Assembly (NCBI GenBank): GCA_017499595.2
Contig: CM039004.1
Span: forward strand, 496,001-560,000
Origin: Psilocybe cubensis
Lineage: Eukaryota
Direction of reading: 5' to 3'
Length of the DNA stretch: 64,000 bases
The notes below the pieces were generated by a model, which was not told the DNA's origin, did no database searches, and saw only the letters and a list, made by a program, of their open reading frames with translations. The position numbers and the translations under genes were made by a program. Within the stretch, counting starts at the first letter, position 1, and the number at the start of each line of letters is the position of its first letter. Below are positions 1 to 64,000 of the stretch, piece by piece.

Positions 1-190
1 GATTAAATCAGCCCACCCATATTCTATTCTGGAATCGCACCCCTCGGATTTGGATTGGCTGAAACAACACTGGCAAATTGTGGTTTCCTTCTGATGTCGA
101 ACTTCCTGCAGGAATATCTTGAGCAGGCGTGAAATAAGGAATTTCTTTGGCGGCAACATTGGCATTAGATCTAGATGTAGTCGTGGTCAT
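1..190 (-). CDS. NADH:flavin oxidoreductase / Old Yellow Enzyme family, N-terminal part (gene runs off the left edge)
   Basis: N-terminus MTTTTSRSNANVAAKEIPYFTPAQDIPAG...LFQPIQIRGVRFQNRIWV is typical of fungal OYE/YqjM-like enzymes. Confidence 0.8.
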
Positions 191-487
191 GGTGGACTGA
201 AGTGAAACAAGAATCGAAGACAATCCTTGGCCACCTCGGTAGTTGCTCGATGGAATACCATGACGTCAAGGAACACTATCAAAAATAGTCTCAAATCGCA
301 CATCATCATGGAATACAAGTTGCGGAACAATATATTGTTGTTCCTAGAGCGAGTATTGTCCCGCTGTCAGTATCTATGAATTAGGTATGATCATAAAAAT
401 GAACCTCGTTCGATTCCTTAATAAATTTTGCGAAAACTGACAAGATTTTGTACTACACAAGTTCAAGATGTGCTAGGGAAATTTCAA

Positions 488-2608
488 TCAGCGAATGAAA
501 ATCGTCTTGACTTCTGTATACGCGTTGATTGCTAGACGGTAACTTCGCTATCAGGTATAGCCTTCCTTGAAATGTCACTTGTCACTTACAATGCTCTCCA
601 AGTTCACGTCCAATACCTGAGCCTTTCCAACCCCCGAAGCCTAGATTTGAGTCCGCAGTCCACGATGAATTAATTACAACCATCCCTGCTTCAAGGCCCT
701 TCGCAAATCGGATGGCTCTAGAAATATCCTTGGTAAAAACACTGATCGTTGTGTATAGCAATCAGATAAAAAAACAAAACTGAATAATATGTCACAACTT
801 ACTATGATGATAGCCCATATTCAGTGTCATTCGCTCTGAAAGGTGTACCAGTTTAAATTATGAAAATCTGATCAATAGACATATTCTTGCCTTCTCAGAA
901 CCTCTTCTTCAGTTGAAAATTTATGTACGACGGCTACAGGCCCGAAAATTTCTTCCCGATTTATTCTTGCGTCGTCGCTGACATCCGTAAAGACGGTTGG
1001 CCTGACATAGTATCCCTTTGAAATCTCTGAATCAACCAAGGAATACGTGGGTAAAGAAAAGAAACCACTGCCTACCTTTTCCGAGCCTGCGACCCCTCCG
1101 GCTAACAAGTTTCCTTCCTTTTTACCGATTTCAAGGTATTCCATGACTCGGTTGTACTGTAATGCACGAGTCAGATTTTAAAGCGTGAGCACGAGTAAAT
1201 CCTAAATACCTGAAGATAATCGACCATGGGGCCTGATACGTTATTTGGATCGCTCGGGTCTCCGAAGCTTATACTCTCGACGCTAGTAGCAAGCCTTTGA
1301 ATGAACTTGTCGTATATAGTATCTTGAACGTATATTCTGCTCCCCGCGATACACACTTGTCCGGAGTTTGAGGTAAAGCTTGCCACAGCCCTGCACACGC
1401 ATCAGCAGACATTTTAATAGAATTTATGAAAACCTACTTGGGTAGCATGTCTTCGAAATCACAATCGTCAAAGACAATGAACGGGCTTTTGCCTCCGAGC
1501 TCCAGGGTGACTGATTTTAGATTTGAACGAGCGGCGGCTTGCGCTACAGCCCTTCCGGCAGCAGGGGATCCAGTGAATGCTATCTTTCTGATGCGCATAT
1601 GGGAGGATAGAAGCTCCCCGGTCTCGCGTCCACCACTGAGGATGGTTAAAATTCCATCAGGAACACTGTCATAATTATCAATGATTTGAACAGGAATGTA
1701 ACGCGACTTTAAGACAAACCCAGCTTGTTTTGCCAACTTTGCAAAGACGAGGGCGTTTAACGGTGATTTCTCACTAGTCTTGATAATGCTAGCGTTCCCC
1801 GTCGCCACTGATTATTAAACTTGAGGATCGCAAGCCATGAAGTATTGATAAGAGGCAACTTACTTGCTGGGGCCGTCTTCCATGCCAGCATGCTGAGAGG
1901 GCTATTCCTGAGCATCATTTTGAAGTCATTAGTTCTACTCTTACGAATGTCGAATTCAAGTCTAGATGAAGTCATACATACCATGGAATGATCCCAGCAG
2001 TGACGCCATAAGGTTGCCGAATTTCCATTCCCACAAACCCAGGTACATTGAGACTGGTTTTACCGTGGACTTTGTCCCTATATGGCCGGCCGAGTACTTT
2101 AGTTCCTTCTAATATATCCATTGTAGCTGCAGAACGTACGCCATGCCCGCGAAGTAACGGAAAATATGCGCAAGGTAATACGCATCATTACTGTGAACGG
2201 AAACAATCCAATAAGTTAGTCAATGTTTCACTAGCGGAAAACCATTTTACAAACATGCAGTCTGACAGGATCTTCCCCATCTCAGACGATAGCACCGTCG
2301 CGATGCTATTCACATTCTCCTCCACGACATCAGCCACTTTATTCAATACCTTCGCGCGTATTGAGGGGTCCCCATTCGCCCAGGCTGGCCATGCTTTCTC
2401 CGCTTTATCAACCGCGGTGTCCACCTCACTGGCACCAGCAACATGTACCGATGCGATTGTTTCTTTTGTGGCTGGATTGATTACAGTTATCATGTCACCG
2501 TTTCCTTCAACGAACTAGAGCAGAGATTTGTTAGCATTAGACGCATGAGACAACTGATAGATTTACTTCTCCAGCAATGAAAAGACGATTTTCAAGAATG
2601 CTTGCCAT
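488..2608 (-). CDS. Aldehyde dehydrogenase (multi-exon)
   Basis: Motifs KIAFTGS, LELGGKSP, NSGQVCIAGSR (catalytic Cys), EEIFGPV; C-terminus YTEVKTIFIR*; start MASILENRLFIAGE. Confidence 0.93.
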
Positions 2609-3258
2609 GATTCTCGGTAGGCTCTTTGTGAATACAAGGGTTATTGCCTGCTAAGCACATTCCGACGAGCTTTTATACAAAACGGCAGCTCCAAAAATGT
2701 TAAAAACGACGGGCAGTACAATCTCAATTTTGTCAGCAGGTTCGCGGCAAGACTGACGTCTCCTCAAGGCATTTTGGCATGTAGAAGATTTTCGCAGTTA
2801 TTGTGTTTCCGGCGCATTGCTGACAATCGATCAATTGAGTCAATGAGCTCAAATCAGGCTCAGTCCAACACATGTGAGACATCTACATGCTCGGCAGTAG
2901 TTTTTCGTCGGTACCTTGTCATCTGATCAGTACATAGGGCCAAAAAATGATGGACATATCTGCTGTTTTCCGTTGGGTGATCATATAAAATGTTCTTAAC
3001 CTATGGAGGCCCGAGGGTGAAGCAAGAGGGAAACGTCATCCATGCGCCCGATAATTTTTTTGCACAATCGGCAATTTCCGTAGTCCTTAGACAGCCGAAT
3101 GTGGTTCTATAGCAGACAAGGGTCGGATAACAGATTTATAGTTGAAGAGGTGCCACTTAATCGCGTTGTGGGACCTCGGTTGGTCTACAATCTGAACTTG
3201 AATTAGGCGGACGGGACGTATTGCGCGTATGAATCAATTTACGGATTTGTAAATTTTG

Positions 3259-3879
3259 TTAATTTGTGGGCCTTCTGACCTCCAGATAAATACTATCGCA
3301 CCACCCCAAATGCGTTTCGAATGTATTCTTTGCGGACCCGATCACTACAAAACCGAGACGCTTGAGTAATCGCAGACTTGCATCGTTACGAGGATCGACA
3401 TCGGCCTTGACTGAAGCATCGGGATCCTCCTCGTGTATGGCCCAAAACTGCTTGAGAAGGGCGTCAAGCGCCTCGAATGCGTACCCCTTTCCCCAATATT
3501 CCCTATTGAAGATGAAGCCAATTTCTTTTCCGTCCCATATGCCTGCCCTTCCAATCACAGGCATCGATGAACCTTCTCGGTCTTGATCAGCCTCAGACTG
3601 TGGGTCGGGCAAACAAACGGCGAAATCCAAAACTCCATTATACTGGCCCGCAATGGTAGCGTCAATAAAGTCTTTCGTTTGTTTAATATCTGTGTGCGGG
3701 GCAGTGGACCTACAAACAGCACAAGTCAACGACAGCATTCGAAGAGAAGTCGAAAAAATATAGGCGCACCAGTATTTCATTGCCTCCGGATCAGTAAACC
3801 ACTTGGTGAAGGCGTCCAAATCGGTTTCTTCAACAGCTCGAAGCAGGAGGCGCTCTGTCCATATTTCTGTACGACTCAT
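3259..3879 (-). CDS. GNAT acetyltransferase, RimJ/RimL-like, copy 1 (one intron)
   Basis: TERLLLRA, YWGKGYAFEA (acetyl-CoA motif A), ADVDPRNDASLRLLKRLGF. Confidence 0.9.
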   Translation of the reverse strand: MSRTEIWTERLLLRAVEETDLDAFTKWFTDPEAMKYWCAYIFSTSLRMLSLTCAVCRSTAPHTDIKQTKDFIDATIAGQYNGVLDFAVCLPDPQSEADQDREGSSMPVIGRAGIWDGKEIGFIFNREYWGKGYAFEALDALLKQFWAIHEEDPDASVKADVDPRNDASLRLLKRLGFVVIGSAKNTFETHLGWCDSIYLEVRRPTN

Positions 3880-4268
3880 TGTATAAATGGGCTTGCTGCG
3901 ACAAGAAGGCGAGGTCTTGTGTATTATATAGGTCGCTATTGGCATGCTTATGACTCGATCGTGGTTGACAGTGACTCATCTGGGGAGCATGCCATCTGAT
4001 TGCCATTTAACAGCGACAACTGTACTTTCCTTGACAATCGCATCGACGACAACGGACTATTGAGGAGGGTTGTCACTGTTCATCGAACAGGTTAAAAGCC
4101 TGCTTTTTAAGGGTTCTATCGTGTATTTGCATAGATTTTAAAGCTTTTGATTGACTTCAGAACATATGCGGACTAGAAATTACCACAAGGTCAGCATCAG
4201 CGACTCAATGGTTCGCAATTTCGGCAATATTCGGACACATACCTCCAAGCTATGAGCATCGTATATAA

Positions 4269-4886
4269 TCACCCAACCGGTCGTCTGGCCTCCAAGTAGA
4301 CGCTATCACACCATCCTATATGGGTCTCGAACGTCTTTTCAGCCTTTCCGACTACTTCAAACCCCAAACGTGCGAGCAGGCGCAGACTTCTCTCATTGCG
4401 AGGGTCCACGTCGGCCTTTACTACGTCATGAGGTAGTGTCGCCCAGAAATGCTTGAGGAGAGCGTCCGCCATCTCGAACGCAAATCCTTTCCCCCAATAT
4501 TGGCGATCAAGCATAAACTCGATTTCCTCTTCACCTCGTATAGCAATTCTCCCAATCACGATCATGGGTGGCCGATCTTTTGATCTACCGCGACGATTGT
4601 TTGAGACCGCGGGATCTGGAATGCACACAGAGAAGTACAAGACACCGTTATACGGGCTTTCAATAACTTCATCGAGAAAGTACTTTGTTTGCTTGATATT
4701 GGTGTGAGGGGAGAGAATTCTGAAAACAGAGTTTGTCAGAGTTGAGGACTGCTTTAAATGTTATTCAGATGCTTACTCGTATTTCATTACATCTGGATCT
4801 GAAAACCACTTGAAGTAGGCATCAAGGTCGCCGATCTGAGCTGCTCGAAGAAGCAGACGTGTTGTCCGTATCTCTGTGGGAGTCAT
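4269..4886 (-). CDS. GNAT acetyltransferase, RimJ/RimL-like, copy 2 (one intron)
   Basis: TTRLLLRAA, YWGKGFAFE, ADVDPRNERSLRLLARLGF; intron after VMKY at the same position as in copy 1. Confidence 0.88.
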
Positions 4887-5453
4887 AGAAGCACCCCTGG
4901 TTGTGTCGTCGCCCTTAAAATATACTGCATGAAAGACGATGTGACTCAACACATCTCCGTTTAGGACACCTTTTTTGGGAAGCACCTTAAAGTGCTTGTG
5001 TTCAACATCGCAGAATGAACTTCAGAGTTTGAAGGTAGTCTGAACCAAGTTTGAACTGTCGGTAGTTTTCGGTACATCGGATGAATACGCTGACCGATGT
5101 GCCGACATATAGGGGTAGTTTACCACACTGATACCTCCCACTTATCGGCTTGAACTCGCCAATAAATTTATAGGACATTGACGATAATGTTCATCATGAC
5201 ACCTAGACAGCATTGAACACATAGCCTTTAAATACATAAAAATTGATACACAGAAGATCGCAGACCACAAGAGGAAATCTTGCACCCACAATAGTTTGAG
5301 CCAGCAAAATGTAAACTGACTCCAGGTTATACAACGAAAAAGAAAAGAAAGTGCATACAACAATAAATCCGTTGGTAATAATCCAGGAGTTCAAACACGA
5401 CTCCTTTGAGAGTGATAATCTTAATCACTTTATCAAATAAAGCAAAGACTCAT

Positions 5454-7983
5454 TTACTGTTTTTTCTTCTTCGCGGCCGGTGCAGCTAGGGGGGACGAAT
5501 AGAATCAGGTACTCAAGAGACAACTTGCATTCGAACGACGCACCTCCAGTTTTGGTTTTAGGTGGATCTTTTCTTTTGACACCTCCATCCTGACTTCCAT
5601 CATCGGAAGCAGGGCTGCCGGCTCTTTTCGCTTTGGGCTTCGCAGTTTTGGTCTTCTTGACGGCCCATTTTCCTACAGGCGCACCAGGGTCATCCTCACA
5701 GTCAGGACAGAACCACTCGCCGTCAGGAACCGCGTCAAGAGGTGGATTCAGGCATTTCAAGTGCCAAGGCGCATCGCACTACAACAAAGCGCATGAGATG
5801 TGACTCGATTATTGAGAACGCATATTAGAAACATACTTTGTCACATTCGAGAGGATTGTCATCCTCTCCTTCATCTTTGTTGCAGCCCACGCAGAGTAAA
5901 GGGGGGGATACATCTTCAGGGTGACGAGGCATATCAGAGAACTTTTCGTTAGGCTTAGCGAGTAAAACAGTAGTGTTTTGACCAGCGGCTATACTACAAA
6001 AGACGTCAGAAAAAAATAACATGGCTCGAGTCCTAAGAAAGGCTCACTCAAATACATCAATGCCGACAAGCATGAGGTTTCTAGTAGGTTTGCTTGCACT
6101 TTTCCGTTCTTCCGGGCCCAGGCCAAGCTCACCTACACAGATGATTAATTTTAGCAATTTGCGAAACATCACTATCGAAATAAATGCATACCGTTATTGG
6201 CATTTTGTCCCCAACATACTGTCATAGGAGTACCATCATCATCAGGGGTAACCAACCAGTGAGTGACGCCCCCAGCTCGGGCCAAGATGACTTTACAAGT
6301 CCTAAAAGTGAGTTTCAGTGGCTGTTTTGAACATCATACAACGGTGAAGACAGACATGATATCTTGCATATAGCGGAAAGTGGAAAAAGGAGAACCAGAA
6401 GAACCTATAAAGATGATGTGTCAAGATAGTATCCGCATAAATTCATGATGCTCACCTTCACCGCTATTTTTCCACTAAGTGTTGGGAATTTGGGATAAGC
6501 GACCCACATTGCGCAAAATATCACAGAAATCTGACCTTGCCAGCCATCCAATACATTTTCTGATTGTCAACGACTACACTGTTCGATGGACCAGCAACGA
6601 TGTCACAAGCCATGGTCATCTCGTTTGGCCCTGCAAACTGAAATTTCGTGAGCATACAACTACATCCTTAACGAAGACATCGTACGTACCTGAGGGACGA
6701 CTTTGGGTTTCAGGACGTCTACTTGGTTCCCAAGCCCGAGTCGGCAGTATCCATTATAACCCCAAACATAGACGACGCTGTTAAAGGTCAGCTATGAGAT
6801 TATGGACCGTGATTGGAAAGAATAGAAATCATTACCCCGCCGAATCAAGGGCCAAGCTGTGCTGCTGACCGGAGACGATCCGAACAATTTTCTTTCCGTC
6901 TAGCTCCTTAACATAGACTTTGATTGGCAGGTTAGCATTTGCTCTGCCAATTAAAATGTACGGTCGACACCCACCAGGTTGAGTCTCAATGTCATACGAC
7001 GTCTTATTTCCGGTGGTAATGCGCTCTCCTGTGGTACCATTTCCAAGCTGGCCCTTCTCAGCACTTCCGAATGAGAAAACTGTACAACGTGGTCAAAAAG
7101 AGAGCACAGACAAGCTGATAGAATGAATATCACCTTTCCCCGACTTGGTGAGGACGATTGAAAAGGTAATCCCAGCGGAAGCTTGAATGACGTGTTCTTT
7201 CTTGCCGCCATGCGAAACCGATACGGACTGGAAAGAAGACACCTCGGGGCATATAGATTGGCCACACTACGCGAAATCCTTTGAGGATAAACTGGCTTGT
7301 TTGCGAACAAGGACAACTTCGCACCTGACCCAAATTGTTTTGTCCCGCTGCCCACACAGTACCGTCACTCCCAACCAGCAAGGTATGGTTCCTGCCGCAT
7401 GCCGCATGCACGAACTTTGTACCTTTTGGTGCTCCCAAATCCGTCGCTTTGACTAGCCGTGGTGCGTTCTCTGAGATGTATTCAACGTCGGGTACCCCAA
7501 GGCAACCAAACCCGTTGCGACCAAACAACCAGGCGTTTCCTTCTATATCGAGAACAACGAAGTGGCATCCAGCGCAGGAAGTATATGCGGACACGGCTTT
7601 GACATTGAGGAGAGAGCGGAGGAGGAATGGTTCCAGCAGGTCGGGATTTCTACATCACAAGAACAAACCAAACCACACCCTCGGGGTGAGTTCGAATGCA
7701 ATACAAATTAATTGAATATACGCACTCCCGTTCCACATGTTCACCTCCAGATGCTCCGCCACGGTCCTTGCGACCAAGTTTAGGCCTTGAAGGAACCAAA
7801 GAAACGACAATCTGGTTGAAGTTGGAAAGTGTGAGAAAGACGGAAAACGCACCAATCTGTTCCACCACATATTAGAACTAGTAAAAGACCGAATTAGCTG
7901 AGAGATTACGATATAAATATTCGATCCTAGTCACCTCGACCCCATTGGACTTCGGGGGATGTTTGTGTTTCGTCAGTGGTCAT
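5454..7983 (-). CDS. RCC1-repeat (RCC2-like) beta-propeller protein with a C-terminal PHD finger
   Basis: RCC1 blades (AACGRNHTLLVGSDGTVWAAGQNNLGQ, FSFGSAEKGQLGNG); PHD CVGC...LECDKC...WHLKCLNPPLDAVPDGEWFCPDC; basic tail AKKKKQ*. Confidence 0.85.
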
Positions 7984-8310
7984 GTAGGGCTTTGGTAGTA
8001 GAGATGCAAGTAGGGTGACTTTTCGGTCACTAGCATCCCGCCAGTGATTTCTCCAAAAGGACGTGGTACATTCAAGCGGTTAATGTGTCTACTTAAGGGC
8101 ACAGAGACAAAGGCAAACATGTTGGACACTATTATACACGTCGTAGATCTATATACACGCATTAAATAACCTAGAATCACTAAAAGATAGACAATCCCAG
8201 CAACTAGGAAAGCGATTGAGGTGCGCAAGAACCGGAGTATTACAAAAGCGGGGATCCCAAAGATGCTCCGAAATAGCCTGCGCTGTATAGCTATTAGAAA
8301 ATTTCAAAGG

Positions 8311-11300
8311 CTACACCTTTCCATGAGAAGCAATCAACACTGGGAAAATGAAATGGTTTGAAAGCTTGTCGAATGTGTATACAGCAAGGACTCACGGAAT
8401 GAAGTTCCGTCTCGCTTGATAGAGTACTATTTCAGGAATGAGAAACCAAAAAAGGGAATTAAAAAACAGAAATTCGAAGACTGACCTCAAAGTCGTCTCC
8501 ATCGAGGACTACGCAGTCTCCGTGGACAAGATATAAGGTCAATGATGACTTTGCGGCCTTGATAGATTTTTTGACCTTTGGTAAAGTGGCGGGTGCTTGA
8601 ACAGTCGGTTCATCCAAATTGACGCTGTGCGTGAGGTCACTAATCAAATTTCCAGAACTGTCGCCATTTATTTTGGGCAATTTTTGTGCAGCAGATAGTG
8701 ACTCAATGGACCGAGAAGTCAACGTCATGACAATATCGCAGCCAAAAGCGACAATGACGACACACTTCTCCTTCGCTCTTAGAATTTCTGGGCCCTGTTG
8801 ATACCACCGTAAAAGTGGCGAAAGCGGGGTGATCAAATACAAAAACCCACCTTTCTAACCCCTGCAGTGATCCATGCAAGCACCGTTAGTCGGTTGACGG
8901 AGATACGCGAGTCTTCAAGGCCGAATAAGAACCGGGCGGAGGAGAGCGAAGCCTTGGCTTCATTTATGCAATCAGGTACCTTGGGCCATGCCTCCGTTGT
9001 TGGGTCTTGCATCGTCTTTGGTGCCTTGGCTGAATAGCTAAAATAAGGTGCTTCAATTGGAAGGTTAGCAAAAATGAACCCGCATACAGACAAAAATCCT
9101 TACAACTATCATTGAAAGGCCGTTTCAATTCAACCTGCAACTGAATCTTATCTAGTAAGGTAGTCGCTTGTTTCTGTAATTCTTCAAAATTTCCAAGAAA
9201 AACATGTTTGATACTTGCTGTACCACTATCATCAAGTGGGTAGGTTATTGTTTGGACTCCATTTTCATGCCTTATAACCTTGGGTTCGACAGACTTAGGC
9301 CAAATGTCGTATGGTTGAGCTATCGGAAGCCGGTCTTGAGGGTCTCTCATAGAGAACAACTCAACCTTGTAGGGTTCCGCTGATGGTGGCTTATCCTAGG
9401 TTTAGTTAAGTTATGTGTAATGCAAACAGAGAAGACATGACACGTATTCAACGTACCTTACACGACGAACTGCCGCATATTCTGTGCCTTAATGCTGCCT
9501 GGTAATTTACCCTTCCACAATTGGCGCAAAGCCAACCTCGAGGAAATCCACTATCCAAAACAAACGGTCCAAACGGAGCCAGAAGTGAAATCGGTAGCAA
9601 ACTTTCATAGATAAGACGATAATGATCGTGTCGGAATTCGTACTCGTGGTTCGTAACTCGAGCCTGTCGATATTTAGGGGTGGTAGGATAATCATCTTCG
9701 GGGTCTGAAGGTGTCTGAGTAGCTTCTGCTAGAGACTCTTTGTCGGGTGAGTTTTGTTCCTCCAGTTCGGTTTTCTCGTCCTTGTTCAAATCTAGACGCT
9801 GAACCCACCATGGGTATTCCAACGTCAGCGGATCTGTGTCCGGCATGATGAATTCCTCGCCACCGGGACGCCATTGCAGACGGAAAAGCCATTTGACTTG
9901 ACCAGATACTGATTGTTGCTCTCCTTGTTGTCGATCACCGTCACTGGGTTCCAGAAGAGTTTCCTGGAAGTTTTCTTCAGAACAAATCCATTAAACAGCG
10001 TAAAGGTTATAGGTTTACCTGTATACCAACGATCCTGAAATATCCCATCATAGCATATGCTGCATCCCTCTTCAAGCGCAGCGACCACCGATTCAGGAGG
10101 TGTCCATACGATGCAATTAGTGTAAGTGGTGTCCCAGAAATGTAGCAGTCAATGATCATCTGAACTTCTGTAGGTAAAGTTGTAGGAATGACGAGAGGAT
10201 CATTTTGCAGAGTATCCGATGTTTGATTAGCCGTTTCAGACGTTTCTCCAGCTTCTACCGTCAATATGGGTTCCGATATCTGTTCAGAAATGGGGGATTT
10301 GTCGGCTACAGACGCCTGGACAGAAGCAGCGGCTCGAGAACCTTCAGGGGCAATAGCAGCTTGGGTTTCTTGAGAAGATTCAGGGGGATGCTTAGAACAA
10401 GTTTTTTGGGATGGCTCTGCTCCATTCTCTGCTACTTCCTGGGCATCCTCCTGATGCGAATGACCACCACAACTCTGACCCCTAATTGTACCAAAAACCT
10501 CCTGGGCAGGTTCCTCAATGAGCTCGCTGAGAAGAGGTTCTTCAGATCCGACTTCGGGTATTAAGCCACCATCTATCTCAACATCGGTGTTTATTGGTTC
10601 GTGCACAGTCTTTGTGTCTGGAGCAGACACTTTAACACCACCAGGTAAATTTATTGGAGGATTCGACTCCAAATCCTGGCCAGATTTCGTGAGGCCATGT
10701 CCTTCATTCTGCGGCAAAGAAACTGTAGCTTGGTCTCCTGCAACATTTCGGGGTACTTGCTTTAGAGAGGTCGATGGAAGTGGTAAAGGTCGAGGTAGTG
10801 AAGCCTGGGACTTGTCTTCGCCAGGTGGCACCTGCCCAGCCGTTGTTATAGGATACAAACTTTGAACGGGTGTGTTATGTAAAGGAATCCATACGCGTCC
10901 TGCTGGAGGTGTCATCGGCGAAAATTGTCCATATGGCATTATCCCTGATTGAAAGGGTATGCCCCAGTGATTTGAACTGGTAGCAAGCGCTTTATACGGG
11001 TTCGATTTCAAGGAAGAAGAGGTGGATGAGGTGTACATTGGTAATGGCGCATCGGTGAATTTGATTCGCCCAGAAGATTGTGGTTCGTCAGTCGGCATTG
11101 TCAACGGCAATTTTTGGTAAGGCGTCATTGGAATCCCTGGCCATGGGGTGTCATGGCAAGCATTCAGTTGGATATGGGGGTTTGAGTTCAATACATAATT
11201 ATGATGGTATACTTGTGGGGCGACATGAACAGAATGGGCTGGCCTCGGTGAAAGTGACGGAAGTGGCGGTTCGGACTCTTCTGTAGACCCAGGGTGTATT

Positions 11301-12586
11301 TTCTGTGCCGGGATACATTGTGATTGATCCATCGATACATCCATACTCGTCATTCCATCGGGTTCCATGCTAAATCGATACAATTCCTCCTCTTTTTTGA
11401 TGATTATCGCAGTAGGTTCAGTTTCTGGTATAGGCGTAGGGATTGAGATATCCTGAGTAGGCTGAGGAAGCTCATGTACGATTGGCTTTTCTTTAGGAGT
11501 TGAATGAGTAGGAGTTGGGTCTGTAATTATATTTGTCTGCGGTTTCTTGGGAGTGCCGTGGACAAATGAACGAGTCCTGATTATTGGTGATTGAGATGAA
11601 ACCAATATTAAATGATGATAAGACGCACGTAACGAGGTCAACAAACCCCACATCCGCATCGTCATGCGTAACTTGAAATGCCTTATTTGCATCGTCGAGC
11701 AAAAGAATCGGTGTCTGATAGTACTCCCAAGAAAGACCATTGATACAAGTCGACCCAGTAAGTTCCGGTAATGTTGAACGTAACTCGGCTTCACTCTGTA
11801 GGGGAGAGAAAATTAGAAAAGGTTTAATGTAGACATATGGAAACAACTAACACCAAACCATATTCTAGGTTGCTCCTTCGTTTCTGGAATGTTTGAAAGT
11901 GTACAACTTGGAAAAACTGGCAAAACTCTCCACTTCAGTGCAGAAGTGGTAAGAGTATCGTTTTCTGAAAGTATCTGTTAGATTACTGGTATCCGGACGC
12001 AGACAAAAACCACTCACCATTTCCTTTCGTTCCTTTTCCTTTCTTCTTAGGCGACTCTTTTGGCTTATTGTTTCCTACCTCAGCTACACTCTTAGCTGGC
12101 CTTCCTCGCTTCTTGGTTTGGCCTGGTTCGGCTGGCTCTTTTTTAGGTGAATTGGTTGCCGATCCAGCTACCGAATCTTTCAGCAAAACTTTCGAAGAAC
12201 GCTTCTTCTTTTTCGGGGTTTCCCTGTCGTCATTCTCATCCGAATCATCGAGTTCGGCGTATGTAGCTGGACCTTTTCCGGTTAGTGAAGCCTTTGAAGA
12301 ACGCCCTCTCTTTTTCGGGTTTCCTTCAACGCTTCCGTTCGTATTCAGAGGGTCATGCTCAGCTGTAGACGTGAACTCCTTGATTTTAACGCGTTTCTTA
12401 GGCCTTTCTTCACCAAGGTTGTCCTTTCTGGTACGCTTCCTAGCTAACAGTCCCGAAATGAGCCGAAAAACACAATGAAGAGGCTCAAGACATACTGGTT
12501 GGTGATGCCTTGATCTTTACTTCCACAAGTCCGGGAAGATGTGAGGAAGGCACTGTCTGCAGTTCTCCCTGGGCATCGTCTACCAT
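8311..12586 (-). CDS. Large nuclear-type protein with a split SRA/SAD-like region, Cys cluster and degenerate AlkB-like 2OG-Fe(II) oxygenase fold
   Basis: Lys/Arg-rich N-terminus (KKRGRP); QPRIWFG/SEAELRSTLP; PLTLIAS...YAMMGYFRIV; GWLCANCGRVN...CGSSSC; VVIVAFGCDIVMTL; LYLVHGDCVVLDG; spliced end YSIKRDGTSFLLIASHGKV*. Domain call is from recalled family motifs only. Confidence 0.6.
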
Positions 12587-12743
12587 GGCTTGCGGATAAG
12601 TGGATAGATGGTGGAAAATGAATAAGATTTCACTCACACTGTCACTGACATTGCAGTCGAAGCTCAATCACAGGATCAATCGCATTATGCAACCGCTTTT
12701 CGGTCATTGCCACCGATGACAACACTCCTTACCTTTAACCATC

Positions 12744-14114
12744 ATGCCCATTTGTACGTCCTGCACGCAATCCGTGTCATACCTCTATACCGTGTACGAA
12801 TCGGAGTATAACCTCAGACTGGAACAGTGCGTCTGTATTGTTCGTTTTCTTGCTTCAAAACTTATATTGAACCTGAAGTAGCCCAATCCAAAATGCCTTG
12901 AATTTGTGGATCCTTACGTTGAACACGACGCTTTGACTATATTGCTTGACCTTTTTTTACTCAAACGAGGGGTATACCGACACCTTTTATTCAACCGAGG
13001 GTCGAAACCTCGAAAGTTGGCGGAACGAAAGTCGGGCACAAGCACACAATCACAACGGAATGAACGTGCCAGCCATGCGGAATCTAGACGCGAATTGGTA
13101 CGAGCATATATTCGTACTATATACCTTTGGCTGATATGTATATAGAACCGATGGATGCCTGTGTTGGAACTCGGAATCCCTCTAGTGTTGGTTGATTCGT
13201 GTAAGGACCATTCTTCGTTCCTGTTCCCAGAAATGTTGATCCAACGTCTCCTATAGTTATAAGATGGGGCTATCTCAGTATGTTCATCGTAAAATTTAGG
13301 CCTTTTGATAACTAATGTTGTCCTGTATAGATGCGAGCGGGCCTCCGATTACCACACCTTGGACGAAGAACACACTGATAGCTTTTCTACGCGTATTCAT
13401 GGGGACAGCTGCTGGTGAGCTTCTATCATATGCGTGAAAAGTTCAACTACTTAAACCTTTTGATTATTTAGAAACAATCGCTTTCCATGGAGGAATTACA
13501 TTAACCTGCTATACAGTCATGAAGCTTATAGATTTGTTTCAAACACGCATACGTCCATCATCGTCTCCAAAATCAAGCATACGACAACACTTCCAGTGCG
13601 TTCAACCCTGAATCTCCAGTTGTCGCTGACGCATACCTCTCCAACAGTCTATCACTGATATCACTCAGCCTCTTTTATTCATCCATAACGAAGTTGTTTC
13701 TGCTATTCCTACTGACTATCTGGCTTCCAACACCAACGTCCTCACCGACTGTTGCTCAGCACTCTTTACCAAATTGGGCAAAGATATTGGCTCGAAACCA
13801 AAGCAGCAGTTACATCCTTGATGCTCTGCAAGTTTTCGACGACGACAAATTGGACCGTGAATGGATCGTCAGAAATATCGTAGGTGGCATGTCGGCTGGA
13901 TTCGGTATACGTGGTATATTACTTTCTACAGTTGCATTCTTACCATATTTCTAACTGCCTTTCTGAAGTCATCTTGGATATCCATCCTTTTTTCACGACC
14001 ATTATAATTCTGGCAGGATGGGCGGCCAAAACTGCAGTGGCTACCTTTGTCAGCCGTTGGGTCGGAGGAGATGAAATGACAACACAGGCTTGGCTCTCGT
14101 ACAGCATTCCATGA
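12744..14114 (+). CDS. ARV1: Arv1-like ER sterol/lipid homeostasis protein
   Basis: MPICTSC...LYTVYESEYNLRLEQC...C..FVDPYVEHDALTILLDLFLLKRGVYRHLLFN (Arv1 homology domain) followed by hydrophobic segments. Confidence 0.88.
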
Positions 14115-14634
14115 TCGTTATTTCAGGAAAAACGGTGCGTATCTCTACGAAGACATCTTGGGAACTTCTACTAACACAATGCACTTAAGATACATAACGC
14201 ACCATTATTATTGGTGCTGGAAAAGATTATCTGGCGCATGAGCTGGCTTTATGATAGGGCCATGACATATGTACAACCCAGCCTCTTGTATGTATGTCAA
14301 TAGGTGCGAATATAATCTAATTCCAGAACCGATTGCTTTGGCTCGTCCGCATGTTGTGTCACTATTCTAAATCAATGTCAATCGATCGAGAGTTGTTTAG
14401 GAGGCCACAGCCAGCGAAAGGTTATCTTCCTCTAGAACATGTTGCGTCTAGAAGAAAGAAATTCAAGGCGATTTTTCGCCTCTTTATTCCCTTTCCTCCT
14501 GTGTAAAGATCGAATTAGGCGGGTTCTTGAATTGTTTTAATCTTCCGTGGCATATGATTATTGACGAAGCAGACTAAAATCAAAGGCCAAAATTGGAATC
14601 TCAGGCTCCGTATATGGTTGAATCCAATCGAGTG

Positions 14635-14663
14635 GTCAGCCACGGTCAGCCACAGTCAGCCAC
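14635..14663 (+). repeat. Three copies of GTCAGCCAC at a 10-bp period, upstream of a TATA-like GTATAAA
   Basis: gtcagccac-g-gtcagccac-a-gtcagccac read directly. Confidence 0.85.
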
Positions 14664-14810
14664 GTCTGGAATGGTATAAAGGCTTGAATACACTCCTATA
14701 CCTCTTACTTCATAACCACTACAACCAAGCAACTTTCCAACGCAAACCAAACTCGCTTAAAGCAAATATCCAATTTTCAAACAAATATCTTATATCACTT
14801 GACATAGAAG

Positions 14811-16852
14811 ATGGCTATCCACGTTTCTATCGACTACGTCAAGGGAAGTTTCATGAGGGGGTTCGCTATCGCCAAGCCCGCCATGAACCTCCTCTCCGAG
14901 CGTCTGAACGAAGCTCGGGCATTTGAAGGCGGCACATCCAACACAGTCAAACCCGCCAAAGAAACCTCGATCCCTGCCCTCATCGAGCGCCACGGCCGCC
15001 TCGAGACAGCTGTGATCTGCGCTGCTGTCGAGCACATCGCCGGCGCCGTCCTCGCCCGCGACCACGGCGTGCGCGGGGCTATCTCGCGCACGCTGCCATT
15101 TGTCAGCGCCCGCGCGCAGGACACCTTCGACGGCGCGTGCGACTTCCTCATCGACAAGGCCCATACACTCGTCGATGCTGCCGTCAAGGTCCTCGAAGAC
15201 AACCTCGAGGCGGCTTCCTCTTCCTCAGCTGTCGTCCACACTGGTGTGCAGGCCGCGGACGCTGCTATGCAAAAGATCCTAGGCGAGACCTACGTCGAGG
15301 ACGCGAAGAATTACATCAAGGATCTCCCTATCCGCGCTCTGGAGTATTCCGTGGTCAAGGCCGTCGAGGTGTATGTGCCATGTGAGATCAAGGTTAACAG
15401 GATGAGGAGGAGGTCGACCGTGGCATCTGTTCTCTTCGAGGGTGCGGTCCGCTCGTCGTTCTTGGGCGTTTTGAGCGTTTCATCCTTCTTCGCCTTCACA
15501 CATGTCTACGCGATCTCCCTGGTCGACGATGAGGCAGAGGTCAAGGCGATTTCATCACAACCCTCCGACGACACTTCTTCTACTGTCGTCCCACGCAAGC
15601 GCTGGCGTCGCTCTGCTTCACTTTTCGTTTCCTCTCCATCAATCACTACACTCGACACCAGCAGCGATGTCCCCGGCGACGAGGGCGACATGGAGGACAA
15701 CGTCGACATCATCTCCTTTTCATGCAGTACCACGAGCGATTCGGACACCTGCACCGCCAATGTCTCCGGCTCCGATGCTTGTGTGGTTCAGGAGAAGTTC
15801 CAGGAGGAGGTCGAAGAGGAGGTAGCATTCAATTATGGGATTGAGGTCGACGGTCAGAAGGGCGGTGTTGAGAAGGATACAAATACGGTCGAGGAAGTCG
15901 GTGTCGACATTTTGGGGGATGGTGTAGGCCTTGAGGTTGTCGAGCCCGTCGTCCTTGTCACGGAAATTGTCAAGCCTTCCTATGGTCCAGTTCGATGCGA
16001 CGGCAACGGCGAGGGCGAGAGCATAGGCGCATATGATGGTGAGGACGAGGCTGAGGTTGACGGCGAATACGAGGACGAGATCATGGGCGAGGTCGAGCAT
16101 GAGGTCGAGGACGAGGGCGAGTGTGAGGTCGAGGGCGATGGTGCGAAGGTTGACGACGAAGGCGAATTCCTTCTTTATGATATGCTGGAAGGTGCGGCCA
16201 AGGACCAAGGTGTTGAGGCCATGGACAACATTTGCGTCGAGGGTATCAAGAACGCCACCGATATTGGAACCGACGACATCAGCAACGACGTCGATGGCGA
16301 AGTCGTTCTTCAAGAGGAGATGCAGATCTGCGAGGCGACCAGGAGAGATGGAGACGTCGGCTTTGGGCTCTTCCCTTGCGTTTCTGGTTGGCCGGCAACG
16401 AGTACTGTCGATATTATGTCCAGAACTCAAGCCACTTGCCAACCCCAGCCCACCAATGTCAACCGCTATGGTGTGGATGGTTCGCTTTTCCCAGTTGATG
16501 CCCAAAGCCACGTTTACCCTCCATCGATCTCCTCTTTGGTTACCCCTTTCGATCTCTTCGTTTCTTCAACATCCAACATCGACAACGCCTCGTCAGCTAT
16601 TTCCGATAGTACCCTCGACATCGACGCGATTATCGCCGACACCTGCATTAACAACACCCCCATTACCTCCTCTTTGGTTACCCCTTTCGTTTCTTTGACA
16701 TCCAACATCGACAACGCCTCGTCATCTATTTCCGATAGTACCCTCGACATCGACGCGATTATCGCCGACACCTGCATTAACAACACCCCCATTACCACCA
16801 CCATCTTGATCATCATCACTGATGCCGACACGACCAGCACTATTACCTCCAC

Positions 16853-16889
<37 letters not shown>

Positions 16890-18040
16890 AACCCCAAGAA
16901 CATCACCGACAAGAACACAATTACTATCATCATCGACGACAAGAGTTGCAACCAGTCCCTTGAAGTCGACACACCTACTATTAGAGAAATTTCGAATGAA
17001 CAAGGCGCATCTAAAATTCAAGGTTTACCTGTAAGTTTTTGCTGTTTCGCTTCTTCGTTGCACCATTGATTCTGATCATTTATGTTCATTTACAGGAGGC
17101 CGTTGACACTCAGGTATATCCTGAGGTATGTTCATTCAATTTTTTTTTATTCGTGCCCGTTATTGACTGTTCGCGTATAGGTTGAGGCCGAGGAAGGACG
17201 GGAGAAGACGGTGAGAGGAGCTCACCCGGCATTCGAGGCGGCAGTCGTAAGTCTTTCACTTCTCGAACTCGCTTTTCACAATTACTCATTCATCGTTCAC
17301 AGGAACAACTCGATCAGAGTCAGATCGAGGTACGTTCATTTTCTTTCTTATTCCGTTAACTGGTTCTCAAGTATTTTTTTTAGATCGACACCGTCCACGC
17401 CGCATTGGTCGGGGACGTATCCCGCGACTCGGTAAGTTCTTTTCTTCGAGTTTCGTAACCTATTCACTCACCTACTTCCTCTACCAGGAAGCTGAGGACC
17501 ACTTTGTGGTCCCCAGCTTCACGGTATCCATGCCCTGCCTCACGGCAGTGGCAGAATCAGCCTCATTCAAAGAGGCGCTCGTGTTCAACACGAGCGTCTC
17601 TTTTGATGGCAGGCTGGGCTCTGCCCAGGAGACTGTGGAGGTAAGTCATTCTTAGTATTTTCTTTTTTTTTGACCTTATTCTGATGCCTTCTTTTTTTTC
17701 TAGTCCGAGGGGGTATGCACGGAGAGGGACCCGGCGGCTACAACAAGCGTAGCCATGGGGGTTGAAGTAAGTTTCTTCTTTACTTTTTTTTCCACGCCTT
17801 TTCTGATGTTTATGTCAGCCCCCACACTCTTCCCTCACCGCCACCGCGGCGGCGTTTGTGCCTCGGGCACAAGCGCCGTCAAGTGCCGGTATCGCTGGTG
17901 TTGCCACACCGGCGCACTGGGCCCCGGCGCCGAGGGTGGCGGTCACCCTCGAGAAGCCGCCCGTGCGCAAGAGCCGCACCGCCTCGGCCACCGGGCGCCG
18001 GGCGCGCCACCTGGCGCTCATGGGAAAAGGGCCAAAGTAA
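14811..18040 (+). CDS. Orphan acidic low-complexity protein: long first exon plus seven further exons, with a PAM2-like motif near the C-terminus
   Basis: 752-codon ORF to a GTAAGT donor near 17031; following GT-AG introns are all phase 0 and keep the frame open to TAA at 18038-18040; SSLTATAAAFVPR. Confidence 0.65.
16529..16796 (+). repeat. Two-copy in-frame tandem duplication (~130-140 bp) inside the orphan ORF
   Basis: SSLVTPF...SNIDNASS.ISDSTLDIDAIIADTCINNTPIT occurs twice with near-identical DNA. Confidence 0.9.
16854..16889 (+). repeat. (GACAAC)n coding microsatellite (Asp-Asn repeat)
   Basis: About six gacaac units read directly. Confidence 0.9.
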
Positions 18041-18570
18041 GTCACTCCCACCGGCGAACCCCCCTCCCTTCCCATTCCCTTTTACCGCCTGGGTGAGTTT
18101 TTAGTTTTCTTTTCTCTTTTAGCTCTATTCTAATATAATCTTTATTCAGATCTCCCATAGATAGAACCTTGTAATGTATACTAGATAGAATTTGTATAGC
18201 CATTTGTAAATTGTTCCAAGCTTAATAAATTTCTTTTGATTATTTGAATTGTGTGATATAAGTGTGAATTGAACAAATTTGAGTTGAACAAATCTTATAT
18301 TGAAAATCAATGACAACTTTTGAGTGTGGTAAAGTGGCTGACAGGTTATTCTCTGAACACTGTTACATTCAGTGACAACATATACTAGAATTTTATTTTC
18401 ACATATTTTCTTTTAATCTCTGGAACTGAGGATATTTGCATGTTGGTTAATTAATCAAACCAACGTGAGATTTCCACCTCATTAGCCTTGCACGATTCTT
18501 TCTCACTCTTACTTTTGAGATTTCGCCCGTGCCCTTACCTCGCTCGCGATACGCTAGCTCAAGCCGATAC

Positions 18571-19305
<735 letters not shown>

Positions 19306-19555
19306 ATCGATAATTCTTCTTAATAACGAGGTGAGCTAGGTAAGAGAGTATAGCAAGACGACGGAGCAGGACAAAAGGCGAAAATCCAATTCTGTTATCA
19401 TCGTGGTCTTGTGGCTTGTGGCAACAGATCTTGTGGGAGGAGTCCGGCTAACAAACGCAAAGTCAACGCCAGGAAGTAACCGCACGTGCTCACCCCGCGG
19501 GCTGAACAAAATACATAAATAGTCTAACCGCCTGTTAACGAATACTTTGAATAGT

Positions 19556-19660
19556 ACCGCAGCAGCGGAAACATCAAACAGACAATCCCCTCGCCTTTTA
19601 CTAGGGGATTCCGTGCTGCTTCCGCAAACAATGCTGCATTACAATCTTTGGAACCCTCAC
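19556..19660 (+). ncRNA. U5: U5 spliceosomal snRNA
   Basis: Invariant loop 1 GCCTTTTAC inside stem AATCCCCT...AGGGGATT followed by CCG; outer stem GCAGC..GCGGAA / TTCCGC..GCTGC; Sm-type site AATCTTTGG at the 3' end; ends approximate. Confidence 0.88.
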
Positions 19661-20006
19661 TTCCTCTGGAAGCCAGATGCCTCGGCATCTACGTTTTTGT
19701 CGCTTCTTTCATTATATATATTTTTTTTGCCACTACGAACTTTCGCCTTCCACAACCAAAGCGCATCTGGATTGTTGAATATTTGGGTGGTTCACACAAT
19801 TTTTTCAGTAATTGTTATTACATTTCTACACGAGGGAGGCAATGGAATTTTAATTGAATGCGTCTATTCTGAATACAACAAATTATGTTCCACCTCTAGT
19901 CACCCAATAATTTCTATAGCTAGTTGAGGATATACATTATTTAATAAACAACTAATATGGATCGTCCCGTGGTATATGTATGTATAAAAGCAACGCACAC
20001 GCCTCC

Positions 20007-21848
20007 TCAACGTATACTGAGAAACTCAGTGCCGGGTACAACACCACTCACAGCCACGGCGAGAACAACGAATGGCAGTAGAGCATTTATCAGCACATGA
20101 TTCCGTTTTGAGGTATCGAGCGGTGACCACCACCGGACTTCTGACCACACCAAGGGGCCAAACACCACGCATGCCGTCCAGAACTACGCACGATTGAGGG
20201 TTAATGACAACCTAGTTGAAAATGCGAGAAGAAAAGAGAACGTACGACGAGTATGCTCTTAATACAAAGAGCGGGATATTGGATTATTGAGGGCCTTTTG
20301 AGGACGGGTTTCACTCCGTTTGCGTGTCCATTACCACTCGCGTGTCCGTTCCCATTCGAGATGCTTTTAGGTGGTGACTGAGTGGGCACTTCGACGGGAT
20401 GAGTGAACATTACCCAAATGGCATAGAAGGCGACGGAGAAGAAGTGGTAAGCGAGAAGTGCTGGTGAGGGGGTGGTACTGTTATCATGAAAATAATTACT
20501 ACGCGCGCATTAAAAAAAATGAATTTGACGCACGCAGATAGTAAACTGACAGGCCCGTTGATACATTCTCCGCCTAGCTCAAAGTATTTAAAGCACCCCG
20601 TTCGCAGGACCTGCAGTTCATCACCTAAACAGATCAAAAAGTCAGCAAACAAAACATCGAACATGACAGATGCGAACTGACTATCAGCGCCGAAAAGGTC
20701 GTACAGCGCTACGCTCAAGATATTGACTGTCGACGCCAGCGGCTTCCGGCTCCAATGCCAATCATGCAGCGTAGACTTCATCGCCTTCCAGTTTTTGAAG
20801 TCGGGTAATGATACGAGGAGATCGCGCAGAACCACGACGTCGTTCAGTGCGACGGTCATTCCACCACCTGTCAGTGGATGTCGCATGTTCCACGAGTCGC
20901 CAATGAGAATGGCGCCTTCTTTTGAATGTCGTGCTCCCTGTTTAATAGGTGGCAGGAATGAATTAGGCATTCGGCGCAGACGGTCCTTCTCCAGCGCTGT
21001 GTAGATGGGTTGGTGCAAGTTCGAAGGAAGCTGAGGGATGATGTTGTTTATAATATGGCCCTGGAAATATGTTAACGATGTGGAAACTGGAAACTGTTTA
21101 AGCACACCTTGAGGTCATCAGGTAGAGGCTGCTTCACGTCGATGAGAATCCGGGTGTCGTGTTCTGAGATTTGGTATAGTAGTACAGGCCCGAAGCCTTT
21201 CACAAGAGCGACTGTGCCGTGGTGGGGTATAGGCAATTTTGCGTCCTCCAGAACAGCTCCTACGAAATGGCTTTTGGTCACAGGTTTGCACGACGTCTTG
21301 CCCATAACCTGATTTCTGAAATTCGAGAAACATCCGTCCGCAACGATGACAAGGTCCGCATACAGCGAGTATTTCGTGTCCTCTGCTCCGTTCTCTCCTT
21401 TCTTCGTCACTGAGGCCCCTAGGATCCGCCGGCTATTCTTTGTCTGTATGAGCTCGGTAACGCTGCCTTCAATCACATCCACACCCTTCGCCTTCATAGC
21501 CGCCTCTCGTAGCTTCATGATGAATCGCCCATGGTGGAAACTGCGTCCTTCGTACTTGCCCGGGTATGGAATGTGCACCGTTTGGCCATCCTTCACCACA
21601 CAGTAGCCATTTACGGGGATGGCATCGATGCCTTCCAGACACGATTCCAAGCCGAGACGCTTCAACGCTATAACTCCTCCTGGCTGCAGCAGCTCCCCCA
21701 CAATCCGGTCAGGTTCAGCCAGCGAGCGTTCGACCAACGCTATCCGTAGTGGTTTATCCCTGGGCGCCGTGGAAAGACCGTGAGCAAGAGCACATCCTGC
21801 GATACCGGCACCGACAATAATCACGTCGTAGTTTTTAGAGCTGGCCAT
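20007..21848 (-). CDS. ERG1: Squalene epoxidase (squalene monooxygenase)
   Basis: DVIIVGAGIAG, EPDRIVGELLQPGG, ADGCFSNFR, GDSWNMRHPLTGGGMTVA; hydrophobic C-terminus FWTACVVFGPLVWSE. Confidence 0.96.
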
Positions 21849-21961
21849 GACACTGGGGAAACGGGGAACTTGAGATGGGAGAGGTCAATAAAATAGCTCA
21901 TATTAAGGTTTCTGCGAAGTCGACCCATTTCTGCTTTCGGCAAACGCCGGCCTGTGATTTT

Positions 21962-21977
21962 GACGCGTCGACGCGTC
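21962..21977. promoter_or_regulatory. Perfect 16-bp palindrome GACGCGTCGACGCGTC (two ACGCGT/MCB-like boxes) upstream of ERG1
   Basis: Read directly; about 115 bp upstream of the ATG; function inferred. Confidence 0.45.
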
Positions 21978-22453
21978 TTATGGCGTCTGGCCGACGGTCT
22001 CGGTTTGGCTGGAATTGATTCTTCTCAAAAACTGTTAATCAGACCATTCACTTCACATAATTTCTAGAACTGAATTAAATATCACGAAAGATGCGTAATT
22101 TCTCATGTTTTGGGCCTTGCTATGAGTTTCTCGGATGTTGACTTGAACAAATTCCAGCCGAAGAAGATTGAAGTATAGCGTGATTTTTCTCCTCGATAAA
22201 TTCCGCTTCCACTTCATGTGGAAAATGAAAGAGACAACGGACATTGGGTTTTCCCTGGTTTTCCAAGGTTTTCCACCTTCGTGATCCGGGGCAATTTGAA
22301 AGGGTTTGATCCGTTCTATAGTACCTTTGTCTTCATACTAAAATGTTTCCAACTTACATAATAGTCGTATTTGAAGTTGAAAAGCGGTCTCAACTGACTT
22401 GCCCAATGACCACGGCTCGGATCTGTTAAACCCATATCATAGATCAGCCAGCC

Positions 22454-23804
22454 ATGTCAACGAGGTTTTCTCGAGAAGACACTCTAATCTTACTAGAATC
22501 ACTCGGAATATCCCTACCTCCTACCACAAAAATCTCACTAGACGACCTAAACAAGCGTCTCAAAGACGCACTAGATGCCGCTCAACGGTTGCACGCAGTT
22601 ATCGAAACCCTCCCTCTAAACCCGGCTGACCACCCAATATGGCCTGCAGACAAAGATCTAGAGGAGGCAACGCGCAAATTCAACTTTAAAGAAGCCATTC
22701 AGATGCGCTTAGCGAATGCGGCCCCGAAAGTGTCGTCGAACAAGAAAGACACGTTTTGGGAGATGAGGAAGGTTGTGACCAGCTTTGCGCAAGAGTCACC
22801 TACCGGTCGCGAGTTTTGTATGAGTGATACTTTGGGAGAACTGGTCAACTGGGGAGTTTATGTCAATGTACGTTACACGAATGTTCTTCATTTCAGAATA
22901 ACCTTTGAATATGTTTTGGCAGGTAACGCAAATCCGCTGTATCAAAGACACGCCCGTTTATATCCTGGTTTATAAAGAAGTCATCCCGCAGAAGGGACAG
23001 ACGCTCTACGATGCCCTAGAATCGGTTATTGGAACAAGTAACAGACTCCTCATCAATGTTCAAACGACCGATTTCGAGCGGCAGTCCATGTTAAAGCTTT
23101 TCCGCATGAACGCAAAACGCCTCTCACCAAATTTCCATGCCATAGATGAGAAAAAAGCTCAGAAGATGGGTTTAAAAACATCTTTCGTCCTCCCTCTCGG
23201 TCCACTCAATATGAAAGATACTGGCAAATTTTCAAACGTCACCGGATGCGAAGTGTGCGGCAAAACTAATGTCAGTCGCTGTGTACAGTGTTTGAGCGTC
23301 TCCTACTGCAGCAAAGGCAAGTATGACGTTGATAATCTTTTCAATTTGACCTGTCCGACTTCTTACCACTGAATAAACCCAGAATGCCAAAAACAAGACT
23401 GGCCAAACCACAAACTGACCTGCCGCTCGCTTAAAGGCGGAACATGGCGCACACTCACATTTGAAGTATACGACGCCGTTTTCCTGAGTCACAGCGACCA
23501 CACGTCTCAGATAGAAACAGCTAATGCAGGTGTCGTCCCACCAGACATCCACAACGGCAAAGTCTTCCTCGTAAAATTCCAAATATCGCTGATGCAATTC
23601 AAAGATGAAGCGCACATGCTCATATACGATCGACAGAGGAGCTTTAGAGGAATTTGGAAACGTTGCAAGGAGCGTGATCTGTTTGACGAAGCAGAGGATA
23701 GCATGGGCGATAATTTGAGGATGTATCGTTGGGCTCGACGCGTCGGCGATTACCAATTGAGTGTGTGCCTTGATAGACCCCCAGCCAAAGATCCTGTCTG
23801 GTGA
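22454..23804 (+). CDS. MYND zinc-finger protein, paralog 1
   Basis: CEVCGK...[27 protein letters not shown]; C-terminal MLIYDRQRSF...MYRWARR...CLDRPPAKDPVW*. Confidence 0.85.
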
Positions 23805-23919
23805 TATGTGACCGCGGTCTACCGTCTGCTGTGCGTGAATTATAAAAGGACTATATACTGACAGTCTGCTAAATCGATGAAAGATGTACTGATATGAAGA
23901 TATACGTAAAAATGTGAAT

Positions 23920-25806
23920 TCAGATACCGATCTTCCCAAACAAACGCTTGATAGGAACCCAAAAATACCCCCAGAACCTCTTATCCCCTGTCGCCAACGC
24001 TTCATGACGTTCAATTCCTTTCGCTGTCACGGTATCCTGCGGGAACAAGATTTTCCTTCGATGCTCCGTGAACGTCAATTTTCCAAGCGGCAAAGGATGA
24101 ACCGTCGAGACCACAGTCGACACAATATAGTCCTTTGATGACGACTTCGACGAGTACCCGCCTCCATCGTCAATGTCTCCGCCCTTCTTGACAGGCTGCG
24201 AATCCGCCTGCAACTTTTGCGCTTCGTTGACCTCGGTATTTTCCCTTATCCGACCCCAAACGCCACTGTACATCCCCGTCCAATAGATCCCATAGCCAAT
24301 TTCAATGCGTTGAATATTAGGGTGCCTGCTGGCGAACGCTTCCATGAAACAAGCAACCTCGTGTTCCTGTGCCAAAATGTCCAACTTGCTGCTATTCAAA
24401 CGAGTCGAAAACCTGAGGCGCTGGATGCTACGTGGCAGCGACATTTCATTCATCATAGTATACAGGGTCTGGAAAGTAAAACAAGGAAAAGTGAGTCCAT
24501 ATTCCTATGGTATGATTGAAGGATAACTTACTGAAACAGGGACAGCGGCTGAGAGGTTGTGCGGTATGGGAAGGTCGCTAGACGGACCATCTTGAGACAT
24601 GATATCCACTTGTTCCAAACGGGTGAACAACCCAAACGTTTCCAACAGGTCGCTGGTGATCCTAATAACAGTCAACGTCATACTCGTAAGGCTATTGGCT
24701 GTTGCTGTATCCGCGAGGTCGTCTAGCGTTTCCGACAGTCCATCCGGATCGCAAACACATGGTCTCTCATCAAATCCCCAGAGATTAATCGATTGCAGGG
24801 GCTGCAGTGCAAACTGCAGAACATGGCTGTACGGCCCTTCGTAGCTCGTAAGAGAAGGAAGAGTCAACGGAGTCAAGACGCCTATCCTTAGACCACGCGA
24901 ACGCTCGTCTGAGGCTGGAGGAAACATGCACAGCGAAGCAAGACTCGGACAATGTTCAAGGGCATCGATGAAGCAGGGGTCGGATGCCGCAGAGAATGGG
25001 ATCTTCAGAGACTTCAAATGATATGTTGCCTTCGAAAGTACAGAAAATAGATGACATGCAGTGTCATACCTGGGAACAGAGATATACTGAATGACGTCTG
25101 GCTGAATGACATACTGCAAGGCAACAGTGTCGACCCCGTGTGCTCGTTCTTCGTGTATGGAGACATGGTTTGTGACCCTCCCTTCCCAAGGCCACTGATC
25201 AAGATCAAGGTGCTGGATGCCCGGAAGCGGCGATGTAACGCTAAGCGGAATAGAGGACGAGTTGAGCCACAGATTGCTGATCTTCAACGACTGTATAATA
25301 TCCCACCACTGTGGTGAAATGTTGATGCAATGCCATGAAAGCGTGGATAAATTGGGGAAATGGGGCAACGCATCGACGATGGCGTTAATGATAAGCTTGG
25401 GGTCTAAATCATCCTGCTGGCTACGAGCCGGAAAGCCTGTGCGGCTGTAAGGTGATACCCAACAATGGCGTACACCATGCGCGATATGCGGGATTTGATA
25501 ACATTTGAGACGCTCAGTGAACCGTTCAAGATATGCCCGTGGTCGCGGAATTGGATGTTCAGCGTTGTATGCAAGGAAAAAGGGGGATACGTCGAGTACC
25601 GAAAAGAGGAGAGGTTGTGCCATGTATCGAAACGGCGAGCATGTTAACGAAATCGATCGTAGGTCGCAGGGTTTGAGATACGGGAAAACTAGCAGCCAAA
25701 CTTCTGGTGGTAGTGAAAGAGTGTCTGGAACACTCTGTGCTGTCGGCTCTGGAGGAGAAAGCGTGTCGCTTGAAAGACGGGTGTTCGTCGGCAAGATAGA
25801 TGCCAT
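23920..25806 (-). CDS. F-box protein with an LRR/RNI-like region
   Basis: LSLPPEVWLLVFPYLKPCDLRSISLTCSPFRYMAQPLLF; LPHFPNLSTLSW, LPSLTSYEGP; start codon uncertain. Confidence 0.8.
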
Positions 25807-28063
25807 CGCAAACGAATGCCACGAAATTCGACAGGCGAACCTAGTACTGGAAGCGTACGCCAATCTTCAGCCACTTCGGGGACCTGAGTGAAGATCAAAG
25901 GGCTTATCGCAAATGCCCCAGCGAACAACTGGGGGGTACGTGGGCACGTAGACAGAAGAGTACTTGTTGCTCCATAAATATCCCCTTGGCTGACAAGTCT
26001 CAGCTGCTTTCCATCCCGCGTGGATGCTGTTGTTGTGCTGCATGCCTCGGTGAAGTTCCGCTTTTAGCATATCCGGTCAGGTGATTCTGTCTTGATAAAA
26101 CATTAACGCGAACGCGAACGCGTTATCGCGAGACGCGTTGTGCATCCAGGTTGTTGTGATCGCCTTGAGCCACATTGGATAAATAAAAGATAATGCTTTA
26201 TGGTTGCATGGAACAGGATGCCTTCAGGAAAGAGTCAGCTTTCAGGCACTCAAATTTCCTGAATGGGCCTGTAGTACCTGACCAAGAAATATCAAATGTC
26301 ATAATCCCATGAAATGTTACACATCCCTTTTAAGCTCTGACGGAGGACGCATGGTATCATACAAGATCGTCATTAGCGTTGGCCAAAGACGATTTGAAGG
26401 CGGTTGAAGTGTGAATTGGTGAGACGGAGAGAGAGATGGTCGATTCGAAATTCGCTGTCGCTACCCAATGCAGGCCTACCAGCCGAAAAAAAAGGTTTTT
26501 AACACCCAAGTAACAAGTCAGACAGAGCGAGAATATGAAAGATATATAGTCAAAAAACCTTACCTTGGAAAAACTACGACCACGATTTTCGCACCGAAAA
26601 AAGAAAATTACGAAAACTTGAGATCTTTCCATAACTTTACGATGCAGAAACGCTTGAACACGATCCCGTTCCCGAGTTTCTTTATAGCCTAAGAGTCCCA
26701 TCAGCAATTAAACCCTTTCAAAGAGCAGCGGGCTTGTTGGTTTGACTCGCTTGAACGGTTGGTAGTGGTTTGTGCTCAAAATGTAAATAATTTCCAAATT
26801 TGGTACACGAGAAACGCCCGACACATATTCACGTGCTCTCCGCGAACATCCGAACGACGTGTCGCGTCGCGCCTCGTCGCGCTAACGCGACGCGTCTCGG
26901 TCAAGAAACAACTGAACTTTCAAAAAAAAAGTCTGCCAGTACCCTATCAGCGCGCCAGACCCAAGATATCAAATAGCCCAACAACAACAGCACATTACGC
27001 AATAATATTCTAACTACGTTGTCATGTCATGAAAACTACTAAAGAGGAAAGAGAAAGAGTGAGGAGAGAGAGAGAAAACGGACACAAAACCTCGAGAAGG
27101 AAACGAAGTGGGTTATGTAGAAAAGAAAGAACCACCGCATATGCGCACATATAGAGGTTCATTATCGACATCATCATCATCAGCAACCCGCCGTTACTAA
27201 TGCAACCTCCAGGTATCCATTCCAATGACCAAAAAAAAATCAAAGAAAGGGGGTATTTCGTGCGACGCAAAAAAAACTGCAAAAACCGGACGGGAATATA
27301 CCAGAACCTGATATATAGTAGAAGCGGCGGTTATCGTGGAGTGTCGGAGGGATAATTAGAAGGGGTCGTTAGATACATGCCCATGTGTTGAAAAGGTAGC
27401 GAGGTAACGGAAGGTATAAATGTACACAGACACGAACGCGTTCGGTGGTGTACATACATGAGCTTAGGGCGTGTGCGTGTATTGAGAGGCTTTGGGCTAA
27501 TGTTAACAAGGGTTGGTGATGGCATGGCCGAGGTATGGGGCGGCCATGGCATAGACACTGCAGAGAGCAGTACGAAGGTTTGTCGGGATGTAAAAGGTAG
27601 GTATTAGAGACAACAACAACACCTTGAGGGATACTTGGTATATCGTGGAGTGTGGATGAATGTGTGTCATGCGAGGAGGGTAAGGCGGTATTACCAGTCA
27701 TCAACTGGTTTGTATAGGTTTGTATAAAGGACTAGAGGGGTGGTGTTTGTGGATTGGCGGTAGTGGCGAACTCCCAGACGATCCAGGAAGGCGGTTGATA
27801 GGTGTGAGATGGTTGTACAAGAATAGATGGATGAAAAAAGAAAGAGAAGAGAAAAGAGTGTCCATTTGTTACGACAGTGATGATGTGAAGAAATGCAAAA
27901 TGCAAAAAAATGTCCATGAGGTGTGTTCGTTCGTGCATACAAATGAATGCGAGGCGATGGGACATGATATAGGTTAGGTACTGGGTTTTTTTTTCTTGTC
28001 GACGTTTGAGCGGGTGTTGGCGAGCAGCATGCAGACAGGCGAAATAGATAGAAACAATCATCC

Positions 28064-31000
28064 TCAGTGCGCAGGTTCAGCAGGTGGCGAGGTTCCCTCC
28101 GCATTCCTCTTCACAGCAGTGTACGCCGGTGGCAGCTCAATCGTCTCCGGTTCATCTTCCCCATCCTTATCCTCCATCGGCAAGCTCGGGCCCGCATCAT
28201 CATGTTGAATCACATTTACAGCCCTCATCGGGCGTGGCACACCCTTCCTCCGCTCTTGACCCGTCGACGATCCAGCAGTCATCCCAAATCCAAGCAAAGA
28301 CGCCGTCGGGTCCGGAGAAGTCGCACGCGTATCTCGAGTGTAGAAGCTCGACGCCGTTCCACTCAATGGCCGTCTGCTTTCCGGGTCATCGCTCGTCTCC
28401 GCAATCGATCCGTTAATAGTCGGGTCGGGCACCATGAACGGCTCAGGCTGGTAGTACTGCGGAAGCTCGTTCGTGCGAGGTCGTCCACTAGGCGCCGATT
28501 CGTCGCCGTCATCGTCGTCCGCATTCATCAGGTCCACAGGACGCTCCTTGAACCGTTTTTGTGTCTTCTGCTTCTTGCGGAGGAACCAAATAATAAGGAC
28601 AATCGCAATCAAGGCAATAAGTCCACCAATCACACCGCCGACAATAGCACCTGTATTCGATGATCCGCCTCCGCCACCTATCCTGGTTCTGAAGATTGAG
28701 AGCACCTCGATCAACAATTTATTACAACGATCATCAACATTTCGAACTTACCCATCAGATCCAGTTGGATAACTTCCTCCGGCAGGACTTCCAGGCGTCG
28801 AGCTGGGACTACTATCTGACAAACAGCTTCCATCGTTGTTGATTCCAGAGCTAACGACATTGAACGTGCTGCCCGCCGTGCCATTGCCCCTATTATCGCC
28901 ACCAACAATCAACAGCGTTGTTCCTCCTCGCACATTCGGCTTCCAAGTAAAGCCAGTACCCTGAGAAGGGACAGTCGTAATTTGTCCTTGTGGAATGGCA
29001 AAAGACTGGCCTCCGGGGATAACACCTAGAAAATTAGGTGTTCTGAAAAGCGATTACAAGATTTATCAGTATAAATTATACCAAGAAAGGAAGAAATTGC
29101 ATTACCCCTGTACCGTCGCTGGATCCCACCACAGCCTCATATTCTGACATTGGACCACCTGATTTGGAGGCTCTATTGAAAAAACGAAATCCGGAGAGAC
29201 ATTGGTATCGCTTGAAAAACATGACGAATCACTGGAATCTGCGACTTTGGCGGCAACGCTGGTTCCACCAGAGCCGAATTTTGTGCTGTCGCTGACCTAT
29301 TAGAATGGAAAGAACATTGTCAGCGTCAACGCACAAAACTGGCGTAAAATCTAAAAAAAAGTTAGAAAAAAAGGAAAAAGAAAAAAAAAATGCGAAAAAG
29401 AATAACCAATGACAAAAAGAAGGAAAGATGAAAAGTAAAGATGTCGGGCATACGTCGGTCCGAAGAAAGCCTGACCCGGCGCCAACAGACAGGAAAAGGA
29501 CGACTGAGCACAGAAAGTCATCTGAATAGGCCAAGGCGCCGGAGCTAGTTGGCCTACAAAGATAGTCTCGGGTTCCAAGTAGCTAGGCTCAACCAAGCGC
29601 AAACGATTGAGATAAACTGGTACCAATCTTCTTGCTTCTGCGACGATAGTATCGGGACAGCATGATGAAGATGGCCTCGTGAAAGATTGACTATAGCTTC
29701 TCGCCTGACTGCGAAAGATGGAGATACGTCGACTGGATGAGAGCCGAGTCAATTGTGTCCTCCTAGCGGCCTGTATTCTCCGTTCTCCTGTCACATCGTG
29801 GTAGCATCAGCCAGTGAAAGTACAGCCTGAGCTAAACATCCCATTGTTGGTTGTAGCTGTGGGTACGCCCTTCAAGTCGAGACAACGAACGACGGGACCA
29901 ATGTTCCTAAAAAAACCATGGTAGGGTGGTGATGGAGATGGATGCGTCCCAAAAAAGCTCCAAAGCAGGATCGAAAATAGAAGGCCATGATCACTGCTCC
30001 AAAGATATCAACCTGGCGCGCACAGTGCGAAAAAAGGCCAACGAAGCTCAAGAAGATGAAGTTGGAATGAATTAGTCGGTGTATGGAACGCCCAGAATAG
30101 ATGCAAGCTGTGAATGTTGGTTTCCTTGGTTCTTGGGAGATAAGAGAAAAAAGAAACAACAATTGTGGCAGAAACCGCACATCTGGCGTAATCGAAGTCG
30201 AGCCAGAGTTCAGTACCAGAGTTGTTCGTCTTCCTTTGACGTTGGTGTGCGAAAAACAAGGGTCGAAAGTCGGTTGTCCATGACCGGCTGAACGCATGTT
30301 TGAACCCACGCTTTGGAGGTTTGAAGAATACGAGGTTCGGCGACAGCATCCCTTGCTATAGCGCGTACGACTTGGTGTCTTTGGCTAAAAAACCGCCCGT
30401 GAACCCCAGGTCTTGCAGAGATAAAACTGCGGGTCGTTACTCCGTGCGGCAGAACCTCCCACGCCCAGTACAGCGGTTGAAAATAACAAATCATCATCTC
30501 GACTCCAACTGGAAGAAAACGCGCTGACGAAACGTGATGTGACGTTACGTTGCTTGAGGTGGCGGAGTGTGCGCCACAGGGTGACAGGCAACACCGATGA
30601 CGAAGTTTACGGATACACGTCGCGATAAGACGTGCGTCGTATTTACGCTGTGTCGAACGGCCAGCTGTAGAAGATGATGGACTTTTCCACAACGACGGGG
30701 AGAGGTGGTAGATCGACAGTTGGTCCACATAACGCGGGTGGAAGGACCTCGATCTTGAAAGCGGCCAGATCTCTCCGTTGCCTAAAACCAGAATGATGTG
30801 GTGCATGTTGTTAACCGGGTTCTGGAAGCCATGTTCCTGGGCAAGTAGCGACGACTATGGGCAAAGTACCAGCTTCCACCAAAATGAATGAAGAACAGAT
30901 GAATCCATTTCCCGTAAGGATGTATCGTTGAAGATGAAACGTCCGAATATCGTATATGGAAGAACCGCGGTATGCAAATGCAAAAAGGAAGTTTAGTTTG

Positions 31001-31770
31001 ACTAGTGTAGCCTGCTAAGTGCTAACCGGCTAAAGATAGACGGATAACACGACAATGGATCAACTCTCATGGAGATGTCGAGAGGAAGTGGAGCCCTAGT
31101 GGATTTGAAGGTTTGTTAAACGGGGGTTGGGTGACAGGTAATATTTGCTATGTCGGCAGTTGTACGTCGGCGGCCCTACAGCGACCCAGACTAGACCATA
31201 ACTATACGGATTCAAGGCGTGGTATTTGCGCAGTAACCAGTCCTTGAATGACTGTTCTCTGTTTTGACGCGAGTTGCAAATCCTGGTGCTGGCCAACGAA
31301 AACGGACTGAAAGGGGTCTGGAAAAAAACAACGCCGTCCGGAACGGCACCAAAAGCAAGCGTGGAGAAAAGTGGAGAAAGAGAAACGGAAAAAAGGGCAA
31401 CAAATGGAGGCAAAAGAACGAAACTAATGGAGTCAAAAGCACTTACCACTGCGACCAGCTGCGAGTCTGCTGGATATTTAAGTAAAAAATCCACTGAAGT
31501 ACTGTCTCCGTCAAATTTGACGTCCATAATTTTGCGGGCCTCGATATTGTTCTTCAAAGGCGAAGACCCAATTGGTAGAATAAGAATACGATATGGAGGT
31601 ACACCGTCGGAGCCAGATATCGACACGGTGAGGTTTGAGCATTGCTTCGGGTCGTTTTGAAAAGACCACGAATACGCCGACGTTGTTGGGATCTGGTAAA
31701 GAGTGGTCAGGAAGGCCAATGGAAGAGCCAGGCGTCTAGTAGGCGCAAAAAGGGAGGAGGAAGACGCCAT
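28064..31770 (-). CDS. Signal peptide + Ser/Thr/Gly-rich ectodomain + single transmembrane helix + cytoplasmic tail with LPPAY (cell-surface sensor-like)
   Basis: Signal peptide ending TTSA/YSW; GAIVGGVIGGLIALIAIVLIIWFLRKK; ETIELPPAY; first intron 29297-31446 joins SQLVAV to VSDSTKFGSGGTS in frame. Confidence 0.8.
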
Positions 31771-33965
31771 TGCGGCGATCCTTGTAGGTGTATGTGGTAG
31801 TCCGGAAGAGAAAGGGATTTGATATCAACGACTAGTCAACTCGCGGGCCCTGCTCCCCGCCAGAAATCCACATGGGAATTCTACCTAATTCCAGGCCATC
31901 ACTCCGGTCACACAGCTTTCCGTGACGTCAATTCTTCGCCATCAGAGCCATCAGTCACACATTCATTCTAAACTTAGGGGTTAGGGGTTAATTTTGGAGA
32001 TGTAAATCCTAAATTCCTAATGCTGTGACGGCTCATGATAGGATACGAGCTGAGAAAGTTTAAATGATAGTAACTACATCTGCAACAGACTCTCGGAGAG
32101 GATCTATTATTGTCGCAATAACAAAACGGACACTAAAGAAGACCGAAGCTCTAACGCAGAATTTATGTGTTCATGTTGATACCACAAAAAATACGATCAT
32201 GAATGCAGTGATCTTCCAGGACCGCCAGACTTCAAATGATTTTCATTCAGCAGAAGACATGAGAATAGAAGTACAATTATAGAATAAAGAAATGACTAGC
32301 AAATTCTGTCTTATGTGATTTACCTTCATTTGTCCAATTGAATCAAAGATTGGAGCTTTAGTGGGGCTACACCACTAACCTTTCCAAGGAGTGTGGAAAG
32401 TGCAGTGTAAGCCTGCTGCCTTACTACTCTACCGTTTCTGCTGTATATATACTGTCCGTGATTAGGAAATATATCGTTTCTTAATTGGTTCTTTTACCTT
32501 GCCGGTTTGAGTGTCACTGCTGTGTTCGGACAGACAGCAGCGTTAGATGCAGGCCTTATACAAGCCACGCTTGAGTTAACTCTCTATTTGTCTGTGATTT
32601 ATATAAAACTACTAAAATCGTATATATGCACAAAGGTTTGCGTGCCCCGCTCTCAGCCTTGATATCTGCGAGAAAAGGACACCGACTGGCAGATTTTTTC
32701 ACCTCCAACTTGCTCAAATCTAGTACAACTACTGTGAAGAATCTCGGAGACGCTCTCTAAAGATCTCCGAAGGATAAACAACAAATTTGTTTTGTTTGTG
32801 AATGACATATACTACTAGATGGACCTTTTTTAAAAACAATCCTAGTTTATTCTCCTCACGTGGCGAACCATTGGAGCCTGCGTGAATGACTTGCAGTGCA
32901 GACAGTGGTGGAACGGCATAAAGAGTGTTGGTCATACGAACGGTGTCTACTGTACATAAGTAGGTAGCTAGGAGTATAGTAATGCCTAACCACGTGTGAT
33001 CGACGCAACACTGAAGCGCCGTCGCTCACTGATACACCATATGGTTGAGAGGAATACACAATGGGGCTACCATAGTTAGATAAAAGAAAGCGTGGGACCC
33101 AAGGGTAACATGGAAGGCATGAAGAGGAAACATCCTTCGAGCAAACTATGATAAAAATTAAGGTGCGCAGAAAAAAACAAGGGAATAAAGGATAGAGTTA
33201 ATGTGGAAACAAAAGTGTAGATGAATAAAGATAAAAAAGAGGGGAAAGAATTTTGAAACGCAAGAAAAGATGCAGCTAAACTGGTTCAGCATCGCTAGCC
33301 TCGTCCTTGAGGAAGAGGGACCTTACCTGGTGTAATAACCTGCTTCCTTTCTGCACAATTACATAACTGTACTAGTATTCAGTAGGCGAATGAGCAGAAG
33401 GTAAGTGGAAAGAGAAAAATGGGATTTACTGTCTGATAAACCAACGCTTGCCAGAATAGCAGTGAAAGTGAGAATGTTTGCCGCTCAGAGGTTCACCCTG
33501 AATGCTAGGATGGTGGTTTAACTTGAGGAGTCGCCATCAAATTGGATAACGAGGAATAATGCGGCCTTTTAGCCCTAGTATTTGAATTTGTTTCCAGCAG
33601 GAACTACGTCTATCTGTAAGCGTCCTACCTATAAGTTACCATTCAGGATCTTATCCAGCGAATGATCAGAGAATGTGCACTGACCACCTATATTTCATCT
33701 CACGTCGAACTATAGGATTTTGGTGCACATAATATTTTACTCGAAATGGTCTGTGGTGGTGCTTTCGATGTGAGTAGTTTTTTACCATCAAGTCGGCTTC
33801 AACTAATTGACTGTTTTGAAAGCCCGTTGTCACGGGGCACCAGGCTTACCTTCACAGCATGTAATTCTTACCATCGGAGAACAATCGAAGAATTTTATTA
33901 CAATATAACCAACCAAACAATAAACCCAAAAAAGAGAAAGACGAATCAAACGATAACCAAGTCCA

Positions 33966-36306
33966 TTAGTAGTGACGATGTGAACCCAAGTACTTGTCCA
34001 GCTTGCACATTTTATCCAAAGTCGCTATTTGTAGAGTGAGCGAGACACTTGACAATGACAGACATGGATTATACGCACGCGGAACGAAGCTCTGCTCAAT
34101 ACCCTTGATATCTTCAGCAAAGACAAGCGAAAGGCCCCTGTCAAATCATCGTTAGATACCCAAATACCGTCCAAACCACGTTGGACTTACATCTCCAAAT
34201 GCCAGTCAATATGACTTGAATAAAGCTTAGTTTACAGATGTTGAAGATGGTGTGAGATCACGAACCAATGCAAAAACCAGGGACCAGCGTTGTCAGTCAC
34301 GAACCGGATCGTGACTTTGTCGTTCGGACTGCCAGTTCCCATACTGACGACATCGCGTATGACTGGGTTACGGAAGTTATAGACGTCGCTGCCGGCGCTT
34401 CGAACAACGTGGAATGTATGCTGTACAAACAAAAAAAAATCAGCAAGCCATCAAACAACCATTAAAAAATAACGTACTCCGTGAAGATGGAAAGGATGCT
34501 GTATCGACGGCTGTCAGAAACAACTCGCTAATAAACCAAAATACTCACAGGGCTTCCGATGGCTTCTCCCGTCAGGACAAGCTCGATGACCTTGTTAGGC
34601 GGCAACTCGATGTACCCTCCCGGCTTCAAAATTTGCTGAGGCCTGTAAGCCTTGCTCGTGAGCTGCAAAAGCGTAGGAAGACTCGGAGTCTCGTATGTGA
34701 TATTGTTGATCAGCCACTCCTCAGCCACAGTATCCAACGAGACAAACAACGGCAGGTTCACATCCGCGTGGCCTGGAATAGGGATTCCCGGAGCCGGGAT
34801 ATTATGCAGTGGGTGTAGCTGCATCTCATCGAGCAATGGGAGAACCGGGACGACGTTTTTGGTTCTGGGATACGTCTCTGGAGCACCCACGTAGCGCAGA
34901 ATAGCAGAGTTGGCAAAGTTGGTAGTGCCAGCGTATCCGGCGCTCGGGATGGAATGGATCCAATAATTATCCTTGATCTGGTTGGCGTGCAGCACAAACG
35001 AATATCTCTGGCCTGCGAAAATGCGAAGAGCTTGAACCGTCACAGGCTTCACATTCTCTCCGTCGGCTTCGATGATGGTCTATTATCCCATTTGAGCGAC
35101 ACCTTGTACTGATATGGAAAGCACACCTACCATGTTATGTCCCCCGATAGAGAAATCGTAGAATGGGTCGCAAGACATTGAAATCAGCCTGAACCTGTAC
35201 CGCTTTCCCTGTTTTACGTTGATAACAGCGAGTGGGGTTTCAGTTCCGTTCTCCTGTCGGCCTAATCCGTTGATAAGATTAGAACCTGGAGCAGGGGGGA
35301 TGCCTCTAGGTACATCTTTAGCGTAGACATGATACCTATAGTCCGATGTTCAGCCAGTTCCGCACCCAAAGGTGCAGGGATACATACCAATCTGCGAGCG
35401 TAATGATAGTAGAATCTGAAGTCAAAGTTACTGAGCCATTCTTTGTTTTACTGCGAGTTCAAAAATGCATACCATCATCTACATCATATCTTCATCGATC
35501 GTGAGCTTTTATCCACCGTTGAGTAGAAAACAATACCTACAGGTGCTCGTGAGGGTCTTCTGGGTCATAGATGACCATGGGGCCTCTAAGTCCGTCGCAA
35601 TATTGAGTAGCTAACAAAATCAAGTTATATACAACATCTCTTCAACTTCAAGCCCACAAACGCAAGGACTCACAATGATGTGAATGGTACCAAAAAGTTC
35701 CCGCCTGATCCGGAACCTTGAATTGATAACGGAAAGAGTAATCCGGAGGGATGGGGCACTGCGTCACACCCACAGGCCCGTCCGCCCAACTGCTGTTCCT
35801 CTGGAAAAAGCCATGCCAGTGCTGTTGTTCATCGTATTCCGATGTTAGAATTATTCACAGTGATCAACACTATCAACCAAAAGGCACACACAATGCTGGT
35901 ATTCCTAAGCATCCGGTCGTCGTTGAGCTGGTTGATGACGTTGATATCGAAGGAGTCGCCCTGAAATAATCATTATGGCAGCAGTCGATGGCGAGTAGAG
36001 CATTGTGTGTATACCTTTTTTCCTTTAATTAATGGTCCAGGAAACTCAAGCGATACCTTCTTGCATGGCTCAGAATCTCCCGGAGCTCGTTCCGGATCTT
36101 CACAAGCTCCCGCTAGAGCAGCTCTAATAATGAACGCATTCAGCGATGTATATATCATTAAACGAAAGCTAAGCTTACGAGCGCCAATAACCATCCGGAG
36201 AAATCTTCTTATTTCCGATGTAGAGGTCCGAGGAAGGGCCTAGTACAGAGGAAAACGCACCAGTGGCCGCTACGAGGGTAAGCAAGAAAGTAGGAAGGGG
36301 CCGCAT
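33966..36306 (-). CDS. Laccase (multicopper oxidase AA1) A
   Basis: HWHGFFQ...[39 protein letters not shown] after splicing; signal peptide [19 protein letters not shown]. Confidence 0.93.
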
Positions 36307-37259
36307 ACTGATATACCGTCAATGAAAATCGCGCGAAGCTGCTTCATGACTTTATACGCTCTTCACGATTGAATTGAAGAAACACCTCTGCGGCTGGAGG
36401 TCGAACGGCCTACTCACAAACAGTCTCTGACGGGCGAACTTGTAGAGAGTAGAAAGTGAAAGCTTGAGCCGTCCGTTTGTCCCGCACGTAGTTGCCTGTA
36501 GTCACCTTCGACCTCGCAGGAACGTTACCTAGAACTCTAGACCCTCGCAATACCACATCCCATTTCGTGTTTGCCTGACTTTTTGGATCAAGGATCGACT
36601 CGAGCACATGGCGGCTCCACAGCGCCTAATGGGTTCAAAAAGGGAAGGTGCATATTTGGTTCGACTCCGAAACCTTGGCACGGACGTTGGATGCTCGATC
36701 GGTCGCCATAAAGCGCACATAGCCTCTACACGAGAACGCGACAAATGTGTCTGTGAGTGGAATTGAAGCTAATCCTCAGCGAAACGTCTCTGAGAGCCTG
36801 TTCCACTTCCGCATGGCATGGTTGTTGACAAGAAATGCGCGTTAGTGATCAGGATCAGGCACGTCGGCTATACCCGAAGTGAGCTAAGCCGAGGGTCTAG
36901 GCCCGTGCACGAGTCTAATTAAGGCAATTCTGCTTGCGAGTGGCTCTTGCTAGTGTCGGCTTGAGCCTTGCGATGAGTGATCCGAAACCAGCATGCCTTT
37001 GGCATAAGCGCCCGCAATAGGCCTACATATATTCAAAGAGTTATCCAGTATATTCATCACTGAAAATTGACTAACAACAGATAGCAGACGTAGGATCTCA
37101 ATCAAGGGCAGAAAAGACATTTACAAGTAGGCAATACAATTAACATGAACTACGTGTTTCCAAAAATTATTAGACTACATACATTGTTACATTCCAAGCG
37201 GGGCCGCAGAGGGAAAAGGGATGAATACCAAATTACATAAGCGTCGTCTCAAAGGGTGT

Positions 37260-39563
37260 TCAGTTGAACACTTGAGGTGGCTGTTCGTCGAATATTGGGC
37301 AAAGCTGATCAAACGAAGCTGAGTAAAACATGTCAGTATGATGGTACACCTTCTATTTTAAATAACGATGAGCTTACGTGGATGACGGCTTGAAGCAATA
37401 CCCGGAATGTTTTCTGCAAAGACGATTGCTAAGCCCCTGAATATTACAAGTGGATAAGTATGTGTACGCCCGGAATTTTAGATGACCCCTTACAATTGGA
37501 GATGCCAGTCAATGTGACTTGATTAAAAATAAATCAGGCAGCTGATAACAGAGGACACTCAATGGGCGTACCAGTGGAAAATCCATGGTCCAGCATTGTC
37601 TGTTACAAATCGAATGGTTACGTTGTCGCCTGCACTACCAAGGCTGACCACGTCGCGTATAACCGGATTGACATAGTTATCGACAGTGCTTCCAGCGCTC
37701 CGAATTACATGGAAGTTGTGCTGGGTAAATTATTATGAGCGTTTAAGCCGGCCTTAAATTGTATATGCATACCCCATGAAGATGGAACGGATGCTATTTA
37801 AATGCACGATGAGGACCACGATCGCTACGTAGATCGTATAAGAATAACTCACAGGGCTTCCAGCAGCGCCACCAGGTAAAGAAACTTCAATGACCTTGTT
37901 AGGAGGCAAGACATATACGTCGCCTTCCGGGAGGAGTTCCTGTGGCGTATACTTCTTGCTCAAAATCTGCAGAAGCACTGGCAAGGAAGGCGGCTTGAAA
38001 GTGGCGTTATTCACATTGAAAGCTGTTCCGTTGAATTGAATGTTGAGATTAATATTAACATCAGCGGCTCCGCGCTGTGCGACACCGGGAACGCCGCCAT
38101 TAGAAAGAGGATGGAGATTAGTTTCCAATAAAGGATTGTTAGTCGAAAGAGTAGTGTTTGGATCCACGGCAGGAGTTCCGACGTAGCGTAGAATGGCAGA
38201 GTTAATACCTCCATCGAATCCTATCGCAGCTGCAAGGTTTGGGTTGGCACGGATCCAGTAACTTCCCCTAGGTTGATTAGCATTCAACACAAAGGAGTAC
38301 CTTTGACCCGCAAAGATCTGAAGAGAATCAACTACGAGAGGCTGGACGTTCACACCATCTACTTCGATGACGGTCTGTTCAAAAATTAGTGAAGATTTCA
38401 GAGAGAGATAAATTACTCTACGTTACGCACCATGGTATGACCGTCAATGCTAAAGGTAAAGTTGGGATCACACGACATCGAGACTAAACGGAAGCGGTAG
38501 CGCTTTTTTGGCACGACTGTAATAACCGCCAGTGGGGAGGCAGGCCCGCCGGCAAAGCGACCAAGACCGTTGATCAAGACTGAATCTGCCTTAGGGATGA
38601 GTCCAGCTGAAGGCGATGGCGTATGGTACCTGTCAAACACAGATAAACATGGTCAATCAAACTCCTTCAATTCTGAAAATGTCTGATCGAACCAATCTGA
38701 AAGAGTAATTATAGTCGACTCTAAAAGCGTTTGGATCAGATGAAAGTGGATAATAGATCATACCATGTGGTCGGTGGCTTACCGTCGTCAATATCGTATC
38801 TAAAGCTGGAATTAGCGCCACTGTCGATTTTCAATCAACGTCAAGCTTACCTGGATTTATGCGGATCATGTGGGTCATATACAACCATTGGACCTCTCAG
38901 GCCGTCGCAGTACTGGGCGGCTAGCAAACGTAATTGGTTTCAATAAGTTGAACAGAATGAAGACAGGTGTTGAATTAAGCCACCGTAATGAGAGTGATAC
39001 CAGTAGGTCCCCGCCTGATCCGGAGCCCTAAACTGATACAAGAACGAATGTCCAGAAGAGATAGGACATTGGTTTACTCCAACTGGGCCATCTGCCCAGC
39101 TGCTGCCTTGTTGAAAAAATCCATGCCAATGCTAACAATGGTAATCATTTCAAGTAATGAGAGCGAAAGATTGTAATGCAACTTACGATACTTGTACCCG
39201 TCAACATAGTCGTATCGGTTAATTGATCAACAACATTGATGTTAAAAGGATCTCCCTAACAGAAAAGATTGTATCGGTGGTCAGCAGAATCATACGACAT
39301 TGAGCATTACAGAACTACCTTTTGGGCAGTAATAGCTGGCCCCGGGAACTGGAGTTTGTTAGAAGAAGCACCTGCAAGGACAGCACTAAAAGTAAAAGCC
39401 TATTTAGCAAGAAAATCAAACTTTCAACAGTGAAAGCGTACGAGCGACTGAAACCGTCAGGTGAGATGACCTTGTTCCCGATAACTAAATTCGTCGAGGG
39501 TCCAAGGGCAGCAAGTGCACCAGATATAGATAATAGCAAGATAAACCTAGAAGCTGAAGACAT
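37260..39563 (-). CDS. Laccase (multicopper oxidase AA1) B
   Basis: [44 protein letters not shown]; ends [16 protein letters not shown]. Confidence 0.95.
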
Positions 39564-42500
39564 AATAATAAGCAAGTTTTGCAAAGAAAAACTTCCAATG
39601 AGCGAAGTCGTGAAGAAATCTTCGCCTTGAAGCACACTTTTATATCGCGTCATGCGTAATAGGTGTACATTTATAGCAAACCAAAACCCAAAATGACAGA
39701 TTGATAAAGAACAACATCAAAGGCTCACGTCTGAGATGATTAATACCATGTCCAAGCAGCAGTGGATCGATTAATAGGGTTGAGTGGGTAGATCGTATCG
39801 AAAAATAGCATCCCATTACTCACACACAACATTTTAGACAAGTCTGCCTTGAAAAGAAGCAGACGATAGGATGTAGCAAATATGCTGATGGACACAGGGG
39901 AAGCAAAACAGGTTCTCGCATTGAGTTTGTTCTTGTACTGGCCGGTTAACGGGTCTCCCTCTCCCTCCCGATTACCATGGCCCATGCTTCGCATCTTCTT
40001 CCGTGGAACTTGAGAAGTATCCACACCTCTAATGAACAGCTTTTCCAAGCGCTCCAAGGGCGGCCATTTCAACTCAAGAAGTCTCGAACGAGACACGATT
40101 TCCCTGTAAACATGTACGCACAACTACATAAGTGATTACAGCGGACGGAACAAATAAGCACTGAACTTACACAAAACAGGTACACCAAGATAACCCCTGG
40201 ACTGGATTGACGTAAAAGACGTCGTCCGGGACCGATGGTCGCATCATTTGCATTTTAAAGAACACCATCTCCGTTTGTCCTTTGGCGCGCTTGATCTAAC
40301 ATTGAAAACTCCCACAAAGTGATTGATATAGATGGTTTTTGCGCATTGGAAGTAGGGTGTATATGGTGCAGAAGGGTCTGTTTCTGGGATCACGGGGCCC
40401 CATGCCGAATGCTTACGTTCGCATTGCCATCTCTCCCCCAGAAGATTGCACACATGTGGCGTAGAGGCCGACTTCTAGCCTTGATATTGAAAGCTGAGAT
40501 ACCTGGATATACATGCGACTCAGGGCTCGCCACTCGGCTTTATACGCTCCCGAGATGAGTCCAGGACGAACCTAGGTCAATGTACCCAATTCCAACAAAG
40601 CTCCATTTGCATCGCAGCGATATCGTTGAGTGATGAGTGATCGCGGAAATCTGCTTATTGATTGAGTGTCCCATGGTCTTCCGCTTCTTCCAATACGTAT
40701 TTCGTACCACAATGCAAGTGTGTAAGACGCTGCAGCACTGCAGGAGCTATTCAGGATTCAGGATATCGGAAACTAACATACCATAGCCGTAGCTTTCTGG
40801 TTTTGTCGTTATGCGACATGCCTACATAATATCTTTTAAGATGCACCGTGGTTGTGGTCATTGCGCGTCGGGTGGAAAGATCCGGGACATAAGAACAAAA
40901 TGAATGGAGTCGTGTGGGCGGCCTCGCACAGCTCAAAGATAGAAGGATTCTCTACAATGATTAAACTGTTTTTGTCATACATTACATAGAAGGACGTATG
41001 TTGACGATCTCGCACCTTGAGGACATCGGAAGAAGGAGATTTCAGCCGTATACGCGTAAACCCCGCAGCTGATATGTATAAGGTACACCTGGGTCCAACG
41101 GTTCGCCATCAAGTGCACGAAAGAAGGACAAATGTCCAAAATACTGTCTTCGTTGTCCAGGCCATCACATTCGATGACTCGTCGATGGAGTGTTTCAGTT
41201 GTATTGAAGATGCTGTGCTGTCCAGGTTCTCCTTGTCATATATGAAACTTTGGTTGTCCGTCCGTATCGATTGTTTTGACGGAAAGCCGTATACGACGAA
41301 GGATGCTAGGTCGAGAACGTAGTTACTCGCGCACATTGAATAGGAGTACAATGGTGGAAATGATTGAGATTGGAAGACGCTAAGCGCTACTTGAGTGTAA
41401 ATGTCGATGAAATCTGGGTTGGAAGGCTATATGCTTCATTCAATAGTCAAATAAAGATATGGCAATGGTGTGATTGTGCGCGTTGGTACATCCACAAAAC
41501 GACCCAAAATCCTCAGCCATTCTGTTGTTTAAAGAGGAGATCAAGCGGAGTTTCTGGCGGTTCGATTCAGAAGGTTTCTCCCACTTTCTTATCCCAATCA
41601 TTCAAACTAAATGTTCCTCTCTACTCAAAACACCTGAAATGCATACGCTTGAACTGTCGATGGCGTATTGACTGAAATACCTGTTGAGGCCATGTGTTCA
41701 CAATGACAGCAAGGTGTCAATCACTGACAATACGCGCAAAGTTCAAACACACTAATGTTACCAGTCTCGACTAAGGCTGGATCGCATTTCCCCTGAATCT
41801 ATATGACTCAGAAGCAGTTCCATAACCTCATACATTGAGGTGTAGGCGTTCCACCAAAGCTACAGTAATCCATTCATACCATCCCGTAAACCAAGTTCAA
41901 TGAAACCCCCCAACCTCCTTGATCTACAACCCCGTAGCTGCGCCCATGTGTGTTTTTTGGGTGTCTGCAGCACCGGGTATCAAAGACATGGCCTCGACCA
42001 GTTACGTTCTTTCATGCGGCATCGGCGGTGCCACCCGAGACGATTTTCTGGGTGTTTACACCACCCGGCCGGGGAGATTATACCGATGAAAGAAGGTTCT
42101 GTGAATGGTATGTACCTTGAATCATTCTGCAAATATTCCAAAATGATTTCAAGGTATACCGTGGACCTTGTTTGTCGAATATACATCACAATTACGCAGC
42201 TTTCGGTGCCAGCCTGCGAGAGTCCACAAAGGCCAACGGAAGTTAATTCAACGTTTTCTGTTTCTTTTTAGTTCACGAATGGCATCTATAGCGTTGCCAC
42301 GGTAGCATCTCGCCGCAATCCTGATTAATGAAAAGCAATTGCCATCGGTCTCAGCGATCCAATGATGCATCACCGAGAAATTCTCAACAGTGATGTTCTT
42401 CGTCATACTAGTATGTAACAGCACAACTCGGGTCTGGAAGACGGCCCAATGGGCGACCTTGCTCTTGATTCACTCATACTTGGATTTTCTAGACCAAAAA

Positions 42501-43093
42501 CACGGCGACACCTCGCTTTTACATCAGCATTTCGGGACTATTCGCCTCGCCTAGAAGTTGTTCGCAACAGGTTGCCCCGCACCGGGACTCAAGCCGATTG
42601 TTGATCAACATCTTCAAAGTTCGACAAGTCAACCCCCCATCGATGATGTTTCTGCCGGACAACAATAGACATCACTATGTACGTGCCCTGATATCTCGCT
42701 ATGTACCTGTTAGCTCGATTAAAAGGTACTGATAAGTTGCCCGACTCGAGGTGTAACATTGACTCTATCGAATCTCACCATTGGGAAGCATGTCCTTGTA
42801 TATTTCACAAGTTCTTGTCCTATCGTTGGCTTTGGCAAGAATTTCTCTTGTGAGGTGTACATATTTTTTCGGTGATTCTTATCAGGATTAAAAATACCCG
42901 TCTTCACCAAATTATGATGCGTGGACAACTATCCCACGCAATGGCAATGCTGCGAAGCATCTGAGCTCTCTCTTCAAGAGCCGTCATTCTTTCAGGTTAT
43001 CCAGACCTCCAGCTTTTTCTTACTCTTTTCTGTTTAAACCTGGCTAGCCAGGGCATGATATAGAATCTGTCTAGAACAGTTTTTATTCCCCAG

Positions 43094-44966
<1,873 letters not shown>

Positions 44967-45840
44967 TAAACACCTTGTGAAGCCTAGATCGCTACCCCAA
45001 TTCCGCGATGCTCATGCTACGCCCATAGCCGCTCAGCTTCGTATGCACTGTCCCAGGGTGACGTGGCTTACGAACCTACGACTGGATCCTTTGACGCTCG
45101 GTTGCCACTGATCAAGGTTTCTTTGCATCCAAGTTCTTCTATTTACATACGGGCAATCAATCAACCTTGCCCATTAATCATCACCTCTATCTTACGACTT
45201 ACACTGGGTTAATTGAAGCTCTTCCAGAGCGCCAAACAGAATAGTATTGGTCGCATCATCCAGCGCCATCATTCAGTTTGTATAATCATTGCTTTCGAAT
45301 GTTGCCACATTTAAAAAAGGTCTTTTTGCTGCTCACATCTATGTATAACATATGACAATTTAATCAGATTGCAACAGGCTTGCCATCTGTCCTTGCATTT
45401 CCTACTTGCACTGCATAGTAACGGCTCGTCCCTTTCTCTAGATTTCGAGTCATGTACACTTTTCGCAACTGAGATGCTGAGTCGACAACAGGCCTATCAG
45501 CTGCCACGCTTCATCTTATATCCATGCAGTAAAGCTGAATACGGTTACTACACACATGCCTATTCTTCGAAGCAGCTTTTCGGGATGTCCAACGGAATCC
45601 ATTCTTCACTTTATGCGCCCATTGGTTGAGCAATGATTTTGCGACGAAGTCTAGAAATTTAGACGAAAAATGGAAATATTCGGATAAATTGGGACCGATC
45701 AATTGCAAAATTCGGATTCAAACACCTAATAAATTGGAATAAATTCGCTGGGATTAGTTTGTCCAGGCAAATTGACGCCTTGACCTTGCCCAATAACATT
45801 CATCTTCCAAGCAGCATTTGACTTTTCTTCCATTGTCGAA

Positions 45841-47208
45841 ATGACTTCGAAGCCTATTTCTCGAGATGACCTTCTGGTGCTCCTTTCCTCCATGGGCGTT
45901 GTTCTTCCCAAAGATAACAAATTACCTGAAGAAGAGCTCAACAAGCGGCTTAAAGAAGCCCTAGACACATCGCAGGAGTATTCGGATGTCATCAAGAAGG
46001 AACCTGTAGACCCTCTGTCCCTGCCTAAATGGTCTTCAGAGGAGAAAACTTTATATCAGGCGTCGCAGAGGGACAGCCTGTTGGAAAATTTAGGCGCTTC
46101 TTTTCCATCAAACGCTGTCTCTTTGGCGAAGGAGTATACCTTCAAGGAAATGAAGCAGACTCTACTAGGCGTTGCGTATACATATGACTTGGGCGTTAAA
46201 GAGATCTCATTTTTGACCCACGACGATACGTGGGGTATCTTTATCAGGGTGCGTCGCGTTAATCGTGAACGGGGTTATAGTATGACAGCTCATATATGCG
46301 CACTAGATAATTGGCGTTTACTGTCTCAAAAACGACATCCCCTTGACTTACATCCTATACAAAGAACTAAAGCCCACATCGGACACGCCTCTGGATGTTC
46401 TTCGTCGTCAAGTCCGTCTAGAACAGGACGATGTTACTTCACGGATCAGTGACCTTGAGGGACGTGCAATCCTAACGCTCTTTGAGCAGAATGGCGCGAG
46501 GCTTGACCCAAAATTGCTCCAACTTGCTGAAAGCCAAACAGTAAAACATTCGGGTTTCCGACCTTCGTTTATCCTCCCACTCTGTCCAATCAACATGCGC
46601 AATCTAGGAAGCCTGACTAAGGATCCTGGATGCGAAGTGTGCGGAAAGAAAACTACGTCTCGTTGTGTGCAATGTATGACGGCCGTATATTGTAGCAAAG
46701 GTGCGTGTTGGTAATTGTTCATTGACTTGAGCACCTGTTTTGACTAAATACTTATCTTGTGTTTGCAGAATGTCAGCGAGAAGATTGGCGAACTCACAAG
46801 TCGGCATGCAAATCAATGAAAGGGGGTTCATGGCACCCTATCACTGTCACCACGACTATGCCTGGAATGCCAAGTGGAGGTTTTTTATCGAACATCAACA
46901 CCCGCGACTCGTTGCACAGACATCCTCGCACTCAAAAAATTCCCTCAATTCCCAATTCCCAGGGGACTAAAATTTTCCTTGCCAAATTCCAAGTACCACT
47001 CGGGAATACGGCCTCACAAATGATGATATACGATAGACAGAAGGACTTTCAAGTTTTTTGGATGAGGAACACCAATCCTAAGCTTTTTGACGAGGCACAC
47101 AGATCCATGCAAGGGCGAATGAAGATGTACAGGTGGATGAAGCGAATTTCTGACAACCAGTACGCAATCTGCCTCGACCGTGCGCCAGAGCAAGACCCCC
47201 TGTGGTAG
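45841..47208 (+). CDS. MYND zinc-finger protein, paralog 2
   Basis: Same exon structure and motifs as paralog 1: CEVCGKK..SRCVQC...YCSKECQREDWRTHKSAC; CLDRAPEQDPLW*. Confidence 0.85.
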
Positions 47209-47534
47209 ATTTGATCGACAATCATTGTATATCTGGGACATTCATTCATTTTTTCGCTCAGCATTGTATTCTCCCTGGCTGTTATCGCACGCGCATATGT
47301 TTAAACTTTTCCTATTGTCACTGTAATCCAACTGTAATCGAACCCTCTGTTTTCGCGTTTTTGATCAACACACCCCTATCTATAGTTTTCGCGTCAATTT
47401 TGTGAGACCGAATGGATTACTGTGTCCGCGCGTCCGCCGGACATCCGCCGGACAGACTCACGTGACTACCTCGTCACGTCGCGTCTCAATGTACATTGCG
47501 CGCGCTCTCGCGCGCTTTGTATATATACTCAACA

Positions 47535-47675
47535 ACCCTAAAAACTAATCCCTAACCCCTAATCCCTAACCCATAATCCCTAACCCCTAATCCCTAACCC
47601 CTACACCCAACCCTAAACTACCTAATCCCAACCCTAAACTACCTAATCTAATTAATTAATTAATCCAACCCTAAG
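47535..47675 (+). repeat. Degenerate interstitial telomere-like tract (CCCTAA / TCCCTAA / CCCCTAA units)
   Basis: aatccctaacccctaatccctaacccataatccctaacccctaatccctaacccctac...accctaaactacctaa read directly. Confidence 0.9.
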
Positions 47676-47703
47676 AAATAAAACAAACTGCTAAAATATA
47701 TCA

Positions 47704-48152
47704 AGCACTGGAGTGGTGAGATTGAAACTAATAATTCCACCACTGCAGTGGTATAAGTTATGTAGACAATTTCACCACTTCAGTGGTACAAATCATGTGC
47801 ACTGTTCTAGCACTTGAGTGATATAAGATACATTCTAAATGTTACCACTCCAGTGGTGTAGAAATTATAAAAGTAGCAATAATTACTATTCTTAGCATTG
47901 TATTTATTCTATCTGACACACAACTATGACCACTGCAGTGGTGGAATACAACAAGTCAATTTCAGCACTGAAGTGGCAAACTCCAACATATTAATTTCAC
48001 CACTTCAGTGCTGATATTAACTTGCTACATTCCACCAATGAAGTGGTCATACTTACATGCTGTACTTGATCACTGGAGTGACCAAATTTACATGTCGGAT
48101 TTGACCACTTCAGTGGTGAAAACTAACATGTCAATTTCACCACCGCGGTGGT
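47704..48152. repeat. Array of 12 palindromic 14-bp repeats (consensus ACCACTnnAGTGGT) with 21-nt variable spacers, 35-bp period
   Basis: Repeat starts at 47704, 47739, 47774, 47809, 47844, then 47929, 47964, 47999, 48034, 48069, 48104, 48139. Confidence 0.93.
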
Positions 48153-48390
48153 CACGTGGGTCACGTGCTGTCCGCCGGACACTCCGTCCGGCGGAAATTA
48201 TGATTATATTAATCCATTCTATCTGAATTTTGTCGAGTTCGGATCCAATACATAATCGGATCAAATGTGCACGACGCCCGTCGATCACTCTTCTGAGTAC
48301 GACATTTGGATAAGCGAACCGCCACGAACATTTTCCAGACCAGCTATCAGCTTTTTCATTTAATACTCATTTCCTTCCAGAGTTTTTACA

Positions 48391-49766
48391 ATGTCGTCAA
48401 ACGATATTTCTCGAGATGAGCTTCTCCTTCTTCTGTCCTCTATGGGCGTCGTTCTCGCTAAGGATAACAAACTGCCCACAGAGGAACTAAACAGGAGATT
48501 CGGAATGGCTCTGAATACTGCTCAGGAACTGTCGGATGTCGTAGACAAGACACCCATAAACCTTGCTTCATTACCGAGATGGACATCGCAAAAGACACTG
48601 TTCGACGCTACAAAACGAGGAAGCCTGACCGAAGCGTTGGTGGGATATATGTCTCAACCGAAGAAAGGATACCTCTCACCAAAGGAGGAAATTTTCAAAG
48701 AAATGCGTCAAAGTGTTCTTCTCATGGCACATGTGTGTGATGTTGGCCTGAGAGATATATGTTTCTTGACTGAAGGGGATGAGTTGGGAATCTTCGTTCG
48801 GGTACGTACGTGGCAAACAGTATTGATTGCAGTGTAAACGCTCAATCGGTTTCGACAGATAATGGATGTCCTTCGCATAAAAGATGGCGTTCCGCTTTAT
48901 TATTTCGTCTACCGAGAACTGGTTCCCACACCTGACACGCCCATGGATGCACTCATTGACGGTATAGGCGTCGACAGAACGCTTATCAAAACTGGAATCA
49001 GCGATCTCGAAAGGCGTACACTTCTAAGACTGTTTCGCAAAAATACGAAGAAGCTCGACCCCAAAATTATCGCAATGGAACGAGATGCACAAGGCAAGGA
49101 GACGGGTCACCATCCATCATTTGTCCTACCACTCTGCCCTATTGCGATGCGCAATCTGGGAAAGCTTACCAACAATCCCGGTTGCGAAGTGTGCGGGAAG
49201 AAAAATACCAGCCGTTGCATGCAATGCATGTCGGTGGTTTATTGTAGTAAACGTGAGCTTTCTAAGTTGTTTTTTTCTGGGACGGCTTTTTACAGCTTCA
49301 CTCAGAGTGTCAGAAGGAGCATTGGCAGACGCACAAGGAAACCTGCAAATCAATCAAGGGAGGAACTTGGCATTCCATCACAGTACAAGAGCCGGACATG
49401 GGGCCGCCTGAGCTAAATTCTATAGTGAATCGTCTGGAGTCGATGCACAATCCTCAAACTGCAGGCATAAGCCCCTCAAATAACGGGATCCCTCCCGACG
49501 TCCATGGAGGAAAGGTGTTCCTCGCCAAGTTCCAGGTATCGCTGACCTATGATAACTACGGAATTTTAGCCCCAGATATGTTAGTTTATGACAGGACCAG
49601 GAGCTTCCGTTTTTTCTGGAAAAGAAGGTCTAATCCGCGATTGTTCGCGGAAGCGCAGAAAATGATGGGATCCAAGTTGAAGTTTTATAGGTGGGTGCGG
49701 CGAACAGGTGACTATCAATTTGATCTTTGCATCGATAGAGCGCCGCGAGAGGATCCTCTTTGGTAG
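48391..49766 (+). CDS. MYND zinc-finger protein, paralog 3
   Basis: ISRDELLLLLSSMGVVLAKDNKLP; CEVCGKKNTSRCMQCMSVVYCS; MLVYDRTRSF...CIDRAPREDPLW*. Confidence 0.85.
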
Positions 49767-50118
49767 ACATCATCAATATCTTCATATATATAGTGAATCT
49801 AGGTATAAGTTAAATGCTTTAAAAATGCACATGCCTATTAACTCCGCTAAACACTAAAGATGGTTCAAAGTTTGTTCAAAATACATAACACTCTCACAGA
49901 TTGCATCAATCACCCATTTATAGTCATTAAGTTTCCTAAACAGGATCATCTTCTGATTGGATTGCCTGATGATGCTTGCATAGATATCAAAGACGAAAAG
50001 CATTAAAGATAAAGCAGATAAATCAATATATTGGTACCAGTTATATTCTCCATTCGAAATACTACGAATATTGATCAACGTTTCTGATCCTTAACCATCC
50101 TGCAGAAGAAGAGGTTTA

Positions 50119-50642
50119 TTACAGGTTGATGTTGATAGGGGTGCAGCCAGTAGTGATGATGCCATTCTGGAGTGCATGGACATTAGATTCCTCTACATCT
50201 GGTCGTCAATAACACCAATGGACTTACGAATGTGTTGCCGGTGCAGCACACAGGTTGAGCACTGCAAGAGTTGCCGGAGATTCCCAAAACATCGATGGGG
50301 GAGCAGCTCACTACAAAGCATCATGTTGAGCTCGGCAGAACAAATGGAGCGTAACATTATAGAGCTTACATCCAAGAAGGCCAGTGACGGGGCCGAGAAC
50401 AATGCCCAAGAGGCCGAGGAGAAGGTTGGTAGAGCTAGCGGTGGCCTGAAGTAGCACGTCAGTGATTGTGGAAATCGTATACCCCTGTGTAGAAAAAATA
50501 TTACCGAGAGTGTTTGGTCGCAGCAGTTGAGAGTACCGGTGTTGCACTGGTTGGAAGGGCCATCGCCACTGTTACGGGGAACAGCAGTGGCTGCTGCAAG
50601 GAGTGGGAGAGCGAGAACAAGAGTGGAGGCACGAGCGAACAT
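50119..50642 (-). CDS. Class I hydrophobin 1
   Basis: [32 protein letters not shown]...[21 protein letters not shown]...GCTPININL* (eight-Cys pattern). Confidence 0.93.
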
Positions 50643-52305
50643 ATTGAGTTAGGTACGGTTTGTGTTCTGAGGCGGGGCTTGTTGGTTGTAGTAGAACTGC
50701 GTTCAACTGAGGAATAGCAGTAATGAGGTCCTCTCTTTATATGTTTTCGAATACTTCTTTGTTGTGATAAATAAGGTCACACAGCAGATAAACTATACCG
50801 CGTTCCGTGATTGTTTGGGAGGATTTCTTCTCAGATTTTGGCATTGCTTTGAACATTGACGGCGCCACATGTGTCAGGAAATTGAAATCTAGACAGGGCC
50901 GCTGCATTATAATTTGATGACCATAGCCAAATCGTTCTCCGCCATTGGCTGTCACATTTCCGAGCGCCTTTTAGCCGAAGAGGCTATAGAAATCCTTATA
51001 ATACCAATCGTAGGTTATTTTTCCATGTGCAACCACGATGTCAAATGTTGACAGTCTATTCGATCCTGAGTCCTTGCAGTACCGTTGATTCAGAGTCTTG
51101 CGTCATTGTTTGACGGGTTATGATGACACGGGTATTGCATGACGAGTAAGTCAGTTGAACATTGGAAAGTAGTAGTCTCTGGATTCATGGAACGCTCAGA
51201 GATTACGCCTCCGCGCAAGGAACAAGGAATCACCATACCTGTGCCTAGAATCAAGAAGCTTGTTCATGTTGACGGATAATTATCAGATCCGAACAAACGA
51301 TTCATAATTAGAAAGCGCTAGTCCATAAATGGTTGTAGACGAGTCCTATATTTAATGCAGCCGATATGCAGTGAATGCATCCTCCGATAACCATTATCCA
51401 TGCCGACCCACTCGTTCCCCAAAAGATTACCAGGTACGGCTGGGTCAATATTCGGGCATCTACACTCGGCTGTGAGGCCGTCGTGAGGCATATGTGACAC
51501 ATTGACCGTTTGTTAGGAAGTTTGTAGTAAGCATGGATTCTCCGAGATATTGGTAATATAAATACAAGTTGCATGCGCAATTTATCCCATGGTTTTCAGC
51601 TCATGGGAGTCAAATCTACCCCATGAGAGTTTTCCAGATTAACTTCACGAATCTGGATGATAGTTAATCAACAGAGCGAGGAAAAGAGGCTTGAAGAAGG
51701 CTTTGAAGTCGATACATATACTTGTACCAATGTGTAAACCATCACGTGTATCAGATGGAAGTTTCTCGTTCAAAGTATAACCTACTGTAGACCAATCAAT
51801 AGATTTTCCACGAACTTATTCAGCAGTAAAATAATCTCAACACGGAAGCCATGTCGACTATCGAAGGACCTTCCAGTGCAGAAAGTAATCCTTGTTCGAC
51901 TTGATGATAACCAAGAAACCAATAGCTGTACTCTTCCAGAATATGTAGCCATGATGTACGAAACGATGGGCGCTTATGACAAAATAACTGTGGAGACTCC
52001 GAGAGAGGGATTTTTGATAATCCATCAGAATGATGCAATTACAAATTTCATTTAGGTAAATCTATTTATAGATTGCATTCTCGACACAGTGGACCAAGAC
52101 TTCAAAGAATTTACCAGTCAAAGTTTAGTTTTTATTGATCACATAGTATATGCTGTTCATTCCTTTGAAGAAAATGAAGCTTTGTCGACAACCAATAACT
52201 GTCCATTTTTTTGGTATTTACAACTACATTTAAGTGTCACTGTTCTAGTAGGCTTCACATAGCCATATTCGCCTTCGGTTTAGAAATTTGTCCAAAATTG
52301 TATTA

Positions 52306-52816
52306 TTACAAGTTCAGGTTGACTGGAGTGCATCCAAGGCTAACGAGACCGTTCTGGAAGTGATTGAGTCAGTGGTGGATATCTATAACATTAAAAGTTA
52401 TGCATACGAATTGAGTGTCAGTGCAGCAGGCGGGTTGAGCGCTGCAGGAGTTTCCGGCAACACCAAGGACGGTAATTGGGTTGCAAGTGACTAATAAATA
52501 ATATGATGCGTCAACTAATCACATATTCTCGTCTAACAACACTTACGTCCAACCTCCCCCGTGACAGATCCAAGGGCGATGCCCAAAAGACCGAGGAGGG
52601 ATTGAACTGGGCTAGAGGTGGCCTGTAGACGAACAGTTAGCAAGTAACTCTCATATGGAGCCGCAGAGATTCAAAGCTGCTTACACTCTGGACGGAGCTG
52701 CAGCATTGCAAAGTGCCGGTGTTGCACTGGTTGGAAGGAGCATCCTGACGAGGGACCGCAGTGGCAGCAACGAAGACGGGTAGAGCAAGAGCAATGAAAG
52801 AGGCACGAGCGAACAT
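52306..52816 (-). CDS. Class I hydrophobin 2 (absent from the ORF track because of short exons)
   Basis: [39 protein letters not shown]...[42 protein letters not shown]. Confidence 0.92.
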
Positions 52817-55469
52817 TGTGTCTGAGTAGGCTTGGGTTGTTAAAAAACTAGTAGAAGAGAAGCTATGTGACCGCTAAACTGAGATGTAGAGGCCATAATA
52901 CTTCCAGCTTTTATAACCCAGAATCGAGTCCAAACAAGTCAAACACAGAAGCAAGCTCGACTGAAAAGAGTTAGCGCAGAGACGTGCTAAGAGACTTTCC
53001 TGGGAATAATCTTGCAAGCGCTTGAGGCTGTCTTCCTGCTAATTCCATTACTTTCGGTCTTCCACCATACAATTTTTTATTTCCGCATCACAAATGGTAT
53101 CTATGCAGATGTTACATTGTAGGAAATTTACCAAAAAACTACCTTTTGATATTGCTTTAGGTTAAACCAAGGTTTTCTAAAACCGACATCTACAGGTTCA
53201 TCTATAGAGGTAACTTGACAATATCTTTTTCTCCACGATATAATTTCTAAGTTAGCGTACGAGTTTGCCAATGGTTAGGAGTGAAGTCTATCTTCTTTGC
53301 AGTACAAGATCCACCAATTTAATTCGGCAAAACCACAAGACGTCATACCATTGTTGTACATCGGTTTCACTTCATCTGCATCTTACAGTCTTGAAGAACT
53401 TTCCCTCTTACGTCTCGAAATGTTGATATTATCCCCAGTCAATGCAAGTTACTCTAGCCCAGATAAACACACTCTCATGTATCAGTTGAACTGAGGTGAG
53501 TAAAAATTGAACGTTGGTAGTTGTCTACGTTGTATTTTCAAGCCACCCTGGTCACCCTTTCCTTCCGGGTTCCAAACTTGGAATATGGAGTCAAATAGGC
53601 ACCAGAACCTTCCCAAAGAGCTACTATCCATTTATGCTCTAGAAGTTGAGAAGAAAGAGACATGAAACCGGGGACCAAAGGATTTTTCTGAAAATAATTC
53701 GTGCAGTGTAATTACACAGAATTATGTCCCCACATCCGGGCAGTGAATGCACAGCCAATGCTTCATCGTGTCTATTATTAAACTCCAGATCGAAGAGTAT
53801 AGCCCTTCAGTACTCCGTCTTGAAGGTTGAAGCTTTAATGGGCAATTGAATTTTGAATAGTCAATTCTAAAGGTGTGGTGTGAGACGCAAATTCGGCAGT
53901 CACTGCTTCCACATTTGCATATGGGCAGTGGAAATGACCTCGGAAAGAAATTATACTAGTCCCCTCAGGCCTCTCGTGCTGCTCGTCAATGAGTGCGTCG
54001 CCGTTGCGGCCATGCGCAGGTCCGGGCACGTCCGGTACCATAGATCTGTCTTGTACAAGGCATGCGCCTCTGCACGGAATACAATGAATTCGAATCCCGA
54101 GACAGCGTCACCCAGGCGTCACCATACCCAAGCATCAACGCTTCTCAAAGCGGTCCTTGTGGTCAAACGCCGACTTTCCGATATATCAGGCTATTTTTTC
54201 CTGAAATGCCGTCGATGTCCAAGGAGGGCAATGCGGATATGTTTAGATGTTGAATCATAATTCTCTCCGCAGCATGGGTTCCGGGAGTACCAAAATTGAC
54301 TGCCTCCGTCTTTGCCTCGATCCTCCCAACTCTTTCTCACAAAATTCATAAAAATCCGGGGCTCCGGGGCACGGTCAACCACGTGAAAGCTTTCGTTTAG
54401 CCAACGGGAATAATTTTGCAGATGGAGTAGAACGCTTATTAGAGAGTTATCCGCGGAGAGATTAAATGAGGTGTGTGATAGGTCAGGCTTTTGGAGGCTA
54501 TGTAGTATGCACAATTCTGTATACAGTGGGCCGAATTGTACGTTCCCTTTTCGTGCTTTGTGCACGCATAAAGCAGAAGTTGGAATTTTCGGTTCCGGAA
54601 TTGAAAAGCAGGTCACGTTCTATGTAGCGAAGTACAAATGGACGCCACAAAACCACATACCCCAACGAAAGGATGTCAACGCCTGAACGCGTGAACATCT
54701 ATAATGTCGACAGAAATATCTTGTAGCCAATCGCGATGAACCAATAAAAGTGTAAAGCAATGGTTTCCGTTCAGATCTTTCCCAAGATAGATAGGGTGAT
54801 AAGCAGGTCTTTGATGGCTAAAAATCAAAACATCAGTTCAAGTCAGTCGCCCAACTCTCATCAGAAATGCAACTTCAACTGCCGCGATAAAAGGACGCGA
54901 CATTAATGATGCTCCACATGAGAAACAAACACAAAAGGAGAAGGGCAGATCGTGGAAAGCGTTTTTGTTGTAAACATGTCAAGACAAAACGAGGACAAAC
55001 CTTACATTTGAAAATCAAAATGACCAAAACAAAAGCGAAGTGATTGAAACGCCCAACTGCAAGGCCGTAAAACATGGAACGGGGCAATCACAATGAACCT
55101 TTTTAGTATTAGTCTGCAGCAAATCTTCCTGCTCAGCTTCTTCAAGGCACCATCCATCATGAAATCAGGAAAGGCTAGGTCAACGGGGGACGGAGACGGA
55201 GACACGGTCATTTGCACTCATTTGCATTCACCAAGTCGGAGCTTCTATGCCATCGGAAAGAGCCGATGACGGGTGCGTCTGATGGAAGAACAAAGGTCGT
55301 ACCGAACCTGTTTGTTCGAAAGAGTGTTCAATTAGGATCCGAAATTGAGAATGAATTGAGAAGATATGACGATGAGGGTATAAACCAAAGGTAATGCATT
55401 TTTCTGTGTTGAACAGAATGAGATAGATTCAGGTTGCAGATGGTGAGGAATTCAACTAGACAACGGGCT

Positions 55470-57173
55470 TCATCCCCGCCAATAATTAGGCTTGACGAAC
55501 GGCATTGGAGTCAATATAGCCTTGCGCCGCTGCTTGCGAACCTCAACTTCGACTTCTGTGCCCTTCTTGTGCCATCCAGACTGGATATATCCCATGGCTA
55601 TGTTTTTGCCGAGAGTGGGAGAGGGGATTCCCGAAGTTACGACTCCTGGAAAGAAAGATGCAGAACAAGGTCAAATGAAAAACAGTTGTGAAGAAGTAGG
55701 TTGATGTGACTTGCCGATTTCTTCCTGTCCAAGTGGAGCGAATATTTTGGCACCCTCTGTGATGATTATTGAGAATCCGATCATCCTGCAGCCCACACAA
55801 ACTGCGACTCACGACGCGCCGGGGCACCTTCAACGACCAGTCCTACTCGTCGCCTCGTGGGCCCTTCTTTCAGTTGCTTCTGGATAATATCCGCTCCGAT
55901 AAAGCCACCGTCAACCTTGCGGTCTTTCCCTAGAGAATGATTTGTTGGACTTAAAAATATATTGCGAGGTGCTGATGAAAAGATATACCAATCACCCAAG
56001 ACAGCCCTGCTTCAACTGGGGTCGTGGTTTCGTCTAGATCATTGCCGTAAAGACACATGCCCGCCTCCAGTCGCAGAGAATCTCGTGCCCCAAGACCAAT
56101 CAGCTGAACTGGTGGTTTTAAAAGCATTGTGGCAACTTCTACGGTCTGGGATGGCGGTATAGAGATCTGGATGTACGTCAGATTGAGATTAATCTCCAAC
56201 CACGGAAGCCTTCTGCTCACCTCAAAGCCATCTTCACCGGTATATCCTCCCCGAGCAACGTGAAGATTGAAGCCTTCTATGGGAACAAAAGCGGAGGTCC
56301 CGAAGGTTAGTTGCTTGAGGTCGAATGGTGTCAAGCTTTGTAGATATGATGCCGCTTCGGGACCTTGCGTCATGAATTATCACACCTCAGTTAATTTTTT
56401 GAAGGAGGAGAGAAAAATCCTACCTTGAAGGGCAAGCAGACCCCAATTCTCAAGTACTTCGTGCTCTACAGCTTCCTCAGCAGACTTTCCTGCGTTCCAT
56501 TCTTCCAGCTTCTGGGCAAACCAGGCCAGATCCTCTTTTCGGCGACCTGCATTGGTCACAACGTAGAAAGCTTTCTCCGAATGCTTGGTAACAATGGTAT
56601 CGTCGATGATTCCACCTTGAGGGTTCAAAAGTACGGACAAAGTAGATGAATATGGTTTCAGTTGAGCAAGAGACGAGGGCGTGAGCCATTCCAAAAACTG
56701 GGTTACACTTGTTCCGCGGAAGCTGTGGTTGTTCGGCTCGGTGAAAACTGGGCGATAGAATGAAAAAGAGATATATTACTTTGACTGAACCATATGTCCC
56801 ACATCGAAAATACCGACGCTGTTGCGGACATGGTTGTGACTTGCGACTAGACACGTTGAATGAACTCAAAAAAAAAACCACCAGACATCGTGTGAAGACG
56901 TACCTTGTCCGACATCCCCGTACGATAGAGGCATTGAGTACCCAGCAAAGGGTACCATTTTGGCTCCATTCTTTAGATGAAAGTCGTAGAGCCCCGTCCG
57001 ACTCAACTGTGGAAAAGATAGCACTTAGTGTGGGGCATCGTTCAAATAAGCGAGTGGTCATGTACTTGTTCTGAAGTGCTTGCATACCCGCGGGTACAGC
57101 GTTTGAAGGCCCCGTATCTGAGAAACGTCGAAGGCTGCCTCCTTAAGAGTGAGATACCACGGACGCCGGCCAT
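55470..57173 (-). CDS. GCV1: Glycine cleavage system T protein (aminomethyltransferase), mitochondrial
   Basis: [66 protein letters not shown]. Confidence 0.95.
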
Positions 57174-57378
57174 GGTAACCATGAACCTTCAGTCAATGGA
57201 AAGGGGTTCAAGAACAAGAGGATGCAGCGGGCGGACAATCGGTTATTGTGACCCTAACCCTACAAGTACCATCAGACCCTGAACACCGCCGTATCCAAGC
57301 TCGTCGTTCCACACAACTACCACCAACTCAGATACTCCCCATTTTATCTTCTTTCTCCATTAACGGCAAACAGGAAGC

Positions 57379-59350
57379 ATGTCTCGCTTTGTTCGGGCCT
57401 CAAAATATCGGTATGAACGCGTTGATGCCACACAGCCGCCTTGACGATCTAATCGTGCTGTAATCATCTCAATGATCTAGCCACGTCTTCGGGCAACCAG
57501 CGAAGAAGGAACACGGAATAGAGAACGTTAAAGTCACCAATAGTGCCTGGGACACCAACATTATCTCCGCCTCTGCGGTGAGGGCATTCACCTCGTATAA
57601 GATGAACGGTGTTGCTGATGATGTGTGATTGGGTGAAAGGAATACATCAGCGTGAACTGGAACGCGTCAGGAGGAGGTGCCTTCGCCATCTTACCTTTGC
57701 CCTCACCTTTCCAAGCTGTCCCTGGACTACCCTACAAGCTACCCGAAACCATTCCCTTAGCGCGTAGCCACACTGCTGCGGTTCTTGATACCGACTGGTC
57801 TCCCCACCACGACTCCATCGTGGCATCAGGAGGTGAAGATGGAAAGGTCATGATCTGGAAGGTTGAGCCCTCGCTCTTCGAAGGCTGGGGTCAGGAAGGA
57901 TGGGTTGCTCAAGACTTCGACCCCGTACTTCGTATCGATGCCTCTCCTCGTAAAGTCGGGCAGGTATTATTCCACCCTACTGCCGAAAATGTCGTAGCAA
58001 GTTCGTCAGGAGAATACACTGTCAAGCTGTGGGATCTTGCCAACCCCGAAGACCCTCGAGCAGTCCTCACTGGCCATGGAGATATTGTGCAGAGCATGTC
58101 GTTTAACGCCACTGGCACACTCCTCGCAACCACTTCCAGGGACAAGAAGTTGCGTCTGTTTGACCCTCGTGTGGGAGGAGACCCGGTCAGGACAAACGAT
58201 GGACACACTGGTATCAAAGGTTCGCGTGTTGCATGGATGGGTGAGCACGACAAAATTGCAACGACCGGCTTCAGTAAGATGTCGGATCGTCAGGTCGCCA
58301 TTTGGGAGACTGGAGGATTGGGCAATGTCAAGACAATCTCATTGGATCAGTCTGCTGGTGTCGTGATGCCATTCTGGACCGATAACAATATTCTCTTCCT
58401 TGGTGAGCAAGTCGATAAATTTGGTAATTAATAACGTTCTGACATGTATCGTCACAGCTGGAAAGGGGTGCGTGTATATAAGTCGCTGAACTTTCCGCGT
58501 TCGCTGATCAAAGTCTAATAGAGACGGTAACATCCGTTACTATGAATATGAGTCCGACTCATTATTTGCTCTTTCTGAACATAAATCCTCCGAGCCTCAG
58601 CGCGGAATGTGCTTCCTCCCCAGGCGATCCCTGAACGTCGCGGAGTGCGAAATTGCTCGCGCTTATAAAGTTCACGGATCGTCAATTGAACCTATTGCCT
58701 TCATTGTTCCACGAAAGGTATGTACTGCTTTGATTGTTTTTTTTTTAAAAAAAATCTTAACTCATCATCTGTCGACAGGCCGATTCTTTCCAATCAGACA
58801 TCTACCCACCAGCACCCTCAATCGAGCCATCACTCTCTGCTTCCGAATTCTTCAACGGAAAAGTAGCGCCTCGCAAGCTTGTCAACCTCGCAGACGGATC
58901 GACCATCTCCGGACCTAAACCAAGCAGTGTTCCTACTGCCGCTCCCGTCCAGTCTCCCATCCAACCCACGCGCACTTTCAGCGCTGCGGCACCATCCCCG
59001 GCGCCTTTGGCCGTTCCACCCCCATCGGCGGTACCCGCTGCAGAACCTTCCCCAGTATCAGCCGCACCTGCACAGAAGAGCTGGGCACCATCTCCTTCCC
59101 CTGCTATCGAGTCCAGGACCCCTTCACGATCTCAAACAAGTGATTCCAAAGTATGTCGCCGTAGTATTTATTCAGATGAATATCTGCTTATTGTATGTAA
59201 AACCAATAGGATAGCTTCCTCGCGTCCGAGAATGCGCGTCTAGAAGGCGAGCTGCGCGAGGCACGCGAAAAAATCAGGAACTTAGAGCTTCAAGTCGAGT
59301 CTATTCGTGCCAACGCCAGAAAGGCTGCTCAGGCTCTATTGGACCAATAA
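57379..59350 (+). CDS. CRN1: Coronin (WD40 actin-binding protein)
   Basis: MSRFVRASKYRHVFGQ, VNWNASGGGAF, HTAAVLDTDWSP, IATTGFSKMSDRQ, EPIAFIVPRK, FQSDIYPP; Pro/Ser linker and C-terminal coiled coil. Confidence 0.95.
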
Positions 59351-59750
59351 AACAGCCGCTCCGACAATCGATACACATGATGTATCGAGCAGCGTTGATC
59401 GTCGAACGATCTGTAGAAAAAGGGAGAGATATGTTTTTTGAGGAAGTAACAAGTTATTTATTACCCGTTTCTGGATTTTTGAATTTCAAGGCAATGTTAA
59501 AAATATTTCTTGGATTTATTTCACTCTTTTCTCCCTTCTCTTGATAACAGGTCGAAGCAAACTCATCAACTCTTCCCGCGAATTCCATTCTTAACCAGCA
59601 GTCGTATACATCACGTGACACTATTGAATGTATCACCGAAAATGCTCTCATTGAAGGCAACATAGACTGCATTTTGCCGCAATGTTGGAATTTAGTCAAT
59701 ATTCAGAAAGTTTTGATATAGGAATTACTCGACTCACCGACTAACTTTCA

Positions 59751-59982
59751 CTAGATTGGAGTCGGCTCAGAGGTAATGGTCCACACAACAGTAGTGGTAA
59801 CATCCGTAACGTAGGGTGGGTCGGTGATGACCGCATGCACAATTCTAGTAGCCGTGAATACCCCGGTAAGTTGAGCCTAAGGAAAGGTAAGCTACTGCGT
59901 CGCCGTCGAGGAGGAGTGCCATATATACCGTGGTTTGAGAGGCAATCAGAAAGAACGAAACAACAGTAGAGGATAGCTTCAT
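59751..59982 (-). CDS. Small secreted Thr-rich peptide, 59 aa, one intron (59877-59928)
   Basis: Spliced translation MKLSSTVVSFFLIASQTT|AQLTGVFTATRIVHAVITDPPYVTDVTTTVVWTITSEPTPI*; 52-nt GT...CTTAC...TAG intron, phase 0. Confidence 0.7.
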
Positions 59983-61533
59983 GCTGAGGCTGGTGAGATT
60001 GTGTGTCGATGAAATTGGGTTGAGAGGTGAGATGCACTAAGCTTGGTTATTTTAATGACGAATTGTCTGCAGCTAAGATAAAGGAAAGGATAAGGATATC
60101 AGGGTAGTTGCCACCTGGTACACTTTTTGAAACACTTATTCTCAGAAGGCGGCCGTGTACATCAGGGGTGAGATGTATCCCTTCTTTTGGGACACTCATT
60201 AGTCCTTTGGTTTCCGTCTTCTCAATTTGGAAGCGCACAATGACCCCAATGCCCATAAAAATGCTCAGCAGACCTCAGTATAAATTGAATTACGGGTAAG
60301 ACTATATATCACACACATAAATGGCGCAACTTGAACCTGAACAGAATGTGTGGAATTTGACAGGTGTGGGTTTTGATGAACATCTTCTGCCCATAAAATG
60401 TTCAGAAAAGGAACTAGATATAATTCTCGGACTCAGTGTAACTCGCCAATATAGCGATGTCGCGCTCTTGGCAAAACTAAACAACTTTGGATGGTTCAAA
60501 ACAAGCATGACAAATATAACCCCAGGATCTTTGTTTTTTACAGATCAAAAAGGTCACTCGCAGACGGGCGCTTATTTGGTTGCTCTTCTAAACTTGAAGG
60601 TCTTTATATTCACAGAAGTGGTGTCAGTCTATCTAAAGTATAACCGACTAATTCTCTAATACCTGTTCCGCGTCATTGACATTACGGGATGTACCTTGAT
60701 CTATTTCAGTAAGCTTTAATGCGACGGAGGCGACCTCGATGACGCACTTTGTGACATCATAAACTTGACTAAAGGCACAATTTGAACACGATATTTCACA
60801 GGTTTACAGCATTCTACATATAGGACCTGTGGCGTTTAGTGACATTATCATACCTTGGCATATATTCATTTCACATCTGTAAGTACCTAATGTCAGTCTA
60901 CGTTGTGGAACTAGAGCACCAGAGTCTCTCACCACAACTGTGGGGAACATTGGTTAGAAGACATGATTTACTTGAGTTGGACAGAGGAGGCCACACAGGC
61001 CAGAGTAGTAATGGAAATCAGTCTTGACGATTTCTATCCCGAGTTGTTCTCGGCGGGACCGAGTTTGAGTATCGCCTGTGGGCGCTTCGGACATATCCGT
61101 TATGTCGGTTTCTCACGTTCTGCAATTGATCAGCGTTTATCATAGCAACCTATAATGGTTGTTCGTATGGATATAACCATACAATCTCCCAGCTGACTTG
61201 GGATAGTATGACGATTTCAAGGATTCGCACTAAAACATCTGACTAGATTTCTACCTTTTCCATTGTCAATTACAATCAGTGCCTTGCAGGAGTCTTAACG
61301 TTTCTCTCACCACAAAATTCCACTATCTGGGGACAATTGTGGCTCGTGCTAGCCAAGTAAAGGGATGAAAGGCCAACGGAATATTTTTTGAAAAAAGTCC
61401 AGGGTCTTTCACGCGAACCATGCGAACTAAATCGGTGTCGGATAGCTCGTTAATAGGGAATGCTTCACGATGCTAATTATAAAGGTAGGCGTCTGGATTA
61501 TCAATTCAACAGCAACAGCTTCCTCTCCCTCCA

Positions 61534-64000
61534 ATGCGTAGCCTTTTTGCAATCTTCGTGTCTATTTTACTTTTCCATGAAGTGTCAGCATCCATTGGAC
61601 CTGTTGCGACTTTAAACATTGCCAACCACAACATCGCGCCAGATGGGTTCACTCGTAGCACAGTACTTGCCGGAGGAACGTTTCCTGGACCTCTTATCGT
61701 TGGAAACAAGGTAAAGCTTATGAGATATACTGTTTTCACATACTCTACTGACAATCCTTACCAGGGTGATAACTTCCAACTGAATGTTGTGAACAGCTTG
61801 ACCGATATTACCATGGACAAGACCACGTCAATTGTAAGGGATACCCCACGTAACTTCGAGAAACTAGTCTAATGAATACAACATCATTTAGCATTGGCAC
61901 GGCCTTTTTCAGAAAGGAACCGCATGGGCGGACGGTCCCACCTTTGTGACTCAATGCCCAATTGCCAGCGGTGACTCGTTCCTTTACAATTTCTTTAGTG
62001 ATGAACAGGCAGGAACCTATTGGTATCACTCCCATATGTGTAAGTAGCCTTACCATATCACGGTACGGCTTTGTTTGCTCATTAAATATTTAGCCAACCA
62101 ATATTGTGACGGCCTGAGAGGTGCATTTGTGATATATGATCCGAATGACCCTCATCTAAACTTGTACGACGTTGATAATGGTAATTAACTTACTGTCATC
62201 GACATTCCTTCTTGCTGATTCAGAGCAACTTCATTGTTATCCAGAGAATACCGTCATCACTGTTGGAGACTGGTAAGCAACTGAGTCAATTCTACAATTT
62301 GGAATAATGCCTAAATAGAAGCTAGGTATCGTAAGTTACTTGCACCGCCCTGAGTCGAACGAGGCAGAAACGGTATTCATGCGATATAATGACAGATGTT
62401 CCTTCTCCTCAAGAGGGCCCAGTTCCGTGAGTGTCATAAATTTTTACATTTCCTAGAACACCATTCAATGTTTTATGAAGGACTCCCGATTCTACGGTAA
62501 TCAATGGAAAGGGCCGTTATGCTGGGGGCCCTGCTTCTCCACTTGCCATAGTCAACGTGGTCCAGGGTACCAAGTATGTACCGTCCAAAAATAACTCCCC
62601 ATCACATTTCCTGAAATAGGCATTTCAGATACCGGTTCCGACTTGTTTCCATTTCCTGTGATCCAAATTTCGTCTTTTCGATTGACGGACATACCATGAA
62701 AATCATCGAAGTCGAAGGAGAAAACGTTGTTCCTATTGATGTTGACTCCATACAAATATTTGCTGGTCAAAGATACTCGTTTGTCGTGAGTAACGTCAGT
62801 CGTATAACCTTTAGAACATCTCTAATTTTGGAACGTGATAGCTAAATGCGAACCAAGAAATTGACAACTACTGTAAGATTTTTGTGTATTCCGGAGTTAC
62901 TTTCTGACAAGTCATGACTCCGAAGGGATCCGCGCACAACCAAGTGTTGGGACATTAGGATTTTTAGGTGGATTGAACTCCGCAATTTTGCGATATAGCG
63001 GTGCGGCCGCCACATATCCTGCATTTGTCCTGATACCACCGGTCTCTACATCACCTCTGCGTGAAATCGATTTGCATGTAGGTGTCTTTCTTGTCGTAAT
63101 TCTATAAACAATTTCGCTGAATATTGTTATAGCCGTTGACAAATCCTGCTGCAGTACGTGCTTGATTTCCCCCATGGTGGTGAGAGTTTTAATAGAAATT
63201 GTTAAATTCTAGCCTGGATTGCCCACCATAGGTGGAGCAGACGTCAACATAAACCTTGCCCTTGGATTTGTGAGTTCAAACGACCATACTTTATTGACAT
63301 TATGATCAACTGAGTGATCTGGCTTAGAACCCCTTGACACTGCAATTCCTAGTGAATGGTGTTCCCTTTGTTTCCCCTAATGTCCCTGTCCTTCTGCAGA
63401 TTCTCAGTGGTACTACAAGTGCCGGTAAGGATCGATTTAACTGTTCCATTTATGTAAAAGTTGATGCGTTTGTGTAGCCTCACTTCTTCCCTCTGGATCC
63501 ATCTACCCACTTCCTCCAAATAAAGTTATTGAGATTACCATTCCCGGCGGCCTATTGACCAGTGTAGTGGGTGCTCCGGTAAGCTCTTGAACTTCCATTC
63601 TTTTTCATGGTTTAATTTTTCTCTATGACATCGGTATTCAGCATCCCTTCCATCTTCACGGGGTGAGTAATTGAAGCTTTCAATCCGAAGCATTTTTTTA
63701 ATTGGGTGCCATCAGCATACATTCAGCGTCATTAGGAGTGCTGGAAGTCTTACCTACAACTATGTGGACCCAGTTCGGCGTGATGTTGTCAGCACAGGTA
63801 TTCTTGGAGACGATGTTACCATCCGCTTCGTGACCGACAATCCGGGACCTTGGTTCCTCCATTGGTAAGACTTCCCTCTTGTAGCTTTGGTAAATTAACA
63901 ACAATTCTAACGTCTTATGTGAAGCCACATTGACTGGCATCTTAATACGTCAGTAATTCTCTTCGTCATATTAGCACATATGAACATATTCACTGACGAG
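61534..64000 (+). CDS. Laccase C (very intron-rich, truncated by the right edge)
   Basis: [59 protein letters not shown]. Confidence 0.95.

Follow-up and report, generated by a model that had tools for sequence, protein, structure and literature searches.

Introduction

In the CACTA element En/Spm, 12-bp TnpA motifs are distributed over the subterminal regions in direct and inverted orientation, and the inverted pairs are bound as dimers. The TIR of Muta1, a foldback-type MULE of Aedes aegypti, is composed of a terminal motif and nine subterminal tandem repeats, and a larger number of repeats leads to more transposase binding and more excision; its non-autonomous derivative, Muta1NA1, carries three repeats on the left and seven on the right (PMC5499845). 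For the hAT element Hermes, BED domains bind the subterminal repeats, with cooperative binding on a quasi-palindrome, and the phasing of the sites has to be exact (PMC10368747). In Galileo, a Foldback-like element of the P superfamily, THAP sites are located in tandem repeats within the TIRs (PMC3688188). MarorhAT-4, -11 and -12 of Marasmius oreades are gene-less elements of ~600 bp, which are active and owe their mobility to an autonomous relative whose TIRs match theirs (PMC9674265).

Superfamilies are characterised in part by their target-site duplications (TSDs) and ends. The hAT elements usually make an 8-bp TSD (PMC12730594, PMC5499845), MULEs have TIRs of more than 100 bp and TSDs of 8–10 bp (PMC5499845), Zisupton (KDZ) elements, reported from Agaricales, have an 8-bp TSD, and CACTA elements have a 2–5-bp TSD and CA..TG ends (PMC12730594).

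The DNA analysed here, referred to as the window, is a 64-kb stretch of the Psilocybe cubensis genome. It contains a non-coding 822-bp element whose right half is occupied by an array of short palindromes at a 35-bp period. Here, we describe the array, the mobile element to which it belongs, and the readings that may account for the conservation of the palindromes.

Results

Organisation of the 822-bp element

The features of the locus are as follows, in coordinates of the window.

47404–48225, plus strand: the whole non-autonomous DNA transposon, 822 bp (read-depth edges, ends, no long ORF).
47396–47403, no strand assigned: left copy of the 8-bp TSD, AATTTTGT (direct reading).
48226–48233, no strand assigned: right copy of the TSD, AATTTTGT (direct reading).
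47404–47480, plus strand: left end, with the 16-bp terminus GAGACCGAATGGATTA, TCCGCCGGACA twice (47433–47454), CACGTGAC (47459–47466) and the degenerate half palindrome GACTACCTCG (end alignment, repeat searches).
47498–47527, plus strand: an 18-bp G+C palindrome, GCGCGCGCTCTCGCGCGC, followed by TATATATA (direct reading).
47530–47690, plus strand: telomere-like block of 10 CCCTAA hexamers, mostly as 7-mers CCCTAAY (14-bp period, 4.2 copies; 21-bp period, 2 copies).
47704–47857, no strand assigned: array block 1, units 1–5, 35-bp period (direct reading, motif scan, unit alignment).
47894–47907, no strand assigned: candidate decayed unit AGCATTGTATTTAT, sharing the phase of block 2 (match at 7 of 12 positions).
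47929–48152, no strand assigned: array block 2, units 6–12 (direct reading, motif scan, unit alignment).
48150–48225, minus strand: right end, with GGTCACGTG twice (48150–48167), TCCGCCGGA-type motifs (48169–48195) and the terminus CAGATAGAATGGATTA (end alignment, repeat searches).

The left flank of the element (47404–47480) aligns to the reverse complement of 48150–48225, and the termini GAGACCGAATGGATTA and CAGATAGAATGGATTA are identical at 13 of 16 positions. Inward of the termini, each end carries two TCCGCCGGA-type motifs and then two GTCACGTG-type motifs, so that the inverted similarity, which is imperfect, spans ~75 bp including the 16-bp termini. At the equivalent spot, the left end has GACTACCTCG and the right end has GACCACCGCG, suggesting that each end probably once had one such palindrome, of which the right one was amplified. 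The last unit of block 2 is ACCACCGCGGTGGT, which abuts the right-end motifs. Between the two ends, the order is the G+C palindrome, TATATATA, the telomere-like block, an A+T-rich stretch and the array.

Several features of these parts are recorded here in their own right. The dyad-symmetric motifs TCCGCCGGA(CA) and GTCACGTG, each duplicated, are located at 47433–47480 and 48150–48195, and presumably resemble the CGG-pair and E-box sites of dimeric fungal factors. The telomere-like block consists mostly of alternating CCCTAAC and CCCTAAT 7-mers, all on one strand, and its length varies among copies, as shown by 59- and 69-bp skips and a 9-bp deletion at 47639. Just upstream of this block, the combination of GCGCGCGCTCTCGCGCGC and TATATATA looks promoter-like in its sequence.

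No ORF of at least 100 aa (stop-to-stop) was found inside the element; the stop-to-stop ORFs overlapping the 822 bp are of 73–92 aa only and run through the repeats. Among the 23 ORFs of at least 180 aa in the window, none matched a transposase family in Pfam. These results indicate that the element is non-autonomous and that its partner transposase is encoded elsewhere in the genome.

Twelve palindromes are arranged at an exact 35-bp spacing

Direct reading of 47400–48500 identified 12 palindromes of the ACCACTnnAGTGGT type, spanning 47704–48152, and their start-to-start spacing is exactly 35 bp in 10 of the 11 intervals. The sole off-period interval, which is 85 bp from 47844 to 47929, splits the array into blocks of five and seven. 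A scan of the 64-kb window with ACCACTNNAGTGGT, allowing up to two mismatches, yielded 15 matches versus 2.03 expected, a number reached in none of 100 shuffles. Eleven of these 15 matches fall at 47704–48152, and the twelfth member of the array is the unit at 48069, ATCACTGGAGTGAC, which has three mismatches to ACCACTNNAGTGGT. The same scan found no perfect palindrome site outside the array in the window. The counts and the shuffles agree with the initial annotation, which had described 12 copies or near variants of a palindrome at 35-bp spacing in blocks of five and seven with one 85-bp gap; the array is a real pattern and not a product of chance.

The initial annotation had also suggested a possible decayed unit within the gap, at 47894. 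The phase of this candidate fits that of block 2, which makes it plausible; 7 of its 12 specified positions match, a score reached by 1.3% of the window positions, and a 15-bp phase break is left. The 35-bp array was absent from the output of Tandem Repeats Finder, as would be expected because the units are so diverged, and a separate repeat search picked up 8 of the 12 units (family D1).

Arrays of this kind were also sought in other collections. A loose three-unit pattern gave 31 loci in a metagenome scan, and ACCACTNNAGTGGT was present in none of the 31; these loci were rejected as relatives, being mostly homogeneous 35-bp minisatellites with a spacer identity of at least 0.8. A two-unit pattern gave nine loci in prokaryote genomes and one in viral sequences, and none of the 10 was an array: nine loci hold an inverted pair of GC-rich hairpins, a bacterial feature, and the remaining locus holds a GC-rich repeat. 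The end-motif pattern gave two chance matches in viral contigs, both in coding-looking DNA and without palindromes. As a side observation, loci L032–L039 and L041 (e.g. L033:2850-2975) carry an inverted pair of ~90 bp, GGGAGCGCGCCACTCCAGTGGCGC ... GCGCCACTGGAGTGGCGCGCTCCC, in Reyranella- or Rhodospirillales-type genomes and one viral contig. Judged by its sequence, this pair looks like a bacterial REP-like hairpin element, unrelated to the array.

The palindrome arms are conserved whereas the spacers are diverged copies of one sequence

Conservation was measured on a gap-free alignment of the twelve 35-nt units, which consists of 12 arm columns, two central columns and 21 remaining columns. 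The mean pairwise identity between the units is 85% for the arms, whereas it is 39% for the two central bases and 39% for the spacers, compared with an expectation of 26% from composition. None of 10,000 random sets of 12 columns was as conserved as the arms. These values bear out the earlier description of a palindrome that is well conserved while the spacers diverge. In addition, the 10 linkers between units at the 35-bp spacing contain no indel. The half-site variant AGCACT/AGTGCT is seen four times, three times on the left arm and once on the right, and this recurrence is consistent with each half-site being recognised on its own, with a second position that tolerates change. The twelve units thus amount to a natural mutagenesis series, in which the kept positions are A.CACT / AGTG.. 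and the register is kept as well.

For the 21-nt spacers, the mean identity is 41% over all eleven and 49% within block 2, compared with 29% for shuffled spacers, and none of 5,000 shuffles matched the observed values. Their consensus, GAAATTTAACAGGTCAATTTC, is itself roughly dyad-symmetric. By this alignment, all spacers go back to one 21-nt sequence from which they have decayed, and they were not acquired. Since the spacers are homologous, the units derive from a single duplication series in which the arms were preserved; the array is an old tandem duplication series that has kept its 12-base core and its register.

The initial annotation had likened this layout to CRISPR or TIGR guide arrays. 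The likeness lies in the layout only, in which a short conserved palindrome alternates with variable sequence of fixed length, and the comparison failed on the spacers, which are related to one another as diverged copies of one sequence. Moreover, the array is part of a transposon of ~10 copies, and no Cas, Nop-domain or transposase family was matched in Pfam by the 29 ORF translations scanned from the window, in line with the earlier remark that no Cas or Nop-domain gene is visible. CRISPR arrays are not known to have a 35-bp period with 14-bp repeats, and TIGR-Tas arrays lie close to a gene for a Nop-domain Tas protein and have spacers built of two parts. A CRISPR array was thus rejected on the related spacers, the missing Cas match and a host that is eukaryotic, with GT..AG introns of 58 and 68 nt, and a TIGR-Tas array on the missing Nop-domain match and on spacers that are one decayed sequence. 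We consider the probability of a CRISPR- or TIGR-like guide array in this eukaryote to be practically negligible. An apparent CRISPR-like array in a eukaryote is thereby removed from the list of oddities, and a conserved palindrome with drifting linkers of fixed length can be the subterminal repeat array of a transposon.

The element is a polymorphic insertion of a dispersed DNA transposon

Public sequencing runs were aligned to 46000–49800 at 80% likeness. For the raw DNA reads of run X15, which is from another strain, the depth was ~47 on both flanks and ~480 inside the element, as measured in five bins lying wholly within it. This ratio corresponds to ~10 copy-equivalents at a likeness of at least 80%. 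The reads lose their match at 47403/47404 (52 + 190 reads) and at 48225/48227 (141 + 51 reads), and the consensus agreement of the loose read ends is just 0.42–0.58 at both edges, indicating that the copies are inserted next to many unlike sequences.

Contigs of runs X8 and X9, from two other strains, exhibited an empty site with a single AATTTTGT, in which 47403 is joined to 48252; the 14 letters between the two sides match 48234–48247 at 12 of 14 positions, as judged by eye. The left flank differs from the contig of run X9 at 26 of 1404 letters, and both runs still carry the element at other places. Empty-site reads were not seen in run X15. The spliced run X10 gave no reads on the element, and its strain may lack the insertion.

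The polymorphic insertion, together with the TIRs and the 8-bp TSD, identifies a cut-and-paste DNA transposon, and the strains differ in carrying or lacking this insertion of a dispersed, non-autonomous member of the class that appears to have moved recently. As the window and the reads of one strain have the element at this site and two other strains do not, such insertions are possible markers, and a transposition tool for the fungus could use the family as a small substrate of natural origin.

The differences of the reads and contigs from the window in 46000–49800 are dominated by C>T and G>A, which account for 79 of the 160 differences among the places listed for run X15. This excess could result from deamination of methylated cytosines in the transposon copies; polymorphisms of the flanks are pooled in the count.

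Copies of the array vary in unit number

In the run data over 3.8 kb, four small indels reached 10% of the reads and none of them lies in the array, at a depth of ~500, where the threshold is a coarse one since a single copy in ten sits at it. Among the variants listed, the array has lost 105 bp (47998 to 48104) in one case and gained 105 bp in another, each corresponding to three units between identical arms, and skips with less clean ends measured 103, 246 and 43 bp. In addition, a diverged relative shares only 48139–48181 with the element, and its read consensus (30 letters, 57 reads, agreement 0.99) has a palindrome arm that ends 21 letters before unit 12, which is the same 35-bp phase with another linker.

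These observations bear on the reading that the array is neutral cargo, i.e. an old minisatellite whose arms stayed alike through a mutational or repair bias of palindromes, such as fold-back templated correction or slippage between identical arms, and not through selection on binding. Spacers that are decayed copies of one unit, and a unit number that varies by recombination between identical arms, as in the 105-bp skips and gain, would both be expected for such cargo, and two symmetric double changes preserve the dyad. Internal tandem repeats are, moreover, common in non-autonomous elements (PMC4596501, PMC7492417). Conversely, arms at 85% identity against spacers at 39%, with 10 linkers free of indels, are hard to explain without constraint, seven one-sided changes stayed uncorrected, and the diverged relative has the same phase with a different linker. 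We regard neutral cargo as unlikely.

A processed hairpin RNA gains no support from the arm changes

The initial annotation had proposed a processed hairpin RNA as one cause of the conservation; in that case, read-through transcripts would fold into long hairpins and be diced to small RNAs that silence the family. The segment 47916–48125 folds at -86.5 kcal/mol (z = -10.2), with none of 200 shuffles folding as well, and Rfam gave a sub-threshold resemblance to miRNA precursors, the best hit scoring 45.4 bits against a gathering score of 140. However, any array of palindromic units folds in this manner, long hairpins need pairing between units, a single unit amounts to a 6-bp stem with a 2-nt loop, and all 17 Rfam hits lie below their gathering scores.

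The changes in the arms also give no sign of selection on an RNA stem. Of the 72 arm pair cells, 65 pair and seven are broken; two are compensated (T:A in unit 10 and C:G in unit 12), and no wobble-preserving change was found. As many doubly changed pairs were seen in 15 of 500 shuffles, and 74 of 500 shuffles pair as well as the observed units. The compensated changes are at most a hint, taken from the alignment, that the dyad is kept. The hairpin RNA proposal thus found no backing in the pairing pattern, and we consider it highly improbable.

The element lies between two MYND zinc finger genes

The element sits between two tandem MYND zinc finger paralogues, at 45784–47208 and 48391–49766 (Pfam), of which the DNA stretches are 71–73% alike. 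A spliced contig of run X10 supports the upstream gene, with GT..AG introns of 58 and 68 nt, and its match ends at 47376. The element starts 28 bp past this transcript end and, counted from its last base, stops 165 bp short of the ATG at 48391.

This position is relevant to the reading that the palindromes, CACGTG, TCCGCCGGA and the CCCTAA-type motifs bind dimeric proteins of the host, so that the element would act as a mobile enhancer, insulator or chromatin boundary. All classes of motif in the element have either dyad symmetry or a telomere-like sequence, and these motifs may resemble known host-factor sites; the copy in the window is 165 bp upstream of the ATG of one gene and 28 bp after the transcript end of another. 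The absence of any perfect site elsewhere in 64 kb of gene-dense DNA argues against this reading, and we judge it to be very unlikely. If true, such a platform would aid the expression or survival of the element and could rewire nearby genes.

For the rest of the window, blastn gave chance matches of up to 24 nt only and no other copy of the element. A 14-nt match at 41862 was rejected as a second copy, since there is no element structure around it. An ESM Atlas search with the first exon of the neighbouring gene gave a best score of 0.75 and no lead. Two ORFs resembling hydrophobin first exons matched no Pfam family, and the hydrophobin identity was dropped. Two long uninterrupted ORFs, at 10007–11812 (minus strand, 601 aa) and 14808–17069 (plus strand, 753 aa), had no Pfam family at E <= 0.001. 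The ORF fragments at 34528–35079 and 37754–38422, both on the minus strand, match Pfam Cu-oxidase (multicopper oxidase), and by this match are probably parts of tandem laccase-type genes.

Discussion

Proposed role of the palindromes in transposase binding

We infer that a protein binds the palindromes and that this protein is the family's own transposase, which would dock at the subterminal region of a gene-less transposon. Phased sites for a dimeric protein, such as a transposase, had been one of the two suggestions of the initial annotation; we favour this reading since the DNA transposon is mobile and the array makes up its subterminal part, and we consider it rather likely. Transposase binding to repeated sites in the ends has precedents in Muta1, Hermes and Galileo. 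In this scheme, the element would be mobilised in trans, the gene for its transposase being located elsewhere in the genome. Both ends present the 16-bp terminus and then the paired dyad motifs TCCGCCGGA and GTCACGTG, and at the right end the innermost palindrome, ACCACCGCGGTGGT, would have been amplified in tandem with its 21-nt linker to 12 units. During the spread of the family, mobility may have persisted in copies that retained both 6-bp half-sites and the 35-bp register, while the linkers drifted freely. The palindromes would most likely bind transposase dimers or two DNA-binding domains, and many weak sites together could provide specific, cooperative loading at the end.

Some of the observations argue against binding of the transposase. 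The palindromes are found at one end only, and the coexistence of copies with three units fewer or more shows that the unit number is not tightly fixed. With 12 sites over 450 bp at a 35-bp period, the array exceeds typical subterminal repeats in both length and regularity. In addition, the compensated double changes in units 10 and 12 hint that the dyad symmetry is kept, which independent half-site binding does not require.

A more elaborate possibility is that selection maintains the array as a strictly phased lattice of dimer sites. Such a lattice might seed a higher-order oligomer of the transposase at one end of the element, whose fungal family would be an undescribed one, or it might attract dimeric host factors in concert with the CACGTG and telomere-like motifs. 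The 35-bp period is ~3 1/3 helical turns, which brings every third site back to one face of the helix after 105 bp. We consider such a lattice possible but doubtful. If it exists, the element would spread ready-made protein-binding platforms into the promoters of a mushroom-forming fungus.

Comparison with known transposon families

The element exhibits the features of a class II TIR transposon, namely inverted termini, a fixed TSD that is single in the empty site, dispersed copies and no internal transposase gene. MITEs are usually shorter than ~800 bp, of high copy number and homogeneous; the element, at 822 bp and ~10 copy-equivalents, is MITE-like only. Its 8-bp TSD fits hAT, MULE or Zisupton, as judged from the sequence of the site; the TSD of Galileo is 7 bp. 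hAT elements have short TIRs starting with YARNG and a target of nTnnnnAn; here, the terminal bases are CAGAT on the right and GAGAC on the left, a partial fit to YARNG, and AATTTTGT fits nTnnnnAn on neither strand. An autonomous hAT partner would encode a transposase with a BED finger, a DDE/RNase H domain and a hAT dimerisation domain. For MULE, the 8-bp TSD fits, and the inverted similarity of ~75 bp, which is imperfect, is short. Membership in CACTA / EnSpm / Plavaka is ruled out by the 8-bp TSD and by the termini GAGACC... and ...ATCTG.

The literature searched describes neither this element family nor any fungal transposon with a palindrome array at a 35-bp period; the family may yet be catalogued in Repbase or in supplements to papers. 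The initial annotation had itself named a match to a described subterminal repeat of a transposon, with no RNA product or binding protein, as one finding that would refute it. As to kind, the array is such a repeat; for the family itself, no description was found.

The element shares parts of its architecture with several described systems. Like En/Spm, it carries many copies of a short motif in a subterminal region. It resembles Galileo in the tandem repeats with multiple sites in the ends, for which specificity through multiplicity has been proposed; Galileo differs in its very long symmetric TIRs and is an animal element (PMC3688188). With Hermes, it has in common the short TIR, the many subterminal sites, the palindromic pairs and the asymmetric ends. 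The Hermes sites are 4-bp AAGT motifs at irregular spacing, of which only two pairs are palindromic (PMC10368747), whereas the element has 12 regular palindromes. MarorhAT-4, -11 and -12 are, like the element, gene-less DNA transposons of a mushroom-forming fungus; the likeness is one of description only, and the available part of their descriptions mentions no palindrome array (PMC9674265).

Muta1 also resembles the element, having a TSD of 8 or 9 bp, a short terminal motif and then a subterminal array of repeats with linkers, and Muta1NA1 has unequal numbers of repeats at its two ends, as the element does. In Muta1, the repeats are 12 bp, nearly identical, separated by 3–4-bp linkers and present in both TIRs (PMC5499845). 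In contrast, the element has a 35-bp unit with a 14-bp palindrome core and decayed linkers, and its array is located at one end.

Follow-up and report, generated by a model that had tools for sequence, protein, structure and literature searches.

Between positions 47704 and 48152 of a 64,000-nucleotide stretch of Psilocybe cubensis DNA (assembly GCA_017499595.2, contig CM039004.1, positions 496,001 to 560,000 of the forward strand; hereafter the window), twelve 14-bp palindromic cores of the ACCACTnnAGTGGT type recur with a period of 35 bp in two blocks (47704-47857 and 47929-48152) and are separated within the blocks by 21-nt spacers. A first, sequence-only reading of this array had noticed that some spacers resemble one another better as reverse complements than in direct orientation, and had proposed that they descend from one ancestor and were flipped between symmetric sites, either by site-specific inversion or by hairpin-mediated template switching. 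The questions raised by this locus are whether the spacers are truly reversed, whether their orientation still changes, and by which process it arose.

The array is the interior of a DNA transposon

The element at 47404-48225 is a small, non-coding, non-autonomous cut-and-paste DNA transposon (MITE-like) whose internal and subterminal repeat region is formed by the array; the earlier reading had been made without the recognition that the array belongs to the interior of a multicopy DNA transposon. A genome search with the element region (46.6 Mb, 21 contigs) gave 71 matches, and the 15 array-bearing copies analysed, the present copy included, are distributed over 9 contigs. Three long relatives (6.1, 4.8 and 5.0 kb) have both termini and the 8-bp duplication in common with the small element. 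The flanks of these 18 copies, 15 small and three long, were read by eye, and the target duplication was an exact 8 bp in 15 copies and matched at 7 of 8 positions in two, the right end being absent in the last. In three of the 18 copies (L003, L004 and L008), all of them with an exact duplication, one or two extra G residues precede the left end.

The empty site was found in two 2026 raw-read runs with the same species label, X14 and X15, in which a joint from 47395 to 48226 skips 830 letters (822+8); 8 letters fit on either side of this joint, which is carried by 4 and 11 reads, respectively. A diverged empty allele is carried by two contig sets (X7 and X9), and read depth over the element is about 10-14 times that of the flanks. 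The insertion lies between two related MYND-finger genes (45841-47208 and 48391-49766), which are about 73% alike over their common stretch, and is polymorphic across haplotypes and strains. An ORF with introns on the minus strand, at 50193-50642 of the window, may encode a class I hydrophobin. The features of the element are the following.

47396..47403, plus strand: left copy of the 8-bp target-site duplication (flanks; joint 47395->48226)
47404..48225, plus strand: 822-bp non-autonomous DNA transposon, MITE-like, with 5'-GA...TG-3' ends (copies, depth)
47404..47419, plus strand: left terminus, which pairs with the right end as a short, imperfect inverted repeat (core GAATGGATTA)
47432..47454, plus strand: two subterminal TCCGCCGGAC motifs, a repeat family within the window
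47545..47648, plus strand: telomere-like C-rich simple repeats of period 14 and 21, differing in length among copies
47704..47857, no strand: left array block of 5 palindromic 14-bp cores and 4 spacers, 35-bp period, no orientation mixing detectable
47858..47928, no strand: 71-nt linker that interrupts the 35-bp phase; mirror at chance past its last 7 nt (20/64)
47929..48152, no strand: right array block of 7 cores and 6 spacers, orientation + + - - - +
47943..47963, plus strand: spacer R1
47978..47998, plus strand: spacer R2, loop of the fold-back mirror
48013..48033, minus strand: spacer R3, inverted copy of R1; replaced by a copy of R6 in L007
48048..48068, minus strand: spacer R4 (diagnostic columns)
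48083..48103, minus strand: spacer R5 (diagnostic columns)
48118..48138, plus strand: spacer R6
47922..48054, no strand: putative fold-back template-switch tract, a 55-nt inverted repeat (47922-47976 / 48000-48054, 85%) centred on R2
48171..48195, no strand: subterminal hairpin whose arms pair perfectly over 10 bp; its 5-nt loop (48181-48185) is found in both orientations among copies
48210..48225, plus strand: right terminus
48226..48233, plus strand: right copy of the 8-bp target-site duplication

The terminal inverted pair (47405-47419 / 48210-48224) extends over 15 nt at 87% identity and is imperfect, its tips being different, and the arms of the hairpin at the right end are built from the same word as the subterminal TCCGCCGGAC motifs. 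Deletions in the C-rich repeats at 47545-47648 are visible in the read and contig mapping, and these repeats match sequence close to several contig ends.

Several loci carry parts or rearranged forms of the element. In contigs of X7 and X9 the interior (window 47424-48204) is missing and roughly 21 bp from either end are joined directly, possibly as an ends-only derivative or a footprint. Right-end pieces of 17-29 bp stand alone at six sites (L131, L132 and L147, at C7:2259932, C8:3020657 and C9:195636; also L129, L122 and L124), three of which are flanked by exact 9-10-bp duplications; such pieces may have come from insertion of a single end or be footprints left by repair. At C6:363003 there is also a 16-bp left end by itself. 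L035 (C7:2138406-2140675) is a small copy split by about 1.5 kb of other DNA that carries the right-end hairpin of the long subfamily, and is likely to be a recombinant between the small and long subfamilies.

Orientation of the spacers and its fixity

Recomputation confirmed the matches from which the question started: the reverse complement of R3 agrees with R1 at 16/21 positions (9/21 forward), R5 agrees with R6 at 15/21 positions when reversed (9/21 forward), and in the right block the first position of the CATG-like word is 10 for all three plus spacers and 9 for all three minus spacers. For the six spacers of this block the best-scoring orientation is + + - - - +, which yields 204 summed matches versus 154 with all spacers forward (13.6 versus 10.3 of 21 per pair). 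This score, or its gain over the forward arrangement, was matched by none of 2000 shuffles in each of four designs, in which 0, 5, 6 or 7 end letters were kept. A gain of 50 was likewise reached by none of 3000 simulated direct-orientation arrays at each of three divergence levels, where the largest gain was 29. In the left block (4 spacers, 47718-47843) the orientation signal was absent (57 versus 55), and when all 10 spacers were pooled the shuffles did attain a gain of 50 (maxima of 59, 52 and 53; 150 shuffles each). The shuffling test on both strands that the sequence-only reading had called for thus upholds its claim for the right block, which stands far above the shuffles, and fails to do so for the left block and for the pooled array.

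At the level of single spacers, R4 fits the reverse strand at 7 of 9 diagnostic columns and the forward strand at none, and the reverse strand fits R5 at all 9. Part of the orientation signal corresponds to a 1-nt register of the central palindrome, given that in four of the nine plus-by-minus pairs the reverse complement is equalled or surpassed by a forward alignment in which one pair of compensating indels is allowed. Three of the six right-block spacers are truly reversed. Their common ancestry with the remaining spacers of the block, as proposed at the outset, is borne out by the pairwise matches relative to the shuffles; simple slippage cannot produce the reversed ones, and because the right-block spacers are related to one another they are not acquired foreign DNA, two further points on which the initial interpretation holds.

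The expectation that orientation would differ among copies and reads was not borne out. In the 14 other copies, which are 88-99% identical, orientation was kept in 134 of 140 spacer slots and none was flipped in place; among the remaining six, four were deleted, one was part-deleted and one was overwritten, the latter being R3 in L007, replaced by a direct copy of R6, a variant that the reads show as well, in the form of joints of 105 nt. Apart from single changes, the 2-bp centres of the cores are likewise fixed in the 15 copies; the core with 9-bp arms may have undergone a centre flip long ago. In addition, no strand change occurs among the 15 joints listed from the two raw-read runs and the two contig sets; this joint test covers block inversions. 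The flip of one 21-nt spacer alone would leave a cluster of mismatches in the reads, and the mapping gave, beyond what was listed, 347 rows of that kind and 167 loose ends, among which rare single flips may be present. An essentially identical pattern in all copies, which the first interpretation had itself named as evidence against it, is therefore what was found, and site-specific or recurrent inversion between symmetric sites is left unsupported by a pattern that is fixed in the 14 other copies. Since the same three spacers are reversed in the other copies examined, we are dealing with an old copying slip and not with an active DNA-flipping switch, and the mixed orientation is the fixed scar of a known mutational process.

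Origin of the reversed spacers

Each unit of the array combines a 14-bp palindrome with a 21-nt quasi-palindromic spacer, so that the centre of every core and every spacer offers a point at which a single strand can fold back on itself. Folding of single-stranded DNA shows this capacity, and the 55-nt inverted repeat forms the longest stem of the folded strand (z = -10.5). In the family majority sequence, the mirror around the centre of R2 runs through a core (13/14), a spacer (16/21), a second core (13/14) and the next seven positions (6/7), and ends after about 56 nt, past which the agreement of 20/64 is that of chance (P = 0.26). Together with their flanking cores, R1 and R3 match at 41/49 positions in reverse versus 32/49 forward, and two rare variants occur on both sides of the axis, namely the AGC form of the core and AAG instead of ATG in the spacer centre, the latter only in R1 and the reversed R3. 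The mirror, with the two rare variants across its axis, therefore suggests that the founder of the family underwent a fold-back template switch.

Judging from these traces, the nascent strand of the founder would have folded back around spacer R2 during replication or repair, copied core 2, spacer R1, core 1 and about seven more bases in reverse, and then rejoined the template in register, which would have left a reversed unit with the 35-bp period unchanged. A single fold-back tract stops short of R4 and R5, and these two spacers may have been reversed by one or two further switches or by one block inversion. The pattern was thereafter copied passively by transposition and has remained unchanged since; the changes still ongoing are loss, gain and conversion of units in direct orientation. 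We consider it likely that the locus is accounted for by this founder switch and its passive spread by transposition, with the cores probably kept as putative transposase sites. The flips are reconstructed rather than observed, because neither an autonomous parent nor the founder state was found.

The subterminal hairpin, the 5-nt loop of which sits 30 nt from the array, serves as an internal control. This loop is oriented one way in 8 of the 15 copies and the other way in 5, and the remaining two have another loop or none. The loop states are unclustered on a tree of the array region, on which strongly supported branches force at least three changes, and template switching is therefore at work within this element, even if the homoplasy of the loop could come partly from exchange between copies. 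In the window copy and in L002-L016 the loop thus forms a recurrent micro-inversion polymorphism, and a loose read end was seen at the hairpin in X9. In the portions available to us of a study in yeast (PMC8604942), template-switch loop inversions are described only with arms >9 bp and loops of 2-5 bp, and as recurring independently. The perfect arms of the array cores measure 4-6 bp, with one core reaching 9, and the stability of the array fits this limit. The same portions attribute Ripley-type quasi-palindrome switching to two polymerase hops between inverted arms, a recurrent and reversible process in which either an arm takes on the sequence of its partner or the loop is turned round, and the terminal 10-bp hairpin behaves exactly so. 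The tract in the array, in contrast, is about 55 nt long and spans a whole repeat unit, and its setting is a transposon array instead of a gene. Of the two mechanisms put forward by the sequence-only reading, hairpin-mediated template switching is thus the best one, given the folding, the mirror around R2 and the flips of the terminal hairpin loop.

The same arrangement could have arisen in the founder by a four-unit direct duplication and a subsequent inversion, through ectopic recombination or repair, in which the block R3-R5 was turned as one piece between palindromic cores. The contiguity of the three minus spacers would agree with this, and once the block is undone R3 and R1, as well as R6 and R2, come to lie four units apart, which would explain the 16/21 and 15/21 matches; however, two events are needed where the fold-back covers R1, R3 and their flanking cores with one, and the halt of the mirror also counts against a block. 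We regard this course as unlikely, and since it too predicts a fixed pattern, it would alter only the detail of an old event. Still less probable is that the orientation is partly apparent, the array being a chain of two alternating palindromes whose central 6-mer was shifted by one base through compensating indels. The four pairs in which a forward alignment does as well or better are in its favour, as is a spacer of a long relative that combines a plus-type start with a minus-type register, but the gapless reverse complement wins in the other five of the nine pairs, and R1 and R3, flanking cores included, have their rare variants in common only in reverse.

Site-specific inversion, in which the cores would be crossover sites of a recombinase or invertase acting now or in a lost parent element, draws on the structure of the cores: they consist of inverted 6-bp arms around a variable 2-bp centre, which is the layout of serine-recombinase sites, and some adjacent core centres are mutually reverse-complementary (GA/TC). 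There are also six tyrosine-recombinase matches in the genome, and a past enzyme is possible because the flips predate amplification. Nevertheless, this explanation is very improbable in view of the slots without a single flip, the essentially fixed core centres and the listed joints that keep their strand. Moreover, a domain scan of all 24 frames of at least 70 aa in the longest relative detected no recombinase, tblastx of the three long relatives gave no match to the six recombinase loci, the exact core occurs at none of these loci, and all 42 genome matches to a strict two-core pattern fall within this transposon family. To our knowledge, sites 35 bp apart are also too close for synapsis by known recombinases. 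A CRISPR-like memory, with captured foreign 21-mers between palindromic repeats, might be suggested by the constant repeat and spacer lengths and by the diverse spacers of the long relatives, but it is hardly credible when the right-block spacers are homologous, their order is identical across copies with no polarised gain, and new units come from duplication of a neighbour; in addition, the one spacer tested (1/10) had no exact match in IMG/VR, and Rfam gave no match for the two loci searched.

Phased cores and the mobilising transposase

Each of the three long relatives contains two arrays with the same core and 35-bp period and with different spacers (L031:3543-4137 and 7390-8040; also L032 and L033), and the relatives differ in unit number through direct duplication of neighbouring units. 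Spacer homology between the small and long subfamilies is weak (7/120 pairs; null mean 1.0, maximum 8), and orientation mixing in the right array of the long relatives was not above chance (gain 21, null mean 26). In the long relatives, the inner of the two arrays lies directly next to a JmjC-like cargo gene, at its last exon that can still be recognised. When 19-27 letters were allowed between cores, all 29 genome matches still showed the 35-bp spacing. With the sequence and the 35-bp phase kept across three spacer sets, the 14-bp palindromes are most likely protein-binding sites.

Variation among the small copies depends on which changes are counted. With C>T/G>A changes set aside, core arms vary in 5/144 columns versus 33/210 for spacers (P = 2e-4); with all changes counted there is no difference (37/144 versus 66/210, P = 0.28). 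The decay of the small copies consists mostly of C>T/G>A changes with a peak at CG (13%), as would be expected of methylated repeats. Selection on putative binding sites would be the simplest reading of the low core variation, and conversion among cores, rather than selection, could also have lowered it. It is reasonable to suppose that the cores were kept as orientation-independent predicted sites for the mobilising transposase; a symmetric core in this putative role would make spacer direction irrelevant, so that the sequence and direction of the spacers would be free to drift.

In the accessible text of PMC1636448, transposases bind repeated subterminal MITE motifs in either arrangement. 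The Emigrant/Lemi1 system treated there resembles the present element in being short, non-coding and multicopy, with polymorphic insertions and internal motifs in either orientation; the present element differs in its 8-bp duplication, as opposed to a pogo-type site, in its very short imperfect terminal repeats and in its strictly 35-bp-phased palindromic motif, for which transposase binding is only putative.

A three-core pattern matched 17 metagenome loci, all of them read as direct-orientation minisatellites, and none of the five of these loci that were checked had the termini of the element. Metagenome contigs L105, L110 and L116 carry a direct minisatellite of 35 bp that combines an ACCAC-nnnn-GTGGT palindrome with a 21-nt spacer and lacks the element termini; it is probably unrelated to the element. 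A scan of viral sequence with the two-core pattern returned one locus, which was unrelated. A Pfam match of the translated repeat array to a sea-anemone cytotoxin is a repeat artefact, since no stretch passes alone. Searches of the open-licence PMC and bioRxiv literature gave no description of the element; Repbase or paper supplements may hold it.

An autonomous parent was not found among the genome matches to the left-end pattern (19) and the right-end patterns (22 and 31), which consist of the small copies, the three long relatives (also non-autonomous), a single incomplete long copy, short remnants of the ends and matches that probably arose by chance. The domain scan of the longest relative detected no transposase either, and tblastx of the long relatives against 50 KDZ and 8 hAT loci gave no matches, only cargo loci being matched. 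A DUF3435 search had no match anywhere, controls included, and so carries no information. The long relatives contain pieces of the cargo gene, a paralogue of which has JmjC-type look-alikes by features only, with no Pfam match; relatives of this gene occur in other large repeats, one of them adjoining a Plavaka transposase, and for this reason the cargo gene cannot classify the element. Membership of Plavaka/CACTA does not agree with the 8-bp duplication and the GA..TG ends, given that the available part of PMC12730594 assigns to this group 2-3-bp duplications and TGT..ACA or CATCA..TGATG ends.

The 8-bp duplication and the short, weak terminal repeats fit KDZ transposons, though not exclusively. 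As far as the accessible sections of PMC12730594 go, Zisupton and Dileera make 8-bp duplications, Kyakuja has CA..TG ends, lacks terminal repeats and duplicates 7 bp of the target, and hAT elements also usually make 8-bp duplications. For Cryptococcus KDZ1 and KDZx1, the part at hand of 10.1101/2024.08.15.608186 gives 8-bp duplications with terminal repeats present or absent, so that the present element is like KDZ elements in its 8-bp duplication and in terminal repeats that are weak or absent, and unlike them in that no KDZ transposase was found in it or in its three long relatives. The genome holds 96 KDZ matches, and the ends read for five KDZ families were in no case the same as those of the element. 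A 12.3-kb KDZ family (L156-L157, C4; copies 99.99% identical) has 5'-GA...TG-3' ends and subterminal motif arrays as the element does, but differs from it in its 7-bp duplications and in its motif. By eye, the arrays of this family are in opposite orientation, with the short motif inward-facing at both ends, and this motif resembles the terminal word of the 822-bp element. Eight hAT dimerisation matches were found in the genome, and these loci have none of the termini of the element and no exact cores within 1.5 kb. Because KDZ elements make 8-bp duplications, because 96 matches occur in the genome and because a family with GA..TG ends is among them, we lean towards a transposase of the KDZ group as the likeliest mobiliser, with hAT remaining as the alternative.

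A bolder possibility, which we hold only as a long shot, is that the phased cores would form a docking array for an element-encoded sequence-specific factor beyond the transposase, namely a VANC-like anti-silencing partner, possibly working with the JmjC-like cargo gene beside the second array of the long relatives. Here too the spacers would be unconstrained in sequence and direction, since the factor would read nothing but the symmetric cores and the distance between them. According to the portion of PMC5735166 available, VANC proteins of Arabidopsis have tandem repeats as targets, and the VANDAL/VANC target arrays are like the present ones in being tandem repeats in non-coding transposon DNA that vary among related elements; the present host, however, is a fungus, and no VANC-like protein was identified.

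For this mushroom, the analysis removes a tempting false lead, as the array is neither an invertase system nor a CRISPR-like memory. It provides instead a clean case of template switching in nature that brings its own control: the loop of a perfect 10-bp hairpin flips repeatedly and the imperfect array stays as it is within one 800-bp element. One palindrome at a strict 35-bp phase over three unrelated spacer sets is also a candidate cis-element for fungal transposons with 8-bp duplications, whose end recognition we did not find described in the literature surveyed. If the anti-silencing reading were true, it would extend VANC-like self-protection to fungi, with a transposon that writes its own epigenetic protection signal.
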